Assembly (NCBI GenBank): GCA_041662205.1
Contig: JBAZSZ010000001.1
Location: 159,107 to 223,106, forward strand
Source of the DNA: Minisyncoccota bacterium
GTDB lineage: Bacteria > Patescibacteriota > Minisyncoccia > Phycocordibacterales > UBA9973
Direction: 5' to 3'
Length of the DNA: 64,000 bases
A program made the position numbers and the translations under genes. Below the pieces are notes generated by a model. That model was not told where the DNA came from. It did no database searches and saw only the letters and a program-made list of their open reading frames with translations. Below are positions 1 through 64,000 of this stretch, piece after piece. Every line of letters starts with the position of its first letter. The first letter of the stretch is position 1.

Positions 1-1202
1 TAGGAGGACGCTATGGACTCGAGAGACAATATGATTCTATTTTGGCTCGCAATGTAGACAATCCTTACATTAATTTTTTTGCTGAAGTTTTTTCTAATAT
101 AAATGAAACTTTATTTTCCGAAAAAGTAGCTGAAGGAGATATTGTAACGACGATTGAGCCCCAAGTTCAAAGTTTCTTAGAAAAAAAATTAATGGAAGTA
201 AAAAATAAATATCAAGTTGATTCTATTGGTGGAATAATTATGAATCCCATTGATGGCTCCATTTATGCATTAGGTGCTTTCCCTTCTTTTGATCCAAATA
301 GTTTTAACCAAAATAAAACAGTTTCAGTTTTTTCAAATCCATTAGTAGAAAATGTCTTAGAGTTTGGTTCTGTGGTCAAGCCTTTGGTGATGGCTGGGGC
401 TATTGATGCAGGAGTGGTCAATGCTGATACTACATACAATGACAAAGGCGAAGTCATTGTTGAAAAACATCAAATATTTAATTTTGACAAAAAAGGAAGG
501 GGACCGGGTACTACTATGCAAGAAGTTCTCAATCAGTCTCTAAATACTGGGATGGTTTTCGTAGAACAGAGATTGGGTAAAGTAAAATTGCGAGATTATT
601 TGTTAGGTTTTGGTATTAAAGAAAAAACAGGAATTGATTTACCAAATGAAACTTCGGGACTTGTTTCAGGCATACTGACGAGTCCACGTGAAATTGAATA
701 TGCCAATGCCGCTTTCGGTCAAGGAATTGCTCTTACTTCATTTGAATTAATTCGAGCGTTAGCCTCTCTCAGTAATGGTGGAAATTTGGTTGTTCCTCAT
801 CTTGTTCAAAAAATAAATTATACCGATGGTACTTCTAAAAAAATTACTTATCAAACAACATCTACAAAAATTTCAAAAGCCACCTCCGAAGAGATCACAA
901 GAATGCTTGTGAAAGCAATGGATAAAGGAATTGCTGGAGACCAAAAAAAGCTTGATCATTTTAGCATAGCGGCAAAAACAGGTACGGCGCAAGTTGCGGA
1001 TAATGTAAATGGGGGATATTATGAAGACAGGCACAATCATTCTTTTGTAGGTTATTTCCCAGCTTATGACCCAAAGTTTATTGTTTTTCTTTATGCCATT
1101 AATCCTAAAGGGGTACTCTATTCTGCGACGACTTGGACCGATCCTTTTTTAGAAATTACAAAATTTTTATTAAATTATTATAATGTTCCACCAGATAGAT
1201 AA
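1..1202 (+). CDS. Penicillin-binding protein, transpeptidase domain (5'-truncated; the frame is open to the window edge)
   Basis: The translation has a transpeptidase signature (SIGGIIMNPIDGSIYALGAFPSFDPN, KTGTAQ motif). Frame 3 is open from nt 3. murF follows immediately. Confidence 0.8.
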   Translation, partial: GGRYGLERQYDSILARNVDNPYINFFAEVFSNINETLFSEKVAEGDIVTTIEPQVQSFLEKKLMEVKNKYQVDSIGGIIMNPIDGSIYALGAFPSFDPNSFNQNKTVSVFSNPLVENVLEFGSVVKPLVMAGAIDAGVVNADTTYNDKGEVIVEKHQIFNFDKKGRGPGTTMQEVLNQSLNTGMVFVEQRLGKVKLRDYLLGFGIKEKTGIDLPNETSGLVSGILTSPREIEYANAAFGQGIALTSFELIRALASLSNGGNLVVPHLVQKINYTDGTSKKITYQTTSTKISKATSEEITRMLVKAMDKGIAGDQKKLDHFSIAAKTGTAQVADNVNGGYYEDRHNHSFVGYFPAYDPKFIVFLYAINPKGVLYSATTWTDPFLEITKFLLNYYNVPPDR

Positions 1203-1243
1203 CCTCACCCCAGCCCTCTCTTTATTAAGGAGAGGGAGAAATT

Positions 1244-2557
1244 ATGAAAACAACTTTTAGAAAAATAATTATTTATATTTTAAGAATCGAGTCACGGCTC
1301 GTGCTTTTAAAATATAAACCCAAAATTATCGCAGTCACAGGATCAGTAGGCAAGACTTCTACCAAAGATGCAGTTTATGCTGTGCTTTCAAAAATATCTT
1401 ACGTTCGAAAAAGTGAAAAAAGTTTTAATAGTGAAATAGGTTTACCTCTTACTATTTTAGGGGTTCCAAATGGCTGGAATAATTATTTTGTCTGGTTCCA
1501 CAATTTTTTAAAAGGTCTCTGGCTTTTTCTTAATCCTTTTAATTTTGATAAATACCCTAAATGGCTGGTACTTGAAGTCGGGATAGGCAAGCCTGGAGAT
1601 ATGAAAAAAACTGCTTCTTGGCTTAAAACTGATGCTGTTATTGTGACTGCGATAGGTGATACTCCTCCCCATGTTGAATTTTTTATTTCACATAAACATC
1701 TTGTTGAAGAAAAAAGCCAAATTATAAAAACTTTAAAAAAAGACGGTATTTTGGTACTAAATGCTGATGATCAAATAACCCTTAATATGAAAGAAAAAAG
1801 TAAGCATCGCACGATTACGTATGGATTTAAAGAAGGAGCGGATGTTTTAGGTTCCGGTGATACTATTTTTTACAATAAAGACAATGAACCGGAAGGAGTA
1901 ATTTTTAGAGTAGATGAAGGAGGAAATAGTTTGCCTGTTGTGATTGAAAAAGTTTTTGGGCGAAATCATATCTATGCTGCGCTCTCCGCCTTGGCTTTAT
2001 CTTTTGGTTTAAAATTTAATATGTTGACAGCTGTAGATGCGCTCAAAAATTATGATGTGGCGCCTGGACGCATGAGATTACACAAAGGGATAAATGATAG
2101 TTTGATTATTGACGATACTTATAATTCTTCTCCTTTTGCTTGCGAGTTTGCACTAAAAACTTTAAGAGAAATAAAGAATGAAGATAGAGAAAGCAGGAAA
2201 ATCGCAGTTTTGGGTGATATGCTCGAGCTTGGTAAGCATACTAGTGAAGCCCACATGAATATAGGAAGAATTGCCAACGACAATGCGGATATTTTATTTG
2301 TGGTTGGTCAAAGGGCAGAAAAAATAAAAGAAGGAGCGATAGAAGCAGGCATGAATAAAAAAAATATCATTCAATTTTTGAATTCTAATGAAGCAGGGGA
2401 TTTTATAAAAACCTTCGTGCAAAAAAATGATATTGTTTTAGTGAAGGGTTCACAAGGTATGCGAATGGAACGAGTCGTCGGAGAGATTCTCTTAGATCAA
2501 GAAAATAAAAATAAATTATTGGTCCGCCAAGAGGCAGAATGGCTAGAGAAAAAATAA
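1244..2557 (+). CDS. murF: UDP-N-acetylmuramoyl-tripeptide--D-alanyl-D-alanine ligase
   Basis: Mur ligase P-loop (IIAVTGSVGKTSTKD) and DDTYNSSP motif. Sits after the PBP gene. Confidence 0.85.
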   Translation: MKTTFRKIIIYILRIESRLVLLKYKPKIIAVTGSVGKTSTKDAVYAVLSKISYVRKSEKSFNSEIGLPLTILGVPNGWNNYFVWFHNFLKGLWLFLNPFNFDKYPKWLVLEVGIGKPGDMKKTASWLKTDAVIVTAIGDTPPHVEFFISHKHLVEEKSQIIKTLKKDGILVLNADDQITLNMKEKSKHRTITYGFKEGADVLGSGDTIFYNKDNEPEGVIFRVDEGGNSLPVVIEKVFGRNHIYAALSALALSFGLKFNMLTAVDALKNYDVAPGRMRLHKGINDSLIIDDTYNSSPFACEFALKTLREIKNEDRESRKIAVLGDMLELGKHTSEAHMNIGRIANDNADILFVVGQRAEKIKEGAIEAGMNKKNIIQFLNSNEAGDFIKTFVQKNDIVLVKGSQGMRMERVVGEILLDQENKNKLLVRQEAEWLEKK

Positions 2558-2558
2558 T

Positions 2559-2807
2559 TTAAATTTCTTCAATAAATTTTCTTACTTTTTTTTCAGTCTT
2601 TTCTATTTTTGCTACTAAATGCGGGTGTTTGTGTAAATATCTTTTTAGAATGGTAGTAGTTTGCGGGAAATAAAAGGAGAGAAGCGCTATCCCAATCAAT
2701 AAGAAAATAATTCCTTGCAAAAAAGGTATCAATAGACCAATTAATCCGAACAGAATAAATCCGATTCCAAAAGTTAAGATTAGTATTTTTTTTATTTTTT
2801 TTCTCAT
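2559..2807 (-). CDS. Small 2-TM membrane protein (PGPGW-like)
   Basis: 82 aa, two hydrophobic helices with a basic N-terminus; resembles the PGPGW family. Confidence 0.45.
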   Translation of the reverse strand: MRKKIKKILILTFGIGFILFGLIGLLIPFLQGIIFLLIGIALLSFYFPQTTTILKRYLHKHPHLVAKIEKTEKKVRKFIEEI

Positions 2808-2827
2808 CGTTAATGCATTATAGCATC

Positions 2828-4015
2828 CTATTTAAATTTTACAGAAGACGCTCTTTTAATTGTGTTGTTTCCATGTTTTTTTCTGATTTTATCTGCGACT
2901 TCTTCTACGATAAGTTTTTGAAGTTCTTTTTCTTGTTTTCCAAAGAGATCCATAGGAATTTCTTCTTCTCTGGTTAAGTTGTGTAGGATTACCCCAGTTG
3001 AGCGAATTCGCTCTTTACTCTTTAGAATTTTAGGCAACATTGGCTCAAGGGCATTTAATATCACTCCTGGATCTGCTGTATAAAAAGATAATTTTACCTC
3101 ATCAAAATAATATTTAAATTCACTGGTTTTTACGAAAAAAGATATTTTATTACTGACTAGGTGGATGGATCTAGCTCTCTCGCAGGCATGTTCTGCATTT
3201 TCAGCAATTTCCCTCCAAATAACTTTGGGGTGAGTAGAGGCAGGATGAAAAGTGCCAGTGGCTTGAATTGATTTTTGACTTCGAGGATCGACATTATTTT
3301 CAACTTCTAAAATATTTTCTCCGGCAAGTTCTTTCTTTAGAACAAGAAGTGGCCGAGAAAATCTTTTTTCAATTTCTTTATTTTCATACATCATAAAATC
3401 ATAAGCATTTCTGATACCTAGATTTTGTAAATCTGGAACTGTTTTTCTGCCGATACCCCAAATATCATCTATCGGTGTAGCTTTTAGTGCACGAATTTCA
3501 TCTTCTTTCGAAAGCAATAAAACCATCCCATTGGGTTTTTCAAGTTTTGAAGCTTGCTTGGCAAGTGCTTTGGTGCGAGCTAATCCTAGAGAATAAGTTA
3601 CCTTGAGTTTTTCTTCTATTTCTTTTTTTAAGGCAGTAAGTAGTTGTTTTTCTCCGCCAAAGTATTTAACTTCAGCGGGTTCCACTAGGGCGAAACATTC
3701 ATCGATACTATATTCTTCTATTGTCCCAAAATAAGATAAAAGTATTTGGTGCATTTTCTCTTGAATATTTTTATATAAATCAAAATGATGATTGAGAATG
3801 ATGACTTCTGGATATATTTTTTTTATTTTAAATACCGGCATCCCTCTCGTCACTCCGAGTTTCTTGGCCTCAGGGCTCATGGCCACAGCGATACCTCTGT
3901 CACCACCTACGATCACAGGTAGTCCTCGTAGCTCTGGCTGGACAGTTAGCTCGCAGGCTACAAAGAATGAGTCTCCGTCTGCGTGGAGAAAAAGGTTTTC
4001 TGACTTGGTGGGCAT
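2828..4015 (-). CDS. dinB: DNA polymerase IV (Y-family)
   Basis: N-terminal LFLHADGDSFFVACE and DIWGIGRKT motifs are typical of DinB/UmuC polymerases. Confidence 0.85.
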   Translation of the reverse strand: MPTKSENLFLHADGDSFFVACELTVQPELRGLPVIVGGDRGIAVAMSPEAKKLGVTRGMPVFKIKKIYPEVIILNHHFDLYKNIQEKMHQILLSYFGTIEEYSIDECFALVEPAEVKYFGGEKQLLTALKKEIEEKLKVTYSLGLARTKALAKQASKLEKPNGMVLLLSKEDEIRALKATPIDDIWGIGRKTVPDLQNLGIRNAYDFMMYENKEIEKRFSRPLLVLKKELAGENILEVENNVDPRSQKSIQATGTFHPASTHPKVIWREIAENAEHACERARSIHLVSNKISFFVKTSEFKYYFDEVKLSFYTADPGVILNALEPMLPKILKSKERIRSTGVILHNLTREEEIPMDLFGKQEKELQKLIVEEVADKIRKKHGNNTIKRASSVKFK

Positions 4016-4065
4016 TTAGCTATTATACTATCTTTGATTTGATAAGTTTGTAGGGAAGACAATAG

Positions 4066-4111
4066 AATAAAAAAAATAGGGCTGGTTACTTAAGAAAAAA
4101 GTAGCCAGCCC
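4066..4111 (-). terminator. Rho-independent terminator downstream of the dsrC/tusE-like gene
   Basis: On the minus strand a GGGGCTGGCTAC...GTAACCAGCCC hairpin is followed by a T-run. Confidence 0.5.
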
Positions 4112-4126
4112 CTAATCATTTAACTA

Positions 4127-4462
4127 TTACATACAGCCTGAAGGTTTCTGAAGTCCAGCATATTTACAGGACTGTTTTACAGGACCTTTAGGATAAAGCT
4201 TATAAAGATATCTCGTATTTCCTTTTTCTGGCCCTAAAGCCTTAATTGTTCTCCTTATAATACTAGAGAACAAAGGAACAGTCTTGCGTACCTCATAATA
4301 TTCTCTGAGAAAATTGATAATCTCCCAGTGATCCGGCGTAAGATCGATGTTATCCTGCTTTGCCATGAGTGTCGCTAAGTCTGCCGTCCAATCATAGAGA
4401 TTAAGGAGATAGCCTTCATCATCAACCTCGATTTGTTTGCCCTGAAAATCTATTGTTCCCAT
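4127..4462 (-). CDS. DsrC/TusE-family sulfur-relay protein (two-cysteine DsrC type)
   Basis: 111 aa. The C-terminus CKYAGLQKPSGCM matches the DsrC CK..GLPKPTGCV pattern, with both cysteines spaced by 10 residues. Confidence 0.75.
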   Translation of the reverse strand: MGTIDFQGKQIEVDDEGYLLNLYDWTADLATLMAKQDNIDLTPDHWEIINFLREYYEVRKTVPLFSSIIRRTIKALGPEKGNTRYLYKLYPKGPVKQSCKYAGLQKPSGCM

Positions 4463-4595
4463 CGTTTGCCCTCCATGAACTTTGATTCCCTACAAAGTAG
4501 GGTATTGTTGATCTAAGATGATTCTAGTGAAATAACTCGGAAAGTCAATTTAAATTTCTTATGCTTATCTAAGGTTTTTTGTTATAATTTATTTC

Positions 4596-5453
4596 ATGAA
4601 ACTTAGTAAAGGGTTCTATCTCACCTTTGGAGCTGCATTTTTCTGGGCATTAGGTATTATTACAACAAAATTTATTTTTCTCAGGGGAGAAAATGTGTTT
4701 AATTTCACTTTTTGGGTAATTATTTTCGCCACCCCTTTTTGGATATTTATTTTATCTAGAAATTTTGGTGAATTAAAAAAAATTACCAAACAAGATTATA
4801 TCTTATTACTTAGTATCGGTTTGATTAGTATGGTTCTTCTCAACATAGTAGATTTTTTTGCAATAAAATACAGTCAGGCCATAAATTATTCCTTTTTAAT
4901 TAGAACCAGTATTATTTTTACCATATTCTTCTCTTTTATTTTTTTAGGAGAAAAAATTACTCTAAAAAAGATTATTTTAGCTACTATGATTTTGATAGGC
5001 GCTTTTTTCCTCACAACTAAGGGTCAAAAAATAATTTTAACAACAGGGGATATATTGACTCTAATAGACGCCGCTCTCGTTTCTTTCGGAAATACGATAT
5101 TAGGGAAAATTGCTGTAAAAAGGATGAGTTCAGGGTTGAGCGCCTCAGTCAGTTTTTTAGTTGGAGTATTACCCATAACAATAATTGTTTTATATCTTCA
5201 TAAATTAGAAATACCGCATTCAATATACTTAATAATTCTAGCTGCAATTTTTTCTACAGTTGGAACCCTTTTCAGATTTAAGGCATATCAAAACGCCACA
5301 GCTTCTTATGTGGCTATGGTTTATTCATTTACACCTGTTATTGTCTTTATTTTAGCTGTTACTTTTTTAAAAGAATCTGTAACCTACTTACAACTTCTTG
5401 GAGGAACTTTAATAGTATTATCCGGTGTGCTTGTTGAGAAATTGAAAATGTAA
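4596..5453 (+). CDS. EamA/DMT-family transporter
   Basis: About 10 predicted TM helices and two EamA-like halves. Confidence 0.7.
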   Translation: MKLSKGFYLTFGAAFFWALGIITTKFIFLRGENVFNFTFWVIIFATPFWIFILSRNFGELKKITKQDYILLLSIGLISMVLLNIVDFFAIKYSQAINYSFLIRTSIIFTIFFSFIFLGEKITLKKIILATMILIGAFFLTTKGQKIILTTGDILTLIDAALVSFGNTILGKIAVKRMSSGLSASVSFLVGVLPITIIVLYLHKLEIPHSIYLIILAAIFSTVGTLFRFKAYQNATASYVAMVYSFTPVIVFILAVTFLKESVTYLQLLGGTLIVLSGVLVEKLKM

Positions 5454-5541
5454 ATATGCAAAGACTATCCTTATATATGCACGAGTGTTAGGAGTTTAGG
5501 AAGGGCTTGCAAAAGCGCGAAAATTTGGCCAAAATACATAA

Positions 5542-5910
5542 ATGAGAAACTATAATGCAAAAGATGTCGATTCTTATATTGCTAGTTCAGAGAAAGAAGC
5601 TCGCCCACATTTGAAGGAGCTTCGAAAAATAATAAAATCAACTATTCCAAAAGTAGAAGAGGGAATAAGCTGGGGAGTTCCATTCTACAAATATCACGGT
5701 CTTTTGGGTGGATTTGCGGTATTTAAAAAACATGTTAGTTTTGGTCTTGCTTTTGTGTTTGAAAAGAAAGACCGTGAAATGCTTGAAAAAAAAGGTTACA
5801 AAACTGGAAGTAAAACCGTACAAATTAAATTTGATCAAAAAATTCCAACTACTGAGATAAAACAAATTCTAAAAAAGAAAGCAAAAATAAATGAAGTCGA
5901 AAAACAATAA
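5542..5910 (+). CDS. DUF1801 (YdhG-like) domain protein
   Basis: 122 aa; a SWGVPFYKYHG-type motif characteristic of DUF1801. Confidence 0.55.
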   Translation: MRNYNAKDVDSYIASSEKEARPHLKELRKIIKSTIPKVEEGISWGVPFYKYHGLLGGFAVFKKHVSFGLAFVFEKKDREMLEKKGYKTGSKTVQIKFDQKIPTTEIKQILKKKAKINEVEKQ

Positions 5911-5933
5911 AATAATTTTTTAAAGTTTTTGTT

Positions 5934-6533
5934 TTACCTTATACCTGTATCACAAGAAATAGTTGCGGATGTAAAAATATTTATATTCACAGTAATCTCT
6001 AGATGATCACACCTTGGTAAATTACTTTCTCCTGCGCCTAAAGTGTATTTTCCTGGCGGCAGGGAAGCTGAGAAACTTCCATTTGCGTCACTGGTAGTTA
6101 TTACAAATGGATGCACTAGATCATTTGAACGAAATACTACAACTGTGGTTTTATACGGCTTGTCAGTGCAATTTGGATCAGGTGGGTTGCGCTCTACTGG
6201 GCATGTTGGTCCTAATACAACTTTTCCTTTCACCCCTGACTTATATGGAAGAATGCTCTGTGATCCATTATTACTTGGCGTTGTAATTTCAGGGCAAGCA
6301 GTAAAGTCACAATTAGGCCCTGAACGTCCTACATAAGAACCATCTCCGCACAGTTTCGCTTCCATCGTACATGCGACTGGATTATTACCAAAATGATTAT
6401 AGTTTTTGTTGTTACCTTTTTCAATCAAGATGACGCATCCAATAATGCATATAACCACTAATATTAGTAGTGCAATCGATATATATAAAAAATGATGTTC
6501 TTTTTTTATCATAACTAATAACAATGATGACAT
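5934..6533 (-). CDS. Secreted/membrane-anchored Cys-rich protein with a carboxypeptidase-regulatory-like beta-sandwich domain
   Basis: N-terminal TM/signal anchor. TTSDANGSFSASLPPGKYTL matches the CarboxypepD_reg pattern. Visibly more G/C-rich than its surroundings. Confidence 0.5.
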   Translation of the reverse strand: MSSLLLVMIKKEHHFLYISIALLILVVICIIGCVILIEKGNNKNYNHFGNNPVACTMEAKLCGDGSYVGRSGPNCDFTACPEITTPSNNGSQSILPYKSGVKGKVVLGPTCPVERNPPDPNCTDKPYKTTVVVFRSNDLVHPFVITTSDANGSFSASLPPGKYTLGAGESNLPRCDHLEITVNINIFTSATISCDTGIR

Positions 6534-6556
6534 TAAAGCTAAAACATTTCAACCTG

Positions 6557-6581
6557 CTGTCAGCGGTCCAACCGCTGACAG
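6557..6581. other. Perfect 11-bp GC-rich hairpin (ctgtcagcggt-cca-accgctgacag)
   Basis: Seen directly in the sequence; lies between tRNA-Glu and the upstream minus-strand gene. No clear T-run. Confidence 0.4.
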
Positions 6582-6777
6582 CTGACAAAGATTACGGGGA
6601 ACGCTTCGCGTGTAAAGTTTACGTGGTCACAAGTTACTAAATTTTTTATTTCTTAAAATTATAAAAAATGTAAGTACTTGCTGACCCCGGCTCGGCTATT
6701 TTTCTTCTGAAAAATTATGCCTGCGCCTTCACAAACGGCTCGCAAATAAAGCAGTTTATTTGGCTTTGCGCCGTTTG

Positions 6778-6849
6778 TGACCCTACGCGGAATCGAACCG
6801 CGATTCCATCCTTGAGAAGGATGTGTCCTAACCGTTAGACGATAGGGCC
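6778..6849 (-). tRNA. tRNA-Glu (anticodon CUC)
   Basis: Manual cloverleaf on the minus strand: acceptor GGCCCTA/TAGGGTC, anticodon loop TTCTCAA, T-arm CGCGG-TTCGATT-CCGCG. 72 nt, no CCA encoded. Confidence 0.85.
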
Positions 6850-6953
6850 TTTGAAATAACAACAAAGAAAATATAGCATTTTTTGGTAAAAAACTAAAGA
6901 AAAATTATTTAAATAGCAATAACCGTTCTTGCTATTTATGCTATAATACTTGT

Positions 6954-7424
6954 ATGAAAAAATTTATCCCAGCTATAATAATTATTCATGTTATTGTAAT
7001 CGTGGTTTTATTTTGGCAGTTAAATGTTAAAAAAGAAACGGCTCCGGAGCCGAGCCCAGTAATTATTGTAGACACAGGAAACGCTGAAGAGAAAAAAGAT
7101 CTGATTCGAGTATCCTTGCCCAAGCCCAATGATGTGATAAAAAGCCCGCTTGTTATAAAAGGTGAAGCGAGAGGAAATTGGTTTTTTGAAGCATCATTCC
7201 CCATTAAATTGATTAATACCGAAGGCAAGGAAGTTCCTCTTTCACAGGGGTACATCATGACTACAGCAAATTGGATGACAACCGATTTTGTCCCCTTTGA
7301 ACAAATTATCACTTTTCCTCTACAAAAAGCCGGAAAGGGAAAATTGATCTTAATGAAAGACAATCCATCCGGACTTGCTCAATATGACGATGAACTTGTG
7401 ATACCTGTTTTTTTTGGAGAATAA
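6954..7424 (+). CDS. Membrane-anchored Gmad2-like Ig-fold domain protein
   Basis: N-terminal TM helix followed by a beta-rich domain resembling the Gmad2/GerM-like family. Confidence 0.45.
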   Translation: MKKFIPAIIIIHVIVIVVLFWQLNVKKETAPEPSPVIIVDTGNAEEKKDLIRVSLPKPNDVIKSPLVIKGEARGNWFFEASFPIKLINTEGKEVPLSQGYIMTTANWMTTDFVPFEQIITFPLQKAGKGKLILMKDNPSGLAQYDDELVIPVFFGE

Positions 7425-7427
7425 AAT

Positions 7428-8474
7428 TTATTCCTCAATTTTTGGTTTTTCTACTTCAAGTAGCGCTAGCTCGGGGGAACTGCCGGCTATGCGGAGGACA
7501 TCTTTGTCTATCTTTTTAAGTTCTTTATTTGAAGCATTGTAATGATTCACGACTGTCCCTAAGGCATTGCCAAGTTTGTTGTGGTATTCATCATAAGATT
7601 TTAAATGTTTTCCGAGGTCTTCCACTTTTTTTATTATTTCTTTGGCGGATTCTTCTATTTGGAGAGCCTTGAGCCCTTGCAAGACAGTTTGTAAATATGC
7701 GAGGAAAGAAGTAGGGCTTGTGATGATGACTTTGTATTTTCCGGCGGCACGTTGGATTAGATTCTCATTGTCATCACTTGCACCCACTTTATTGGTAATC
7801 AAATCATAGTAGATGGCTTCGTGGGGGATAAACATAAAAGCAAAGTCGGTAGTGCCTTTGGTCGGCTGGATATATTTAGCTGTTTCAGTAATACGATTCT
7901 TTAAATCATTTACGAAAATTGTTTCTAGTCGTTTCTTTTCTGCACCGTCTCGCTCTTCAACCATTTTATTATAATTTTCCAATGAGAATTTTGAATCTAT
8001 CGGAATGATTTTGTCTTTAACAAAAACGACTGCGTCTACGATCGTGCCATCTGGAAAAGGGTATTGCATTTGGTAGCTTCCTGGTGGAAGCACATTTTTC
8101 AAAACTGTCTCTAAATAATATTCACCTAGGATTCCACGCTGTTTTGGATTCTTTAAAATATTTTCCAAGCTTTGGAGTTGGTCGGCAAAAGAGATGACTT
8201 GTTTATTCGTCTCATCAAGGCGAGTGAGTCTTTCGGTCACATCACGAATTATTTTATTTGATTCAGAAGAGTGGAATTTTAAACTTTCGTTGACTTGTTT
8301 GTGTGATTCACCGATTTTACTATCTACCGTCCTAGAGAGTTCATTTATTTGGGTCAAAATAAGATTTAAGCCGATGTCGTCTTTTGTCGTATTTTCTTTC
8401 TTTTTACCAAATACAAAATAAGCAACAATGCCTCCAATTAAAATCACGATTATAATTATTAAAATATTTTCCAT
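7428..8474 (-). CDS. rmuC: DNA recombination protein RmuC
   Basis: N-terminal TM, long coiled coil and C-terminal RmuC nuclease-like region (YQMQYPFPDGTIVDAVVFV). Confidence 0.8.
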   Translation of the reverse strand: MENILIIIIVILIGGIVAYFVFGKKKENTTKDDIGLNLILTQINELSRTVDSKIGESHKQVNESLKFHSSESNKIIRDVTERLTRLDETNKQVISFADQLQSLENILKNPKQRGILGEYYLETVLKNVLPPGSYQMQYPFPDGTIVDAVVFVKDKIIPIDSKFSLENYNKMVEERDGAEKKRLETIFVNDLKNRITETAKYIQPTKGTTDFAFMFIPHEAIYYDLITNKVGASDDNENLIQRAAGKYKVIITSPTSFLAYLQTVLQGLKALQIEESAKEIIKKVEDLGKHLKSYDEYHNKLGNALGTVVNHYNASNKELKKIDKDVLRIAGSSPELALLEVEKPKIEE

Positions 8475-8480
8475 CTTTTT

Positions 8481-9197
8481 TTATTTTTCTAAATAATGTT
8501 TCAAAGTATAAATCCAATCTTCATCAATGCCTTCGCCGTTTAGCTTTTGGTCTAGTAGCCATTGCAAGTAGCCTCTGTCTATTTTCACCACTTCTTCGAT
8601 TCTTTTGCCATTATGTTTCCCGAATTTAAAAGTATGTAGTAGGGAAGGATGGGAAGAAATTTCCATCATTTTTTTTATGGCTTCATCTTCCCCTATGTTA
8701 TTTTCCTTTACCATTTTATTTTTTAATCTTTCAAATAGTTTTTCTAAAACTAAAACATCTCCCATGGCATCATGCGCTGTCGCATCTACTTCTATGTCGA
8801 GCAGATAGCGCAAATATTGCAGATTGTACCGATCTATTTTTTCCTCTTTGTCTAGATATCTAGCGAGTCTGAGCGTGCAAATGAAATTAGCTGGAAAGAT
8901 GTCTTCTTTTTTTATTATCGCCAAGTCAAAGGGAGCATTGTGAGCGACTACAACAGAATCGTTATCTTCAAAAAGTTTTTTAATTATTGCCTGATCCGTG
9001 CTTTCTTTGAAAGTAGGTTTATTGGCTACCATTTTGTTTGTGATGTGGTGCACCGCTGAAGCTTCGGGAGGTATTTTCATTTCGGGTTTATAGAGACCCA
9101 TAAAGCTTTCATCATTACTTTTATAAGCAATCTGAACTAAGAAATCTTTCTCTGTGTTGCCAGTGGTCTCCGTATCAAAAAAAATTAATTTAGACAT
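8481..9197 (-). CDS. DnaQ-like (DEDD) 3'-5' exonuclease with a C-terminal DUF3820-like domain
   Basis: Exo I motif FFDTETTG. The C-terminal FGKHNGKRIEEV...YLQWLL resembles DUF3820. Confidence 0.75.
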   Translation of the reverse strand: MSKLIFFDTETTGNTEKDFLVQIAYKSNDESFMGLYKPEMKIPPEASAVHHITNKMVANKPTFKESTDQAIIKKLFEDNDSVVVAHNAPFDLAIIKKEDIFPANFICTLRLARYLDKEEKIDRYNLQYLRYLLDIEVDATAHDAMGDVLVLEKLFERLKNKMVKENNIGEDEAIKKMMEISSHPSLLHTFKFGKHNGKRIEEVVKIDRGYLQWLLDQKLNGEGIDEDWIYTLKHYLEK

Positions 9198-9235
9198 AGT
9201 GCTATTTTAACATACTTTTGGTATGATTTAAAAAG

Positions 9236-9330
9236 AAATGTAATTTTTAAAAAGCAATCTATCTGGCGCTGTTGCGCCAGCGAACTGCTCGGCTCGTCAG
9301 CCTGCGCAAGGCTTTTTAAAAACAACATTT
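9236..9330. repeat. GC-rich palindromic intergenic element, copy R1 (core 9257-9312), flanked by imperfect 19-bp inverted repeats
   Basis: The core is identical to copy R2 (17331-17386, opposite orientation) except for compensatory changes in the internal hairpin. The flanking inverted repeats are aaatgtaatttttaaaaag / ctttttaaaaacaacattt. Confidence 0.6.
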
Positions 9331-9344
9331 CTATTTAAATTAAT

Positions 9345-9794
9345 ATGTTACATGAACAAATAAAAAATGGAATAAAAGAAGCGATGATGGCCAAAGATGC
9401 TTTGCGCCTAAAGGCTTTTCGTGCGATGTCTTCGGCTTTTACAAATGAACTGGTGGCTAAGAATAAAAAACCGCAAGACATGCTGGCTGATGAAGAAGCC
9501 ATTACTGTTATCACTAGACTAGCAAAACAAAGGAAAGACTCTATCGAGCAATTCACCAAGGGGAACCGTGAGGATTTAGTAAAAGAAGAACAAGAAGAGC
9601 TGGCCATTTTTGAAACTTATTTGCCAAAATTGATGGACAAGAGCGAGGTAGAAAAGATCGCTCAAGCTAAAAAAGATGAACTCGGAATCACTGATGCCAC
9701 CAAAAAGGGAATGTTAATGTCTGCTCTCATGAAGGATCTAAAAGGCAAAGCAGATGGAATGACAGTAAAAGAGGTTGTGGATTCCTTATTTTAA
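9345..9794 (+). CDS. yqeY: GatB/YqeY domain protein
   Basis: 149 aa, YqeY-like helical protein. Confidence 0.8.
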   Translation: MLHEQIKNGIKEAMMAKDALRLKAFRAMSSAFTNELVAKNKKPQDMLADEEAITVITRLAKQRKDSIEQFTKGNREDLVKEEQEELAIFETYLPKLMDKSEVEKIAQAKKDELGITDATKKGMLMSALMKDLKGKADGMTVKEVVDSLF

Positions 9795-9797
9795 TTT

Positions 9798-10400
9798 ATG
9801 CATACAGTAAATCTTTTAACTAGCTTAGTGGAAAATCATCAAATCCTCGCTTATATTTTAATTTATTTCGGGTTGATTTTTGAGGGAGAATTTTTTGTGA
9901 TTTTTACTGGAATTTTATCTCATCTCGGTGCTTTAAATTTTTATTTTGCTTTGCTTTTTATTTTTTTTGGCGCGATAACTAAAACATTTCTTGGTTATGC
10001 CTTAGGGGGATATCTATATAAAAAGCTTAATCATCATAAATTTTTCCAATATATTCAAAAACGTGTTTATAATGTTTTACCGAGATTTAAAACAAAACCA
10101 TTTTGGTCCATCTTTGCTTCAAAGTTTATTATGGGAATAAATTATTTAGTAATTATTTTTTGCGGATATGAAAAGATAAATTATAAACAATTCTTGAAGG
10201 CAGAGATTGTTGCCACTCTTATTTGGGCCCCAGCTCTGCTGTCGCTTGGTTACTTTTTTGGTTATACTGCATTACATATTAGTCAGGAGATTTGGAAATT
10301 CTCGGCGACTATTTTAGTCTTATTTATATTGTTTTTCTTTTTTGATAAATTAGTTAGTTGGCTTTATGAGATATTTGAAGAATTCTATGATGACAAATAA
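9798..10400 (+). CDS. DedA/VTT-family membrane protein
   Basis: Multi-TM protein with DedA-like motifs. Confidence 0.65.
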   Translation: MHTVNLLTSLVENHQILAYILIYFGLIFEGEFFVIFTGILSHLGALNFYFALLFIFFGAITKTFLGYALGGYLYKKLNHHKFFQYIQKRVYNVLPRFKTKPFWSIFASKFIMGINYLVIIFCGYEKINYKQFLKAEIVATLIWAPALLSLGYFFGYTALHISQEIWKFSATILVLFILFFFFDKLVSWLYEIFEEFYDDK

Positions 10401-11286
10401 TAAAAAATTAGTTACGCACAATGGTTCTTTTCACGCAGATGATATTTTTGCAGCTGCCATACTTTCGATTTTTCTTGAAAAGAAAGGAGAAACTTTTGAG
10501 ATAATTCGCACTAGAGATGAAGGAATTATCAAGGGTGCTGATTATATCTTTGATGTTGGAGGAATATATGATCCAGAACAAAACAGATTTGATCATCATC
10601 AGGTCGGTGGAGCGGGCAAGAGAGTAAACGGCATAGAATATTCTTCTTGCGGTTTAGTTTGGAAAAAGTTTGGCTTAGAACTTTGTGGATCTCAGAAATC
10701 TGTTGTTTCATTAGATGAAAGACTTTTTGCACCGATTGACGCTGGGGACAATGGTTTTGATTTAGTGGAAAATAAATTTGAAACATCACCTTATTTTATT
10801 CAACATGCTTTTAATGCGATGCGTCCGACTTGGCGAGAAATAGATTTAAGCGAAGATGAAATGTTTTTAAAATGTGTAGCAATAGCGAAAGAGATTTTAA
10901 TGCGAGAAATTATTCAAGTGCAAGACGCGCTACTCGCAGAGGAAAAAGTGATTAATATTTATAAAAACACAGAAGATAAAAAAATTATTATTTTAGATAA
11001 AAATTATCCTTGTGAATATACTTTGAATAATTTTCCTGAGCCTTTATATGTGATTTATCCAAGAGAAAAAGATGGGTCTTGGGGGGTAAGAGCAGTCAGG
11101 CAGGATCCTAAAACTTTTGTAAATAGAAAAAATTTTCCTAAGCTTTGGGCAGGACTCAGAAATGAAGAGCTTCAGAATGTCACTGGAGTTCGGGATGCAA
11201 TATTTTGTCATCGTGGTTTATTTTTAGCTGTGGCAAAATCTAAAGAAGGGGCTATCAAATTAGCGCAAATTGCGGTAGAATCTTAA
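10387..11286 (+). CDS. MYG1/UPF0160-family metal-dependent hydrolase
   Basis: HNGSFHADD motif. The start is probably the internal ATG (MMTNNKK) rather than the track's 10366. Confidence 0.75.
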   Translation: MMTNNKKLVTHNGSFHADDIFAAAILSIFLEKKGETFEIIRTRDEGIIKGADYIFDVGGIYDPEQNRFDHHQVGGAGKRVNGIEYSSCGLVWKKFGLELCGSQKSVVSLDERLFAPIDAGDNGFDLVENKFETSPYFIQHAFNAMRPTWREIDLSEDEMFLKCVAIAKEILMREIIQVQDALLAEEKVINIYKNTEDKKIIILDKNYPCEYTLNNFPEPLYVIYPREKDGSWGVRAVRQDPKTFVNRKNFPKLWAGLRNEELQNVTGVRDAIFCHRGLFLAVAKSKEGAIKLAQIAVES

Positions 11287-11288
11287 GA

Positions 11289-12299
11289 ATGGCATTTATC
11301 GATGAAATGAAAATAGAAGCGTCGGCCGGCCGTGGTGGGAACGGTGTCGTGCGTTGGCGCCAAGAGAAATTTATCCCTAAAGGTGGACCGGCTGGAGGAG
11401 ACGCTGGTCGCGGAGGGAATTTTTATGTTATCGCAGTGCGTGATATTCATATACTTTCAAAATATAAAGCGAAAAAGAGTTTCTCTGCTGGGCGCGGAGA
11501 AGATGGTGGGAATAAAAGTCTCCATGGAGCGAATGGCGAGGATTTTTATCTTGAATTACCAATTGGTTCTATCATTACCAATCTCGAAACCGATGAAAGT
11601 TGGCAACTTACCGAAGAAGGACAAAAATTTATGATTTTAAGGGGTGGCTATGGTGGTTTTGGAAATGAGCATTTTAAAAGCTCGACTAATACAACTCCGA
11701 AAGAATCAAAAGAAGGGCAGGAAGGCGAAAAAGGAAATTTTAAAATAGAGCTAGAGATTTTTGCTGATGTGGGATTTATTGGACTTCCGAATGCTGGGAA
11801 GACTTCACTACTCAATTCATTAACTAATGCAGAAGCGAGAGTCGGGGATTATGCTTTCACTACTCTCGATCCGAATCTGGGGGAATTTTATGGTTATATC
11901 ATTGCCGATATTCCTGGAATCATCGAAGGAGCATCAGAAGGCAAAGGTCTCGGTGTAAAATTTTTACGACATATCAAACGCACCAAGATGCTCGCACATC
12001 TCGTGTCTTTTGAAAATTTGTCCAAGGGTTCGACTGGCATGATGAAAGTTTATAAAGAAATTCGTAAAGAGCTAGAAAAATATGATAAAAAATTAAAATT
12101 AGGGAACGAAGGTTTGGAGGAAAAAGAAGAAATAATAATACTGACAAAAAGTGATGTTATTGAAGATGATAAAATCATTGAAAGAGAAGTAAAGAAATTT
12201 GAGAAGCTTGGGGGAAAAGTTTTCGTTTTATCTTTGTTTGATGATAAAATGGTAAAGAAATTCAGAGATGAATTAGTAAAGATATTAAAGAAAAAATAA
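11289..12299 (+). CDS. obg: GTPase Obg
   Basis: Gly-rich Obg fold at the N-terminus plus G-domain motifs (GLPNAGKTSL). Confidence 0.9.
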   Translation: MAFIDEMKIEASAGRGGNGVVRWRQEKFIPKGGPAGGDAGRGGNFYVIAVRDIHILSKYKAKKSFSAGRGEDGGNKSLHGANGEDFYLELPIGSIITNLETDESWQLTEEGQKFMILRGGYGGFGNEHFKSSTNTTPKESKEGQEGEKGNFKIELEIFADVGFIGLPNAGKTSLLNSLTNAEARVGDYAFTTLDPNLGEFYGYIIADIPGIIEGASEGKGLGVKFLRHIKRTKMLAHLVSFENLSKGSTGMMKVYKEIRKELEKYDKKLKLGNEGLEEKEEIIILTKSDVIEDDKIIEREVKKFEKLGGKVFVLSLFDDKMVKKFRDELVKILKKK

Positions 12300-12302
12300 A
12301 TC

Positions 12303-13730
12303 ATGGCAAATAAGTATTATCCGACTATTGGGCTTGAAATTCATGCGGAATTGAAAACACAAACAAAAATGTTTTGTGGCTGCAAGAATGATCCAGATGA
12401 AAAAAAACCTAATGTTAATATTTGTCCTGTTTGCATGGCGCATCCCGGGGCTTTGCCAGTAGCTAATAAAAAAGCTATTGAAAATGTGATAAAAGTCGGT
12501 TTAGCTATTAGCGGTAAGATCGCAGACTTTTCAGAGTTTGATCGTAAGAATTATTTTTATCCAGATATTCCAAAAGGTTATCAGATTTCTCAATATAAAT
12601 ATCCGATAGTTTCTGGTGGACATTTGGCGGAGATGGACGTCACCCGTATTCACCTTGAAGAAGATACAGCAAATAATAAACACAAAGAAGGATATTCATT
12701 GATTGATTTCAATCGCGCGGGGGTGCCACTTATGGAGCTAGTGACTGAACCGCACACTTTTGAAACTGCCGAGGAAACTGCCAAGAAAGCGACTAATTTT
12801 GCCAAAGAATTACAGCTGATACTTTGGTATCTCGGCGTATCGGAAGCAAATATGGAAAAAGGGGAGATGCGAGTGGAAGCGAATATTTCAATTTCTACCG
12901 ATCCGAAAGTTCTCGGGACAAAAGTAGAAGTAAAAAATCTTAATTCTTTTCGCAGCGTAGAACGCGCTATAAAATACGAAATCGATAGAATGACAGAACT
13001 TTTGGAAAATGGAAAAGGAGATGAAATAGTGCAGGAGACACGAGGCTGGGATGAAAATAAGCAGAAAACATTTTCTCAGAGAAAAAAAGAAGGAAGCGCA
13101 GACTATCGATATTTTCCAGATCCTGATTTGCCAAAGATGAAACTCCATGAGGCTTTTGATTTAGAAAAAATTAGAAAAGAATTACCAGAATTGCCAGCTT
13201 CAAAGCGAGCAAGATATAAAAATGATTTTGGAATTAAAGATGAAGATATAGAAAGTTATATCAATGATCCAGTATTAGGATCTTGGTTTGAGGAAGTGGC
13301 TAAAAATTTAATTAAAAAAGAAAGTGTAAAAATTCTTTCAAATTATATTACTTCAGATTATCTTGGATTAAAAAAGAATAATCCAGATGTTAAGTTACCA
13401 AGTGTTAAAAATTTTGTTGAACTTATAAATTTAGTTTCAGAGAATAAAATTTCTTCTCGTGCTACCAAGGATATTTTAGCAATGATTGTGATAAATGATG
13501 AATCCCCATTTAAAATTGCAACAGAAAAGAATTTACTTCAGAGTAATGACGAAAATGCGTTAAAACAAATAGTAGAAAAAATAATTTCCGAAAGTCCTGA
13601 AATAGTCGCTGTATATAAATCCGGAAAAGAAAACGCAATAATGTCTTTAGTTGGTAAAATTATAAAAGAATCCAAAGGTTCTGCTAATCCTCAAATTGTT
13701 ATTAAATTATTAAAAGAAATGCTGAAATAA
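12303..13730 (+). CDS. gatB: Asp/Glu-tRNA amidotransferase subunit B
   Basis: YPTIGLEIHAELKTQTKMFCGC is the GatB N-terminus; C-terminal YqeY-like tail. Confidence 0.9.
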   Translation: MANKYYPTIGLEIHAELKTQTKMFCGCKNDPDEKKPNVNICPVCMAHPGALPVANKKAIENVIKVGLAISGKIADFSEFDRKNYFYPDIPKGYQISQYKYPIVSGGHLAEMDVTRIHLEEDTANNKHKEGYSLIDFNRAGVPLMELVTEPHTFETAEETAKKATNFAKELQLILWYLGVSEANMEKGEMRVEANISISTDPKVLGTKVEVKNLNSFRSVERAIKYEIDRMTELLENGKGDEIVQETRGWDENKQKTFSQRKKEGSADYRYFPDPDLPKMKLHEAFDLEKIRKELPELPASKRARYKNDFGIKDEDIESYINDPVLGSWFEEVAKNLIKKESVKILSNYITSDYLGLKKNNPDVKLPSVKNFVELINLVSENKISSRATKDILAMIVINDESPFKIATEKNLLQSNDENALKQIVEKIISESPEIVAVYKSGKENAIMSLVGKIIKESKGSANPQIVIKLLKEMLK

Positions 13731-13732
13731 AT

Positions 13733-14599
13733 ATGAAAACATTAAGAGAATATATCAAAGAAGCAGAAGAAAAAAAGGTAGCGATCGGGCATTTTAATAT
13801 TTCAAATTTAGAAGGTTTCCATGCTATTTATCAAGCGGCAAAAAAATTAAACGTCCCAGTTATCATCGGTCTTTCAGAAGGAGAAGAGTCATTCGTCGGC
13901 CGTGAGGAAGCTGTGGCGCTGGTGCGAGCGATACGTGAGCGAGATAATTTTCCAATTTTTCTAAATGCCGACCATCATCATAGTTTTATTTCTTTAAAAG
14001 CTTGTATTGATGCTGGATTTGATGCAGTGATTATCGATGGAACAAAATTAAGTTTTGAAGAAAATGTAAAAATCACCAAAGAATGTGTGGATTATGCACA
14101 CAGTGTGACAAAAGTAACTGGCCGAGATATATTAGTGGAAGCAGAACTCGGCTACATCGGTGAAGGTTCTAATATTAAAGAAACAATTCCAGAAGGAGCG
14201 GGGATTTTAACTAAGCCCGAAGATGCGAAAAAATTTGTAGAGATGACAGGGATAGATCTATTTGCACCGTCTGTCGGTAGTATTCATGGATTGATCAAGA
14301 GTGGCAAGCCTCATATAAATGCAGAGTTGGTATCTGAAATTGGAAAAATTACAGGAATACCGCTCGTGCTTCATGGTGGCTCAGGATTGCGTGATGTGGA
14401 TTTCACTAATGCAATCGCTTCTGGAATCTCAGTCGTGCATATCAATACTGAAATCCGGGTAGCTTATGTGGAAGGTCTCAAAGAATCTATTGCTACAAAT
14501 CCTGACGAAGTCGTGCCATACAAAGTATCAAGTCTAGCGCAAGAAGATGTGGAAAAAATAGTTGAAGCAAGATTGAAGCTTTTTAATGGGATTAAATAA
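13733..14599 (+). CDS. fba: Class II fructose-bisphosphate aldolase
   Basis: HFNISNLEG motif, metal-binding His residues and C-terminal pattern. Confidence 0.85.
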   Translation: MKTLREYIKEAEEKKVAIGHFNISNLEGFHAIYQAAKKLNVPVIIGLSEGEESFVGREEAVALVRAIRERDNFPIFLNADHHHSFISLKACIDAGFDAVIIDGTKLSFEENVKITKECVDYAHSVTKVTGRDILVEAELGYIGEGSNIKETIPEGAGILTKPEDAKKFVEMTGIDLFAPSVGSIHGLIKSGKPHINAELVSEIGKITGIPLVLHGGSGLRDVDFTNAIASGISVVHINTEIRVAYVEGLKESIATNPDEVVPYKVSSLAQEDVEKIVEARLKLFNGIK

Positions 14600-14604
14600 A
14601 AAAA

Positions 14605-14625
14605 GGGGCGACAAAATGTCGCCCC
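14605..14625 (-). terminator. Hairpin terminator (ggggcgaca-aaa-tgtcgcccc)
   Basis: Perfect 9-bp GC stem. On the minus strand it is followed by a T-run, so it serves the convergent small gene and possibly fba as well. Confidence 0.5.
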
Positions 14626-14654
14626 CGAATATAACGATAACTCTTCTGTTTATG

Positions 14655-14861
14655 TCAAGAACCCAAAACCTTGACTTGTTTATCCAAGGAAACTGGGTGG
14701 ATTCCATCTTCGCAAGACACCAGTAATTCTAAATAGCTACTTGATGTCTCTGTTGCACCCACAACTTCACCTTCGTTGTGGGTGTCGTTTTCCCGGGGAA
14801 AATCTCTAATGAATGAGACCTTTTTACCTAAAAGACCTGTTATGTCAAACATTGCATTCAC
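14655..14861 (-). CDS. Hypothetical small protein (68 aa)
   Basis: Strong Shine-Dalgarno (GAAAGGAGGTG) 6 nt upstream of the ATG and a terminator downstream. More G/C-rich than the context. Confidence 0.45.
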   Translation of the reverse strand: MNAMFDITGLLGKKVSFIRDFPRENDTHNEGEVVGATETSSSYLELLVSCEDGIHPVSLDKQVKVLGS

Positions 14862-14989
14862 CTCCTTTCTTTTATTTCATTTTTTATTTTTTGTGCATAT
14901 TTATCAAAAAATTAGCATTGGTTTACATAAAAGTCAATTAAACTGTACATAAATTTGCTTTTTTAAATTTTTTCTGTATACTTTGAATT

Positions 14990-15643
14990 ATGTTTGCTAT
15001 TAAAGCTAAAAAAAGAGACGAAGGTCTAAAATTAGATTTCTTAAGAAAATCTGGTGAAATCCCAGCTGTTTTTTACGGAGCAGGGAAAGAAACTACTTCT
15101 ATCTCAGTACCTACTGTTGAATTCAAGAAAGTTTGGCGAGACGCGGGGGAATCTTCAGCTATCCAAGTTCAGATGCCAGATAAAAATATCGATGTACTTA
15201 TTCATGAAGTGCAAGTAGACCCAGTAAATGGCGAGCCAATACATGCAGACTTTTTAGCGATCGACATGAAAAAGAAAATACGTGTCAATGTTCCACTCGA
15301 ATTTGAGGGTATCTCAGAAGCAGTCAAAACTGGAATTGGGAATTTGGTTAAAGTTATGCATGAATTTGAAATTGAAGCTTTGCCTGCAGATTTGCCTCAC
15401 AATCTCGTGGTTGATATTTCTAAACTAAAAACCCTTGATGATCAAATTTTTGTCTCTGACATCAAACTTCCAGCTGGAGTTGTTGTCATCAATGAGCCGA
15501 CTGAAGTGGTGGTTTCTGTTGTAGAACAAGTGGAAGAAAAAGAAGAAGAGGCTGTACCGGTAGATCTATCTGCGATTGAAGTAGAAAAGAAAGGTAAGAA
15601 AGAAGTACCTGCTGAGGAAGCTCCCGAAGGAGAGCCAAAATAG
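14990..15643 (+). CDS. rplY: Ribosomal protein L25 / general stress protein Ctc
   Basis: N-terminal L25 beta-barrel (AVFYGAGKE) and an acidic C-terminal extension. Confidence 0.85.
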   Translation: MFAIKAKKRDEGLKLDFLRKSGEIPAVFYGAGKETTSISVPTVEFKKVWRDAGESSAIQVQMPDKNIDVLIHEVQVDPVNGEPIHADFLAIDMKKKIRVNVPLEFEGISEAVKTGIGNLVKVMHEFEIEALPADLPHNLVVDISKLKTLDDQIFVSDIKLPAGVVVINEPTEVVVSVVEQVEEKEEEAVPVDLSAIEVEKKGKKEVPAEEAPEGEPK

Positions 15644-15676
15644 AAAAATTAAATAATTTTGTGATATAATAAAGTT

Positions 15677-17041
15677 ATGACGAAGAAGACAGTCGTAACT
15701 TTTTTTGTTTCTATAATTATTTTTACGTTAGTTTTTTCATCATTTTTTGCGCAAAAAGCAAAGGCTGCTTTTGATTGTTTGACTCTAGTGGCATCCTCTA
15801 GTCAGTCTGATAAAGATTATTGTAGAAATGAATTAACCCAAATAGAAGCAGAACTTGCAAACCTGATAAATAAACAGAAAGAGCAACAAAAAGCTACAGG
15901 TACGCTGAAGGGTGATGTCGCCTTCCTGACTGCAGAGATCAACGCTTTGAAAACAAAAATAAAAGCTCGAGCGCTCGCTATCACTAAACTCAAAATAGAT
16001 ATTAAAGAAAAAGTTAGTACCATTAATTCTCTTTCTAGCAAGATCGCTCGCGAACATGCTTCGCTTTCTCAATTACTTAGAAATACTGATGAATTTGACA
16101 GTCAAAATTCATTAATTTTCTTATTATCTGATAATAGTATTTCAGATTTTTATAGTGATTTAGAATCTTATAATTCAATCAAAAAAGCTGTAAAAGATTC
16201 CGTTGATATTATCAATGGAGTGAAAACTCAAACTGAAGTCGAAAAGCAGAGCTTGGAAAAAAAACAAGATGCTGAGACGGATGCCAAAGCGGAACTAGAG
16301 AGTGCACAAAAAAGTACTTCTAAAGCAGAAGCAGACAAAAAACAACTTTTAGCTATTTCTAAAGATAAAGAGGCAGCTTATCAAAAACTCGCAGCTCAAA
16401 AAAAAGCTCAGGCAGACAAAATACGTGCTGCCTTATTTCCACTTGCTGGTATTTCTACCAAGATCGACTTTGGAACAGCCCTAGGTTATGCCAATGAAGT
16501 AAAAAATGCCACGGGTGTTGATCCAGCATTTTTGCTTGCTATTCTCACTCAAGAAAGCAACCTCGGAGCGAATGTCGGACAGTGTTATTTAACCAATCCT
16601 GATACTGGAGCTGGAGTAGGAAAAAATACTGGAACACCATTTTCTAATGTAATGAAACCGACGCGTGATGTACAACCGTTTTTGGATATAACTTCAGCTC
16701 TAGGTTTGAATGCATTTCAAACCGCGGTGTCTTGTCCTATTGCTGGGGTGGCAGGGTATGGTGGTGCTATGGGGCCAGCCCAATTTATTCCTTCGACTTG
16801 GAAATTGTTTGCCACTCGTTTAAAAAATACTTTAGGTCATTTTGCTAATCCTTGGTCTCCCCGTGATTCTTTTATGGCTTCAGGAATGTACCTCACGGAC
16901 TTAGGGGCTGTGGGCACTAGCGCTAGCGCGCAAAATAAGGCTGCCTGCAAATATTACGGTTCTGGAGGCGCTACTTGTTCTTATAGTAGAAGCGTTGCGA
17001 AATTAAAAGCTACGATTCAAGCCAATATTGATTTGCTTTAA
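15677..17041 (+). CDS. Secreted coiled-coil protein with a C-terminal lytic transglycosylase (MltB/SLT-like) domain
   Basis: Signal anchor and long coiled coil. C-terminal ESNLG...GPAQFIPSTW motifs are typical of lytic murein transglycosylases. Confidence 0.7.
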   Translation: MTKKTVVTFFVSIIIFTLVFSSFFAQKAKAAFDCLTLVASSSQSDKDYCRNELTQIEAELANLINKQKEQQKATGTLKGDVAFLTAEINALKTKIKARALAITKLKIDIKEKVSTINSLSSKIAREHASLSQLLRNTDEFDSQNSLIFLLSDNSISDFYSDLESYNSIKKAVKDSVDIINGVKTQTEVEKQSLEKKQDAETDAKAELESAQKSTSKAEADKKQLLAISKDKEAAYQKLAAQKKAQADKIRAALFPLAGISTKIDFGTALGYANEVKNATGVDPAFLLAILTQESNLGANVGQCYLTNPDTGAGVGKNTGTPFSNVMKPTRDVQPFLDITSALGLNAFQTAVSCPIAGVAGYGGAMGPAQFIPSTWKLFATRLKNTLGHFANPWSPRDSFMASGMYLTDLGAVGTSASAQNKAACKYYGSGGATCSYSRSVAKLKATIQANIDLL

Positions 17042-17070
17042 AATAAAAATCGTGATAATCTGTACAAGTT

Positions 17071-17295
17071 ATGAAAAAAGATATTCATCCAAAATATGAT
17101 TTAAAAACAAAAGCCACCTGTGCTTGCGGAGCTGTCTTTGAAGTCGGTTCTACTATGCCAGCCATTGCAATGGAAATCTGCAGTCAGTGCCATCCTTTCT
17201 ATACAGGAAATGAAAAAATAATGGACACCGCAGGACGTGTAGAACGTTTCAAAAAGCGAGCGGCTGCTACTACTAAAACGAAAGTTAAAAAATAA
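17071..17295 (+). CDS. rpmE: Ribosomal protein L31 (zinc-binding type)
   Basis: MKKDIHPKY start with a CxxC...CxxCH zinc-binding pattern. Confidence 0.9.
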
Positions 17296-17429
17296 CAAAA
17301 CAAACTTGTTGCAGGCGTACTTTTTAGAATGCCTTGCGCAGGCTGACGAGCCGAGCAGTTCGCTGGGCTAGCAAGCCCAGATAGATTGCATTATAAAAAG
17401 TATGCCAAGAAAGAGTTTGTTTTGTTATT
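17291..17429. repeat. GC-rich palindromic intergenic element, copy R2 (core 17331-17386), flanked by perfect 16-bp inverted repeats
   Basis: aataacaaaacaaact ... agtttgttttgttatt flank a core that is the reverse complement of R1, with a covarying internal hairpin. Confidence 0.6.
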
Positions 17430-17435
17430 AACCTT

Positions 17436-18416
17436 ATGCCTTTAGACTTAGAAGAACTTAAAAAGAATCACAATACTAGCTACTTGGCTGGTGAGTTAGA
17501 ACGCTTGGCGCGTGAGGAAGCCGAAGTGCGGGAAATGCTCGATAGTGATGAAAGTCTGCATGAAATGGCTGCCAAGGAACTTAAATTTATACAAGAAGAA
17601 AAAGAAAGAATAGAGAAACAGGTACAAGATATTCTTAAAAAAGAAGAAGAGCAAGATAGAGAGGCGAATGAATCACCAAATGAAATAGTGCTGGAGGTGC
17701 GGGCAGGAGCAGGCGGGGACGAAGCTTCACTTTTTGCTTGGGAGCTCGCGCATATGTATGAAAAATTCTCTGAAATACAAGGCTGGCAATGGAGGGTAAA
17801 TTATGAATCTAAAAGTGATTTGAATGGCTACAAAGAAGCGAGTTTTGAAATAAAAGGCAAAGACGTTTTTAAAAAGCTTCGCTATGAGACAGGTGTGCAT
17901 CGAGTGCAGAGAATCCCAGCGACTGAGAAAAATGGCCGAGTGCATACTTCTACTGCTTCTGTGGCAGTACTTCCGATTAGGAAAAAAGTAAATTTTCAAA
18001 TTAATCCAGCTGATTTTGATATGGAATATTCCCGTTCTGGAGGAAAGGGCGGGCAGAATGTGAACAAGGTGGAGACGGCGGTGCGTATTATTCACAAGCC
18101 GACGGGCCTAGATGTGCGTTCCACCAATGAGCGAAGCCAGCTTGCGAATCGGGAAAAAGCGATGATGATTTTGACAGCGAAGCTTCAACAACTAGAAGAA
18201 GAAAAAGAGGCGAGCAAGCATGCTGGTATTCGTAAGGGCCAAATAGGTACTGGTGATCGTTCCGAAAAGATTCGTACTTATAATTTCTCTCAAGACCGTG
18301 TGACGGATCACCGTATCAAGAAATCTTGGCATAATTTACCAAAAATTCTAGAAGGGGGAATAGAGGATATCATTGAATCTATTGAATCTGGCGCAGTGGG
18401 GGATGAGGAAGAGTAA
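17436..18416 (+). CDS. prfA: Peptide chain release factor 1
   Basis: GGQ motif and a PAT (PxT) codon-recognition motif, which marks RF1 rather than RF2. Confidence 0.85.
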   Translation: MPLDLEELKKNHNTSYLAGELERLAREEAEVREMLDSDESLHEMAAKELKFIQEEKERIEKQVQDILKKEEEQDREANESPNEIVLEVRAGAGGDEASLFAWELAHMYEKFSEIQGWQWRVNYESKSDLNGYKEASFEIKGKDVFKKLRYETGVHRVQRIPATEKNGRVHTSTASVAVLPIRKKVNFQINPADFDMEYSRSGGKGGQNVNKVETAVRIIHKPTGLDVRSTNERSQLANREKAMMILTAKLQQLEEEKEASKHAGIRKGQIGTGDRSEKIRTYNFSQDRVTDHRIKKSWHNLPKILEGGIEDIIESIESGAVGDEEE

Positions 18417-18427
18417 TCCAACTTTAC

Positions 18428-18572
18428 AACTGTGAATTACGAAACTTTTTCTTGGCACAGGTTTTCTGTCAGCACACATAAAAATCTACTGATTTTTTGC
18501 TATGCTCGGCGCGCCCGCCTGCGCAATGCTTCCAGAAAACTGCGCCTGCGACAAGTTTCATAATTCACAGTT
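18428..18572. repeat. Inverted-repeat-bounded element with a GC-rich core (R5, related to R1/R2)
   Basis: 18-bp terminal inverted repeats aactgtgaattacgaaac / gtttcataattcacagtt. The core ctcggcgcgcccgcctgcgcaatgc resembles the R1 sequence ctcggctcgtcagcctgcgcaaggc. Confidence 0.5.
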
Positions 18573-18697
18573 CACAAGAAATTGCTTTTGGTTTTAGATG
18601 TGGTATGATTATCAGGTAGAATCTCATCTAGCGAAATAGAGTTTCTACGTTTATAAATAGTTTTTGCCCGATTTTTTAAAACGGGAGAAATATAAGT

Positions 18698-19021
18698 ATG
18701 GCTACAAAGCTATATGTAGGGGGACTCCCTTACAGCACTCAAGAGGATGCTCTTAAAGAGCTCTTCGCACAAGCTGGAAACGTTGTTTCTGCTGTGATTA
18801 TCATGGACAAAATGTCTGGTCGTTCAAAAGGTTTTGGTTTCGTAGAAATGTCATCTCAGGATGAAGCTGGAAAAGCTATTTCTATGTTTAATGATCAAGA
18901 ATTTGAAGGACGAAAACTTACTGTCAACGAAGCTCGCCCTATGGAAGCTCGTCCACCACGTTCAAACGGCGGTGATCGAGGAGGATACGGCAACAATGGA
19001 GGTGGACGCCGAGAATATTAA
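18698..19021 (+). CDS. RRM-domain RNA-binding protein with a Gly-rich tail
   Basis: RNP2 (LYVGGL) and RNP1 (KGFGFVEM) motifs; C-terminal RGG/Gly-rich tail. Confidence 0.8.
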   Translation: MATKLYVGGLPYSTQEDALKELFAQAGNVVSAVIIMDKMSGRSKGFGFVEMSSQDEAGKAISMFNDQEFEGRKLTVNEARPMEARPPRSNGGDRGGYGNNGGGRREY

Positions 19022-19046
19022 TTCTTTTTCTTTTACCTTAAAAACA

Positions 19047-19075
19047 AAAAACCACCGTTATAGGTGGTTTTTTGT
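19047..19075 (+). terminator. Rho-independent terminator
   Basis: accacc-gttata-ggtggt hairpin followed by TTTTTT. Confidence 0.6.
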
Positions 19076-19110
19076 TTGCTCAACTTTTTAAACATAACTT
19101 TTTCCGGTAC

Positions 19111-19158
19111 GGATTTTTTGAAGCTTAAAAAATCCTGAAGTTCTCGGCTCGTCAGCCT
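19111..19158. repeat. 25-bp near-perfect palindrome (ggattttttgaagcttaaaaaatcc) followed by a partial copy of the R-family core (ctcggctcgtcagcct)
   Basis: Seen directly; the 16-nt core segment is identical to part of R1. Confidence 0.4.
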
Positions 19159-19228
19159 CGAAACCCCTCAAAAGTTATGTCCTAAAAAGTTTGCTGAAGT
19201 TAAGATATTTTGTTATAGTTTTTTTATT

Positions 19229-19244
19229 GAGCGTGTAGTTCAGT
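19229..19244 (+). pseudogene. 16-nt 5' fragment of a tRNA-Ile-like gene (GAGCGTGTAGTTCAGT)
   Basis: Identical to the first 16 nt of the 5' half at 19284. Confidence 0.4.
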
Positions 19245-19283
19245 ATAGGATGCTACGGGGATGATGTTAAAAAAATAATATAT

Positions 19284-19318
19284 GAGCGTGTAGTTCAGTG
19301 GTAGAACGCTGTCCTGAT
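19284..19318 (+). pseudogene. 5' half (acceptor through anticodon loop) of a second tRNA-Ile-like gene
   Basis: GAGCGTG-TA-GTTCAGTGGTAGAAC-G-CTGTC-CTGATA. Positions 8-37 are identical to the intact tRNA-Ile. Its acceptor strand pairs with the 3' fragment at 19485-19519. Confidence 0.5.
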
Positions 19319-19366
19319 ATAACGAATACAATATAAACGGTTCGCTCGCCGATTATAAAAACAAAT

Positions 19367-19438
19367 GTGTCTGTAGTTCAGTGGTAGAACGCTGTCCTGA
19401 TAAGACAGAGGTCGAAGGTCCGATTCCTTCCAGACACA
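19367..19438 (+). tRNA. tRNA-Ile (anticodon GAU)
   Basis: Complete cloverleaf: acceptor GTGTCTG/CAGACAC, anticodon loop CTGATAA, T-arm GAAGG-TCCGATT-CCTTC. 72 nt, no CCA encoded. Confidence 0.85.
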
Positions 19439-19484
19439 CATGAAATACATTTATTTTTTACATACAGCTCACTGCCGTTTATAA

Positions 19485-19519
19485 GACAGAGGTCGATGGT
19501 CTGATTCCATCCACGCTCA
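19485..19519 (+). pseudogene. 3' half (anticodon-stem 3' strand through acceptor) of the second tRNA-Ile-like gene
   Basis: GACAG-AGGTC-GATGG-TCTGATT-CCATC-CACGCTC-A. Its acceptor strand is complementary to the GAGCGTG of the upstream 5' fragments. The T-stem differs from the intact gene by compensatory changes. Confidence 0.5.
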
Positions 19520-19593
19520 CTTGTATAAATTTCGGAGTTACTTTTGAAATAAAAAAGGGTGAAATTTTATCAAAAATATGGTATAATGAATGT

Positions 19594-20613
19594 ATGTTAA
19601 AGATAGAACTAATTAAAAAAATTGAAGAAAAACGAGGTTCCAAAGTTATTTCTTATATTACTAGCGATAGGCAAGGCCCTGTTGGTGCTAGGGTAGCAAT
19701 GGATATTATTCCTATTATTAGTGAACAACTTCGTAAAATTGGAAAGGTAAATAAAATCGATCTTTTCCTTTATACGGCGGGGGGAGATACGATGGTTCCT
19801 TGGCGTTTAGTTTCTATGATTCGTGAATATTGTGATACTTTTTCTGTGCTTGTGCCTTATAAGGCCCATAGTGCAGGAACAATGATTGCTCTAGGCGCAG
19901 ATGAAATATTGATGAGCGACTTGTCAGAAATTTCTCCTATTGATCCTTCTACAGCAAATGTCTTTAACCCCACAGATCCAGCTAATCCACAAAATAAAAT
20001 TCCTATCTCAGTGGAAGATGTTATTGCTTATTTTGATTTAGCAAAAAATAAATTTGGAATAAAGAGCGATGAAGACTTAACAAAAGTTTTTAATAAATTT
20101 GTTGAATCAAATCCACAAATTCATCCTCTCGCTCTTGGCAACGTAAATCGTATACACAATCTTATTCGTTTGATTGCAAAGCGTTTACTCAAGAGTCACA
20201 AAGATCCAATGAAAGAAGAGCAGATAGAAAAAGTTGTTGAATTTTTTACTGAAAAACTTTATTCGCACACATATTTTATTGGAAGGAAAGAAGCCAAAGA
20301 AGAATTGGGAGTTAAATCAGTTACAGAAGCAGACGCTGCACTTTCAGACCTCATGTCTCAACTTTACTTTGAATATGTTAAAGAAATGGAATTACAGAAC
20401 AACGTTTGGAATCCTCAAAACGAGCTTGGAGCAAACGCAAGTCAAAATGTAAAAGAATACAAAGTAGCTTTTGTAGAAAGTGCCATTCTTTCAAAAGTAT
20501 ATCAATTAACAATGGAATTCAAGCGCCACCAGGGTATAGTAGCTCAACCCAACGGCGCGCAAGTATCTCAAGAACAAGTCGCAATTAGAATAGTGGAACA
20601 AGGGTGGAAATAA
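19594..20613 (+). CDS. ClpP-fold serine protease of the SDH/S49-like family
   Basis: The pattern ITSDRQGPVG...LFLYTAGGD...YKAHSAGTMIALGADEILM resembles Clp/SppA-class serine proteases. First gene of an operon that is tightly spaced with mod/res. Confidence 0.5.
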   Translation: MLKIELIKKIEEKRGSKVISYITSDRQGPVGARVAMDIIPIISEQLRKIGKVNKIDLFLYTAGGDTMVPWRLVSMIREYCDTFSVLVPYKAHSAGTMIALGADEILMSDLSEISPIDPSTANVFNPTDPANPQNKIPISVEDVIAYFDLAKNKFGIKSDEDLTKVFNKFVESNPQIHPLALGNVNRIHNLIRLIAKRLLKSHKDPMKEEQIEKVVEFFTEKLYSHTYFIGRKEAKEELGVKSVTEADAALSDLMSQLYFEYVKEMELQNNVWNPQNELGANASQNVKEYKVAFVESAILSKVYQLTMEFKRHQGIVAQPNGAQVSQEQVAIRIVEQGWK

Positions 20614-20614
20614 A

Positions 20615-21007
20615 ATGGAAAAAAATATTTATATTGATTTTACTCATATTTGCGAAAATGTTATCGATGCTAAAAATGGGAACTTAAGTCTCATAAACAT
20701 TTTTAACCAAATAACCTCATCCAATTTTCCAGCAGTTTATTCGCAAATGTATGTTGTAGTTGGTGGACGCGGAATAAAAGGAGAGTATCCAGTAAGTATA
20801 AAAATTGAAAACAAAACTACCGGCAAAATTGTTGTTCGTGAACAGGTACTACCAAATAAGATTATAATTCCCGAAGATACAGGAGAAGGGAGACTTTATA
20901 TTAAATTTTCTCCCTTAATTTTAGAGACAGAAGGAAAATATGAAATTATGCTTTCCATAGAAGGAGAATCGAAAAACTTATTTTTTGATGTAAAATCTTC
21001 TAAATAA
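20615..21007 (+). CDS. Hypothetical protein (130 aa)
   Basis: Begins 2 nt after the preceding stop; beta-rich, no recognisable motif. Confidence 0.4.
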   Translation: MEKNIYIDFTHICENVIDAKNGNLSLINIFNQITSSNFPAVYSQMYVVVGGRGIKGEYPVSIKIENKTTGKIVVREQVLPNKIIIPEDTGEGRLYIKFSPLILETEGKYEIMLSIEGESKNLFFDVKSSK

Positions 21008-21011
21008 AGTT

Positions 21012-21605
21012 ATGTCCGAACAGAATACACAAATTGAAGAGGTAGAGAGTAGTCGTATAAAAACAGGAACCCAGAAAGGTACAGTGGAAGAGACCAAGGT
21101 TAATTTTAATCAGGATGAAGCTTGGACGCTTCTAGATAATAGAACAAAAAACTTAGAAAAAACTGCCGATAGGGTAGAAAAAAGAATAGATAAAGTAGAA
21201 GATAAAATAAGGGACTCAAATCTTAACACCATTGAAACCCTGGCTATTTTTGTAGCTCTTTTTACTTTTGTTTCCATAGAATTTCAAATTTTCCGATCAT
21301 TTTCTTCATGGGAAGCAGCTGCGAGTTTATCCTTAATTTTATTAGGCACCCTAACATTTTTTGTTGTGTTGATAGTTTCTCTTATCGACAAAAAATTTAA
21401 CCCCTCTATGTTTTTGAAATGTATGATTGGATTAACAATATTGGGTGGTGTTGCTCTTTTTGGACAATCAAAAATAATTGATTCTGATTATATTTTAAAG
21501 CAAGAGTTAGAAGAAAATTTTTACACCCAACACCAAACTGATAGTCAGTGGACTGATTTTAAAACCTGTATATGGTATAGAGGATTGAATAATTGTTTGA
21601 AATAA
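21012..21605 (+). CDS. Hypothetical coiled-coil protein with 2-3 C-terminal TM helices
   Basis: Begins 5 nt after the preceding stop; N-terminal coiled coil followed by hydrophobic helices. Confidence 0.4.
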   Translation: MSEQNTQIEEVESSRIKTGTQKGTVEETKVNFNQDEAWTLLDNRTKNLEKTADRVEKRIDKVEDKIRDSNLNTIETLAIFVALFTFVSIEFQIFRSFSSWEAAASLSLILLGTLTFFVVLIVSLIDKKFNPSMFLKCMIGLTILGGVALFGQSKIIDSDYILKQELEENFYTQHQTDSQWTDFKTCIWYRGLNNCLK

Positions 21606-21609
21606 TGAC

Positions 21610-23151
21610 ATGCCATCTTTAAACTGGATTGGAAAAGATAAGATTGAGAATCACGACAAAGATGTCGCTTTTCGACTTTTAAAAAAGAATGAGAAGTTGT
21701 CGCTAGGAAAAAGTAGTGAGAATTTGATTGTGGAAGGAGATAACCTCGAGGCATTAAAAGCGTTGATGCCTCATTATGCCGGAAAAGTAAAATGTATTTA
21801 CATTGATCCTCCTTACAACACTGGTAATGAGGGGTGGGTTTATAATGACAAAGTGAATTCTCCTAAAATAAAGGAATGGCTAGGGAGAGCGGTGGGACCA
21901 GAAGGAGAGGATTTAACTCGGCACGATAAATGGCTTTGTATGATGTATCCACGTTTGAAATTATTACGCGACCTACTTCGAGACGATGGTGTGATTTTTA
22001 TTTCCATAGATGATAATGAGCAACATAATCTTAGATTTATCATGGATGAGCTTTTTGGAGAAGAAAATTTTGTGACAAACATTATTTGGCAAAAATCCTT
22101 CTCCCCTATTAATTTAAGGAAAAATTTTTCTAGTAATCATGACTTCATAATCGTATATGCAAGGAATAGAGTTAATTTGAATTTAAATTTATTAGTTCGA
22201 GGAAAAGAAAACAATGAAAGATATAAAAATCTAGACAATGATCCGAGAGGTGCTTGGACATCAAGTGATTTAACTGTGGGACCAATAATTAGAGAAAAAC
22301 TTTATAAAGTTGTTTCTCCTAGTGGAAAAATATTTATTCCTCCGTCAGGACGATGTTGGGTTGTTACAAAAGAAAGATTTGAAGAGTATCAAAAAGAAAA
22401 AAGAATTTGGTGGGGAGAAAAAGGTGATAATATGCCTAGGCAAAAAAGATTTCTTTCGGAAGTGCAACAAGGTATTGTGCCCATGACTATATGGACACAT
22501 CAAGAAGTTGGGCATAACCAGGAAGCAAAGCAAGAGATAAAACAAATACTCAAACAAGAGGTTCCTTTTGAAACTCCCAAACCAACTCGTTTGCTTAAAA
22601 GAATTTTTCAACTTGCAACAAAAGAAAACGACCTAGTCATGGATTCTTTCGTTGGTTCTGGTACAACTGGACAAGCAGTTTTAGAGTTAAATAAAGAAGA
22701 TGGAGGCAATCGCAAGTTTATTTTAGTTGAGTTGGAAGAAAAAATTGCCCGTAAAATTACACAGGAAAGGGTACGTAGAGTAGCAGAGAAAATAGGTGGG
22801 GATTTTGAGTATGTAGCGCTGGGTGATGCACTTTTTGAAAGTTCTGGCGCAATTAATCCAAAAGTGAGTTTTAAAGACCTTGCTTCTTATATTTATTTCA
22901 CGGAAACCCACACCAACATTAATCCAAAGAAAATAAAAGGTAATTTTATTGGCGAATATAATGGACAGGAGTTTTACCTATTATTTAAAGACAAGGATAA
23001 AAACATTTTTAATAGGTCCACTCTTTCCAAGATAGGAAAATCAAAATTGTCTAAAATTGTATATGCAGACAAGTGTTTATTGGACCAAGACATACTTAAC
23101 AAGTGGGGGATCATTTTTAAACAAATTCCTTATTCAGTAAAAACATATTAG
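21610..23151 (+). CDS. mod: Type III restriction-modification methyltransferase (Mod, N6-adenine)
   Basis: DPPY motif (IYIDPPYNTGNEGW) and an FxGxG-like AdoMet region. Immediately followed by res. Confidence 0.85.
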   Translation: MPSLNWIGKDKIENHDKDVAFRLLKKNEKLSLGKSSENLIVEGDNLEALKALMPHYAGKVKCIYIDPPYNTGNEGWVYNDKVNSPKIKEWLGRAVGPEGEDLTRHDKWLCMMYPRLKLLRDLLRDDGVIFISIDDNEQHNLRFIMDELFGEENFVTNIIWQKSFSPINLRKNFSSNHDFIIVYARNRVNLNLNLLVRGKENNERYKNLDNDPRGAWTSSDLTVGPIIREKLYKVVSPSGKIFIPPSGRCWVVTKERFEEYQKEKRIWWGEKGDNMPRQKRFLSEVQQGIVPMTIWTHQEVGHNQEAKQEIKQILKQEVPFETPKPTRLLKRIFQLATKENDLVMDSFVGSGTTGQAVLELNKEDGGNRKFILVELEEKIARKITQERVRRVAEKIGGDFEYVALGDALFESSGAINPKVSFKDLASYIYFTETHTNINPKKIKGNFIGEYNGQEFYLLFKDKDKNIFNRSTLSKIGKSKLSKIVYADKCLLDQDILNKWGIIFKQIPYSVKTY

Positions 23152-23153
23152 TT

Positions 23154-25439
23154 ATGGAACTAAAACGATATCAAAAAGAGGTTATAGATAAGTTTGAGCT
23201 ATTTTTGAAAACGGCAAAATCAATACCGAATAAAAATCAGGCAGCCGCTTTTGCTTTCATGTCTTTAACAAAGGTGCCCTACAAAGAACTCCCAGATGAG
23301 CTCGCTGAGACACCTTTTCTCTGTGTGCAAGTCCCGACAGGAGGCGGAAAAACTTTCATTGCTTCACATATTATAGACAGTGCATATACTCATTTCGAAA
23401 AAACTCAACAAAAGAACGATACGGGCTTAGTTTTGTGGCTTGTGCCTAGCGATGCCATAAGAACTCAGACGCTTCAAAAATTACGAGACAAAAATGATCC
23501 AGTTCGTGAAGTGCTCGATGAACGCTTTAATAATAAAGTTGTAGTTTTAGATATTTTAGAAGCTAGAAGTATTAAGAAAAGTGATATAAGCGAAAACATA
23601 ACTATTGTTGTGGCTACTTTTGCTTCATTTAAAAGGGAAGAAACAGAAGGATTAAAAGTTTTTCAAAATAATGGAGCTTTAATGACTCACTTTGAGAATC
23701 AAACTGAAGATGAAAATCAAAAATATTCTGTGATAGAGGTTATAAAAAAAAATACTCCGTTAGTTATCGTCGACGAAGGGCACAATGCACAAACAAGCCT
23801 TTCCCTCGATATGTTTAAGGATTTAAATCCCTGTATGATTGTAGAATTTACCGCGACACCAAGAAGCTTGAGTAATGTTTTTGTTTCTGTTCCAGCGACT
23901 GAGTTGAAAATGGAGCACATGATTAAGATGCCTATTTTCCTAGAAACCAAGACGATTTGGCAAGATGCTATAAAATTAGCTTATGAAAAAAGGAACGAGT
24001 TAGAAAAAATTTCCCAAAAGCAAACGAAAGATTCCTATATTCGCCCTATTTTGCTTATCCAGGCCGAACAAGAAATTGAATCTCCCACCAGGATATATGT
24101 AGGTAAAGTTCTTGAATATCTTGAACAAGAATTAAAGATTGATCGTAATGAGATAGCTATTCGAACCGGGAAGCAGAATGAAATTGAAAATAAAAACCTT
24201 TTTAGCTTAGAAGTAAAGATTAGATATATCATAACAGTGGATGCATTAAAAGAAGGCTGGGACTGTTCATTTGCATATGTTCTTGCATCAGTGAAGAACC
24301 TTGGGGCTCCCGTTGCTGTAAAGCAATTAATTGGTCGTATACTCCGGTCTCCCTATGCGATCGAACATAAATTTAAAGAGTTCAATCAGGCCTATGTATA
24401 TGCTAGCGCTCCCAATTTTCAAGATGCTGCAAGGTTAGTTATAGATGGTTTGAAAGCAAATGGATACGATATAGATCCAACTAATTTAAATAAAAAAACT
24501 ATTAATACTATAAAAACTGAATATTCCAGAAATAAAAAAGGTGAAGTGAAGCTGCCGTTAATAGCTTTTAATGCCGAAGGCGAGATAAGAGAGCTAGATT
24601 ATAGCGCCGACTTGATTGGAGATGTCTCTATTCTTAATAAGATAAATCCTACAATTGACCTGAGTGGGAGGGAAGATACAGGGGTCGCTCTGATTGATAT
24701 TAATACGAAAGGAGATTTGGTTCGGGAGCAAGCAGAAAATTCATATTCAACAAACGCAGACGTAGAATTTTCCATAGAACAATTAGTTGAATGGTTATTA
24801 AAAAAAATTAGTCGGTCTTTTCTCTCTCTTACAGACATAGAAGAATTTATAGTTAAAGCCGTGAAGTTGCTGATTCCCAAAAAGATTTCTATAAATAATG
24901 CTAACCGAAAACGCTACCTTTTGCTCGAAAGAATCAATGAACTAGTTGATGGGATAGTTAATGAACATACCTATAAACAATTTTTTCAATTTTTAAAAAG
25001 CAAACATATTCTTACGAATTCTAAAGTTGCGTGGGAGGTCGGTAATAAAATTGAATATAATCAAATTATTTCAGGGATAATCTACAATAAACATATTTTT
25101 ACAGGTGTGGGACAGATGAACACTGAAGAACAAAAACTTGCTGATGTAATTAATAGTATCGAATCTGTGGAATGGTGGTTGCGAAATCCTGAACAAAACG
25201 GTTTTTATATACAAGGATGGATGGGTAATAAATTTCGTCCCGATTTTATCGTAAAAACACAAAAAGGAAATTACTTTGTTCTCGAGTATAAAGGTGATCA
25301 ATTGGTGACAAATGATGACAGTAAATACAAAAAAGAATTAGGAGATGTATGGACAAAAATTGCAGGAGAAAAATATCATTTTGAAATGGTGGAAAAAAAT
25401 GAAATAAATTCAATAGCTCAGTTGATTTTAAAAAATTAG
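23154..25439 (+). CDS. res: Type III restriction endonuclease Res subunit (SF2 helicase plus C-terminal PD-(D/E)xK domain)
   Basis: Walker A (VPTGGGKTF), DEGH box (VIVDEGHNAQ) and a C-terminal EYKGD nuclease motif. Begins 3 nt after mod. Confidence 0.85.
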   Translation: MELKRYQKEVIDKFELFLKTAKSIPNKNQAAAFAFMSLTKVPYKELPDELAETPFLCVQVPTGGGKTFIASHIIDSAYTHFEKTQQKNDTGLVLWLVPSDAIRTQTLQKLRDKNDPVREVLDERFNNKVVVLDILEARSIKKSDISENITIVVATFASFKREETEGLKVFQNNGALMTHFENQTEDENQKYSVIEVIKKNTPLVIVDEGHNAQTSLSLDMFKDLNPCMIVEFTATPRSLSNVFVSVPATELKMEHMIKMPIFLETKTIWQDAIKLAYEKRNELEKISQKQTKDSYIRPILLIQAEQEIESPTRIYVGKVLEYLEQELKIDRNEIAIRTGKQNEIENKNLFSLEVKIRYIITVDALKEGWDCSFAYVLASVKNLGAPVAVKQLIGRILRSPYAIEHKFKEFNQAYVYASAPNFQDAARLVIDGLKANGYDIDPTNLNKKTINTIKTEYSRNKKGEVKLPLIAFNAEGEIRELDYSADLIGDVSILNKINPTIDLSGREDTGVALIDINTKGDLVREQAENSYSTNADVEFSIEQLVEWLLKKISRSFLSLTDIEEFIVKAVKLLIPKKISINNANRKRYLLLERINELVDGIVNEHTYKQFFQFLKSKHILTNSKVAWEVGNKIEYNQIISGIIYNKHIFTGVGQMNTEEQKLADVINSIESVEWWLRNPEQNGFYIQGWMGNKFRPDFIVKTQKGNYFVLEYKGDQLVTNDDSKYKKELGDVWTKIAGEKYHFEMVEKNEINSIAQLILKN

Positions 25440-25492
25440 AAAAAGTATATTTGCGAGAAGCTTTTAGCGGGGAATTGGTGTAAAATATAAAT

Positions 25493-26434
25493 ATGTCACT
25501 TTTTAAAAAACAAAATGGAAATATAAGCCTAGTAAAAGAAAAGCTTTTTGCATTAGAAAAAGAGTTACAAAGCATTACGGAACATAATATAAAGGAGATA
25601 TTTGGGTTAGAATTTGTTGCGACTGAATTTCAGCATAATGGTTTACGTATAGATACTTTGGCGTATGATTCTAGCTTGAATACTTTTGTAGTTATTGAAT
25701 ACAAGAGGGAAAAGAGCTTTAGTGTGATTGATCAGGGTTTTGCTTATCTTTCGCTTATTTTAAACAATCAAGCAGAATTTGTTTTGGAGTTTAATAAAAA
25801 ATTTCAAGAGAAAAAAGGGAAAGCAGATTTCGATTGGTCTCAAATGAGAGTCCTGTTTTTGACTAGATCGTTTACAGTTCACCAATTGGAAGCAATTAAC
25901 TTTAGGGATTTACCTATTGAGTTATGGGAAGTGACCCGTTATGAAGGGGATCTTATTCAGTATTCACAAACCAAGCGTTCCGGAGCCAAGGCCTCTATCG
26001 AGACCCTCGGTATTTCAAATAGCGAAGTGCGTAAAATTTCAAAAGAGGTAAGAACTTATTCTGAAGAGGAATATTTAAACAATAAGCCAAATGGAAATGG
26101 TAGAAAGTTCTATGAAAAAATTAAAGAAAAAGTCGCAGTTATTGATTCTAATATTGTTATAAACCCAACTAAATCCTATATATCATTTCAGTGGCCAAAT
26201 AATTGGCGCAATATATTTTATTGTCACGTATCGGGTAACAAAATTCGTTTAGACTTTACAAGGAGTGAACCTAAGGATTTCAAAGATCCTGAAAAGAAAG
26301 TTTTTTACAACGAAAGTAGTATGAAATACTACAAACAGCACATATCATCTATCGAGATAAATAATGAAAAAGAACTTGAGTACTCAGTTTATATAATCCA
26401 ACAAGCCTACGAAAGATTCCAAAAAGAAAACTAA
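25493..26434 (+). CDS. NucS/DUF91-like PD-(D/E)xK nuclease-domain protein
   Basis: N-terminal GLRIDTLAYD...FVVIEYKREK is a RecB/NucS-like D...ExK motif; the C-terminal half is of unknown function. Confidence 0.5.
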   Translation: MSLFKKQNGNISLVKEKLFALEKELQSITEHNIKEIFGLEFVATEFQHNGLRIDTLAYDSSLNTFVVIEYKREKSFSVIDQGFAYLSLILNNQAEFVLEFNKKFQEKKGKADFDWSQMRVLFLTRSFTVHQLEAINFRDLPIELWEVTRYEGDLIQYSQTKRSGAKASIETLGISNSEVRKISKEVRTYSEEEYLNNKPNGNGRKFYEKIKEKVAVIDSNIVINPTKSYISFQWPNNWRNIFYCHVSGNKIRLDFTRSEPKDFKDPEKKVFYNESSMKYYKQHISSIEINNEKELEYSVYIIQQAYERFQKEN

Positions 26435-26497
26435 TATCCAAAGGAGGCGAAGCTCACGAAACTTTAGCAAGAGTTGTAAAAAGGTTAAAATAAACCG

Positions 26498-26674
26498 ATG
26501 CAAAAAGGAAAAAAAGCAAAAGCAAAAGCAAAAGATAAAGATTTTAAAGATGATGATTGTGAAATATGCAAACTTATGAGAAATGGAAATCCAACCCCTG
26601 AGGCTTTAGAAAAAGCTTTTAACTTGCAGAATTTTTTAAATAATTTTCCAAAAGATAAGGGCAAGAAGAAATAA
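26498..26674 (+). CDS. Possible small Lys-rich protein (58 aa), not in the ORF track
   Basis: ATG-initiated ORF (MQKGKKAKAKAKDKD...). Its 3' end is one copy of the 42-bp direct repeat. Weak RBS. Confidence 0.3.
   Translation: MQKGKKAKAKAKDKDFKDDDCEICKLMRNGNPTPEALEKAFNLQNFLNNFPKDKGKKK
26630..26671 (+). repeat. Direct repeat, copy 1 (aattttttaaataattttccaaaagataagggcaagaagaaa)
   Basis: Differs at 3 of 42 positions from copy 2 at 27133-27174. Together the two copies bracket the TspO gene. Confidence 0.6.
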
Positions 26675-26696
26675 TTTAAAATGATATAATAAAATT

Positions 26697-27128
26697 ATGA
26701 ACAACACTTACTCTTGGTATTCGCAATTAATAAAACCTACTTGGGCTCCACCAAGCTGGCTCTTTGGTCCGGTGTGGACTTTTCTTTATGTTTTGATTGC
26801 TGTGTCATTCGGAAAAGTATTTTGGATGGCATGGCAAAAACAGATTACGCTTCTCGTTGCCTTACCTTTTTTATTGAATCTAATTTTTAATTTTGCTTTT
26901 ACTCCTTTACAATTTGGATTACAAAATAATTTTTTAGCAGCAGTAGATATTCTTTTAGTTTTAGGAACTCTCATCTGGGGTATGATTGCGATATACTTTG
27001 CCTCGCAGGAGCTTGTAAGCGTAGGAGGGTCTAGTATAATGTGGATTGTTTATATTCAAATTCCTTATCTTCTCTGGGTATCATTTGCGACTATTCTGCA
27101 ATTAACTGTCACTTTTTTAAATAGGTAA
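26697..27128 (+). CDS. tspO: TspO/MBR (tryptophan-rich sensory protein) family
   Basis: N-terminal YSQLIKPTWAPPSWLFGPVWTFLY is the TspO signature; five TM helices. Confidence 0.75.
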   Translation: MNNTYSWYSQLIKPTWAPPSWLFGPVWTFLYVLIAVSFGKVFWMAWQKQITLLVALPFLLNLIFNFAFTPLQFGLQNNFLAAVDILLVLGTLIWGMIAIYFASQELVSVGGSSIMWIVYIQIPYLLWVSFATILQLTVTFLNR

Positions 27129-27132
27129 TTTT

Positions 27133-27174
27133 AATTTTTTAAATAATTTTCCAAAAGATCAGGGTAAGAAGAAA
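27133..27174 (+). repeat. Direct repeat, copy 2
   Basis: See copy 1. Confidence 0.6.
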
Positions 27175-27361
27175 AAAAATTAGATAATAATGAAGTTGGA
27201 TTAAATATTCAAAAATAGATAAGGATGGATTATGAGAAAGGGAGCAGGGGAACTTCAAGAGCTTTTTGTTGAAACTGGATTAGATAATATGGTTGACAGA
27301 ATAAATAAATCATGATATAAAAAAGGCAGATCGAGCCTTGCTCATTTTTAAATTTAAATTC

Positions 27362-27385
27362 AAAAAAATAAAAAAAAGGGGGGGG
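27362..27385 (+). promoter_or_regulatory. A7-T-A8-G8 homopolymeric tract forming the RBS of the downstream gene (candidate phase-variation site)
   Basis: caaaaaaataaaaaaaaggggggggatatATG: the G8 run sits where the Shine-Dalgarno would be, 5 nt before the ATG at 27390. Confidence 0.4.
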
Positions 27386-27389
27386 ATAT

Positions 27390-27956
27390 ATGCGCACGAA
27401 TCTCATTGAGTCCTATATTGATATGCTTCAAAAGTCTTTAGGGCTTATTAAGCCACCAGTTGAAGAAGAAAAGTTGCGTGATCTATACGACTCAAGAAAC
27501 TTCGGTGGTATGGTCAGCCATATCCAAGAAACCTTGAGACTAGACATGAAAATCCGTTTGGGCTACGTAAGCAAAGGTGGACCAAAAGATGCACCAGCAT
27601 GGGTGGAAAGACCAATTGATATGCCGTTTTACAATTCCTCAGAATTTCGACAGACCACTGTAGTAGTGTATCTCCGAAAAACATTCCTACGAAATGGCAA
27701 TTTTGAGGAAGCAGTATTGGCTATTTCTCATGAACTTAGCCATATAGTTCTCGATGCTATTAAGCATCCTTTGAGAATGCATGAAATAGCAGTCGATTTA
27801 ACTGCTATGTTGCTTGGGTTCAGAGATTTTTACGTGACAGGTTGCCAAACAGCAGAACCTAGCATCTCTGGCAATCCTTATGAGATTAGATCTATAGGTT
27901 ATCTGACACCCGAAGAAGTAAGTCATGCGGCCAAATACATGACTTTCAGAAAGTAA
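27390..27956 (+). CDS. Hypothetical protein with an HExxH (HELSH) zinc-metallopeptidase-like motif
   Basis: AISHELSHIVLD...HPLRMHE. More G/C-rich than the context. No adjacent HTH partner was seen. Confidence 0.4.
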   Translation: MRTNLIESYIDMLQKSLGLIKPPVEEEKLRDLYDSRNFGGMVSHIQETLRLDMKIRLGYVSKGGPKDAPAWVERPIDMPFYNSSEFRQTTVVVYLRKTFLRNGNFEEAVLAISHELSHIVLDAIKHPLRMHEIAVDLTAMLLGFRDFYVTGCQTAEPSISGNPYEIRSIGYLTPEEVSHAAKYMTFRK

Positions 27957-28058
27957 ATATCAAGCCGTGAGAATGTCCGCAAGACGTTCCGCGGCTTTCT
28001 CATTTGTACATAAGGTCAATTTGCGTATAAAGTATTAAAGATCTATAATTTCATTATT

Positions 28059-28454
28059 ATGACTATGGAAAATGGAAAACCGGAGGGAGAAAAAGGGTCA
28101 ATTTTAGGTAAAGTTTTTAAAAGTGAAGGCTTACTAAATGCAGAAGCTAGGGCGAGCTCATTGATTGAAAGAGCTAGATTAAATGAAGCTATTAGGGTGA
28201 TAGAAGATCTAGAAGCAGAAGTAAGAGACATGAAGATATCAGATAGGTTTAGTAGGACAGCAAAACCCTCTGAGAGTGTGTACAGTTCTCTCGGTGGTGG
28301 AATGAATGCTGCATTATTAAAAGGTTTAACAGAAGATGAATACAAAAGACAAGTTTTATTAATAAATTTAAGATCAATAAGGGAAAGTATAGATTCTACT
28401 ATTGGAGGTATGGAAAGAGTAATTTTAGATATCGAGGCAACAAAACAGGAATAA
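28059..28454 (+). CDS. Hypothetical coiled-coil protein (131 aa)
   Basis: ORF with a plausible start; no recognisable motif. Confidence 0.4.
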   Translation: MTMENGKPEGEKGSILGKVFKSEGLLNAEARASSLIERARLNEAIRVIEDLEAEVRDMKISDRFSRTAKPSESVYSSLGGGMNAALLKGLTEDEYKRQVLLINLRSIRESIDSTIGGMERVILDIEATKQE

Positions 28455-28665
28455 TCTTACGTAAAGGATAGAACTGATTCAAATTTTTTTGTTATATTAA
28501 AATAGTTTTTTTACTCCTATTATTTATAATGTTTGATTAAAAATTATGCCAGTCAGATAGAGGACTGGCACTCTTGAGCCGAAGTCTCAGACTCTTTTTT
28601 TCAGATGAGGACACTTTATCCTCTTACATCTCTCAGCCTTGCGGGCAGTGAGACGAAAACCTTTT

Positions 28666-28836
28666 TTACTGCATCTGTATCTCATTCGCATCTCCTAATG
28701 AATCAGTAATTTCACTACAAGGTGGGCAAACTATTTCGTTTGCTCGCCCTTCATTAATCAAACGCAGTTCATCTTTACTGGGTGTTTGCCATTTTTCTCT
28801 TATTTGTACCTGGTGACAAACTACACAAAAGTCCAT
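28666..28836 (-). CDS. Small zinc-ribbon protein (56 aa; CxxC...CPPC), not in the ORF track
   Basis: Minus-strand ORF MDFCVVCHQVQIREKW...IVCPPCSEITD, with a strong Shine-Dalgarno (AAGGAGGTG) 7 nt upstream of the ATG. Confidence 0.5.
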   Translation of the reverse strand: MDFCVVCHQVQIREKWQTPSKDELRLINEGRANEIVCPPCSEITDSLGDANEIQMQ

Positions 28837-29057
28837 ATTATCACCTCCTTTCGAAGAACCTAGATTTGTTTAGAATTTATCATATTTTTTATAATTTACA
28901 AGCCTTATTTCTAAATTGGGCATAAATTTGCATCCTAATCTTCTTTATATTATTATAAGAGAAAGCCACGAGGCTTTTTGTTTTTACTTGTCCCGTACTA
29001 AATTTTTGATTACGGCACATAAGGATAAAGATTATTATTTAAAATTTTAGTACTGGG

Positions 29058-29315
29058 ATGAATGAAGAAAAAAAGAATTTTAACGAGGGTCCTTGGTGGA
29101 AACCAGCGATGGAGATATTAAGCGAGGTTTCGACTTGGATTGTCGTGCCTATCGTTTTAGCATTGGTTTTCGGTAAAATGCTCGATACGCATTATGGGAC
29201 AAAGCCAATTATTTTTTTAGTGTTTGCCGGATTTGGATTTTTAGTTACTTGTTTTGGTATGTATCGAGTTGTGAAGAATTATATTAAAAAATTACAGGAG
29301 ATAGGGAAGAAATAA
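29058..29315 (+). CDS. atpZ: AtpZ/AtpI-like small membrane protein preceding the atp operon
   Basis: 85 aa with two TM helices; position and pattern match the ATPase_gene1 family. Confidence 0.55.
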   Translation: MNEEKKNFNEGPWWKPAMEILSEVSTWIVVPIVLALVFGKMLDTHYGTKPIIFLVFAGFGFLVTCFGMYRVVKNYIKKLQEIGKK

Positions 29316-29322
29316 TTAACTT

Positions 29323-30171
29323 ATGGAAGAACAGATATCTGAAAAAATTACACTTTTTGCTGAACCAATATTTCATTTTGGAAATTTTAGTGTGACCAAT
29401 GCGCTTCTGACGTCTTGGGTGGTGGTTATCATCATCATTGTCTTATCTTTCGTTTTACGTTCTAGGCTCCAAACAGTTCCCGGAAAGTTACAAAATATTT
29501 TTGAACTAGTAATAGAGAATGCGCTTAGTCTTTGTGACCAAGTGACAAACAGCCGAGCTCTTTCCATAAAAATTTTCCCAATAGCTATTTCAGTTTTTTT
29601 CTTTATTTTAATAAATAATTGGCTTGGAATACTTCCTCTGGGGGGATTTGGGATCATAGAAAAGAGCGCAGAAGGTTTGACTTTTATTCCTTTTTTGCGC
29701 GGAGGGACAGCTGATATAAATACCACTGTTGCTCTCGCAGTCATGGCAGTCATCGGGGCAAATATTTTTGGAGTTTTTTCTATTGGCCTCTGGAAAACTT
29801 TTAACAAATATGTTAATCTAAAAGTGCTCGGACAGATATTTACAAAAATAAGAGAGGATAAAACTGTAATTATTGTAGCTCCGATCACGTTCTTTGTCGG
29901 TTTGATTGAGATTATCGGTGAATTTGCGAAAGTTGCCTCACTCTCATTTCGTCTCTTTGGTAATGTATTCGCTGGGGAAGTGCTCTTGGTATCGATGGCA
30001 GCCCTCGTGGCCTATGTCGTTCCGATACCTTTTCTTTTCCTTGAATTGCTTGTGGGTGTTATCCAAGCATTGATTTTTTCAATTTTGTTGGTGGTTTACT
30101 TTACGATTGGAGCTACGGATCATGATGAACATGAGCATGAACAAGAGGAGCATACAGTAGTCGCAGTTTAA
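29323..30171 (+). CDS. atpB: F0F1 ATP synthase subunit a
   Basis: FRLFGNVFAGEVLL conserved Arg region. Unusual C-terminal tail GATDHDEHEHEQEEH. Confidence 0.9.
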   Translation: MEEQISEKITLFAEPIFHFGNFSVTNALLTSWVVVIIIIVLSFVLRSRLQTVPGKLQNIFELVIENALSLCDQVTNSRALSIKIFPIAISVFFFILINNWLGILPLGGFGIIEKSAEGLTFIPFLRGGTADINTTVALAVMAVIGANIFGVFSIGLWKTFNKYVNLKVLGQIFTKIREDKTVIIVAPITFFVGLIEIIGEFAKVASLSFRLFGNVFAGEVLLVSMAALVAYVVPIPFLFLELLVGVIQALIFSILLVVYFTIGATDHDEHEHEQEEHTVVAV

Positions 30172-30202
30172 TTTATTATAAATTATTAGTCGAAATTATT
30201 AG

Positions 30203-30442
<240 letters not shown>

Positions 30443-30475
30443 GTAATTATTATTTGAAAATTTAAAATAGTTCTT

Positions 30476-30548
30476 GAGAAATGCCTTGCGCAGGCCGACT
30501 GGGCCGAGCAGAGCAAAAATTCAGCAGAATTTTATGTGTGCATTTCGA
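30476..30548. repeat. Divergent copy of the GC-rich element (R3) between atpE and atpF
   Basis: The core gccttgcgcaggccgactgggccgagcag resembles R2's gccttgcgcaggctgacgagccgagcag. Flanked by the inverted repeat gaaatgc/gcatttc. Confidence 0.45.
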
Positions 30549-30581
30549 GAGAAGCTATTTTAAATTTTCAAAAATTACCAC

Positions 30582-31028
30582 ATGGATTCAATTATTTCAA
30601 CATTTCACATAGATTGGAAAATTATTATTGCTCAAGCGATAAACTTCGGAGTTGTTTTTGTCGTTTTGTATATTTTTGCCCTCAAACCACTTTCTAAATT
30701 AATGGCAGAAAGGAGTGAAAAAATATCAAAAGGAATAGATGATGCAAAAGAATCGAGTGGATTATTGCAAAAAGCTGCCGAAGAATACAAGCAAAATACA
30801 ATAAAATTAAGACAGATATCAATAGATTCTCAAAAAGAACTAAATAAAGAGTTGGAACAATTGAGAGTAAAAAATCTTGATAGAATAAAGGCAGACAATA
30901 ATGAATGGGTAAAGAAGAGAACGGAACAGATGGAAATTGATAAAAAAGCTTTAGTTGAGTCAGCAAAAAGTGAGCTTGCATCACTCGCCATGTTAGCTGC
31001 CAAGAAAATTATGGAAGAAAAAAAATAA
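30582..31028 (+). CDS. atpF: F0F1 ATP synthase subunit b
   Basis: N-terminal TM helix plus a long amphipathic helix; operon position. Confidence 0.8.
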   Translation: MDSIISTFHIDWKIIIAQAINFGVVFVVLYIFALKPLSKLMAERSEKISKGIDDAKESSGLLQKAAEEYKQNTIKLRQISIDSQKELNKELEQLRVKNLDRIKADNNEWVKKRTEQMEIDKKALVESAKSELASLAMLAAKKIMEEKK

Positions 31029-31033
31029 AATAA

Positions 31034-31444
31034 ATGACCAAGATTTCTTCAAAAAATATAGCAGAAGCGGTGTACAATGCGACGGAAGGGAAGTCGGGAC
31101 AAGATTTGGCATTTGTACTCAAGCGTTCGGCTCAAATCATAAGAGATAAGAGAATGCTTGGTAAGTCAAATGAAATTTATAATGCGTTACAAAATATTTT
31201 TGATAAAAAAACAGGTACTGTCAGAATGAAAGTAACAACTGCAAAGAGTCTTGCATTGAATGAAAGAAAAAGAATAGAAGATGAAATCAGAGAAAGATAT
31301 AAAGCGAAGAATATAAAAAGTGAATTTTTTGAAAAAAAAGAATTATTGGGTGGAATGAAGATTGAGGTTGAAGATGAAGTATTTGATAATACGTATAGGA
31401 ACAAACTCGATAAATTAGAAAAATTTTTAATACAAGAAAAATAA
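31034..31444 (+). CDS. atpH: F0F1 ATP synthase subunit delta (short form)
   Basis: Operon position between b and alpha; OSCP-like C-terminal region. Only 136 aa. Confidence 0.6.
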   Translation: MTKISSKNIAEAVYNATEGKSGQDLAFVLKRSAQIIRDKRMLGKSNEIYNALQNIFDKKTGTVRMKVTTAKSLALNERKRIEDEIRERYKAKNIKSEFFEKKELLGGMKIEVEDEVFDNTYRNKLDKLEKFLIQEK

Positions 31445-31453
31445 AAGAAATAT

Positions 31454-32968
31454 ATGTCAAACTATATCGTAGAAAATTTAAAAAAGGAAATAGAAAATTT
31501 TAAGGCTGAGACCAAGATTGAAAAAGTGGGAAAAGTTCTCGAAGTTTTTGATGGTATTGCCAAAGTTTCAGGACTTTCAGATATAAAATCTTCTGAAATG
31601 GTGACTTTTCCAAATGGTGAGACAGGGGTGGCTCTTAACCTCGAAGAAGATACAGTCGGAGTAATTATCCTCGGAGAATTTTCTGCCATTAAAGAAGGCG
31701 ATGAAGTAAAAGCTACTGGGAAAATTCTTGAAATCCCAGTGAGTGATAGTATTTTAGGGCGAGTGGTTAATGCTATTGGTGTGCCTATCGATGGCAAGGG
31801 TGCTATCAAGGCTGGGAAAGACGGTCTAAAAACTTATCCAATTGAAAAAGTGGCTCCGGGTGTCATCACTCGTTTATCTGTCGACCAACCACTTTCTACT
31901 GGTATAAAAGTTATCGACAGTATTATTCCTATTGGTCGTGGACAACGCGAGCTCATCATCGGTGACCGCCAGACTGGTAAAACTGCAATTGTTATTGATA
32001 CGATTCTTAACCAAAAAGGTCAGGATATGATCTGTGTGTATGTCTCTATTGGTCAGAAAGATTCCAAGCTTCGAAAGATTGAAGCTAGATTAGAAGAAGG
32101 CGGAGCGATGGCTTATACTGTTATTGTCTCAGCTGGTGCTTCAGAAGCTGCTTCACTTTCTTATATTGCTCCATATACTGGGGTATCTATTGCAGAATAT
32201 TTTATGGATCAAGGAAAAGACGTTTTGATTATTTATGATGATTTGTCCAAACACGCTGTCGCTTATCGAGAAATCTCTCTTTTGCTTCGTCGTCCACCAG
32301 GTCGTGAAGCATACCCAGGGGATGTTTTTTATTTACACTCTCGTTTACTTGAAAGAGCTTGTCGAAGAAATAAAGAATATGGCGGAGGTTCTATCACAGC
32401 ATTACCCATTATTGAAACACAAGCTGGTGATGTGTCTGCCTATATTCCTACAAACGTTATCTCTATTACTGATGGACAAATTTTTCTAGAAACTGATCTT
32501 TTTTATAAAGGTATTAGGCCTGCCGTGAATGTCGGTCTTTCTGTTTCTCGTGTTGGTTCTAGTGCGCAAATAAAAGCTATGAAAAAAGTAGCTGGGACAT
32601 TAAAGCTTGACTTGGCGCAATTTCGTGAACTTGAAGCATTTTCCCAATTCGGTTCTGATCTCGATGATGCCACCAAGCGTCAGCTCGAACGTGGTAAAAG
32701 AGCAGTGGAAGTATTGAAGCAACTTCAATACGCGCCTGTACCAATTGAAAATCAAATTGTTACCCTTTATGCTCTGACAAAAGGTTTCATGGATGATGTA
32801 GCTATAGACCAGATAAAAGAATTTGAACAAGGTCTCATAGATTATTGTGAACGTAATGCAAAAGTTTTCTATAAACAAATTACTGAGAAAAAAATGTGGG
32901 ACGAAAAAGGTGAAGAAGAATTAAAAAAAGTAATTACAGATTTTAGCTCATCTTTTAGTAAAAATTAA
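31454..32968 (+). CDS. atpA: F0F1 ATP synthase subunit alpha
   Basis: Walker A GDRQTGKT and alpha-subunit signatures. Confidence 0.95.
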
Positions 32969-32974
32969 TTTTTT

Positions 32975-33871
32975 ATGGCAGGAACAAAAGAGATTAAAAG
33001 AAGAATAAAAAGTGTGAAGAATACGAAAAAAATCACCAAGGCGATGGAGCTTGTTTCTGCTTCCAAAATGAAGCGTGCGGTATCTTCTGCTTTAGCTTCA
33101 CGTTTGTATGCGGAATATTCTTCCGAAGTTCTCACCTCAGTCGCTAAAAACATTGATGATATTTCTAGTCCGCTTTTTGAAGAGCGAGAAACAAAGAATA
33201 TTTTATTTGTTTTAATAACTTCCAATCGTGGACTTTGTGGCGCTTATAATGCTCAGGTTATAAAAAAAGCTATTGCATTATTGAAAACAGAAAAGCAAAA
33301 AATTAATATAGATTTTGTTACAATTGGAAAAAAGGGAGACATATCAATGCGTCGTATTGATAAAAATATTATTGCTAGTTTTACTGAATTGCCAGACAAG
33401 ATATCTATTTCCGATATTCTTCCAGTTTCAAAATTAGTGATGGATGAATATATTTCTTTGCGTTACGATAAGGTTTTGATTGCTTATACTGATTTTGTTT
33501 CGGCTCTTACTCAAAAACCAAATATAAAACAAATTATACCAATATCTAAGGATGAATTTAAAGAAGCCTTACTTTCACAAAGTGAAAACAAAGCTTCCAA
33601 TATCGATCAAAAGATAGATTATTTATTTGAAGGTGATTTTAATATATTGATTTCATCACTGGCCGAAAAAATTACCAGAATGCAAATTTATCAAATGCTT
33701 CTTGAATCTAATGCTTCGGAACAGTCGTCTCGAATGATAGCTATGAAAAATGCAAGTGAAGCTTCAGGAGAGATGATAGATGATCTGACATTAGTATTCA
33801 ACAAGGCACGCCAAGCAAATATTACAAGAGAAATATCAGAGATTAGTGCCGGTATGGCGAGTGTAAGCTAA
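32975..33871 (+). CDS. atpG: F0F1 ATP synthase subunit gamma
   Basis: Conserved N- and C-terminal helices (ITKAMELVSASKMKRA...). Confidence 0.9.
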   Translation: MAGTKEIKRRIKSVKNTKKITKAMELVSASKMKRAVSSALASRLYAEYSSEVLTSVAKNIDDISSPLFEERETKNILFVLITSNRGLCGAYNAQVIKKAIALLKTEKQKINIDFVTIGKKGDISMRRIDKNIIASFTELPDKISISDILPVSKLVMDEYISLRYDKVLIAYTDFVSALTQKPNIKQIIPISKDEFKEALLSQSENKASNIDQKIDYLFEGDFNILISSLAEKITRMQIYQMLLESNASEQSSRMIAMKNASEASGEMIDDLTLVFNKARQANITREISEISAGMASVS

Positions 33872-33921
33872 AAATCCTGAACGAAAAGAATTAATTAAAA
33901 ATTATTATTATTAAATTATAA

Positions 33922-35322
<1,401 letters not shown>

Positions 35323-35379
35323 AATTTTTTAATATTTACTTTTAAAAACCCGCATAAAATTCTACTGAATTTTTGCTTA

Positions 35380-35400
35380 GACTTCGGCCCGTCGGCCTTC
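35380..35400. repeat. Short GC-rich box (acttcggcccgtcggccttc) related to the R-family core cggcYcgtcRgcc
   Basis: Lies between atpD and atpC; 2 mismatches from the R1 core segment. Confidence 0.35.
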
Positions 35401-35447
35401 GTATGATTTTTAAAAGCAATATTTAAAAATTTTTCAAAAACAATCAT

Positions 35448-35894
35448 ATGTCAAAACAATTAAAATTAAAAATAGTAACACCAGAACGTCTTGTCTTGGA
35501 AGAGATGGTGGATCAAGTAAGCTTACCAACCACATTGGGTGAGATTACAGTTTTACCTAATCATATTCCTTTAATTACAGGACTTAATTCTGGAGATGTC
35601 GTTGGTTTTGTAAATGGTGAACATATACCAATGGCTGTGGCTGGTGGTTTTGTTGAAATAAAACAAAATGAAAAAGGGGATACCGAAGTCGCTGTGTTGG
35701 CTGACTTTGCCGAGCATGTTTCTGAAATTTCAGATGTTGAAATAGAAAAAGCAAAAGCTCGCTCCTTGGAATTAAAAAAACAAATGGAAAATAAAGAACA
35801 TGTAGACTTTGAACACCTCGAAGCCGAACTCGAGCGTTCACTCACTCGTGTAAAAATCGCCGATAAATGGAAAATAAGAAAATATAGGAAATAA
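35448..35894 (+). CDS. atpC: F0F1 ATP synthase subunit epsilon
   Basis: N-terminal beta-sandwich (LKIVTPERLV...) and C-terminal helices. Confidence 0.85.
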   Translation: MSKQLKLKIVTPERLVLEEMVDQVSLPTTLGEITVLPNHIPLITGLNSGDVVGFVNGEHIPMAVAGGFVEIKQNEKGDTEVAVLADFAEHVSEISDVEIEKAKARSLELKKQMENKEHVDFEHLEAELERSLTRVKIADKWKIRKYRK

Positions 35895-35898
35895 TTTT

Positions 35899-36573
35899 AT
35901 GTCTAAATTTTATGTGGTGGCAACACCGATCGGGAATATGGGGGACATCACGTTTCGAGCTATTGAGACGTTAAAAAGCGTAGATCTGATATTGTGCGAA
36001 GATACCAGACAGACAAAAAAGCTTTTAGATAAATACGATATTAGTAAACCAACGATGAGTTATCACGCCCAAAGTAAACTCGCCAAGACAGATAAAATTT
36101 TTGAATTATTAGAAGAAGGAAAAGATTTAGCTCTAGTGTCTGATGCTGGTACACCAGGGATTTCTGATCCAGGAGCATTGCTTGTTTCTCAAATCAGAGA
36201 GCATTTTGTTGATAAGGTAGAGGTTATTCCAATCCCTGGAGCTACCGCACTAATCACCGCACTTTCTGCCTGTGGTTTACCTATCCATGAATTTACTTTT
36301 TTAGGTTTTCTGCCTCATAAAAAAGGTAGAGAGACTCTATTCAAAGAAATTTCTCAATCGAAAAGAACTTTTGTGTTTTATGAATCCCCGCATAGAATTT
36401 TGAAAACATTAGAATCATTGGTAAAATTTTGTCCCGATAAGAAGGTTTGTGTTGCGAGAGAGTTAACAAAGATTTATGAAGAATTCACCACTGGGACACC
36501 AACGGAAGTTTTAGAATATTTTCAAAAAAACAAAGAAAAGCAAAGAGGGGAATTTGTGGTTATTGTTTCTTAA
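35899..36573 (+). CDS. rsmI: 16S rRNA (cytidine1402-2'-O)-methyltransferase
   Basis: Tetrapyrrole-methylase fold: VVATPIGNMGDIT...ILCEDTR. Confidence 0.85.
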   Translation: MSKFYVVATPIGNMGDITFRAIETLKSVDLILCEDTRQTKKLLDKYDISKPTMSYHAQSKLAKTDKIFELLEEGKDLALVSDAGTPGISDPGALLVSQIREHFVDKVEVIPIPGATALITALSACGLPIHEFTFLGFLPHKKGRETLFKEISQSKRTFVFYESPHRILKTLESLVKFCPDKKVCVARELTKIYEEFTTGTPTEVLEYFQKNKEKQRGEFVVIVS

Positions 36574-36586
36574 ATTTTCAACAAAT

Positions 36587-38563
36587 TCATAATAGATCTT
36601 CGGGATCTACAGATATTTCAAAAGCTGAAGGGAGAGAAAGAAGTTTAGTTAGAAGGTTTTCATCTATAAAAGAATTAGGAGAAATGTCTTGGATGGACCA
36701 TTTTTGAGTATCTATTTTTATTAATAGATTTGTCACATATTTATCTTTATTTTTAGTTATAAATCCGCTAAAAATCTCAGGAGAATATTCTTTAAAAATT
36801 TCTTCTAATATTTTTCTTGCTTTTATTGTTTGTTCTTTATCACCAAAATAGGTAATTTTTATAAAACGTTTGTACGGTGGATAGGAGAGCTTGCGTCTAT
36901 CTTCCAATTCTTCTCGTACAAAAGATAATAAATTTCCTGCTTTTATCGCTAGAATTGCAGGATCATTTTCGTTCTTAGTTTGGACGATAAGTTTGTCTGT
37001 CGTATTTTCGATCGCAGAAAGTATTATTTGGATAATTTTTTCTCCAATTTTAAAATTTGGGATACTCCAGAGTGAATCAAAAGAAGCGATAACTGAAAGT
37101 GGAATTTTGTTTTTAAGATAAAAAAATGCCATTTCTGTGCCTACTAATATCGATCCTGGGTTTTCTTCGAATTCTTTTATGATTTTCTTAGCACCGCTAG
37201 CTGTTTTTGCAGATTCTTTATCTAATTTGAAGATTTTTGTTTTTGAGAAACTTGTCTGTGTAGTTAGGATTCTTTCTATTTCTTCAAACACTGTATCTGT
37301 ACCAATACCCAGTGGTAATAGATTCCAGCTTTTACAGGAAGCACAAGCAATATCCCCATCTATATTCATTTCACATCGATTGCAGGCAAACATTCTTTTT
37401 TTATTTTGATGAGAAGTATAAAGTACTAGTGGAGACCTGCATTTTTCACAGCTTACTATTTCGTTACAATCCTTACAAAGAGTCATGGTTGCCAAACCTT
37501 TTCTTAAAGAAAAAATAAAAACACTTTTTTTATTTTCTAATGCCAATATTATTTCTTTTATGCTTTGGTCATTAAATATTTGGAATTTTTTTCCTTCTAT
37601 CTTTTCTCTAGCTACTAATTGGCGGGTAGTTTTACCAAAAATATCTATAGTGCCGGGAAAATCAATTCTAAAAGAAGATGGATATAAGGGATTTAAATTA
37701 TCGATGTCTTTTCTTCCAATAGTTTCAAAACGTAGGAGTTCAGCAGCGATGATAAATTTTGCATTTATTTTTGAAGCATAAATTTCAGTAAAAACCCTTA
37801 AATCAATGTGTGTTTTATTCATCATTTTATAAGCATTCGAATTTTCATGTTCTAAGATAATGGTGCCGATGTCTTTTCTTGGAATAGATAGAAATATTGG
37901 AGTGCAAATGATTAATACTGGATGAGCAGAATTCATTATTTTTTCATAAGTTATCAAATTTTTTTTGGCATTTATTCCACCATGCATAGAAAAAGTGAAT
38001 TGCTCAATTCCTTTTGATAACCGCTCCGTAAATTTTTCTATATCTATTCCGGTTGGCAGAACTATAAAGATAGATTTATTTCTAGCAAAAGATTCACGTA
38101 CAAGAGTTTTGTATATGGAAATACGATCCGGTAATGGATATTGAAATAATAATTTTTCAGCTTTTAATCTAGAAGCCGAGCTCTCAAAAAGCTCGGCTCC
38201 TAGATTTTTTAATTTTGCAATTTTATCGTATTCCTCAATAAAAATATTAGGAATCAATGAAGCGATGGTGTTGTTCTTATTTTGAGCAAAATATTTACTG
38301 GTATCGAAAATTGTATTTAGAAATTCTGGTAAAAAAACAGAACTACCTTTATCCTTAGTAACTTTTTTAAGATTAAAATTCATATTCTTCACATTGCTTT
38401 TTTCTTTTTTCAATTCTTCACTAGATATGACTAATGCTAAGGTTTCTTTGTTTCTTATGGGGACAGACACGATATTCCCGACAGCTATATTCAAGCTAGT
38501 AAAATAAGTTAAATCACCTTTTGGAGCACTTTTTTTAAGCGGTATGATGGATATAATTTTCAT
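36587..38563 (-). CDS. priA: Primosomal protein N' (PriA)-like, with degenerate helicase motifs
   Basis: PriA zinc-binding Cys cluster (CKDCNEIVSCEKC...CNRCE...CASCKS). Walker A is degenerate (VLPTGIDIE, no GKT) and motif II reads LEHENSNAYK instead of DEEHDSSYKQ. Confidence 0.65.
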   Translation of the reverse strand: MKIISIIPLKKSAPKGDLTYFTSLNIAVGNIVSVPIRNKETLALVISSEELKKEKSNVKNMNFNLKKVTKDKGSSVFLPEFLNTIFDTSKYFAQNKNNTIASLIPNIFIEEYDKIAKLKNLGAELFESSASRLKAEKLLFQYPLPDRISIYKTLVRESFARNKSIFIVLPTGIDIEKFTERLSKGIEQFTFSMHGGINAKKNLITYEKIMNSAHPVLIICTPIFLSIPRKDIGTIILEHENSNAYKMMNKTHIDLRVFTEIYASKINAKFIIAAELLRFETIGRKDIDNLNPLYPSSFRIDFPGTIDIFGKTTRQLVAREKIEGKKFQIFNDQSIKEIILALENKKSVFIFSLRKGLATMTLCKDCNEIVSCEKCRSPLVLYTSHQNKKRMFACNRCEMNIDGDIACASCKSWNLLPLGIGTDTVFEEIERILTTQTSFSKTKIFKLDKESAKTASGAKKIIKEFEENPGSILVGTEMAFFYLKNKIPLSVIASFDSLWSIPNFKIGEKIIQIILSAIENTTDKLIVQTKNENDPAILAIKAGNLLSFVREELEDRRKLSYPPYKRFIKITYFGDKEQTIKARKILEEIFKEYSPEIFSGFITKNKDKYVTNLLIKIDTQKWSIQDISPNSFIDENLLTKLLSLPSAFEISVDPEDLL

Positions 38564-38577
38564 AAAATTTATGTGGC

Positions 38578-38608
38578 GTTAAGTTCGTAGTTGTGTGGAG
38601 TGAAGTTC
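38578..38608. promoter_or_regulatory. Two direct repeats AAGTTCGTA, 22 bp apart, in the priA/mreB divergent promoter region
   Basis: Seen in the sequence; binding factor unknown. Confidence 0.25.
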
Positions 38609-38676
38609 GTAATTATATAGCTTTAAGCTCATAATTTACATTTCATTCTAGCATAAAAATATGTTATATTGCCTTT

Positions 38677-39690
38677 ATGGGTTTTTTTTCACATAAATTA
38701 GGGATAGATTTAGGAACAGCTAATACTTTGGTATTCGTACCTGGGAAAGGTATTGTTTTAAATGAGCCTTCAGTGGTAGCGGTTTCTGAGCAAGACAATA
38801 AAATTTTAGCGATTGGTTTTGAGGCAAAAGATATGATTGGTAAAACCCCAGAATCAATAATCACTTATTGCCCAATGAAGGATGGAGTGATAGCGGATTA
38901 TCGGGTAACTGAAGCGATGCTCCGTTATTTTATAAGTAAGGCAATGGGTAAATTTAATTTTTTCAAGCCTGATGTGATGATCTCTGTTCCTGCTGGTGTG
39001 ACCTCTACGGAAAGACGTGCTGTCGTCGAGGCAGCGATACGCGCAGGAGCAAAAAATGCTTATGTAGTTAAAGAGCCGATATTGGCAGCCATTGGTGCAG
39101 GAATTCCAATTTATGAATCAAAAGGGTATATGGTTGTAGATATCGGTGGAGGTACGACAGATGTAGCAGTAATTTCTCTCGGAGGAATTGTATCTTCTAC
39201 TTCAGTGAAGTGTGCGGGGAATAAAATTGACCAAGCGATAGCAGATTATATTAAAAAAACTTTTAATTTAGCGATCGGAGATAGAACAGCCGAAGAGGTA
39301 AAAATCAAAATTGGTGCCGCGGTTCTTTTAGAAGAAGAACTTCATGTGACTATCAAAGGAAGAGATTTTATTCAAGGATTGCCGAGGTCTGCGCAAGTCG
39401 GGACTAATGAAATAGTTAAAGCGATAGATAATGAATTAAAACAAATAATAAAAGCTATTAAGGATGTCTTGCAAGAAACTCCTCCCGAACTCGCTTCTGA
39501 TATCATTGACCATGGAATTGTTATGACAGGTGGTTCTTCTCAACTGAGGAATCTTCCGGATCTGGTTTATAGAAAAACAGGGGTTAAGGCAGCTTTGGCT
39601 GAAGATGCTCTTTTTTGTGTAGTAAAAGGTACCGGTATCGCTCTGGAACATTTAGACGTTTATAAAAAAACAGTTTTAAGTAAAAAATAG
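38677..39690 (+). CDS. mreB: Rod-shape-determining protein MreB
   Basis: Actin-fold motifs LGIDLGTANT and DIGGGTTD. Confidence 0.9.
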   Translation: MGFFSHKLGIDLGTANTLVFVPGKGIVLNEPSVVAVSEQDNKILAIGFEAKDMIGKTPESIITYCPMKDGVIADYRVTEAMLRYFISKAMGKFNFFKPDVMISVPAGVTSTERRAVVEAAIRAGAKNAYVVKEPILAAIGAGIPIYESKGYMVVDIGGGTTDVAVISLGGIVSSTSVKCAGNKIDQAIADYIKKTFNLAIGDRTAEEVKIKIGAAVLLEEELHVTIKGRDFIQGLPRSAQVGTNEIVKAIDNELKQIIKAIKDVLQETPPELASDIIDHGIVMTGGSSQLRNLPDLVYRKTGVKAALAEDALFCVVKGTGIALEHLDVYKKTVLSKK

Positions 39691-39701
39691 TTCTAAGAAA
39701 T

Positions 39702-40460
39702 ATGAGTATTTTGAAATATTTAGATAAGAATAATTTACATCATGCATATTTGATAGAAGGTGAGCAAGATGAAATTATACCTGAAATCATTGGTTTCTTA
39801 AAAGACTTAGGAATAAATACCGTTGGCAATTCTGATTTTATTCATATGAATTTAGATTCCTTTAAAATAGAGGATGCTCGAAATTTAAAATCTTACGGAA
39901 CACAAAAAGGCCTTTCTTCGAGTAAAAAAATATTTATTATCTCCGCCAATAGTTTCCTCTTGGAGGCACAAAATAGTTTATTAAAAATGTTTGAAGAGCC
40001 AATAGAAAATACGTTTTTCTTTTTAATAGTTCCAGATATTAATATCCTTTTAAAAACTTTTATTTCTAGATTTTATTTAATCAGAGCGAGGCAAGGCCTA
40101 GATGAAAAAGAAGTTAAAGAAGTGGAAAAGTTTATAAATTTGCCTTTAAAAGATAGAATTGAATTTATAAAAGAATTACTTGTTGTGCCTGAAGAAGAAG
40201 GGAACATTTCTCCACTCGATTCCGCTCGCTCTAAAGCTTTGAAATTTTTAAATACGCTGGAAAGTTCATTGCATAGCAACTTTGTAAAGAATTTTGAACA
40301 TGGAAGGTTCCATCCGGAGGATGGAGTAAAATGGAAAAACTCTTTACAAAGTTGCTTCTTACATTTTTTTAAAGTTCGAGAATTTCTTCGGATGCCAGGA
40401 AGTTCAACAAAAAGTCTGATGGAATCGGTGGCATTGATTACACCAAATATGTTACAATAG
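39702..40460 (+). CDS. holB: DNA polymerase III delta' subunit-like
   Basis: AAA+-like N-terminal region (HAYLIEG...) and the FEEP sensor region. Confidence 0.65.
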   Translation: MSILKYLDKNNLHHAYLIEGEQDEIIPEIIGFLKDLGINTVGNSDFIHMNLDSFKIEDARNLKSYGTQKGLSSSKKIFIISANSFLLEAQNSLLKMFEEPIENTFFFLIVPDINILLKTFISRFYLIRARQGLDEKEVKEVEKFINLPLKDRIEFIKELLVVPEEEGNISPLDSARSKALKFLNTLESSLHSNFVKNFEHGRFHPEDGVKWKNSLQSCFLHFFKVREFLRMPGSSTKSLMESVALITPNMLQ

Positions 40461-40464
40461 ATTT

Positions 40465-41016
40465 ATGCAATATAATTTTTCAAATTTTAAAATGGAGCTT
40501 AAGAAGGTGGAGGAATTTTTAGGCAAGGAGTATAGTCAGCTCAATATTGGACGGGCCTCACCGATGATACTCGACAGTGTGTCTGTCGAATCATATGGTT
40601 CATTTGTCCCTTTGAAGAATATAGCTTCTGTCTCTATTGAAGATCCTAAAACATTACGCATAGCTCCTTGGGACAAGTCTCAGGTAAAAATGATAGAAAA
40701 GGCTATTGTCGGCTCAAATCTTGGATTATCTGTGGCAACTGATGATCAAGGGATAAGGGTTATTTTCCCACAATTAACGACTGATACGAGAAAAACTCTG
40801 GTAAAAGTTTTAAAAGAAAAATTAGAAGAACAGAGGATTGTTGTGCGTCGTGAACGTGAAGCTATTTTGAGTGACATAGAGGCAAAAGAAAAAGAAGGTA
40901 AGATAACAGAAGACGAAAAATTTCGGGCAAAAGAGGAATTACAAAAAATCGTCAATGAAACAAATGGTAATTTAGAAGCTACTTTTGAGAAAAAAGAAAC
41001 AGAAGTAATGGGGTAA
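40465..41016 (+). CDS. frr: Ribosome recycling factor
   Basis: RRF pattern (IGRASPMILD...RIAPWDKS...). Confidence 0.85.
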   Translation: MQYNFSNFKMELKKVEEFLGKEYSQLNIGRASPMILDSVSVESYGSFVPLKNIASVSIEDPKTLRIAPWDKSQVKMIEKAIVGSNLGLSVATDDQGIRVIFPQLTTDTRKTLVKVLKEKLEEQRIVVRREREAILSDIEAKEKEGKITEDEKFRAKEELQKIVNETNGNLEATFEKKETEVMG

Positions 41017-41020
41017 TATT

Positions 41021-42115
41021 ATGAGCATTGTAATTTTTATCATAATACTTTTAGTGTTAGTCCTCGTCCATGAGTTTGGGCATTTTTTTAGTGCAAAAAA
41101 ATTTGGTATTAAAGTAGATGAATTTGGTTTTGGTTTTCCGCCGAAATTATTTAGTTTCAAAAAAGGGGAGACTGAATATAGTTTTAATTTATTACCCTTG
41201 GGTGGCTTTGTGAAGATTTTTGGTGAGAATCCAGATGGTGAAAACACTAATGGTCCTGAAGCAGACAGGAGTTTTGTCAATAAGCCAAAATGGCAACAAG
41301 CGATAGTGCTTTTTGCTGGGATTTTTGCAAATTTTTTATTAGCTTGGTTATTATTTTCTATAGGTTTTATTTCTGGATTTCCTACTTCAGTTGGTGGTGG
41401 ACTCTCTAATTATAAATTAGAAGATGTAAATTTAGTGATTGTTTCTATTCTACCAAAGTCTCCTGCAGAAAATGCTGGACTCAAAATAGGTGATAAAATA
41501 ATAAATATAAAAAATAATAATAATTTTACGTCTGACGTAAGTCCTGAAACTATAAAATCTTTTGTGACTAAGGGTGAAGGAAAAGAAATAGATATTGGAT
41601 ACATTCGAGGGAAAAATTCTGAGGTAAATATCGCAAAAATAAGTCCAAAAGAAAATAATGGCGAATTTACTATTGGAATTTCAATGGATAAGATTGGCAC
41701 AGCTAAATTGCCTTTTTTTACCGCCTTCATTGAGGGAATGAAGCTGACACTGTTTACAACCAAAAATACTGCTGTAGGGCTTTATACGCTTATTGTTGAT
41801 GGATTGCGAGGTCAGGGTAGTTTTTCTTCAGTAACTGGTCCAGTGGGTATCGTGGGTATTGTAGGTGATGCTTATCAATTTGGCTTTGTTTATCTTTTAT
41901 CTTTTGCTGCTCTGATTTCAATAAATCTTGCAATTATAAATTTTATACCATTTCCAGCTCTCGACGGTGGACGACTTTTCTTTTTATTGATTGAAAAAAT
42001 TAAAGGATCACGTATTAATCCAAAAGTAGCAAATACTGCAAATATGATTGGTTTTGGTATTTTGATATTGCTTATGATTGTCATTACCTACCACGATATA
42101 GTTAAGTTGTTTTAG
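41021..42115 (+). CDS. rseP: Site-2 protease RseP (M50 family) with a PDZ domain
   Basis: HEFGHFF motif, a PDZ domain and C-terminal LDGG. Confidence 0.8.
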   Translation: MSIVIFIIILLVLVLVHEFGHFFSAKKFGIKVDEFGFGFPPKLFSFKKGETEYSFNLLPLGGFVKIFGENPDGENTNGPEADRSFVNKPKWQQAIVLFAGIFANFLLAWLLFSIGFISGFPTSVGGGLSNYKLEDVNLVIVSILPKSPAENAGLKIGDKIINIKNNNNFTSDVSPETIKSFVTKGEGKEIDIGYIRGKNSEVNIAKISPKENNGEFTIGISMDKIGTAKLPFFTAFIEGMKLTLFTTKNTAVGLYTLIVDGLRGQGSFSSVTGPVGIVGIVGDAYQFGFVYLLSFAALISINLAIINFIPFPALDGGRLFFLLIEKIKGSRINPKVANTANMIGFGILILLMIVITYHDIVKLF

Positions 42116-42117
42116 AA

Positions 42118-42867
42118 ATGCCAAAAGTAAAACTAATTCATGAAGTTCGAGCATTTAAAAGCAAGAAAGAACTTGCGAATATTATCAAAGCGCAAAGAAT
42201 TAGCGAAAAAGTTCTATATGATGTTTTAAAATATTTAAGAAATGGTATAAGCGAACTTGAAGTTGCTAATTTTATTAAAAAATCTTTTGTAAAATATGGC
42301 GCACCTATTTTATCTTTTACCCCTATTGTTTCTTTTGGTAAAAATACCGCTAACGTTCATCATGAGCCAGGAAAGACAAAGCTAAAAAAGCCTACCCGTC
42401 GTGGCGGGGCGGATACAATAATGTTAGATTTTGGATGTACGGTGAATCATTATTGCTCAGACATGACGAGGACTTACTTTTACGGAGAGCCAAATTTGAA
42501 ACAAAAGAAAATATATTTAGCAGTTTTGAGGGCTCAAGAGCTTGCTTTAGGTAAAATAAAAAAAGGGGAGCGAAGAGCAAAAATTATAGATAGAGCCGCA
42601 AGAGATTTTTTAAGTAAAAGGTATGGTGTTAAAAAGTTTGCTCATGGTTTGGGTCATGGTGTCGGCACCGTCATTCACGAATGGCCGAATTTTAAACCAA
42701 AAAGTGAGGATCTGATTCCTGCAGGATGTGTAATGACCGTAGAGCCCGGACTTTATTTTAAAGGATTTGGTGGAGTGAGAATAGAGGATATGGTTTTAAT
42801 AACAAAAAAGGGCTATAAGAATTTAACAAATACCCCCAAGGATTTAAAGAGTGCGATTTTAAAATAA
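42118..42867 (+). CDS. map: Methionine aminopeptidase (M24 family)
   Basis: Metal-ligand pattern D..D...H..E..E (HGLGHGVG, VEPGLY); about 250 aa. Confidence 0.65.
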   Translation: MPKVKLIHEVRAFKSKKELANIIKAQRISEKVLYDVLKYLRNGISELEVANFIKKSFVKYGAPILSFTPIVSFGKNTANVHHEPGKTKLKKPTRRGGADTIMLDFGCTVNHYCSDMTRTYFYGEPNLKQKKIYLAVLRAQELALGKIKKGERRAKIIDRAARDFLSKRYGVKKFAHGLGHGVGTVIHEWPNFKPKSEDLIPAGCVMTVEPGLYFKGFGGVRIEDMVLITKKGYKNLTNTPKDLKSAILK

Positions 42868-42880
42868 TTTAGGTATAATA

Positions 42881-43855
42881 TTGCTTATGAAAAATAAAAA
42901 GATTAAAATCGGAGTGCTTTTGGGGGGAAAATCAGCGGAGCATGAGGTGTCGCTTAAATCTGCCAATAATGTTATCAAGGCATTAGATAAAACAAAATAT
43001 ATAATAACCCCGATAAAAATAAACAAAGATGGGAAATTTGATTTTAATAATCTTAAAAATTTTGATGTAATTTTTCCAGTAATGCATGGGCCTTTCGGTG
43101 AAGATGGTAGTATGCAAGGTCTTTTAAGGCTTGCCAGTGTTCCTTTTGTGGGTCCTAGTGTGCTCGGTTCAGCGGTTGGGATGGATAAAGACATTGCAAA
43201 AAGACTTTTACGAGATGCTGGTATCCCTATTGGAAAATTTATCACTATTAAATTGGGTGATAAAATAAATTTTAGTAAAATTAAAAAAGAACTTAGTTTG
43301 CCACTTTTTATAAAACCAGCCAATATGGGTTCATCAGTCGGAGTGAGTAAGGTGCGAAATGAAAAAGAATTTAAAAAAGCTATTAATGAAGCTTTTAAGT
43401 TTGATACTAAAGTAATTATTGAAGAATTTATAGAAGGACGCGAAATAGAATGCGCTTTACTGGGAAACGATACGCCTATGGCATCTATACCAGGTGAAAT
43501 TATCGCTAATCAAGATTTTTATTCTTATAACGCAAAATATATTGATGAGGGATCTGTAGCAGTTATTCCAGCTAAAATTGATAAAAAAACAACAAAAAGA
43601 ATTCAAGAGTTGGCTATTAAAACATTTCAAGCGCTTAATTGTGAAGGAATGAGTCGGGTAGATTTTTTCCTTAAAAAAAATGGAGATATTTTAGTAAATG
43701 AAATAAATACAATTCCGGGATTTACTGATATCAGTATGTACCCAAAATTATGGGAAGCGAGCGGTGTCTCTGCGTTAAAACTCTTAGATAAATTGCTCGA
43801 GCTTGCGATAGAGAGATTTGAAAAAGAACAGAAATTACAAACAACAGTTAAATAA
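42881..43855 (+). CDS. ddl: D-alanine--D-alanine ligase
   Basis: ATP-grasp fold; IKIGVLLGGKSAEHEVSL N-terminus. Confidence 0.85.
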   Translation: MLMKNKKIKIGVLLGGKSAEHEVSLKSANNVIKALDKTKYIITPIKINKDGKFDFNNLKNFDVIFPVMHGPFGEDGSMQGLLRLASVPFVGPSVLGSAVGMDKDIAKRLLRDAGIPIGKFITIKLGDKINFSKIKKELSLPLFIKPANMGSSVGVSKVRNEKEFKKAINEAFKFDTKVIIEEFIEGREIECALLGNDTPMASIPGEIIANQDFYSYNAKYIDEGSVAVIPAKIDKKTTKRIQELAIKTFQALNCEGMSRVDFFLKKNGDILVNEINTIPGFTDISMYPKLWEASGVSALKLLDKLLELAIERFEKEQKLQTTVK

Positions 43856-44999
43856 TTTTATTGTGAAAAAAAATATACCTCTTTCGCACATAGAGCTTTC
43901 TAAAAATAACTTAATTTATAATATCAAGCAATTTAAGGATTTAGCCAAGGCGGGAATAAGATTTTCTGTTGCTATTAAAGGTAATGCCTATGGTCACGGA
44001 CAAAATGAAGTGGCTCAAATTCTTGAGCCAAATGTAGATTATTTTCAGGTTGATAGTTTTGAAGAGTTGAGATTGTTAAGAAAAGTAAGTAAAAAGGAAA
44101 CACTTGTCTTGGGTTGTGTACAAAAATCTGATTTGATACATATCATTAAACTTAAATGCATTTTATCTATTTTTTCACTAGAACAATTAAAAGAAATAAA
44201 TAAAATAGCAGGAAAAATTAGAATAAAACAAGAAATTCATTTACCAGTAGATGCATATTTAGGACGGGAGGGATTTTTATTAAGTGAGCTACCGAAAGTT
44301 TTTAATGAAATAAAGAAATGTAGATTTATAAAACTTACAGGTATTTATGGGCATTTTGCAAACATTGAAGACACGACAGATTTTTCTCATGCTCGTAAAC
44401 AAATTGAAGAATATAAAAAAGCCTTGGCATTAGTTGAAAAAAATGGTTTTAAAAATCTTCAAACACATATGTCAGCGACATCAGGACTTTTGGTTTATGA
44501 GAAAAATCTAGGAATTAATTCAATTATTCGTCTAGGTATTGGTATGTATGGTATGTGGCCTTCGGAACATTTAAAACATTTATACAAAAATAAAATTAAA
44601 TTAAAGCCAGTGTTGTCTTGGAAAACAAAAGTTGCCCAAATTAAAATTTTACACAAAGGGAGAACCATCGGCTATGGGCTCACTTATAAAACAAAAAAAG
44701 AAACTAAAATTGCAATAATTCCGCAAGGCTATGCAGATGGTTTTGATCGAGGTTTTTCTAATAATGGTTTTGTGTTGATTGGTGGTACTAGGTGTAGGAT
44801 TTTAGGCAGAGTGTCGATGAATATGTTTGTAGTGGACGTGAGTCATTTATCTAAAATTAAAATAGAAGACGAAGTTGTAATATTGGGTAAACAAGGTAAA
44901 GAAGAAATAACAGCAGAAGAGATGGCAGAGAGAATTAATACTATTAATTATGAGATAACCACAAGGATTAGTGCGCTATTGCCGAGGGTGATTATATAA
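43818..44999 (+). CDS. alr: Alanine racemase
   Basis: PLP lysine motif VAIKGNAYGHG. The ATG start overlaps ddl by 38 nt; an in-frame GTG at 43863 is an alternative start. Confidence 0.85.
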   Translation: MKKNRNYKQQLNNFIVKKNIPLSHIELSKNNLIYNIKQFKDLAKAGIRFSVAIKGNAYGHGQNEVAQILEPNVDYFQVDSFEELRLLRKVSKKETLVLGCVQKSDLIHIIKLKCILSIFSLEQLKEINKIAGKIRIKQEIHLPVDAYLGREGFLLSELPKVFNEIKKCRFIKLTGIYGHFANIEDTTDFSHARKQIEEYKKALALVEKNGFKNLQTHMSATSGLLVYEKNLGINSIIRLGIGMYGMWPSEHLKHLYKNKIKLKPVLSWKTKVAQIKILHKGRTIGYGLTYKTKKETKIAIIPQGYADGFDRGFSNNGFVLIGGTRCRILGRVSMNMFVVDVSHLSKIKIEDEVVILGKQGKEEITAEEMAERINTINYEITTRISALLPRVII

Positions 45000-45063
45000 G
45001 CCCTTCCCCGTACCGTGCTTGTTCTGGTTCGGGGTTGCATTTTCTTATTTTTTATATTAATCT

Positions 45064-45228
45064 ATGTATATGTCACAAGATAGACTTATAAAACTTGGCT
45101 GTGGGACTTGCAAACGTATAAATTACTGGTCCAGCAAGAACAAAAAACTCGTCACTAAAAAAATCGAGCTCAAAAAGTATTGCAAATGGTGCCGAAAGCA
45201 GACTAAGCATAAAGAAGTAAAAAAGTAG
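45064..45228 (+). CDS. rpmG: Ribosomal protein L33, not in the ORF track
   Basis: The translation ...IKLGCGTCKRINYWSSKNKK...IELKKYCKWCRKQTKHKEVKK matches the L33 zinc-ribbon pattern; a terminator follows. Confidence 0.8.
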   Translation: MYMSQDRLIKLGCGTCKRINYWSSKNKKLVTKKIELKKYCKWCRKQTKHKEVKK

Positions 45229-45256
45229 ATTTTATCTGTTTTTCTGCTATACTAAA

Positions 45257-45279
45257 GACGGCCGTTGGTCGTTTTTTTG
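45257..45279 (+). terminator. Rho-independent terminator after rpmG
   Basis: acggcc-gtt-ggtcgt hairpin followed by TTTTTTT. Confidence 0.5.
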
Positions 45280-45292
45280 TTAAGTATTATAA

Positions 45293-45363
45293 GGGCGATT
45301 AGTTTAGTGGTAGAACGAAGGCCTCCAAATCCTTTGGCGGGGGTTCGATTCCCTCATCGCCCG
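45293..45363 (+). tRNA. tRNA-Trp (anticodon CCA)
   Basis: Cloverleaf: acceptor GGGCGAT/ATCGCCC, anticodon loop CTCCAAA, T-arm GGGGG-TTCGATT-CCCTC. 71 nt. Confidence 0.85.
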
Positions 45364-45473
45364 CAGGACGATAGCAAGCAAACTGCTTTGCTTGTGTGAG
45401 GGAAGCGAAAAGCTTTTCATAATTCAGCAAAGCTGAATTGAAAAGGTATGCTGTTTCTGTAAGGAAAGATTAC
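45364..45473 (+). other. About 110-nt hairpin-rich insert following tRNA-Trp, homologous to the insert after tRNA-Leu
   Basis: Contains the caagcaaa-ctgc-tttgcttg and ttcagc-aaa-gctgaa hairpins. Roughly 60-70% identical (estimated by eye) to 49196-49281 in the tRNA-relative orientation. Confidence 0.45.
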
Positions 45474-45488
45474 CCCTCATCGCCCGCA
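45474..45488 (+). repeat. Duplicated 3' end of tRNA-Trp (ccctcatcgcccgca)
   Basis: Exact 15-nt copy of the tRNA T-stem 3' strand plus acceptor 3' strand, in direct orientation about 110 nt downstream. Confidence 0.6.
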
Positions 45489-45523
45489 AACGTTTTTGTT
45501 AAAAAGTAAATATATAAAAAAAT

Positions 45524-45898
45524 ATGATTGATGGTTTTAAATTAAATCCAGGAAAATTGCATGATAAAAACTTCGACAAAAAGACGGGTGCTTCTGTTGC
45601 CTATGAAGAAATGGAGCGGCTGCAAAAAATACTCAAAAAACTAGATGAGGAAATAGAATCTAGTGAAGAATTTATGATGAGATTAGAAAAACATGCAGAA
45701 GGTTTGCGACAACGATCTCCGCATTTGCCTCAATTGAAGGACATGGAAGTAGCCATTAGGAATGGACGAAAAGAGCTAGATCGTATGATAGCAGATAAAA
45801 ATATACTAGTAGAGGAAATAGAAAATTTGTTTGACGCCCATCGAACCTTTACCGAAGCATTGGAATCAATGGATGAAAATACTAATAAGGGAAATTAG
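45524..45898 (+). CDS. Hypothetical coiled-coil protein (124 aa)
   Basis: ORF with a plausible start; no recognisable motif. Confidence 0.4.
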   Translation: MIDGFKLNPGKLHDKNFDKKTGASVAYEEMERLQKILKKLDEEIESSEEFMMRLEKHAEGLRQRSPHLPQLKDMEVAIRNGRKELDRMIADKNILVEEIENLFDAHRTFTEALESMDENTNKGN

Positions 45899-45944
45899 AG
45901 TAATAAAATATTGTAAATTAAAAAAATAATATAATAAAATAATT

Positions 45945-46613
45945 ATGCAAAAAAATTATAAATATTTAGGAGCTATAAGTGTATTCTTTGTTTCAATTTT
46001 ATTGATTTCCAACGTGGCTTCAACCAAGATAGTAGATTTAAAATGGTTTGTTTTTGATGGAGGGACTTTGCTTTTTCCGCTTTCTTATATTTTTGGAGAC
46101 ATTTTAACTGAAGTCTATGGTTACAAAAAATCTAGAAATGTTATTTGGCTAGGTTTTTTTATGGCTTTATTAATGTCAGTCATATTTATCATAGTTGGAA
46201 AGCTTCCTGCGGCTTCTGGTTGGGATAATCAAGTAGCTTATGATGCTATTTTAGGATTAACCCCAAGAATCGTTATAGCTAGCTTGATAGCTTATTTCTC
46301 TGGAGAATTTTCTAATTCATATATTTTAGCCAAAATGAAAATCTGGACTAGTGGCAAAATGCTTTGGGCTAGAACTATCGGGTCCACAGTCGTAGGTGAA
46401 TTTGTGGACAGTACTCTTTTTATCTTGATAGCTTTTTGGGGTATTTTTCCAAACTCTCTGATTGTGACATTGATAATTTCTAACTATATTTTCAAAACTG
46501 CGGTGGAGGTGTTGTTTACCCCAGTAACTTATAAAGTTGTAAAATTCTTAAAGAGGGAAGAAGAAGAAGATTATTACGACAAAGACACGAATTTTAATCC
46601 GTTTAAAATTTAA
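45945..46613 (+). CDS. Queuosine-precursor transporter (YhhQ/DUF165 family)
   Basis: Six TM helices; the FPLSYIFGDILTEVYGY motif is typical of YhhQ. Confidence 0.7.
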   Translation: MQKNYKYLGAISVFFVSILLISNVASTKIVDLKWFVFDGGTLLFPLSYIFGDILTEVYGYKKSRNVIWLGFFMALLMSVIFIIVGKLPAASGWDNQVAYDAILGLTPRIVIASLIAYFSGEFSNSYILAKMKIWTSGKMLWARTIGSTVVGEFVDSTLFILIAFWGIFPNSLIVTLIISNYIFKTAVEVLFTPVTYKVVKFLKREEEEDYYDKDTNFNPFKI

Positions 46614-46629
46614 TAAATATTTTTTTGAT

Positions 46630-46971
46630 TTATTCTTCTTTCTCGAATACTTCAAAAACCCAGTTTACTATTGCAAGTATAATACCAAATAAAAATGCGG
46701 ACCAGAAACTATCTACTGTAAATCCAGGGACGATATAGCTTGCGAGCATGACTAATAGTCCATTGATAACTAATATAAAAAGCCCAAGCGTGAAGATTGT
46801 AATAGGCAAAGTCAGAAATATGAGTATTGGGCGCAGGATTAGATTGATGGCTCCGAGCACAACTGCGAGAATAAAAGCAGCCAGAAGACCACTGACATGC
46901 ACTCCTGGTAAAATATAAGCTGTTATTAATATTGCGATAGCCGAAACAACAAAATGTATTAATGTTTTCAT
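46630..46971 (-). CDS. Phage-holin-family-4-like (DUF360) 4-TM membrane protein
   Basis: 113 aa, four TM helices; the pattern matches the holin_4/DUF360 superfamily. Confidence 0.55.
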   Translation of the reverse strand: MKTLIHFVVSAIAILITAYILPGVHVSGLLAAFILAVVLGAINLILRPILIFLTLPITIFTLGLFILVINGLLVMLASYIVPGFTVDSFWSAFLFGIILAIVNWVFEVFEKEE

Positions 46972-47825
46972 AGTCTTTTTATTATAACAGATTTTGATGC
47001 GTCAAACCATTTTATTTCCTTATCCCGCTTGAACCATGTTATCTGGCGTTTGGCATATTTTAAAGTTTCAGTAATCACTGTTTCTGGTGTTGGATTATAG
47101 TATTCAAAGCCCAATTCTTTTAGTCGCTTATCTGAAATACCCTCTTTTTTAAGTTTTTTTATTTCATTAAGTAGTCCGTCCTTAAACATTTTTTTTACTC
47201 TTTTTTCCACTTTCTTTTTTAATTTATCTGTCGGTAAAAATAATCCAATTTTAATAAATTTATACGGCGGAGGCGTTGCCTCCGCCGTAGGGACTTTGCC
47301 TAGAGTCTTGGCTATTTCTATCGCTCTGATGAGTCTGACTTTATTTTTAGTGTCTATGTTATCAGCGCACCTTCGATCTAGTTTTTTTAATATTTTTAAT
47401 AATTCTGTTAATGATTTTTTTTCTAAAATTTTTCTTAACTTTATATTTGGTGGTACTTCTGGGAAAATGATTCCTTTAGTAATAGCGTCAATATAAAATC
47501 CTGTTCCTCCGCAAATGATGGGCGTATTGCCACGAGCTAGTATTTCTTTTATTTTTTCTTCCGTTAATTCTTTATATTTTGCAACTGTAAATTTACGTTT
47601 TACATTTATCACGTCAAGTAAATAATGTGGAATACCCTTCATTTCCTTTTTTGTTATTTTTCCCGTACCGATATCAAGACCTTTATAAACTTGTCTAGAA
47701 TCAGCAGAAATAATCTCACCATTAACCTTCTTGGCGATTTTGACAGCTAAATCACTTTTGCCAGTAGCTGTTTGTCCTAAGATTACAATAATCTTAGGCT
47801 TCCGCAAAAAGTTTCTTTTCTTCAT
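46968..47825 (-). CDS. miaA: tRNA dimethylallyltransferase
   Basis: P-loop ILGQTATGKS and MiaA-type core. Confidence 0.85.
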   Translation of the reverse strand: MKKRNFLRKPKIIVILGQTATGKSDLAVKIAKKVNGEIISADSRQVYKGLDIGTGKITKKEMKGIPHYLLDVINVKRKFTVAKYKELTEEKIKEILARGNTPIICGGTGFYIDAITKGIIFPEVPPNIKLRKILEKKSLTELLKILKKLDRRCADNIDTKNKVRLIRAIEIAKTLGKVPTAEATPPPYKFIKIGLFLPTDKLKKKVEKRVKKMFKDGLLNEIKKLKKEGISDKRLKELGFEYYNPTPETVITETLKYAKRQITWFKRDKEIKWFDASKSVIIKRL

Positions 47826-47829
47826 ATGC

Positions 47830-49161
47830 CTATTTTAAAATTTTAATATCCGCGCCAATTGTATTTAGTCGCTTGGCTATTCCTTCATAACCGCGATTTA
47901 TCATGTATACATTTCGAAGTATTGAAGTTCCAGGGGCTGCCAACATAGAAATAAGAATAACCATAGATGGACGAAGAGCAGGCGGACACACGACTTGAGC
48001 TGCTTTGAGCGGTGTTCCACCTTGAATATAAACTCGATGAGGGTCAGCCAGGGTAATACTTGCTCCTAGTCGATTTAGCTCGGTAAAATAAATTGCTCGA
48101 TTTTCATAAACCCAATCATGGATCATGGTTTGGCCCTTTGCACGAATTGCGATAGGAACAAAAAAGGGAAGATTATCTATATTTATTCCAGGGTAAGGGT
48201 TTGAATGAATTTTATCCTCTAAAGCTACTAATTTACTAGGAAATATTTCAATATCTGTAAGTTTTGTCCTACCATTGTATGAATAATATTTCTTCAGAAT
48301 TTTATATTTCAAATTCATCCTTTTTAATTTTTCAAGTTCCAACGAAAGAAAATCTATCGGGCATCTAGTGATAGTGAGTCTTGAGTCTGTAATTATACAA
48401 GCGGAAATAAACATCATAGATTCAATAGGATCTTCACTATTCCAGTATTCAATATCTTTATTTATTTCTTTGATTCCGTGGACTATCAAAGAGGCGGTGC
48501 CGATTCCTTCTATTTTCACACCCAATGCTTCAAGAAAGAAACAAATTTCCTGTACCATATAGTTTGCGCTAGCGAAACTTATTGTGGTCGTGCCGTCTAT
48601 CAAAGCGGCTGCAGTTAAAACGTTTTCACAAGCGGTATCCCCAGATTCATACATTATGATCTCTGCCGGGTTTAATTTTTTTGAACTAATTTCATAATTT
48701 TCTTCAGTAGTTTTTATTTTTACACCAAGTTTTTCCAAAGCGTAAATATGGGCAGCGATAGTGCGTCTTCCTAAATTGCATCCCTGTGCGTGAGGCAAAG
48801 AAAAAGAAGAGAGTGTGTGAATGAGTGGTCCTATTAGCATGACAACCGAACGTGTCTTGATAGCTGACTCGACGTTTATATTTTTTAAATCAAATTTTTT
48901 GGGAGGGGTGATAATTACAGTATTTTGATCTTGCCATTTAACTTTCACATCGATACTTTCTAGTATCTCGATCACCCTATAAACTTCTTCAATCTTGGCA
49001 ATGCCGTGCAGGGTAGTCGTGCCTTTATTCAACAAAGAAGCGCAAAGAAGCCCTACTGAGCCGTTCTTAGAGAAGTTAGTTTTAATGCTTCCACTCAATT
49101 TCTTCCCGCCATTTACTTTGAAATCAGTGGAATTACTTAATTGTATTTTTTTGTTTTCCAT
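47830..49161 (-). CDS. murA: UDP-N-acetylglucosamine 1-carboxyvinyltransferase
   Basis: EPSP-synthase-fold MurA signatures along the length of the protein. Confidence 0.9.
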   Translation of the reverse strand: MENKKIQLSNSTDFKVNGGKKLSGSIKTNFSKNGSVGLLCASLLNKGTTTLHGIAKIEEVYRVIEILESIDVKVKWQDQNTVIITPPKKFDLKNINVESAIKTRSVVMLIGPLIHTLSSFSLPHAQGCNLGRRTIAAHIYALEKLGVKIKTTEENYEISSKKLNPAEIIMYESGDTACENVLTAAALIDGTTTISFASANYMVQEICFFLEALGVKIEGIGTASLIVHGIKEINKDIEYWNSEDPIESMMFISACIITDSRLTITRCPIDFLSLELEKLKRMNLKYKILKKYYSYNGRTKLTDIEIFPSKLVALEDKIHSNPYPGINIDNLPFFVPIAIRAKGQTMIHDWVYENRAIYFTELNRLGASITLADPHRVYIQGGTPLKAAQVVCPPALRPSMVILISMLAAPGTSILRNVYMINRGYEGIAKRLNTIGADIKILK

Positions 49162-49168
49162 TTTTTTA

Positions 49169-49195
49169 CTTACTCTGTGCCCAGGGAGAGAATCG
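49169..49195 (-). repeat. Duplicated 3' end of tRNA-Leu plus 9 nt of its 3' flank (27-nt direct repeat of 49282-49308)
   Basis: Exact copy of cttactctgtgcccagggagagaatcg, located just upstream of the murA start codon. Confidence 0.6.
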
Positions 49196-49281
49196 GCTAT
49201 TACATAGCCAGGTGATTTTCGGCTTCATTTTATTCAGCAACGAAAATCCTTTCGATTCCTCCACGTAAGCAAATAAGTTTG
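49196..49281 (-). other. About 86-nt insert between tRNA-Leu and its duplicated 3' end, homologous to the tRNA-Trp insert
   Basis: Hairpins GTAAGCAAA-CTTA-TTTGCTTAC and ggctat-tac-atagcc; the shared GTGGAGGAATCGAAAGGATTTTC block also appears in the Trp insert. Confidence 0.45.
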
Positions 49282-49290
49282 CTTACTCTG

Positions 49291-49374
49291 TGCCCAGGGA
49301 GAGAATCGAACTCTCATGATGTTGCCATCAATAGATTTTGAGTCTATCGCGTCTACCAATTCCGCCACCTGGGC
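49291..49374 (-). tRNA. tRNA-Leu (anticodon CAA), type II with a long variable arm
   Basis: Acceptor GCCCAGG/CCTGGGC, anticodon loop CTCAAAA, variable hairpin TGATGGCAACATCA, T-arm GAGAG-TTCGATT-CTCTC. 84 nt. Confidence 0.85.
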
Positions 49375-49447
49375 AATGTTCACATTCTACATAAAAAACA
49401 TAGTAAAATCAATTGTTTTAAATAAAATTTTTATGTTAAAATAAAAC

Positions 49448-50464
49448 ATGTCTAATTTATATTCCAATTCAATTTTCTGGATTGATACCGATAAAATAAA
49501 ACCAAATCCTTTTCAGCCAAGGCGGGATTTTGATGAAGCTCGCTTGGCTGATTTAGCAGAATCCATAAAACAATACGGTGTTCTCCAGCCTCTTATAGTT
49601 TCTCGAGTAGAATTAGAAAAGGAAGGCGGTGATGGATTAGTGACTGAATATGAATTAATAGCAGGGGAACGAAGGCTCCGAGCTGCCAAGATCGCAATGG
49701 TGTCGCAAGTGCCAGCAGTAATTCGTACTGGAGATACGGCTTTGATGAAGCTAGAGCTTGCTATTATCGAAAATTTGCAACGTGAGGATCTAAATGTCAT
49801 TGATAGGGCTCGAGCTTTTTTTCGTTTGGTTACTGAATTTAAATTTACTCACAATGAAGTTGCAAAAAAAATGGGCAGAAGTAGGGAATATGTTTCAAAT
49901 TCTTTGCGTATTTTGACTTTACCAGAAGAAATTTTGAATGGTTTATCTGAGGGTAAAATTTCCGAAGGACACACTAGGCCGATTTTGATGCTCGCAGATC
50001 ATCCTCAGGAACAATTAGTTTTATTTAAAGAAATTGTCTACAAAAAAATCACAGTGCGTGAAGCAGAAAGGTTAGCGAGAAAAATAGCTTATGATCGAGT
50101 CCGTAAGAAAGAATTTATGCCGGATCCTGAAATCACTGAGCTAGAAGAAGAATTTCAAGAGAAATTAGGTACTCGTGTTCATATCGATAGAAAAGAACTA
50201 GGCGGACAAATTAAAATTGACTTTTTTTCCACTGAAGATTTGCGGACGATTTTAGACTTGATTAAAAAAGGAGAAGTCGAAAAAAAGCCAGGTGAAATGT
50301 TGGAGAATCATATAGCAAACGAAGAGAACACATCGTCCATAACGCAAGAACCTAGTGTCTTAAATGATGAGAGTATACCACTAGACGATAGAAATAAAGA
50401 AGAAATAGAAAAAGCTAACGAAAGTGATGCTGATTTATATAATATTTCCAATTTTAGCGTCTAA
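49448..50464 (+). CDS. parB: Chromosome partitioning protein ParB/Spo0J
   Basis: ParB box GERRLRAAKIA, an HTH and an acidic C-terminal tail. No parA in the window. Confidence 0.85.
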   Translation: MSNLYSNSIFWIDTDKIKPNPFQPRRDFDEARLADLAESIKQYGVLQPLIVSRVELEKEGGDGLVTEYELIAGERRLRAAKIAMVSQVPAVIRTGDTALMKLELAIIENLQREDLNVIDRARAFFRLVTEFKFTHNEVAKKMGRSREYVSNSLRILTLPEEILNGLSEGKISEGHTRPILMLADHPQEQLVLFKEIVYKKITVREAERLARKIAYDRVRKKEFMPDPEITELEEEFQEKLGTRVHIDRKELGGQIKIDFFSTEDLRTILDLIKKGEVEKKPGEMLENHIANEENTSSITQEPSVLNDESIPLDDRNKEEIEKANESDADLYNISNFSV

Positions 50465-50471
50465 TAGACAA

Positions 50472-51941
50472 TTAACTTCGACCAAAAGATATAAGCTTGG
50501 CAAGAAGACTATTTTTTTCTAAATATGACTTTATGTGTTTTCTGGCGAGAGAAGTTTTGGCATATTCAAGCCATTTACTGGAAGGTTTGGAATCTTTTTT
50601 CGTTATTATTTCGACTATATCTCCATTTTTTAATTTTGTAAAAATTTGAGACATTTTACTATTTACTTTAGCTCCAGAAATATGATTTCCTATATCCGTA
50701 TGTATTGAATAAGCAAAATCAATTGGGGTTGAATCTTCGGGCATATCTACGACATCTCCCTTGGGTGTAAAAATAAAAATACGATCATTAAAAAAATCCA
50801 TCCTGAGGCGCTCGATAAATTTCATTGGATCATCAGGGGAATAATTGAGTTCCTTTAGTTCCTCTATCCATTTAAATTTATTTGTATCTTCTCTAGATTT
50901 TTTTTCACCTTTTTCTTTATAGGCAAAATGCGCAGCGATACCATATTCAGCTTCTTCGTGCATCTCCTTTGTTCTGATTTGTATTTCAGCTGTTCCTCCG
51001 GCGCCGGTAAATATTGTAGTATGCAAGGATCTATAACCATTTGGTTTGGGAACAGCTATATAGTCCTTGATCCTGCCTGGTAATGGATTCCAAATAGAAT
51101 GGATTAACCCTAGAACTCTATAACAATCCTCTATTGAATTTACTATTACTCGAAGAGCGACTACATCATAGATTTTTTCTATATCCTTATCATGTTTAAG
51201 AAGTTTTTTATATAAACTGTATTTATGTTTTATTCGGTAATCAATTTCTTCTACTTTTATTTTATTTTTTTCTAATTCTTTTTTTAATTTTTCACTTACT
51301 TCTTTCAAATTTTTTTCATGTAGTTCTTTTTTTTCTTTCAGCATTTCTTCTGTCTTCATATATTCATTCGGATATGCATATGGAAAAGCAGCGTCTTCTA
51401 TCTCACCTTTGAGTTTTCCCATTCCTAGTCTATTTGCTAAGGGGGCATAAACTTCAATAGACTCTACAGCTATCCTAGCCCTCTTGTCCTCCCTAACATA
51501 TTGTAAAGTGCGCAGATTATGTAGTCTATCAGCAAATTTAATAATAACTACTCTTAAATCATTAGCCATTGCAATAAAAAACTTACGTAAAGATTCTACA
51601 TGCCTTTCATGTCCGCGATATTTTAAGGCTCCGAGTTTTGTAACTCCTTTTACTAAAAAAGTTATTTCTTCACCAAATTCTCTCAGCATTTCTTCTTCAG
51701 TGATAGATGTGTCTTCGAGCACATCGTGCAGAAAACCAGCTGCGATAGTTTTACTATCCATTCCAAGTTGGGCTAAAATTTTTGCAGTTTCTAAGACATG
51801 TATGAAATAGGGTTCACCATTAAGTCTTTTTTGGCCTGTGTGCGCTTTTTCCGCAAAAATATAGGCATGCTCAATCAAAGCCAAATCTTTTGGCTTCATT
51901 TCTCCATTTAGATCAAGTATGTCCTTGATATGGTGGTCCAT
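50472..51941 (-). CDS. rel: Bifunctional (p)ppGpp synthetase/hydrolase (short Rel/SpoT)
   Basis: HD motif (HDVLEDT), RelA/SpoT synthetase region and a TGS-like C-terminus. Confidence 0.85.
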   Translation of the reverse strand: MDHHIKDILDLNGEMKPKDLALIEHAYIFAEKAHTGQKRLNGEPYFIHVLETAKILAQLGMDSKTIAAGFLHDVLEDTSITEEEMLREFGEEITFLVKGVTKLGALKYRGHERHVESLRKFFIAMANDLRVVIIKFADRLHNLRTLQYVREDKRARIAVESIEVYAPLANRLGMGKLKGEIEDAAFPYAYPNEYMKTEEMLKEKKELHEKNLKEVSEKLKKELEKNKIKVEEIDYRIKHKYSLYKKLLKHDKDIEKIYDVVALRVIVNSIEDCYRVLGLIHSIWNPLPGRIKDYIAVPKPNGYRSLHTTIFTGAGGTAEIQIRTKEMHEEAEYGIAAHFAYKEKGEKKSREDTNKFKWIEELKELNYSPDDPMKFIERLRMDFFNDRIFIFTPKGDVVDMPEDSTPIDFAYSIHTDIGNHISGAKVNSKMSQIFTKLKNGDIVEIITKKDSKPSSKWLEYAKTSLARKHIKSYLEKNSLLAKLISFGRS

Positions 51942-51965
51942 GTTTTAATGATAACACTTATTTAT

Positions 51966-54212
51966 TTAGTCTTCAATTTTCTTTATTTTGTCTGGGCGAA
52001 AGTTTGGGCAATCTTTTTTACTACATCTCTCTGGAATAGTTTTTGTGCCTTCCATCATTAGACTCCCACATTCTTTACAGATATTGCCGGTCGGTTTTGC
52101 TTTGATGGCAAATTTACAATCTGGATAATTTGAGCAAGAATAAAAAATTCCAAATCGTCCACGTCGCTCGGAGATATCTCCTTTTTTACAAACTGGGCAA
52201 ATTACCCCAGTGCGTTTTTTTGCTTCTTCTGCTTCATCTTTTTTTATAAATTTACATTTAGGATAGCGTGAACAAGAAATAAAAGTTCCAGTGCCATCGC
52301 GTCTTTGTCGTACCACGAGCTTGCCTCCACCTGACTTGCCTTTTTTTTCTCCACACTCTGGACACATTTCACCAGTTTCCTCAGGGCCTTTTAATTCTGT
52401 GCCATCGAGCATTAAAGCTCCTTCACAATCAGGATATTTTGAACAGGAATAAAATTTTCCCCCGCGAGAAAGCTTGATAATCATAGAGCTATCACATTTT
52501 GGACATTTTATATTTTTTGGCGCCTCGCCCAGATTTGTCGCTTTTTCTAATTTTTCTTTTGATTTTACATCTTTTGAGAACGGGATATAAAAATCCTTTA
52601 ATGTTTTTTCATATTCTCGCTCGCCTCTTGATATTTCATCTAATTCATTTTCCATCTCGGCGGTAAAGGTATCAGAAATATAATTAGCAAAATGTTTTTC
52701 TAAGAAGTCTGATACTACCTCGCCTACATCTGTGGGGAATAATGTTTTTCCTTCTTTCTTTACGTACCCTCTGTCTTCGATTGTTCTCATGATAGATGCA
52801 TAAGTTGAGGGTCTGCCGATGCCTCTTCCTTCCAGCTCTTTAATTAGTCCTGCCTCAGAATATCTGCCTGGAGGTTCTGTAAATTTTTCTTCTCCATTTA
52901 ATTCAAGTAATTTTAATTTTTCTCCCATTACGCAAAGTGGAAGTTCCACATCCTCACCTCGGGCGCCAGTATCTACCGCAAGCCAACCAGGGAAAAGTAA
53001 ACGGGAGCCGGTGGCTGTGAAGTCAGGTAATTCGGACGTTGGACGTCCAGAAACCGGACGTCCAACGTCCGAATTTATATTTGCAGTAACTTTTGTTTTA
53101 AGTAATTTTGCATCTGTCATTTGTGATGATACAGCGCGTTCCCAGATGAGACGATACAATCTGCTCTGATCATCATTCCCAGCGTGAAGGTTTTCTACAT
53201 GAGTCGGGCGGATAGCCTCGTGTGCTTCCTGGGCATTTTTTGATTTTGTTTTATAGATTTTAGTTTCTGCATAATTATTTCCATATTCTTTTTTTACAAA
53301 AGATATGATTTGGGCTTGAGCGGCACTAGAAAGGTTTGTACTATCTGTTCGCATATAAGTAATATGTCCAGCTTCATAAAGTTTTTGTGCTATTTGCATC
53401 GTGCGTGAAGGAGAGTATCCGAGTCGGGAACTAGCTGTCTGTTGAAGGGTAGAAGTAGTAAAAGGCGCACGTGAAGAACGTTTTTGTTCAGTTTCTTTTA
53501 CTCCTTTTATTATCCAAGCGCCTTTTTTGCCTTCAGTCATTATTTTTTCAAATAATTTCTCGTCTCGTGGCTCCTCAGAGCAGGTGAGTGTAATTTTCTC
53601 TTTTTTTTGCGTCTCGAACAATCCAAATATTTTCCAAAATTTTTCAGGAATAAAAGCACGAATTTCTCGTTCTCGTTCCATTATAATACGTAGCGCGGGA
53701 GATTGAACACGGCCAGCGGAAAGTCCATATCTCACTTTTTTCCAGATAAGTCCACTTAAATCATATCCTACCAATCTATCGAGTACTCGGCGTGCCTCTT
53801 GAGCTTTGCGTAAATCTGTATCAATTTTTCTTGGATGTTTTAATGCTTCTTCCACCGCTTCTTTAGTAATTTCATGAAAAGCTACTCGTGCTATTGGCGC
53901 TTTTACTTTTTTGTCTTGATTGAGAAGTGTTTCAATATGCCAAGCAATAGCTTCTCCTTCACGGTCAGGGTCTGTCGCTAAAAGTATTTCATTTGCTTTT
54001 TCTGCAAGCCCTTGAAGTTCATGTACGATTTTTTCTTTGCCTTTTGAAATTTCATAATGCGGAATAAAACCTCCCTCGATATCGATGGCTTGTTTGTTTG
54101 ACTTAGGTAAATCACGAATGTGTCCTACTGAAGCGCGTACAGTAAATGCGCCCTCGAGGTATTTCTCGATAGTCTTCGCTTTTGATGGTGATTCGACAAT
54201 TAATAATTTCAT
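51966..54212 (-). CDS. topA: DNA topoisomerase I with multiple C-terminal zinc ribbons
   Basis: TOPRIM N-terminus (MKLLIVESPSKAKTI) and at least four Cx2C...Cx2C ribbons. Confidence 0.9.
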   Translation of the reverse strand: MKLLIVESPSKAKTIEKYLEGAFTVRASVGHIRDLPKSNKQAIDIEGGFIPHYEISKGKEKIVHELQGLAEKANEILLATDPDREGEAIAWHIETLLNQDKKVKAPIARVAFHEITKEAVEEALKHPRKIDTDLRKAQEARRVLDRLVGYDLSGLIWKKVRYGLSAGRVQSPALRIIMEREREIRAFIPEKFWKIFGLFETQKKEKITLTCSEEPRDEKLFEKIMTEGKKGAWIIKGVKETEQKRSSRAPFTTSTLQQTASSRLGYSPSRTMQIAQKLYEAGHITYMRTDSTNLSSAAQAQIISFVKKEYGNNYAETKIYKTKSKNAQEAHEAIRPTHVENLHAGNDDQSRLYRLIWERAVSSQMTDAKLLKTKVTANINSDVGRPVSGRPTSELPDFTATGSRLLFPGWLAVDTGARGEDVELPLCVMGEKLKLLELNGEEKFTEPPGRYSEAGLIKELEGRGIGRPSTYASIMRTIEDRGYVKKEGKTLFPTDVGEVVSDFLEKHFANYISDTFTAEMENELDEISRGEREYEKTLKDFYIPFSKDVKSKEKLEKATNLGEAPKNIKCPKCDSSMIIKLSRGGKFYSCSKYPDCEGALMLDGTELKGPEETGEMCPECGEKKGKSGGGKLVVRQRRDGTGTFISCSRYPKCKFIKKDEAEEAKKRTGVICPVCKKGDISERRGRFGIFYSCSNYPDCKFAIKAKPTGNICKECGSLMMEGTKTIPERCSKKDCPNFRPDKIKKIED

Positions 54213-54262
54213 TAAGCGTAAGTATTACACGAAATTGTTTTTCAATGCAACTTTTAATAAAT

Positions 54263-55123
54263 TTATAAAAGTTTTATTTCACCACTTTCTTCCTTAATCA
54301 ATCCTTTTATTTCCATAATAGATAAAAGGGCATTTGCAGCAGGTGTCGACATTTTAAGAGCGCGAATTAAATCATCTCGAGGTATTGGTTCGCGCAAAAA
54401 ACTTGCAACCTTTTTTTCGTCAGGCAATAGATTAACAAATAATTTAGCTTGCCTCTCTTTATTTTTAGGAAGTTCAAAACCTAATGCTTCTAAGACATCC
54501 TCTGAACAAGTGACGGGTGTGGCTCCTTGATGTAATAATTTATTTACTCCTTTTGAATTTGGAGAAAAAATTGACCCAGGCACCACTAATAAATCTCTGT
54601 TGTATTCTGTTGTGAGCCTAGCTGTGATCAGTGTTCCGGACCTTTCCTCAGCCTCTATAATGAGTACTGCTTTTGAAATACCAGCCATCAGCCTGTTTCT
54701 CATGGGGAAGCTCCAATATGTCGCTTTGAAATCAGGTTCAAATTCTGAAATTAAACATCCGCCATTTTCAACGATTTCATTCATTAGTCTGACGTTCGTT
54801 TTTGGGTACATTGCTTCATCTGATAATCCTGAACCGGGAAAAACTAAAGTCTTGAGTCCTACTTGCATCGCTTTTTTGTGAGCGATAGTATCTATACCCA
54901 TAGCAAAACCGGAAACTATTGCTATAGGGTAGTCTTTCAACCCAGCAATTATTTTTTCACAAGCTTCACGTCCATAAGAGGTGAATTTTCTCGAACCTAC
55001 CACACAGAGATATATCAAATTTTCTTTTGGCAATTCACCGATAATCCAAAGATCTTCCGGTGGCTGGGGAATTTCTAAAAGTGCCTTCGGAAATTTATTT
55101 TTTGGTAATTTTTGAATTTTCAT
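54263..55123 (-). CDS. dprA: DNA processing protein DprA/Smf
   Basis: Rossmann-like core (VVGSRKFTSYG...GFAMGID) with a C-terminal winged-helix-like tail. Confidence 0.8.
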   Translation of the reverse strand: MKIQKLPKNKFPKALLEIPQPPEDLWIIGELPKENLIYLCVVGSRKFTSYGREACEKIIAGLKDYPIAIVSGFAMGIDTIAHKKAMQVGLKTLVFPGSGLSDEAMYPKTNVRLMNEIVENGGCLISEFEPDFKATYWSFPMRNRLMAGISKAVLIIEAEERSGTLITARLTTEYNRDLLVVPGSIFSPNSKGVNKLLHQGATPVTCSEDVLEALGFELPKNKERQAKLFVNLLPDEKKVASFLREPIPRDDLIRALKMSTPAANALLSIMEIKGLIKEESGEIKLL

Positions 55124-55146
55124 AAATTATAGTATACTATATATCT

Positions 55147-56415
55147 ATGTTAGATATAAAATTTATTCGTGAAAATAAAGATATTGTGCAGGCGGGCGCG
55201 AAGAAAAAAAATATTGAGATAGATATCGATGCACTCATTGCACTTGACGACACTCGACTCAAAGAACTCAAAGAAGTAGAAGAGCTTCGCAGCGAGGTAA
55301 ATAGAGTTTCCAATGACATATCTCGCGATCAGGATCCTGCATCTAAAATTCAATTAATTGAGGAAATGCGCCTTGTGAAAGATGATATTAAGGCTAAAGA
55401 AGAAAAATTAAAAACAACAATAGAAGAGTGGCAGAAGATAATGGTGCAAGTGCCAAATGTTCCAGATATGTCTGTACCTGATGGCGTAACGGACGCTGAG
55501 AATAAAGAAATAAAAACTTGGGGTGAAATTCCAAAATTTGATTTTACTCCCAAAAATCATATTGAATTGATGCAAAATTTAAGAATGATTGATGTTGAAC
55601 GCGGTGTAAAGGTAGCTGGCTTTCGTGGATATTTTTTGAAAGGCGATGGTGCTTTACTAGAATTTGCTTTATGGCAGTTTGTACAGGATTTCTTTTTAAA
55701 GAAGGAGGGTTTTGTTCCGATGATAGTGCCATCCTTAGTAAAACGAGAAGTATTTTTAGGTACCGGATATCTTCCCCAAGGAGAAGAAGATTTATATAAA
55801 ACACAAGATGGTGATTATTTGGCGGGCACAGCAGAAGTAGCCATGATGGGACACTATATGAATGAAATTTTAGATAAAAAAGATTTACCCATAAAAATGC
55901 TTGGATTCTCTGATGCATTTCGTCGTGAGGCAGGAAGTCATGGTAAGGATACGAAAGGGATTCTCCGTGTTCATGAATTTTATAAATTTGAGCAAGTAGT
56001 ACTTTGTGAAGCGTCCCATGAGCAATCAGTAAAGTTTCATGAAGAGATAGAGAGAAATACAGAAGAAATCACCGAGGCTCTCGGTCTACCATATCACGTA
56101 GTAGCAAATTGTGGGGGAGACCTAGGATTAGGTCAAGTAAAAAAATACGACATAGAGGTCTGGATGCCATCTGAAAATAAATATCGCGAAACAGGTTCAG
56201 CTTCATATTTTCATGATTTTCAGACTCGCAGATTAAATATTCGTTATCGAGACGATGATGGAAAACTTAAATTTATTCATTCTTTAAATAATACTGCGCT
56301 TTCTGGTAGACCACTCATAATGATAGTAGAAAATTATCAACAGGCAGATGGTTCGATAAAAATTCCAGAAGTTTTGCGTAAATATATGGGGGGAAGAGAG
56401 TTCATAACTCAGTAG
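55147..56415 (+). CDS. serS: Seryl-tRNA synthetase
   Basis: N-terminal coiled-coil arm plus class II motifs. Confidence 0.9.
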   Translation: MLDIKFIRENKDIVQAGAKKKNIEIDIDALIALDDTRLKELKEVEELRSEVNRVSNDISRDQDPASKIQLIEEMRLVKDDIKAKEEKLKTTIEEWQKIMVQVPNVPDMSVPDGVTDAENKEIKTWGEIPKFDFTPKNHIELMQNLRMIDVERGVKVAGFRGYFLKGDGALLEFALWQFVQDFFLKKEGFVPMIVPSLVKREVFLGTGYLPQGEEDLYKTQDGDYLAGTAEVAMMGHYMNEILDKKDLPIKMLGFSDAFRREAGSHGKDTKGILRVHEFYKFEQVVLCEASHEQSVKFHEEIERNTEEITEALGLPYHVVANCGGDLGLGQVKKYDIEVWMPSENKYRETGSASYFHDFQTRRLNIRYRDDDGKLKFIHSLNNTALSGRPLIMIVENYQQADGSIKIPEVLRKYMGGREFITQ

Positions 56416-56438
56416 GTGATTCTACTGAATCAAATATT

Positions 56439-57311
56439 ATGAAAAGAAATGTTTTAAATTCTCCGGGTCTTTTAGAATTAAAAAAAAGAAGAAATAAGGT
56501 TTTTCTAAATAAGACGCTCGTCTTTTTATTTGGACTTTTGTTAATTTTTTTATTTTTAGTTTTTCTTTCTCGTCTTAACAGTGTGAATATAAGTAAAGTA
56601 GATATCTTGGGTAATAAAGTTCTAGAAACAGAAATATTAACAAATGCAGTAAAAAAGCAGATAAATGGTAAATATTTATGGATTTTTCCTAAGACTAATA
56701 TTTTTATATATCCTAAAAATACTATTGAGAAAGAACTTCAGAATGAATTTAAAAGAATAAAAAATATAAATTCAGTGATTGAAAATACTAAAACTTTAGA
56801 AATATCTTTAGTTGAAAGAGAAGCGAAATATACTTGGTGTGGAGAAATGCCAGACCAAGCGATGAAACCGTTGGAAACCAGCGGTTTCATCGCTGAAGAT
56901 CGAAAGTGCTTTTTTTTAGATGAAGATGGTTATATTTTTGATGAAGCACCATATTTTTCAGGAAATATATATTTTAGGTTTTATGGTATTCAGTCTGATT
57001 TTTATTTTTCTAAAGAGAATTTTAAGAAATTTATTTCATTTAAAGATACACTTATTGGTATTGGATTAAAACCCGTTGCTTTATATGTAACAAATAATGG
57101 AGATATTCAGATATTTCTTTTAAGCGGAACTTCTTTTGAAACAGCACCAAAAATAATTCTCAAAGCTGATGCTGATTTTCAAAATGTTGCAGAGAATTTA
57201 CAGGCTGCCCTAGACACTGAACCCTTAAAATCAAAATTTAAAAATAAATATTCAACTTTAGAATATATTGATTTACGTTTTGGAAATAAAGTTTATGATA
57301 AATTCAAATAA
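56439..57311 (+). CDS. FtsQ/DivIB-like membrane protein (POTRA domain)
   Basis: N-terminal TM, POTRA-like region and a C-terminal IDLRFGNKVY pattern. Confidence 0.45.
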   Translation: MKRNVLNSPGLLELKKRRNKVFLNKTLVFLFGLLLIFLFLVFLSRLNSVNISKVDILGNKVLETEILTNAVKKQINGKYLWIFPKTNIFIYPKNTIEKELQNEFKRIKNINSVIENTKTLEISLVEREAKYTWCGEMPDQAMKPLETSGFIAEDRKCFFLDEDGYIFDEAPYFSGNIYFRFYGIQSDFYFSKENFKKFISFKDTLIGIGLKPVALYVTNNGDIQIFLLSGTSFETAPKIILKADADFQNVAENLQAALDTEPLKSKFKNKYSTLEYIDLRFGNKVYDKFK

Positions 57312-58302
57312 AGACAATTTTTGGAAAAATCTCCAGAAACCATTTTTTTGCCTAGCTCCGATGTCGGATGTTACTGACATAGCCTTCCGTTCTATATTAG
57401 CAAAATATGGTAAAGACAGAGAAAATAAAAATAGGATTGTTTTTTGGACAGAATTTATTTCTGCTGATGGTCTAGCAAATAAATTTGCCAGAAAAAAACT
57501 AGCACACATATTGAAATTTAAAGAAATAGAAAGACCAATCGTAGCTCAAGTATTCGGTGCTAATCCTGAAAATATGAAAAAAGCCTGTCAATATATAGCC
57601 AGTCTTGGTTTTGATGGGATAGATATAAATATGGGTTGTCCAGATAAATCTGTGGTGAGTCAGGGGGCGGGGTCTGGTTTGATTAAAACTCCTAAACTTG
57701 CAAGAAAAATTATCCAAGCGGTCCATGAGGGTATAGAGTCTGCTGGATTACATATTCCTGTATCAGTCAAGACAAGAATTGGTTTTTCTAAAGAAGAGAT
57801 AGATGCTTGGATAGGAGAATTATTAAAAGAAGACTTTTCTGCTTTGACGATTCATTTGCGTACTACTAAAGAGTTATCCCTGGTGCCGGCAAATTGGAAT
57901 CATATTAAAAAAATAAAAGAGCTTATAAAAAAAAGCGGAAAAGATGTGACACTTATCGGCAATGGAGACGTAAGGGATTTAAAAGATGCAGAAGAAAAAG
58001 CCTTGGAGTATGGCTGTGATGGAGTGATGATCGGCAGGGGAGTTTTTGGTAATCCATTTGTCTTTGCTAATAAAAACATTTCGTCCATTTCGGAAAGGTT
58101 AAAAATCTTAGTAGAACATACCCAGATCTTTGAGAAAGAACTTTCAGGACCGAAGCACAAAAGTTTTGCGGTGATGAAAAAACATTTTAAATCTTACGTA
58201 AATGATTTTCCTGGCGCCAAAGAACTTCGTGTAAAATTGATGGAAACTGAAAACGCTAAACAAGTAGAAAAAATAATCAATAATTTTTTAAGAAAAATTT
58301 AA
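57295..58302 (+). CDS. dus: tRNA-dihydrouridine synthase
   Basis: FCLAPMSDVTD and TIM-barrel Dus motifs with a catalytic Cys. The start is probably MINSNKD rather than the track's 57268. Confidence 0.8.
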   Translation: MINSNKDNFWKNLQKPFFCLAPMSDVTDIAFRSILAKYGKDRENKNRIVFWTEFISADGLANKFARKKLAHILKFKEIERPIVAQVFGANPENMKKACQYIASLGFDGIDINMGCPDKSVVSQGAGSGLIKTPKLARKIIQAVHEGIESAGLHIPVSVKTRIGFSKEEIDAWIGELLKEDFSALTIHLRTTKELSLVPANWNHIKKIKELIKKSGKDVTLIGNGDVRDLKDAEEKALEYGCDGVMIGRGVFGNPFVFANKNISSISERLKILVEHTQIFEKELSGPKHKSFAVMKKHFKSYVNDFPGAKELRVKLMETENAKQVEKIINNFLRKI

Positions 58303-58309
58303 CACGTTG

Positions 58310-58357
58310 TTGACATATATACATATATTGGTAGATTGAACATAGAACGATGTTCAA
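58310..58357 (+). promoter_or_regulatory. Putative promoter (TTGACA-16-TAGATT) overlapping a perfect 8-6-8 palindrome (ttgaacat-agaacg-atgttcaa)
   Basis: Seen directly in the sequence, 28 nt upstream of the TTG start of the ParB-like gene; this geometry is typical of an operator. Confidence 0.4.
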
Positions 58358-58384
58358 TAATAACTTAAAAGGAGGTAGTAAGAA

Positions 58385-59665
58385 TTGAAAACAACAACAG
58401 TAGCATCCAGGGCTAAAGTACTGCAGTTAGAAATCTATTGTTTTTTCTTTCAAGGGAAGGTAAATGAAATCTTTTGCAAAGAGCATGGCGAGGTGTTTCA
58501 TAAAAACCTCGAATACTGCCAAAAGTACAATTGTCCGTCTCCGTGGAGGAAATGTCACAAATGCATAACTTCTGGAAATGGACACAATGGGCACAACCCT
58601 GTGGTTGATCCCATTCACGGACTTTGCAAAGATCACGTCATCTATGCCGAAGACCATTCTTTATTGAAAAGGTTACGACAGGCCTTTTCAAGCGATGCGT
58701 TACCCGAAGGTCTAAAAAGGCTCACAGTAGAACACAGGAGAGAACTTGCCAAAAGTTCAAGGGAAAGGTATCTGAAAGAAAGGATAAACTCTGACAAGAG
58801 GGTGGTTCTTGATGTTGGGGAGGTCGGTATGATAGATGTTGGTCGTATTCGTCCGAGATACGACCAGCCGAGGACGACCAGTTTTAATCTTTCTTCTATT
58901 TTTGATCTTGCTAAATCAAGAAAGAAAAGACAGGTAGCCTCGATTATCATTAGACCGATCGAGGACGATCCCGAAGGGTTTGATTTTGAGCTTATTGATG
59001 GAGAGAGAAGATACATATCTGCTCTTATCGCCAGAGTAAGCTTAATCAAGGCAGAAAGGGAGCTCGAGGAAAAGATAAGTGACAAGGACGCTTATCTAAC
59101 ATCAGCAATTGCTAACTTTTGTCATGAGGAACATTCACCCCTAGAAGCTCTAGACATGATCAAGCGTATAATGAAGGATCATAAAATAGGTGTCACAGAG
59201 GCTGCTGAGACACTTGGTAAATCAGGGTCCTGGGGTATTCAGCATGAAAGGTTGGGTAATTTGGAGATTTCTATTCGAAAAATGCTTGAGGAAGAAAAAA
59301 TCTCCATGACTACTGCGGCGGAACTCGGAAAGTATCCTAAGGAGTTCCAAGTGAAAGTTCTCGAAGACATAATTCGTGAACGGATGACTGCAGCTGCAGC
59401 CAAGATGCATATTCGTTGTGAATTGAAAAAAGAGGGATTGCCAATAAAAAGAGGAAAACGTGGTAGGCAACCAAGTGATGACTACGAAATTATGAAAGTA
59501 TTCATCAAGGGGTCAATCATAAAGGCAGATGGACTGCTTAAAATGGGCGGAGATGCTTTAAAAAGCATGTTTGCTCACAGAGACGCGAGAGACAAAGAAA
59601 TAGTTTTAGCGGAACTAGATTCACTTATCGGTAGAATCGAGGACATAAAAGAAACAATTAAATAA
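58385..59665 (+). CDS. Zinc-finger (Cys/His-rich) ParB-like nuclease-domain protein
   Basis: N-terminal C/H cluster (CKEH...CQKYNCP...CHKC...HNGHN...CKDH). Central ParB/Srx-fold motif IIIRPIEDD...LIDGERRYISA. TTG start preceded by AAGGAGGT. Visibly G/C-richer than the context. Confidence 0.55.
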   Translation: MKTTTVASRAKVLQLEIYCFFFQGKVNEIFCKEHGEVFHKNLEYCQKYNCPSPWRKCHKCITSGNGHNGHNPVVDPIHGLCKDHVIYAEDHSLLKRLRQAFSSDALPEGLKRLTVEHRRELAKSSRERYLKERINSDKRVVLDVGEVGMIDVGRIRPRYDQPRTTSFNLSSIFDLAKSRKKRQVASIIIRPIEDDPEGFDFELIDGERRYISALIARVSLIKAERELEEKISDKDAYLTSAIANFCHEEHSPLEALDMIKRIMKDHKIGVTEAAETLGKSGSWGIQHERLGNLEISIRKMLEEEKISMTTAAELGKYPKEFQVKVLEDIIRERMTAAAAKMHIRCELKKEGLPIKRGKRGRQPSDDYEIMKVFIKGSIIKADGLLKMGGDALKSMFAHRDARDKEIVLAELDSLIGRIEDIKETIK

Positions 59666-59783
59666 TTATATCAGAATCTTTTGACCACCACTGGTAAAAC
59701 AGGGGTGGTTATCTTTTTTTAGTTTAACAAAGTGTAATGAGACGTAGTGGAAAAAGACACTTTTTTTGGTATAATAAATATAG

Positions 59784-61121
59784 ATGATTAAATATTTAAA
59801 AAATCGACTGGGTATCATTTTAGTAGTTGTATTAACGGTATTTCCTCTTTTTATCTGGTATTTTATGATGCCGATTTCAAATCGATTTTTTTCAAATGGA
59901 GCAACATTTCAAAGTTTGGGACAAATCACAGGACTTTTAGGAATGGCGCTTCTCTCCATTAATTTTATATTAGGCGCTCGTTTTATATTTTTAGATAAAT
60001 TATTTAATGGGTTAAATCAAGTTTATATTAAACATCACATTATTGGAGCTATTTCTTTTTGTCTCCTGCTTTTTCATCCAGTGTTTCTAATCATTCAGTA
60101 TATTTTAATATCTTTGAGAGCTTCCTTCGATTTTATTCTAGCATTTCAAAATATTCCAGTACTTTTGGGAGAGTTCGCCTTGCTAGCCATGATTGTGCTC
60201 ATGGTCATTACTTTTTATTTTAATTTTAAATATGAAAATTGGAAAACCTCACATCAATATTTAGGTATTGTATTATTGTTGAGTGGACTTCATATGTTTT
60301 ATATACCTAGTGATGTTTCAAATAATATTATCTTGAGATATTACATGTTAGGATTATTAATTTTAGGTATTTACTCTTATCTTCATAGAACTATTTTTAG
60401 AATTTATAAAGAAGGGGAGTTTGAATATAAATTAACTGAAGTGAAAAAAATAAATGATACTATTGTCGAATTAAAATTATCTCCTTTATCAAAAAAAATT
60501 AAATTTATACCTGGGCAATTTGTTTTTTTAAGGTTTGTAGAATCTGTACAGACTGGAGGTAAAAGTATTCTTTCAGAATCTCATCCTTTTTCCATAACCT
60601 CGTCTAGCGAAGATGAAGAATTATTTTTGAGTATAAAAACATTAGGAGATTATACTTCCATGATTTATTTATTAAAACCAGGGGCTGTTTGTAGAATAGA
60701 GGGACCATTTGGGGCTTTTTCTTATCTAAAGGCAAATTCTAAAAGGCAGATCTGGATAGCTGGAGGCGTGGGGATAACACCATTTTTGAGTATGGCAAGA
60801 GAAATAAACATTACTAATATAAAAAATAATGTTTATGATATAGATTTATACTACGTAGTTAAAAATACCTCTGAGGCAGCGTTTGCAGATGAATTTATTG
60901 AGTTTTCAAAAAATAATAAGAATTTCAAATTCCACCAATATTTTTCGGATGAAAAAGGACGTATTTCAACTAGCTTTATTTCTAAAAACAGTCAGAATAT
61001 AGATAAGGCTGAAATATTTTTATGCGGACCAGTCGGTTTTATGAAAAGTTTAAGAGAGGAATTTGTAAAGTTAGGTTTTATTAATAATAAAATTCATTCA
61101 GAAGAATTTAGTATAAAATAA
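59784..61121 (+). CDS. NOX/ferric-reductase-family membrane flavocytochrome (ferric reductase TM domain fused to FAD- and NAD(P)H-binding domains)
   Basis: Six TM helices with two bis-His pairs (H..13..H, twice). HPFSITSS FAD motif, GPFG and C-terminal CGP NAD(P)H motifs. Confidence 0.7.
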   Translation: MIKYLKNRLGIILVVVLTVFPLFIWYFMMPISNRFFSNGATFQSLGQITGLLGMALLSINFILGARFIFLDKLFNGLNQVYIKHHIIGAISFCLLLFHPVFLIIQYILISLRASFDFILAFQNIPVLLGEFALLAMIVLMVITFYFNFKYENWKTSHQYLGIVLLLSGLHMFYIPSDVSNNIILRYYMLGLLILGIYSYLHRTIFRIYKEGEFEYKLTEVKKINDTIVELKLSPLSKKIKFIPGQFVFLRFVESVQTGGKSILSESHPFSITSSSEDEELFLSIKTLGDYTSMIYLLKPGAVCRIEGPFGAFSYLKANSKRQIWIAGGVGITPFLSMAREINITNIKNNVYDIDLYYVVKNTSEAAFADEFIEFSKNNKNFKFHQYFSDEKGRISTSFISKNSQNIDKAEIFLCGPVGFMKSLREEFVKLGFINNKIHSEEFSIK

Positions 61122-61130
61122 TATAAAATT

Positions 61131-62003
61131 ATGAAAAAATACATTACAATTTCGTTATTTGTTTTTTGGGTAATTGCTGTTGCAGTAGTTGTGGCAGGTT
61201 TGATTTCTTATAATAAAAATCAACCATCAACAACAGTACCAAATACTAATGGAATTAATCAAACTCCTAATATTTCTGGAATTGATTCTAAAGTCACCAC
61301 TTTAGTATTGTCTAAAGCTGAGCTAGCTAAACACAATTCTAGCCAGAACTGTTGGCTCCTTATTTCTGGTAAGATTTATGATGTTACTTCTTATATCAAT
61401 CAGCACCCTGGTGGTGCTAGCACCATAATACCTAATTGCGGTACTGATGCTACTACAGCATACGATACCAAAGGTAGACCAAATGGTAGTCCGCATTCTA
61501 GTAATGCGGAAGCCCTGTTAGCAAATTATTTTATAGGTAATCTAAATCAAACTTTACAAATTGGATCTGGTAAAAAAACTTCTACTCCAACAAATACAAA
61601 TCCTCCTACTCAAAATAAACCTTCTACTATTCCAACTACTCCGACCCCTGTGCCCAATCCGACGCTAGCTCTTACCATGACCGAATTGGCCAAACATAAT
61701 TCCCGCCAAAGCTGTTGGCTTCTTGTTTCTGGTAAAATTTACGATGTTACTGCTTATTTAAATCAACATCCTGCAGGTGCTAGTATTATTTTACCAACTT
61801 GTGGTACTGATGCCACTACGGCATATGTGACGAGGGGTGGTACTGGTACGCATTCGTCTTCTGCTAATGCACTTCTCGCTAATTATTTTATTGGTAATTT
61901 AAATCAAACAGTCAATACAACTCCAACCAATCCATCTACTCCACCTGTGGTAAATCCAAACCCAACTACTCCTCCTTCAGGAGATGATGACGATGATGAT
62001 TAA
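61131..62003 (+). CDS. Membrane-anchored secreted protein with two tandem cytochrome b5-like heme-binding domains
   Basis: N-terminal signal anchor. Two ~75-aa repeats each carry HPGG / HPAG and a downstream His. Pro/Thr-rich linkers and a poly-Asp C-terminus. Confidence 0.7.
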   Translation: MKKYITISLFVFWVIAVAVVVAGLISYNKNQPSTTVPNTNGINQTPNISGIDSKVTTLVLSKAELAKHNSSQNCWLLISGKIYDVTSYINQHPGGASTIIPNCGTDATTAYDTKGRPNGSPHSSNAEALLANYFIGNLNQTLQIGSGKKTSTPTNTNPPTQNKPSTIPTTPTPVPNPTLALTMTELAKHNSRQSCWLLVSGKIYDVTAYLNQHPAGASIILPTCGTDATTAYVTRGGTGTHSSSANALLANYFIGNLNQTVNTTPTNPSTPPVVNPNPTTPPSGDDDDDD

Positions 62004-62054
62004 TTCATTTTCTTAATTTTTTGATAATAATTCATTAAAAGGTATAATTAATTT

Positions 62055-63092
62055 ATGCACGATTTAGCTTTGTATAGAAAATATCGACCAAAGAATTTTA
62101 AAGAAGTTCTAGGGCAAGATCATATAGTAAAAGTATTAGAAAGCTCAGTGGAGACGGATAAAGTCTCTCATGCGTATCTTTTTGTCGGTTCACGCGGTAC
62201 AGGCAAGACTTCGGTGGCTAGGATTTTCGCATCCAGTATCGGTGTATCTCTTAATGATCTTTATGAAATAGATGCTGCCTCAAATAGGGGAATCGAGGAC
62301 ATGAAAGAATTGCGCGATGGTGTTCGAGTTTTACCTTTCAATTCAAAATATAAGGTTTACATCATAGATGAGGTGCACATGCTGTCCAAGGATGCTTGGG
62401 GCGCATTATTGAAAACTTTAGAAGAACCTCCTAAACATGTCATTTTTATTTTAGCTACGACTGAGCTTCATAAAGTTCCCGAGACTATTATTTCTCGCTG
62501 TCAGGTTTTTACCTTTAAAAAAGCTTCTGACACAGTTAGTAGGAAGATGTTGCTTGATGTAGCAAAGTCAGAAGGATATGAATTAGACGCTGGAAGTGCG
62601 GAACTCTTGGCTATTTTAGCAGATGGATCGTTTCGAGATGGTTTAGGTGAATTGCAAAAAATTCTCAACTTTAGTAAGAGTAAAAAAATAAAAAGAGAAG
62701 ATGTAGAAAAGATAACTGGGGCACCGAAGGCGACCCTAGTGAATGATTTTATTTCCGCCATTACCGAGAAAGATCTACCAATGGGAATATCCTCTGTACG
62801 AACTGCTTCAGAAATGAATTTGGATATGAAATTATATTTCAAATTAATAATTCAAAAATTCCGAATGGTGATAATTTTACGCTATGCGCCAAAATTAGAA
62901 AAAGAAATGGTAGGAGATTTAGGAGAAACTGATTTAGCTTTCTTGAAAGAGTTAATAAAGGAAGACAAAGAAGGGATGCTCCGTTCAGGAGCGCTTTCTA
63001 TTCTTTTAGAAGCATATAAAAATATGGATAATGCATTTGTTGCCGAATTACCACTCGAGCTTGCTTTGGTAGAAATAATAGGGAAAGAATAG
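62055..63092 (+). CDS. dnaX: DNA polymerase III gamma/tau-like clamp-loader subunit (short form)
   Basis: AAA+ Walker A GSRGTGKTS, DEVHML box and SRCQ sensor; 345 aa. Confidence 0.75.
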   Translation: MHDLALYRKYRPKNFKEVLGQDHIVKVLESSVETDKVSHAYLFVGSRGTGKTSVARIFASSIGVSLNDLYEIDAASNRGIEDMKELRDGVRVLPFNSKYKVYIIDEVHMLSKDAWGALLKTLEEPPKHVIFILATTELHKVPETIISRCQVFTFKKASDTVSRKMLLDVAKSEGYELDAGSAELLAILADGSFRDGLGELQKILNFSKSKKIKREDVEKITGAPKATLVNDFISAITEKDLPMGISSVRTASEMNLDMKLYFKLIIQKFRMVIILRYAPKLEKEMVGDLGETDLAFLKELIKEDKEGMLRSGALSILLEAYKNMDNAFVAELPLELALVEIIGKE

Positions 63093-63099
63093 GATCCTA

Positions 63100-63867
63100 T
63101 TATTTTTTTAATATATCTTTCTTGAAATGTTTCAAATAGGCAACTAGAATAAAACTGATGATAACCATCAGAAACCAAGAAGTTATTTTTTGAGTAGATA
63201 CGACACTCCATCCGTGTATTTGATTAGGATATTGCCACGCGCCGAAATAAGTAGAAATATTTTCAGCAATCCAGACAAAAAAAGCAATCAAAAGAAAAGC
63301 AATGTTTAGGGGCATTTGGCGTTCGATGTTTGTTACAATAAAATTCACTTTTACTTTCCAAAATAGAACAAAAACTGCGAGTATTAAAAATATTCTAAAA
63401 TCATATATAAAATGATTAGTAAAAAAATTAAGATAAATTAAAAAACAAAGCATAACACTAAAAATGTAATATGAATAATTTTGGAGTTCTAATTTAAATA
63501 TTTTCCAGGCCTGACTGATATAGCTTCCGATCGCGGCATACATAAATCCACTATAGAGGGGAACAGTGGCAATCTTAAAGAATCCATATTCCGGATAGCT
63601 CCACGAACCAACACCAGGACTTGTCTTGTAAAGTTCTAAAACAAGTCCGATAATATGGAACAAAAAAATAACTTTTACTTCGTCTCTGGTTTCAAGTTTG
63701 GTGAAATAAAGGACTGCCTGTATTGCTATGGCGGCTATAAATAGAAAATCATATCGAGCCAGCCCAAAAAGAGGAATATGATTCGAAAGAAAAAGAAGTA
63801 AGAAAAAAGATCCCGCAAAGATTGAGGCTCGAGCTTGTTTAATGCCAAAAACTAAAAATTCCTTCAT
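63100..63867 (-). CDS. Integral membrane protein of unknown function (about 8 TM helices)
   Basis: Hydrophobic throughout; no motif recognised. Confidence 0.5.
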   Translation of the reverse strand: MKEFLVFGIKQARASIFAGSFFLLLFLSNHIPLFGLARYDFLFIAAIAIQAVLYFTKLETRDEVKVIFLFHIIGLVLELYKTSPGVGSWSYPEYGFFKIATVPLYSGFMYAAIGSYISQAWKIFKLELQNYSYYIFSVMLCFLIYLNFFTNHFIYDFRIFLILAVFVLFWKVKVNFIVTNIERQMPLNIAFLLIAFFVWIAENISTYFGAWQYPNQIHGWSVVSTQKITSWFLMVIISFILVAYLKHFKKDILKK

Positions 63868-64000
63868 ATGTTAAGTATGTCATATTTTTTATTGTTTATA
63901 TATTTTCTTATTAGGAATAAAGCAAGAGCCATTATTAAAGCTCCTATTACAATTACTATCATATCTTTTTGTCCATCAAATAGATCTGTTGAACCATAAA
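63864..64000 (-). CDS. 3' end of a small membrane protein gene (partial, continues beyond the window)
   Basis: Minus-strand frame ...DMIVIVIGALIMALALFLIRKYINNKKYDILNI*. Its TGA stop overlaps the ATG of the downstream gene in an ATGA arrangement. Confidence 0.3.
   Translation of the reverse strand, partial: YGSTDLFDGQKDMIVIVIGALIMALALFLIRKYINNKKYDILNI

Follow-up and report, generated by a model that had tools for sequence, protein, structure and literature searches.

The gene at bases 58385–59665 of the 64 000 nt stretch of DNA analysed here (the window) is best explained, with moderate confidence, as encoding an orphan ParB-family DNA-binding protein that carries an N-terminal Cys7His domain and whose coding sequence (CDS) has been replaced by a divergent allele. 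The gene occupies the interval from dus to dnaX in four related genomes of Paceibacterota and is fixed at this location in the lineage. One further locus (L010) came from the same strain as another (L002) and was not counted as an independent ortholog.

The gene has its own promoter, Shine–Dalgarno sequence and CDS (Table 1) and, with an intrinsic terminator located 3′ of the CDS, it is therefore a monocistronic, self-contained unit. The promoter matches the consensus at 10 of 12 positions and was the top promoter-like site of the region in a consensus scan. Both hexamers are retained in the three orthologous loci, as is the Shine–Dalgarno sequence, and a GTG start codon occupies the position of the TTG found here. 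The coordinates given in an earlier note on this DNA, which placed a palindrome between a TTGACA/TAGATT promoter and the Shine–Dalgarno sequence, were exact. The long start of the 426 aa ORF is backed by the conservation of residues 16–93 in P0002, P0003 and P0004. The publicly annotated version (P0001, 333 aa) is a truncated form of this ORF. The predicted RNA fold of the terminator hairpin has an energy of −16.5 kcal/mol (z = −3.2), and its sequence is conserved in L002. It was not picked up by a simple consensus scan because the stem is bulged.

Table 1. Location of the gene, its signals and the domains of its product (window coordinates)
Feature	Position	Strand	Details
Sigma-70-type promoter	58310..58337	+	−35 TTGACA at 58310–58315, 16 nt spacer, TG-extended −10 TAGATT at 58332–58337
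Candidate operator	58335..58358	.	Perfect 9-6-9 inverted repeat, ATTGAACAT-AGAACG-ATGTTCAAT
Shine–Dalgarno sequence	58370..58375	+	AGGAGG, 9 nt ahead of the TTG start
CDS, orphan ParB-like protein with N-terminal Cys7His domain	58385..59665	+	426 aa, TTG start
Cys7His domain	58430..58654	+	aa 16–90; ten invariant residues; phmmer family alignment
ParB N-terminal (NTP-binding) fold	58823..59053	+	aa 147–223; QPR at 161–163, GERR at 206–209
ParB-type helix-turn-helix DNA-binding domain	59129..59404	+	aa 249–340; Pfam HTH_ParB, AF2, Foldseek
Family-specific C-terminal module	59438..59662	+	Basic motif KRGKRGRQPSDDY at aa 355–367, MFxHRD, two long helices
Intrinsic terminator	59682..59722	+	Hairpin at 59682–59711, then T-run

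The earlier note had described the gene product as a ParB-like nuclease-domain protein. The ParB fold was found, but 'nuclease' is an old Pfam name and the architecture is that of ParB_N followed by a ParB helix-turn-helix (HTH). HTH_ParB (PF17762) was matched at 1.9e-8 (34.8 bits, cut-off 22.6), ParB_N at 2.5e-5, just under the Pfam gathering threshold, and TIGR00180 with 64.8 bits, above its cut-off of 58.45. The DGERR motif (aa 205–209, bases 58997–59011) and the helical C-terminus noticed previously were both confirmed. An AF2 model built from a 14-sequence alignment had a pLDDT of 80.5. The HTH region (pLDDT approximately 90) superimposed on the DNA-binding domains of Noc and KorB with TM values of 0.72–0.82, and the long C-terminal helices (aa 363–397 and 401–425) were also modelled with a pLDDT of approximately 90. 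The nearest structures were Noc, which was the top Foldseek match, Spo0J and KorB, and a phmmer search of the PDB matched Spo0J and Noc.

The motifs of the NTP-binding fold are retained in part. G206, R208 and R209 are nearly invariant across the family, but Box II reads GERRYIS rather than GERRxRA, the third Arg being replaced in the Paceibacterota clade, and the C-motif loop reads RQVAS, not GVLQP. Box III is degenerate. The sequence ANFCHE (aa 243–248) aligns to ENLQRE in the canonical ParB encoded in the window with only the Asn retained, and the Box III Glu is conserved nowhere in the family. To judge from its domains and motifs, the protein is a ParB of the DNA-binding, NTP-switch type and nothing points to nuclease activity. 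That it is instead a ParB-fold nuclease or an anti-phage defence effector appears highly improbable. The ParB/Srx fold does serve some nucleases and toxins, according to the literature, including a recent survey of ParB-CTPase-fold proteins (Kaljevic et al. 2025, PMC12704722), members of the family are found on mobile elements and conflict genes typically show allele turnover. However, Pfam detected ParB_N and HTH_ParB only, with no HNH or other catalytic domain, the fold is followed by a full ParB HTH and the closest structures are DNA clamps. PADLOC returned no families, and no defence, toxin or immunity genes were found among the housekeeping neighbours. The defence context raised in the earlier note was thus not found at this locus.

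We consider the protein an orphan because it contains no ParA-binding motif (regular expression [LFI]G[KR]G[LFI]), its gene has no adjacent parA, the neighbours being dus and a ferric reductase gene, ParB_C is missing (no match to PF23552 at E≤1) and Box III is lost. The ParB_C dimerisation domain is replaced by the C-terminal module. A role as a further, Noc-like or partition-like ParB paralogue that organises the chromosome, loading at scattered sites and acting in segregation or nucleoid occlusion, is distinctly unlikely. It draws on the Noc model TIGR04285, the best NCBIfam match by E-value (4.9e-19), on the Foldseek result and on the gene being chromosomal, syntenic and under purifying selection. 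In addition, the canonical ParB in the window, correctly located by the earlier note at 49448–50464 and complete with ParB_N, HTH_ParB and ParB_C, likewise has neither a ParA motif nor an adjacent parA. However, the match to TIGR04285 scored 68.7 bits, far under the cut-off of 315, and the protein is for this reason not a Noc. Against such a role there is also the lack of a ParA-binding motif, of ParB_C and of the membrane-targeting N-terminal amphipathic helix, the place of which is taken by the Cys-rich domain. Members of the family lie within phage replication modules, and very few genomes carry the gene, with four orthologs among 5.8 billion proteins and a single match in 185,579 species genomes. 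A core segregation factor would also rarely undergo allele swapping. The canonical parS sequence (TGTTNCACGTGAAACA) was not found in the 64 kb window with up to three mismatches.

If the protein is an orphan DNA-binding ParB, a specific DNA site would be bound through the HTH, the palindrome described below being the only candidate for that site. The retained GxxR and QPR motifs suggest a pocket in which a nucleotide may be bound, leading to clamping or spreading on DNA. With the Box III Glu and Arg gone, the nucleotide is probably hydrolysed slowly or in an altered way. The Cys7His domain, with two zinc ions, may make an extra contact to DNA or to a partner. The role would be that of a DNA regulator or organiser like KorB, Noc or BisD, and neither that of a nuclease nor that of a segregation adaptor.

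The N-terminal Cys/His cluster described in the earlier note forms a domain of 75 residues and is well conserved. Across 29 sequences the invariant residues are seven Cys, one His, an Asn and an Arg (C19, C31, N41, C45, C50, R55, C57, C60, C81 and H84), and the core motif is C-x4-C-x-SPWR-x-C-x2-C ... G-x-C-x2-H. No Pfam model matches this domain and no PDB sequence was found at E≤10. The AF2 model, with a moderate pLDDT of 54–83 in this part, places CxxC and CxxH knuckles ahead of helices. Seven Cys and one His suffice for two tetrahedral metal sites and, on the strength of these residues, the domain probably binds two Zn ions, an Fe-S cluster being the alternative.

A phmmer search of 1.84 billion representatives with the Cys7His domain gave 28 matches. 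A word-index protein search limited to the N-terminal 141 aa gave none, and a profile built from the family alignment of 14 sequences recovered mostly canonical ParBs and just one distant member. When a degenerate DNA pattern for C-x4-C-x-SPWR-x-C-x2-C was used, 23 viral contigs were found, only three of which contained the real domain. The domain was seen only on ParB-type or HTH proteins, and its hosts are Patescibacteria chromosomes and two temperate-phage contigs. Overall, the family is small and uncharacterised, with bacterial members in Patescibacteria and further uncultivated groups and, in temperate phages, members within the replication/recombination modules. One phage-encoded member (P0129) lies between the RusA and terminase genes of a contig that includes an integrase gene (IMGVR_UViG_3300018083_000137), and the other (P0141) adjoins genes for a DnaC-like ATPase, a replication protein and an integrase (IMGVR_UViG_3300045977_000226). 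These two bear out the expectation that proteins of this kind occur in phages. The protein also matched the phage 'ParB-like partition protein' groups (PHROG 1033/4715; phrog_1033 at 3.3e-10) and phage ParB-like models in BFVD (6e-11), but these matches span only the ParB core (aa 147–347), and the copy in the window is a single gene among housekeeping genes and does not belong to a prophage.

Among the closest described groups are the orphan ParB-CTPase-fold proteins of mobile elements (PMC12704722). The features shared with them are a location outside a parAB operon, the absence of a ParA-binding motif, a divergent Box III, prophage relatives and signs of horizontal exchange, and orphans with Box II kept and Box III lost, as here, are described. 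The survey defined canonical organisation as a match to TIGR00180 and catalogued fusion partners defined by Pfam. No Cys-rich or zinc-binding N-terminal partner was found in its main text, so that the architecture appears absent from it and the Cys7His domain appears not to have been described before. The survey also reports that nucleotide specificity cannot be read from the sequence or from AF3 models. Proteins with this fold are now viewed as versatile nucleotide-gated DNA clamps that have been reused well beyond chromosome segregation. The family found here overturns no current concept. It adds an architecture that is invisible to Pfam-based surveys, in which a seven-Cys/one-His domain precedes the clamp and a new tail replaces the dimerisation domain. 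This architecture is common to temperate phages and to Patescibacteria, in whose tiny genomes each retained gene is likely to matter. The Cys7His domain would be well suited as the basis of a new Pfam family.

Relative to better known members of the superfamily, the best sequence and structure matches are to Noc and ParB/Spo0J (TIGR04285 and TIGR00180; 7nfu and 1vz0), with which the QPR and GERR motifs are shared. In contrast to these, the membrane-targeting helix, ParA motif and ParB_C are missing, no canonical parS lies in the window and a separate full-length canonical ParB is encoded there. KorB of RK2, VirB and BisD differ in that here there is no KorA-like partner and no plasmid context, and the protein has the Cys7His domain, a different C-terminal module and a degenerate Box III. 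The candidate operator also has separated half-sites and is not conserved.

The history of the CDS differs from that of its surroundings. Proteins encoded in the flanks are 86–95 % identical to those of the sister genomes, with the ftsQ-like, ferric reductase and cytochrome b5 genes lower at 69–77 %, and the ParB-like protein is 61 % identical to its orthologs there. Nucleotide identity falls from approximately 0.8–0.9 to 0.56–0.69 exactly across the gene. The promoter, 5′ UTR and terminator are as diverged as the flanks, and the divergent island spans only the CDS. In the CDS pS was 0.80–0.82, compared with 0.41–0.61 in the flanks, and synonymous sites are saturated. As saturation is limited by composition, NG86 pS alone is unsafe in an AT-rich genome and a composition-corrected same-codon test was used. 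The excess of identical codons at conserved residues was 0.05–0.08, compared with 0.25–0.50 in eight flanking genes. From the four orthologs, this indicates that a much more divergent allele has taken the place of the CDS through homologous recombination, either in this lineage or in the other three.

The signal of transfer is this synonymous saturation confined to the CDS, and not the base composition. The earlier note had pointed to the higher G+C content of the ORF as a sign of horizontal origin. The compositional difference was confirmed (GC 0.415, compared with 0.350 for the window), and the GC3 of 0.391, against a mean of 0.271, was the highest among the 50 ORFs of at least 150 aa (z = 2.7). 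However, within their own loci the orthologs likewise rank first in GC and GC3, and GC-richness alone is therefore no sign of recent transfer. What stands of the proposed horizontal origin is the separate history of the CDS. A fresh insertion does not fit the same dus/dnaX slot in four genomes.

Very fast evolution in place, through relaxed or diversifying selection or local hypermutation and with no foreign allele, is a rather unlikely cause of this divergence. The other three orthologs are only 78–80 % identical to each other at the protein level, more diverged than most flanking proteins, the synonymous similarity between L001 and L003 is somewhat lower than in the flanks (0.38, compared with 0.42–0.66) and the GC3 of the gene is unusual in all four genomes, all of which would fit such a process. 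However, loss of similarity at synonymous sites cannot be put down to selection on the protein, the near-zero values were obtained for the allele in the window only and the divergence stops abruptly at the start codon and at the terminator. For the other three orthologs dN/dS was 0.10–0.13, which is ordinary purifying selection, and the gene is therefore under such selection. A locally raised mutation rate, instead of recombination, could in principle be the source of the excess synonymous divergence. Under allele replacement, the excess would reflect homologous exchange of the CDS with a far more divergent allele, and the sharp boundaries would make this a clean natural case of homologous exchange in a little-studied phylum. 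Replacement of the whole CDS hints at pressure on the specificity of the protein to change.

A wider scenario, which we regard as unlikely as a whole, is that the gene is a specificity-switching conflict gene, that is, a phage-derived Cys7His-ParB clamp domesticated at a fixed slot in Patescibacteria and exchanged between lineages as whole-CDS alleles. If so, its product would be a factor of the immunity or silencing type, loading either on phage or plasmid DNA that enters the cell or on promoters of the cell itself. The Cys7His domain could then be a second DNA reader, a partner reader or a redox sensor, and without the catalytic Box III residues nucleotide switching would be slower.

A perfect 8-6-8 palindrome, TTGAACAT-AGAACG-ATGTTCAA, had been reported at 58336–58357. 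The position and the symmetry were exact, and the arms extend to 9 bp (Table 1). The repeat covers the last 2–3 nt of the −10 hexamer and the likely transcription start, and lies 12 nt upstream of the Shine–Dalgarno sequence. A search of the 64 kb window for further copies found this single occurrence, even with three mismatches allowed. Perfect repeats of this kind (arms ≥9 bp, loop ≤12 nt) were present at 19 loci in the window, compared with 7.3±2.3 in dinucleotide shuffles, and perfect inverted repeats are therefore not rare here. The chance of such a repeat in one given 50 bp promoter is about 0.006, and by our estimate approximately 0.3 would be expected among some 50 promoters, which makes this one unremarkable.

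KorB represses by binding at its own operators. Auto-repression of this kind, in which the protein would bind the 9-6-9 palindrome over its own −10 and start and shut the promoter, is a tentative possibility of rather low probability. In its favour, the perfect palindrome has no second copy in the window and sits where a bound repressor would block RNA polymerase, the gene forms a monocistronic unit between its own promoter and terminator, and KorB-type ParB proteins are among the structural neighbours of its product. However, the right arm is missing in the orthologous promoters of L001 and L003, in which the −35, −10, Shine–Dalgarno sequence and start codon are retained. In L002 only a degenerate form with 5 bp arms and a 9 nt spacer is found (AACAT-N9-ATGTT). 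The retention of these weak arms speaks for a site, but with a 3 nt difference in the spacer the half-sites would be turned by approximately 100 degrees relative to each other. ParB, Noc and KorB bind contiguous palindromes of 13–16 bp, and here the half-sites are separated (14 bp centre to centre), which is atypical of ParB-type HTH dimers. Neither the single copy in 64 kb nor the number of perfect 9 bp inverted repeats in the window favours an operator. The promoter is also flank-like in divergence while the allele of the protein was swapped, and the site and the protein therefore did not obviously travel together. The layout noted earlier, with a palindrome overlapping the core promoter and start, was thus correct, but its reading as the operator of an auto-repressed gene is not backed by conservation in the three orthologous promoters.

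Other assignments for inverted repeats at this locus were considered and rejected. As a terminator for dus the palindrome does not fit, since no T-run follows it and none was found there in the terminator scan. A LexA or Cheo-box reading of GAAC...GTTC within it did not fit the spacing of these boxes, and the spacing is not conserved. Two perfect 9 bp inverted repeats inside the ORF (58664–58691 and 58840–58866) were not conserved in the orthologs and were set aside as binding sites or RNA structures. As RNA, the palindrome would fold at −8.5 kcal/mol (z = −4.3), but its left arm is located upstream of the predicted start site.

The promoter, palindrome, Shine-Dalgarno sequence and ORF of the gene under study are real and correctly located, the region reading exactly as the earlier note had given it. 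The -35/-10 pair was the top promoter-like site of the region in a consensus scan (10/12), and since a hairpin and T-run follow the ORF, the gene forms a monocistronic unit. The TTG start was validated by conservation of the N-terminal region in P0002–P0004, the only three full-length orthologs (about 60 % identity) among 5.8 billion proteins. In the public (JGI) annotation the ORF is called as P0001, which starts at residue 94 (333 aa), leaving out bases 58385–58663 and with them the entire N-terminal Cys7His domain. Surveys of protein databases would miss the domain wherever a call is truncated in this way.

Features of the transcription unit and inverted repeats within it (window coordinates)
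Feature	Position	Strand	Basis or detail
-35, TTGACA	58310–58315	+	sequence
-10, TAGATT, TG-extended	58332–58337	+	16-nt spacer from -35
Perfect inverted repeat, TTGAACAT-AGAACG-ATGTTCAA	58336–58357; 9-bp arms at 58335–58358		sequence
Shine-Dalgarno, AGGAGG	58370–58375	+	sequence
ORF, TTG start, 426 aa	58385–59665	+	sequence
Intra-ORF repeat, TTGAAAAGG-N10-CCTTTTCAA	58664–58691		perfect 9-bp arms
Intra-ORF repeat, TGGTCGTAT-N9-ATACGACCA	58840–58866		perfect 9-bp arms
Terminator, bulged hairpin then T-run	59682–59711 (hairpin)	+	RNA fold -16.5 kcal/mol, z = -3.2

The protein has the ParB_N and HTH organisation typical of DNA-binding ParB proteins. Pfam HTH_ParB was found at aa 249–340 (1.9e-8) and ParB_N at aa 147–223 (2.5e-5, slightly below the gathering score). 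NCBIfam TIGR00180 (ParB/RepB/Spo0J) exceeded its cut-off, while the Noc model scored far under its own. PDB matches by phmmer were Spo0J, Noc and ParB, PHROG matches were generic ParB-like proteins, and the AlphaFold2 model, built from a 14-sequence alignment, had a pLDDT of 80.5. The 'nuclease domain' read into this protein earlier is a historical Pfam label only, and the suggested defence context was unsupported, PADLOC giving no match for the protein. The GERR motif and helical C-terminus had been recognised correctly; the latter is family-specific, with a basic KRGRxPxDDY motif, MFxHRD and two long helices. Compared with the canonical ParB of the window, QPR and Box II GERR (as GERRYIS) are retained, whereas the C-motif loop reads RQVAS (GVLQP in the canonical protein) and Box III reads ANFCHE (canonical ENLQRE). 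No ParA-binding motif or Pfam ParB_C match was found in the protein, and no parA lies beside the gene. These marks match the 'orphan ParB' class as outlined in a survey of ParB-CTPase-fold proteins (Kaljevic et al. 2025, PMC12704722).

The HTH would be expected to bind specific DNA, and QPR and GxxR to bind nucleotide, with the protein closing or spreading on DNA. Loss of the Box III Glu and Arg would make nucleotide hydrolysis weak. The protein would regulate or organise DNA and would be neither a nuclease nor an adaptor for segregation.

The canonical parB (49448–50464) was confirmed by matches to ParB_N, HTH_ParB and ParB_C. Its product opens directly with ParB_N, and as it has neither the ParA-binding motif LG[RK]GL nor a neighbouring parA, even this 'canonical' ParB may be an orphan. 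Upstream of it are a minus-strand tRNA-Leu(caa) (49290–49374) and a murA-like gene.

Residues 1–146 were searched exhaustively by phmmer against 1.84 billion representatives; of the 28 proteins returned, one (P0121) is a spurious repeat. C19, C31, N41, C45, C50, R55, C57, C60, C81 and H84 were invariant in 29 sequences, around the core C-x4-C-x-SPWR-x-C-x2-C ... G-x-C-x2-H, so the N-terminal Cys/His cluster seen earlier comprises seven Cys and one His. These eight invariant ligands suggest two zinc sites, and the domain would give the protein a further, zinc-stabilised face for contacting DNA or a partner. No Pfam model matched the domain in any of the 29 sequences, and a PDB profile search with it gave nothing at E<=10. 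ParB_N was detected in 14/29, HTH_ParB in 12/29 and other HTH types in a few. In architecture the protein is a novel variant within the orphan ParB class: its N-terminal domain is undescribed, and its gene bears a clear signature of allelic replacement (below).

Several family members (P0122, P0124, P0130, P0138, P0142–P0144, P0146) depart from this arrangement. Some carry the Cys7His domain twice in tandem; others combine it with an HTH (ParB-type, sigma-70 region 4 or LuxR-type) and no detectable ParB_N fold, and the domain thus travels with DNA-binding modules generally, beyond the NTP-binding fold. P0124 (L014 3436–5337), annotated as from 'Patescibacteria group bacterium', has two copies and lies between genes for a ribosome hibernation factor and SecA. 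P0126, P0127, P0128, P0136 and P0145 have ordinary gene neighbours on short contigs of 45–65 % GC. The predicted occurrence in phages held for two members on different IMG/VR contigs: P0129, in a contig with an integrase, lies between RusA and terminase genes, and P0141 adjoins a DnaC-like ATPase, a replication protein and an integrase. The P0141 contig (L035, IMGVR_UViG_3300045977_000226) also encodes, at 8176–9837, a second ParB-like protein of 553 aa, which is Cys-rich in its C-terminal half and has canonical boxes (GERRWRA, ENLQR); two different ParB-like genes thus share this one phage replication region.

The gene order topA-dprA | serS-ftsQ-like-dus-[gene under study]-(ferric reductase, cyt b5)-dnaX is common to the window and three related loci, L001, L002 (a Candidatus Paceibacterota MAG) and L003. 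As the gene occupies the same slot in all four, it is not a recent insertion. Its G/C-richness holds on computation (GC 0.415 vs 0.350 for the window; GC3 0.391 vs a mean of 0.271, z = 2.7, rank 1 of 50 window ORFs of at least 150 aa). Within their own loci the orthologs, too, rank highest in GC and GC3, so the richness characterises the gene family here and does not signal recent arrival. The flavoprotein/cytochrome pair (59784–62003), a ferric-reductase-like membrane flavoprotein gene and one for a double cytochrome-b5-domain protein with a poly-Asp tail, is a presence/absence difference among these close relatives, found in the window and L002 and absent from L001 and L003, where dnaX is directly next.

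The proposed horizontal origin survives in refined form, since the CDS is discordant with its flanks. Protein identity to the three other genomes was 86–95 % for topA, dprA, serS, dus and dnaX and 61 % for the protein under study. Nucleotide identity to L002 was 0.8–0.9 in the flanks and 0.56–0.69 over 58350–59850. At finer resolution, promoter, 5'UTR and terminator hairpin resemble the flanks (47–54 matches per 60), and the fall to 27–30 per 60 starts at the start codon. Synonymous divergence (Nei-Gojobori pS) was 0.80–0.82 vs 0.41–0.61 in the flanks. Because base composition limits saturation of pS in AT-rich genomes, conserved residues were also scored for how far codon identity exceeds that of a random synonymous draw. 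This excess, window vs others, was 0.05–0.08 for the gene under study and 0.25–0.50 across eight flanking genes; the other three orthologs, taken against each other, gave 0.37–0.38, like their flanks. The dN/dS of 0.10–0.13 among those other alleles indicates a functional gene. Selection at the protein level has no means of removing similarity at synonymous sites. The simplest reading of these comparisons is that the window CDS was swapped in place for a far more divergent allele; promoter and terminator regions, conserved on either side, would have been available as recombination arms. Local dips in identity to L002 were also seen in topA (52950–53099, 0.63) and the ftsQ-like gene (56850–56999, 0.57), between flanks of 80–90 %, and are probably indels or short variable segments.

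The promoter palindrome overlaps the -10 and the predicted start site, a classical operator position. As its left arm precedes the predicted start, whatever role it has would be as DNA. Auto-repression by the gene product through this candidate operator, as proposed earlier, fits that position but is doubtful. Alignment of the orthologous promoters shows the -35, -10, Shine-Dalgarno and start codon kept throughout, but L001 and L003 lack the right arm and L002 retains only AACAT-N9-ATGTT. A centre-to-centre distance of 14 bp separates the half-sites, whereas ParB, Noc and KorB use contiguous palindromes, and no second copy was found in the 64-kb window even with three mismatches allowed. The perfect repeat thus stands and its operator role is unproven; it is at least as likely to be bound by another regulator or to have arisen by accident in this lineage. 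The window has 19 loci with perfect repeats whose arms reach 9 bp or more and whose loops do not exceed 12 nt (7.3 +/- 2.3 in shuffles). Given about 50 promoters, finding one of them in a promoter is of note but carries no compelling statistical weight. Counting the promoter palindrome and the two intra-ORF repeats, 530 bp holds 3 of these 19 repeats, none conserved in the three orthologs. Only as a post hoc lead to a possible family-wide DNA motif (rough chance estimate about 0.02), the spacer motif AGAACGAT (58344–58351) was seen again upstream of two distant family members, as GAACGAT in L005 (610–616) and as the reverse complement ATCGTTCT in L006 (712–719), and ATAGAAC likewise lies upstream of the family member in L007.
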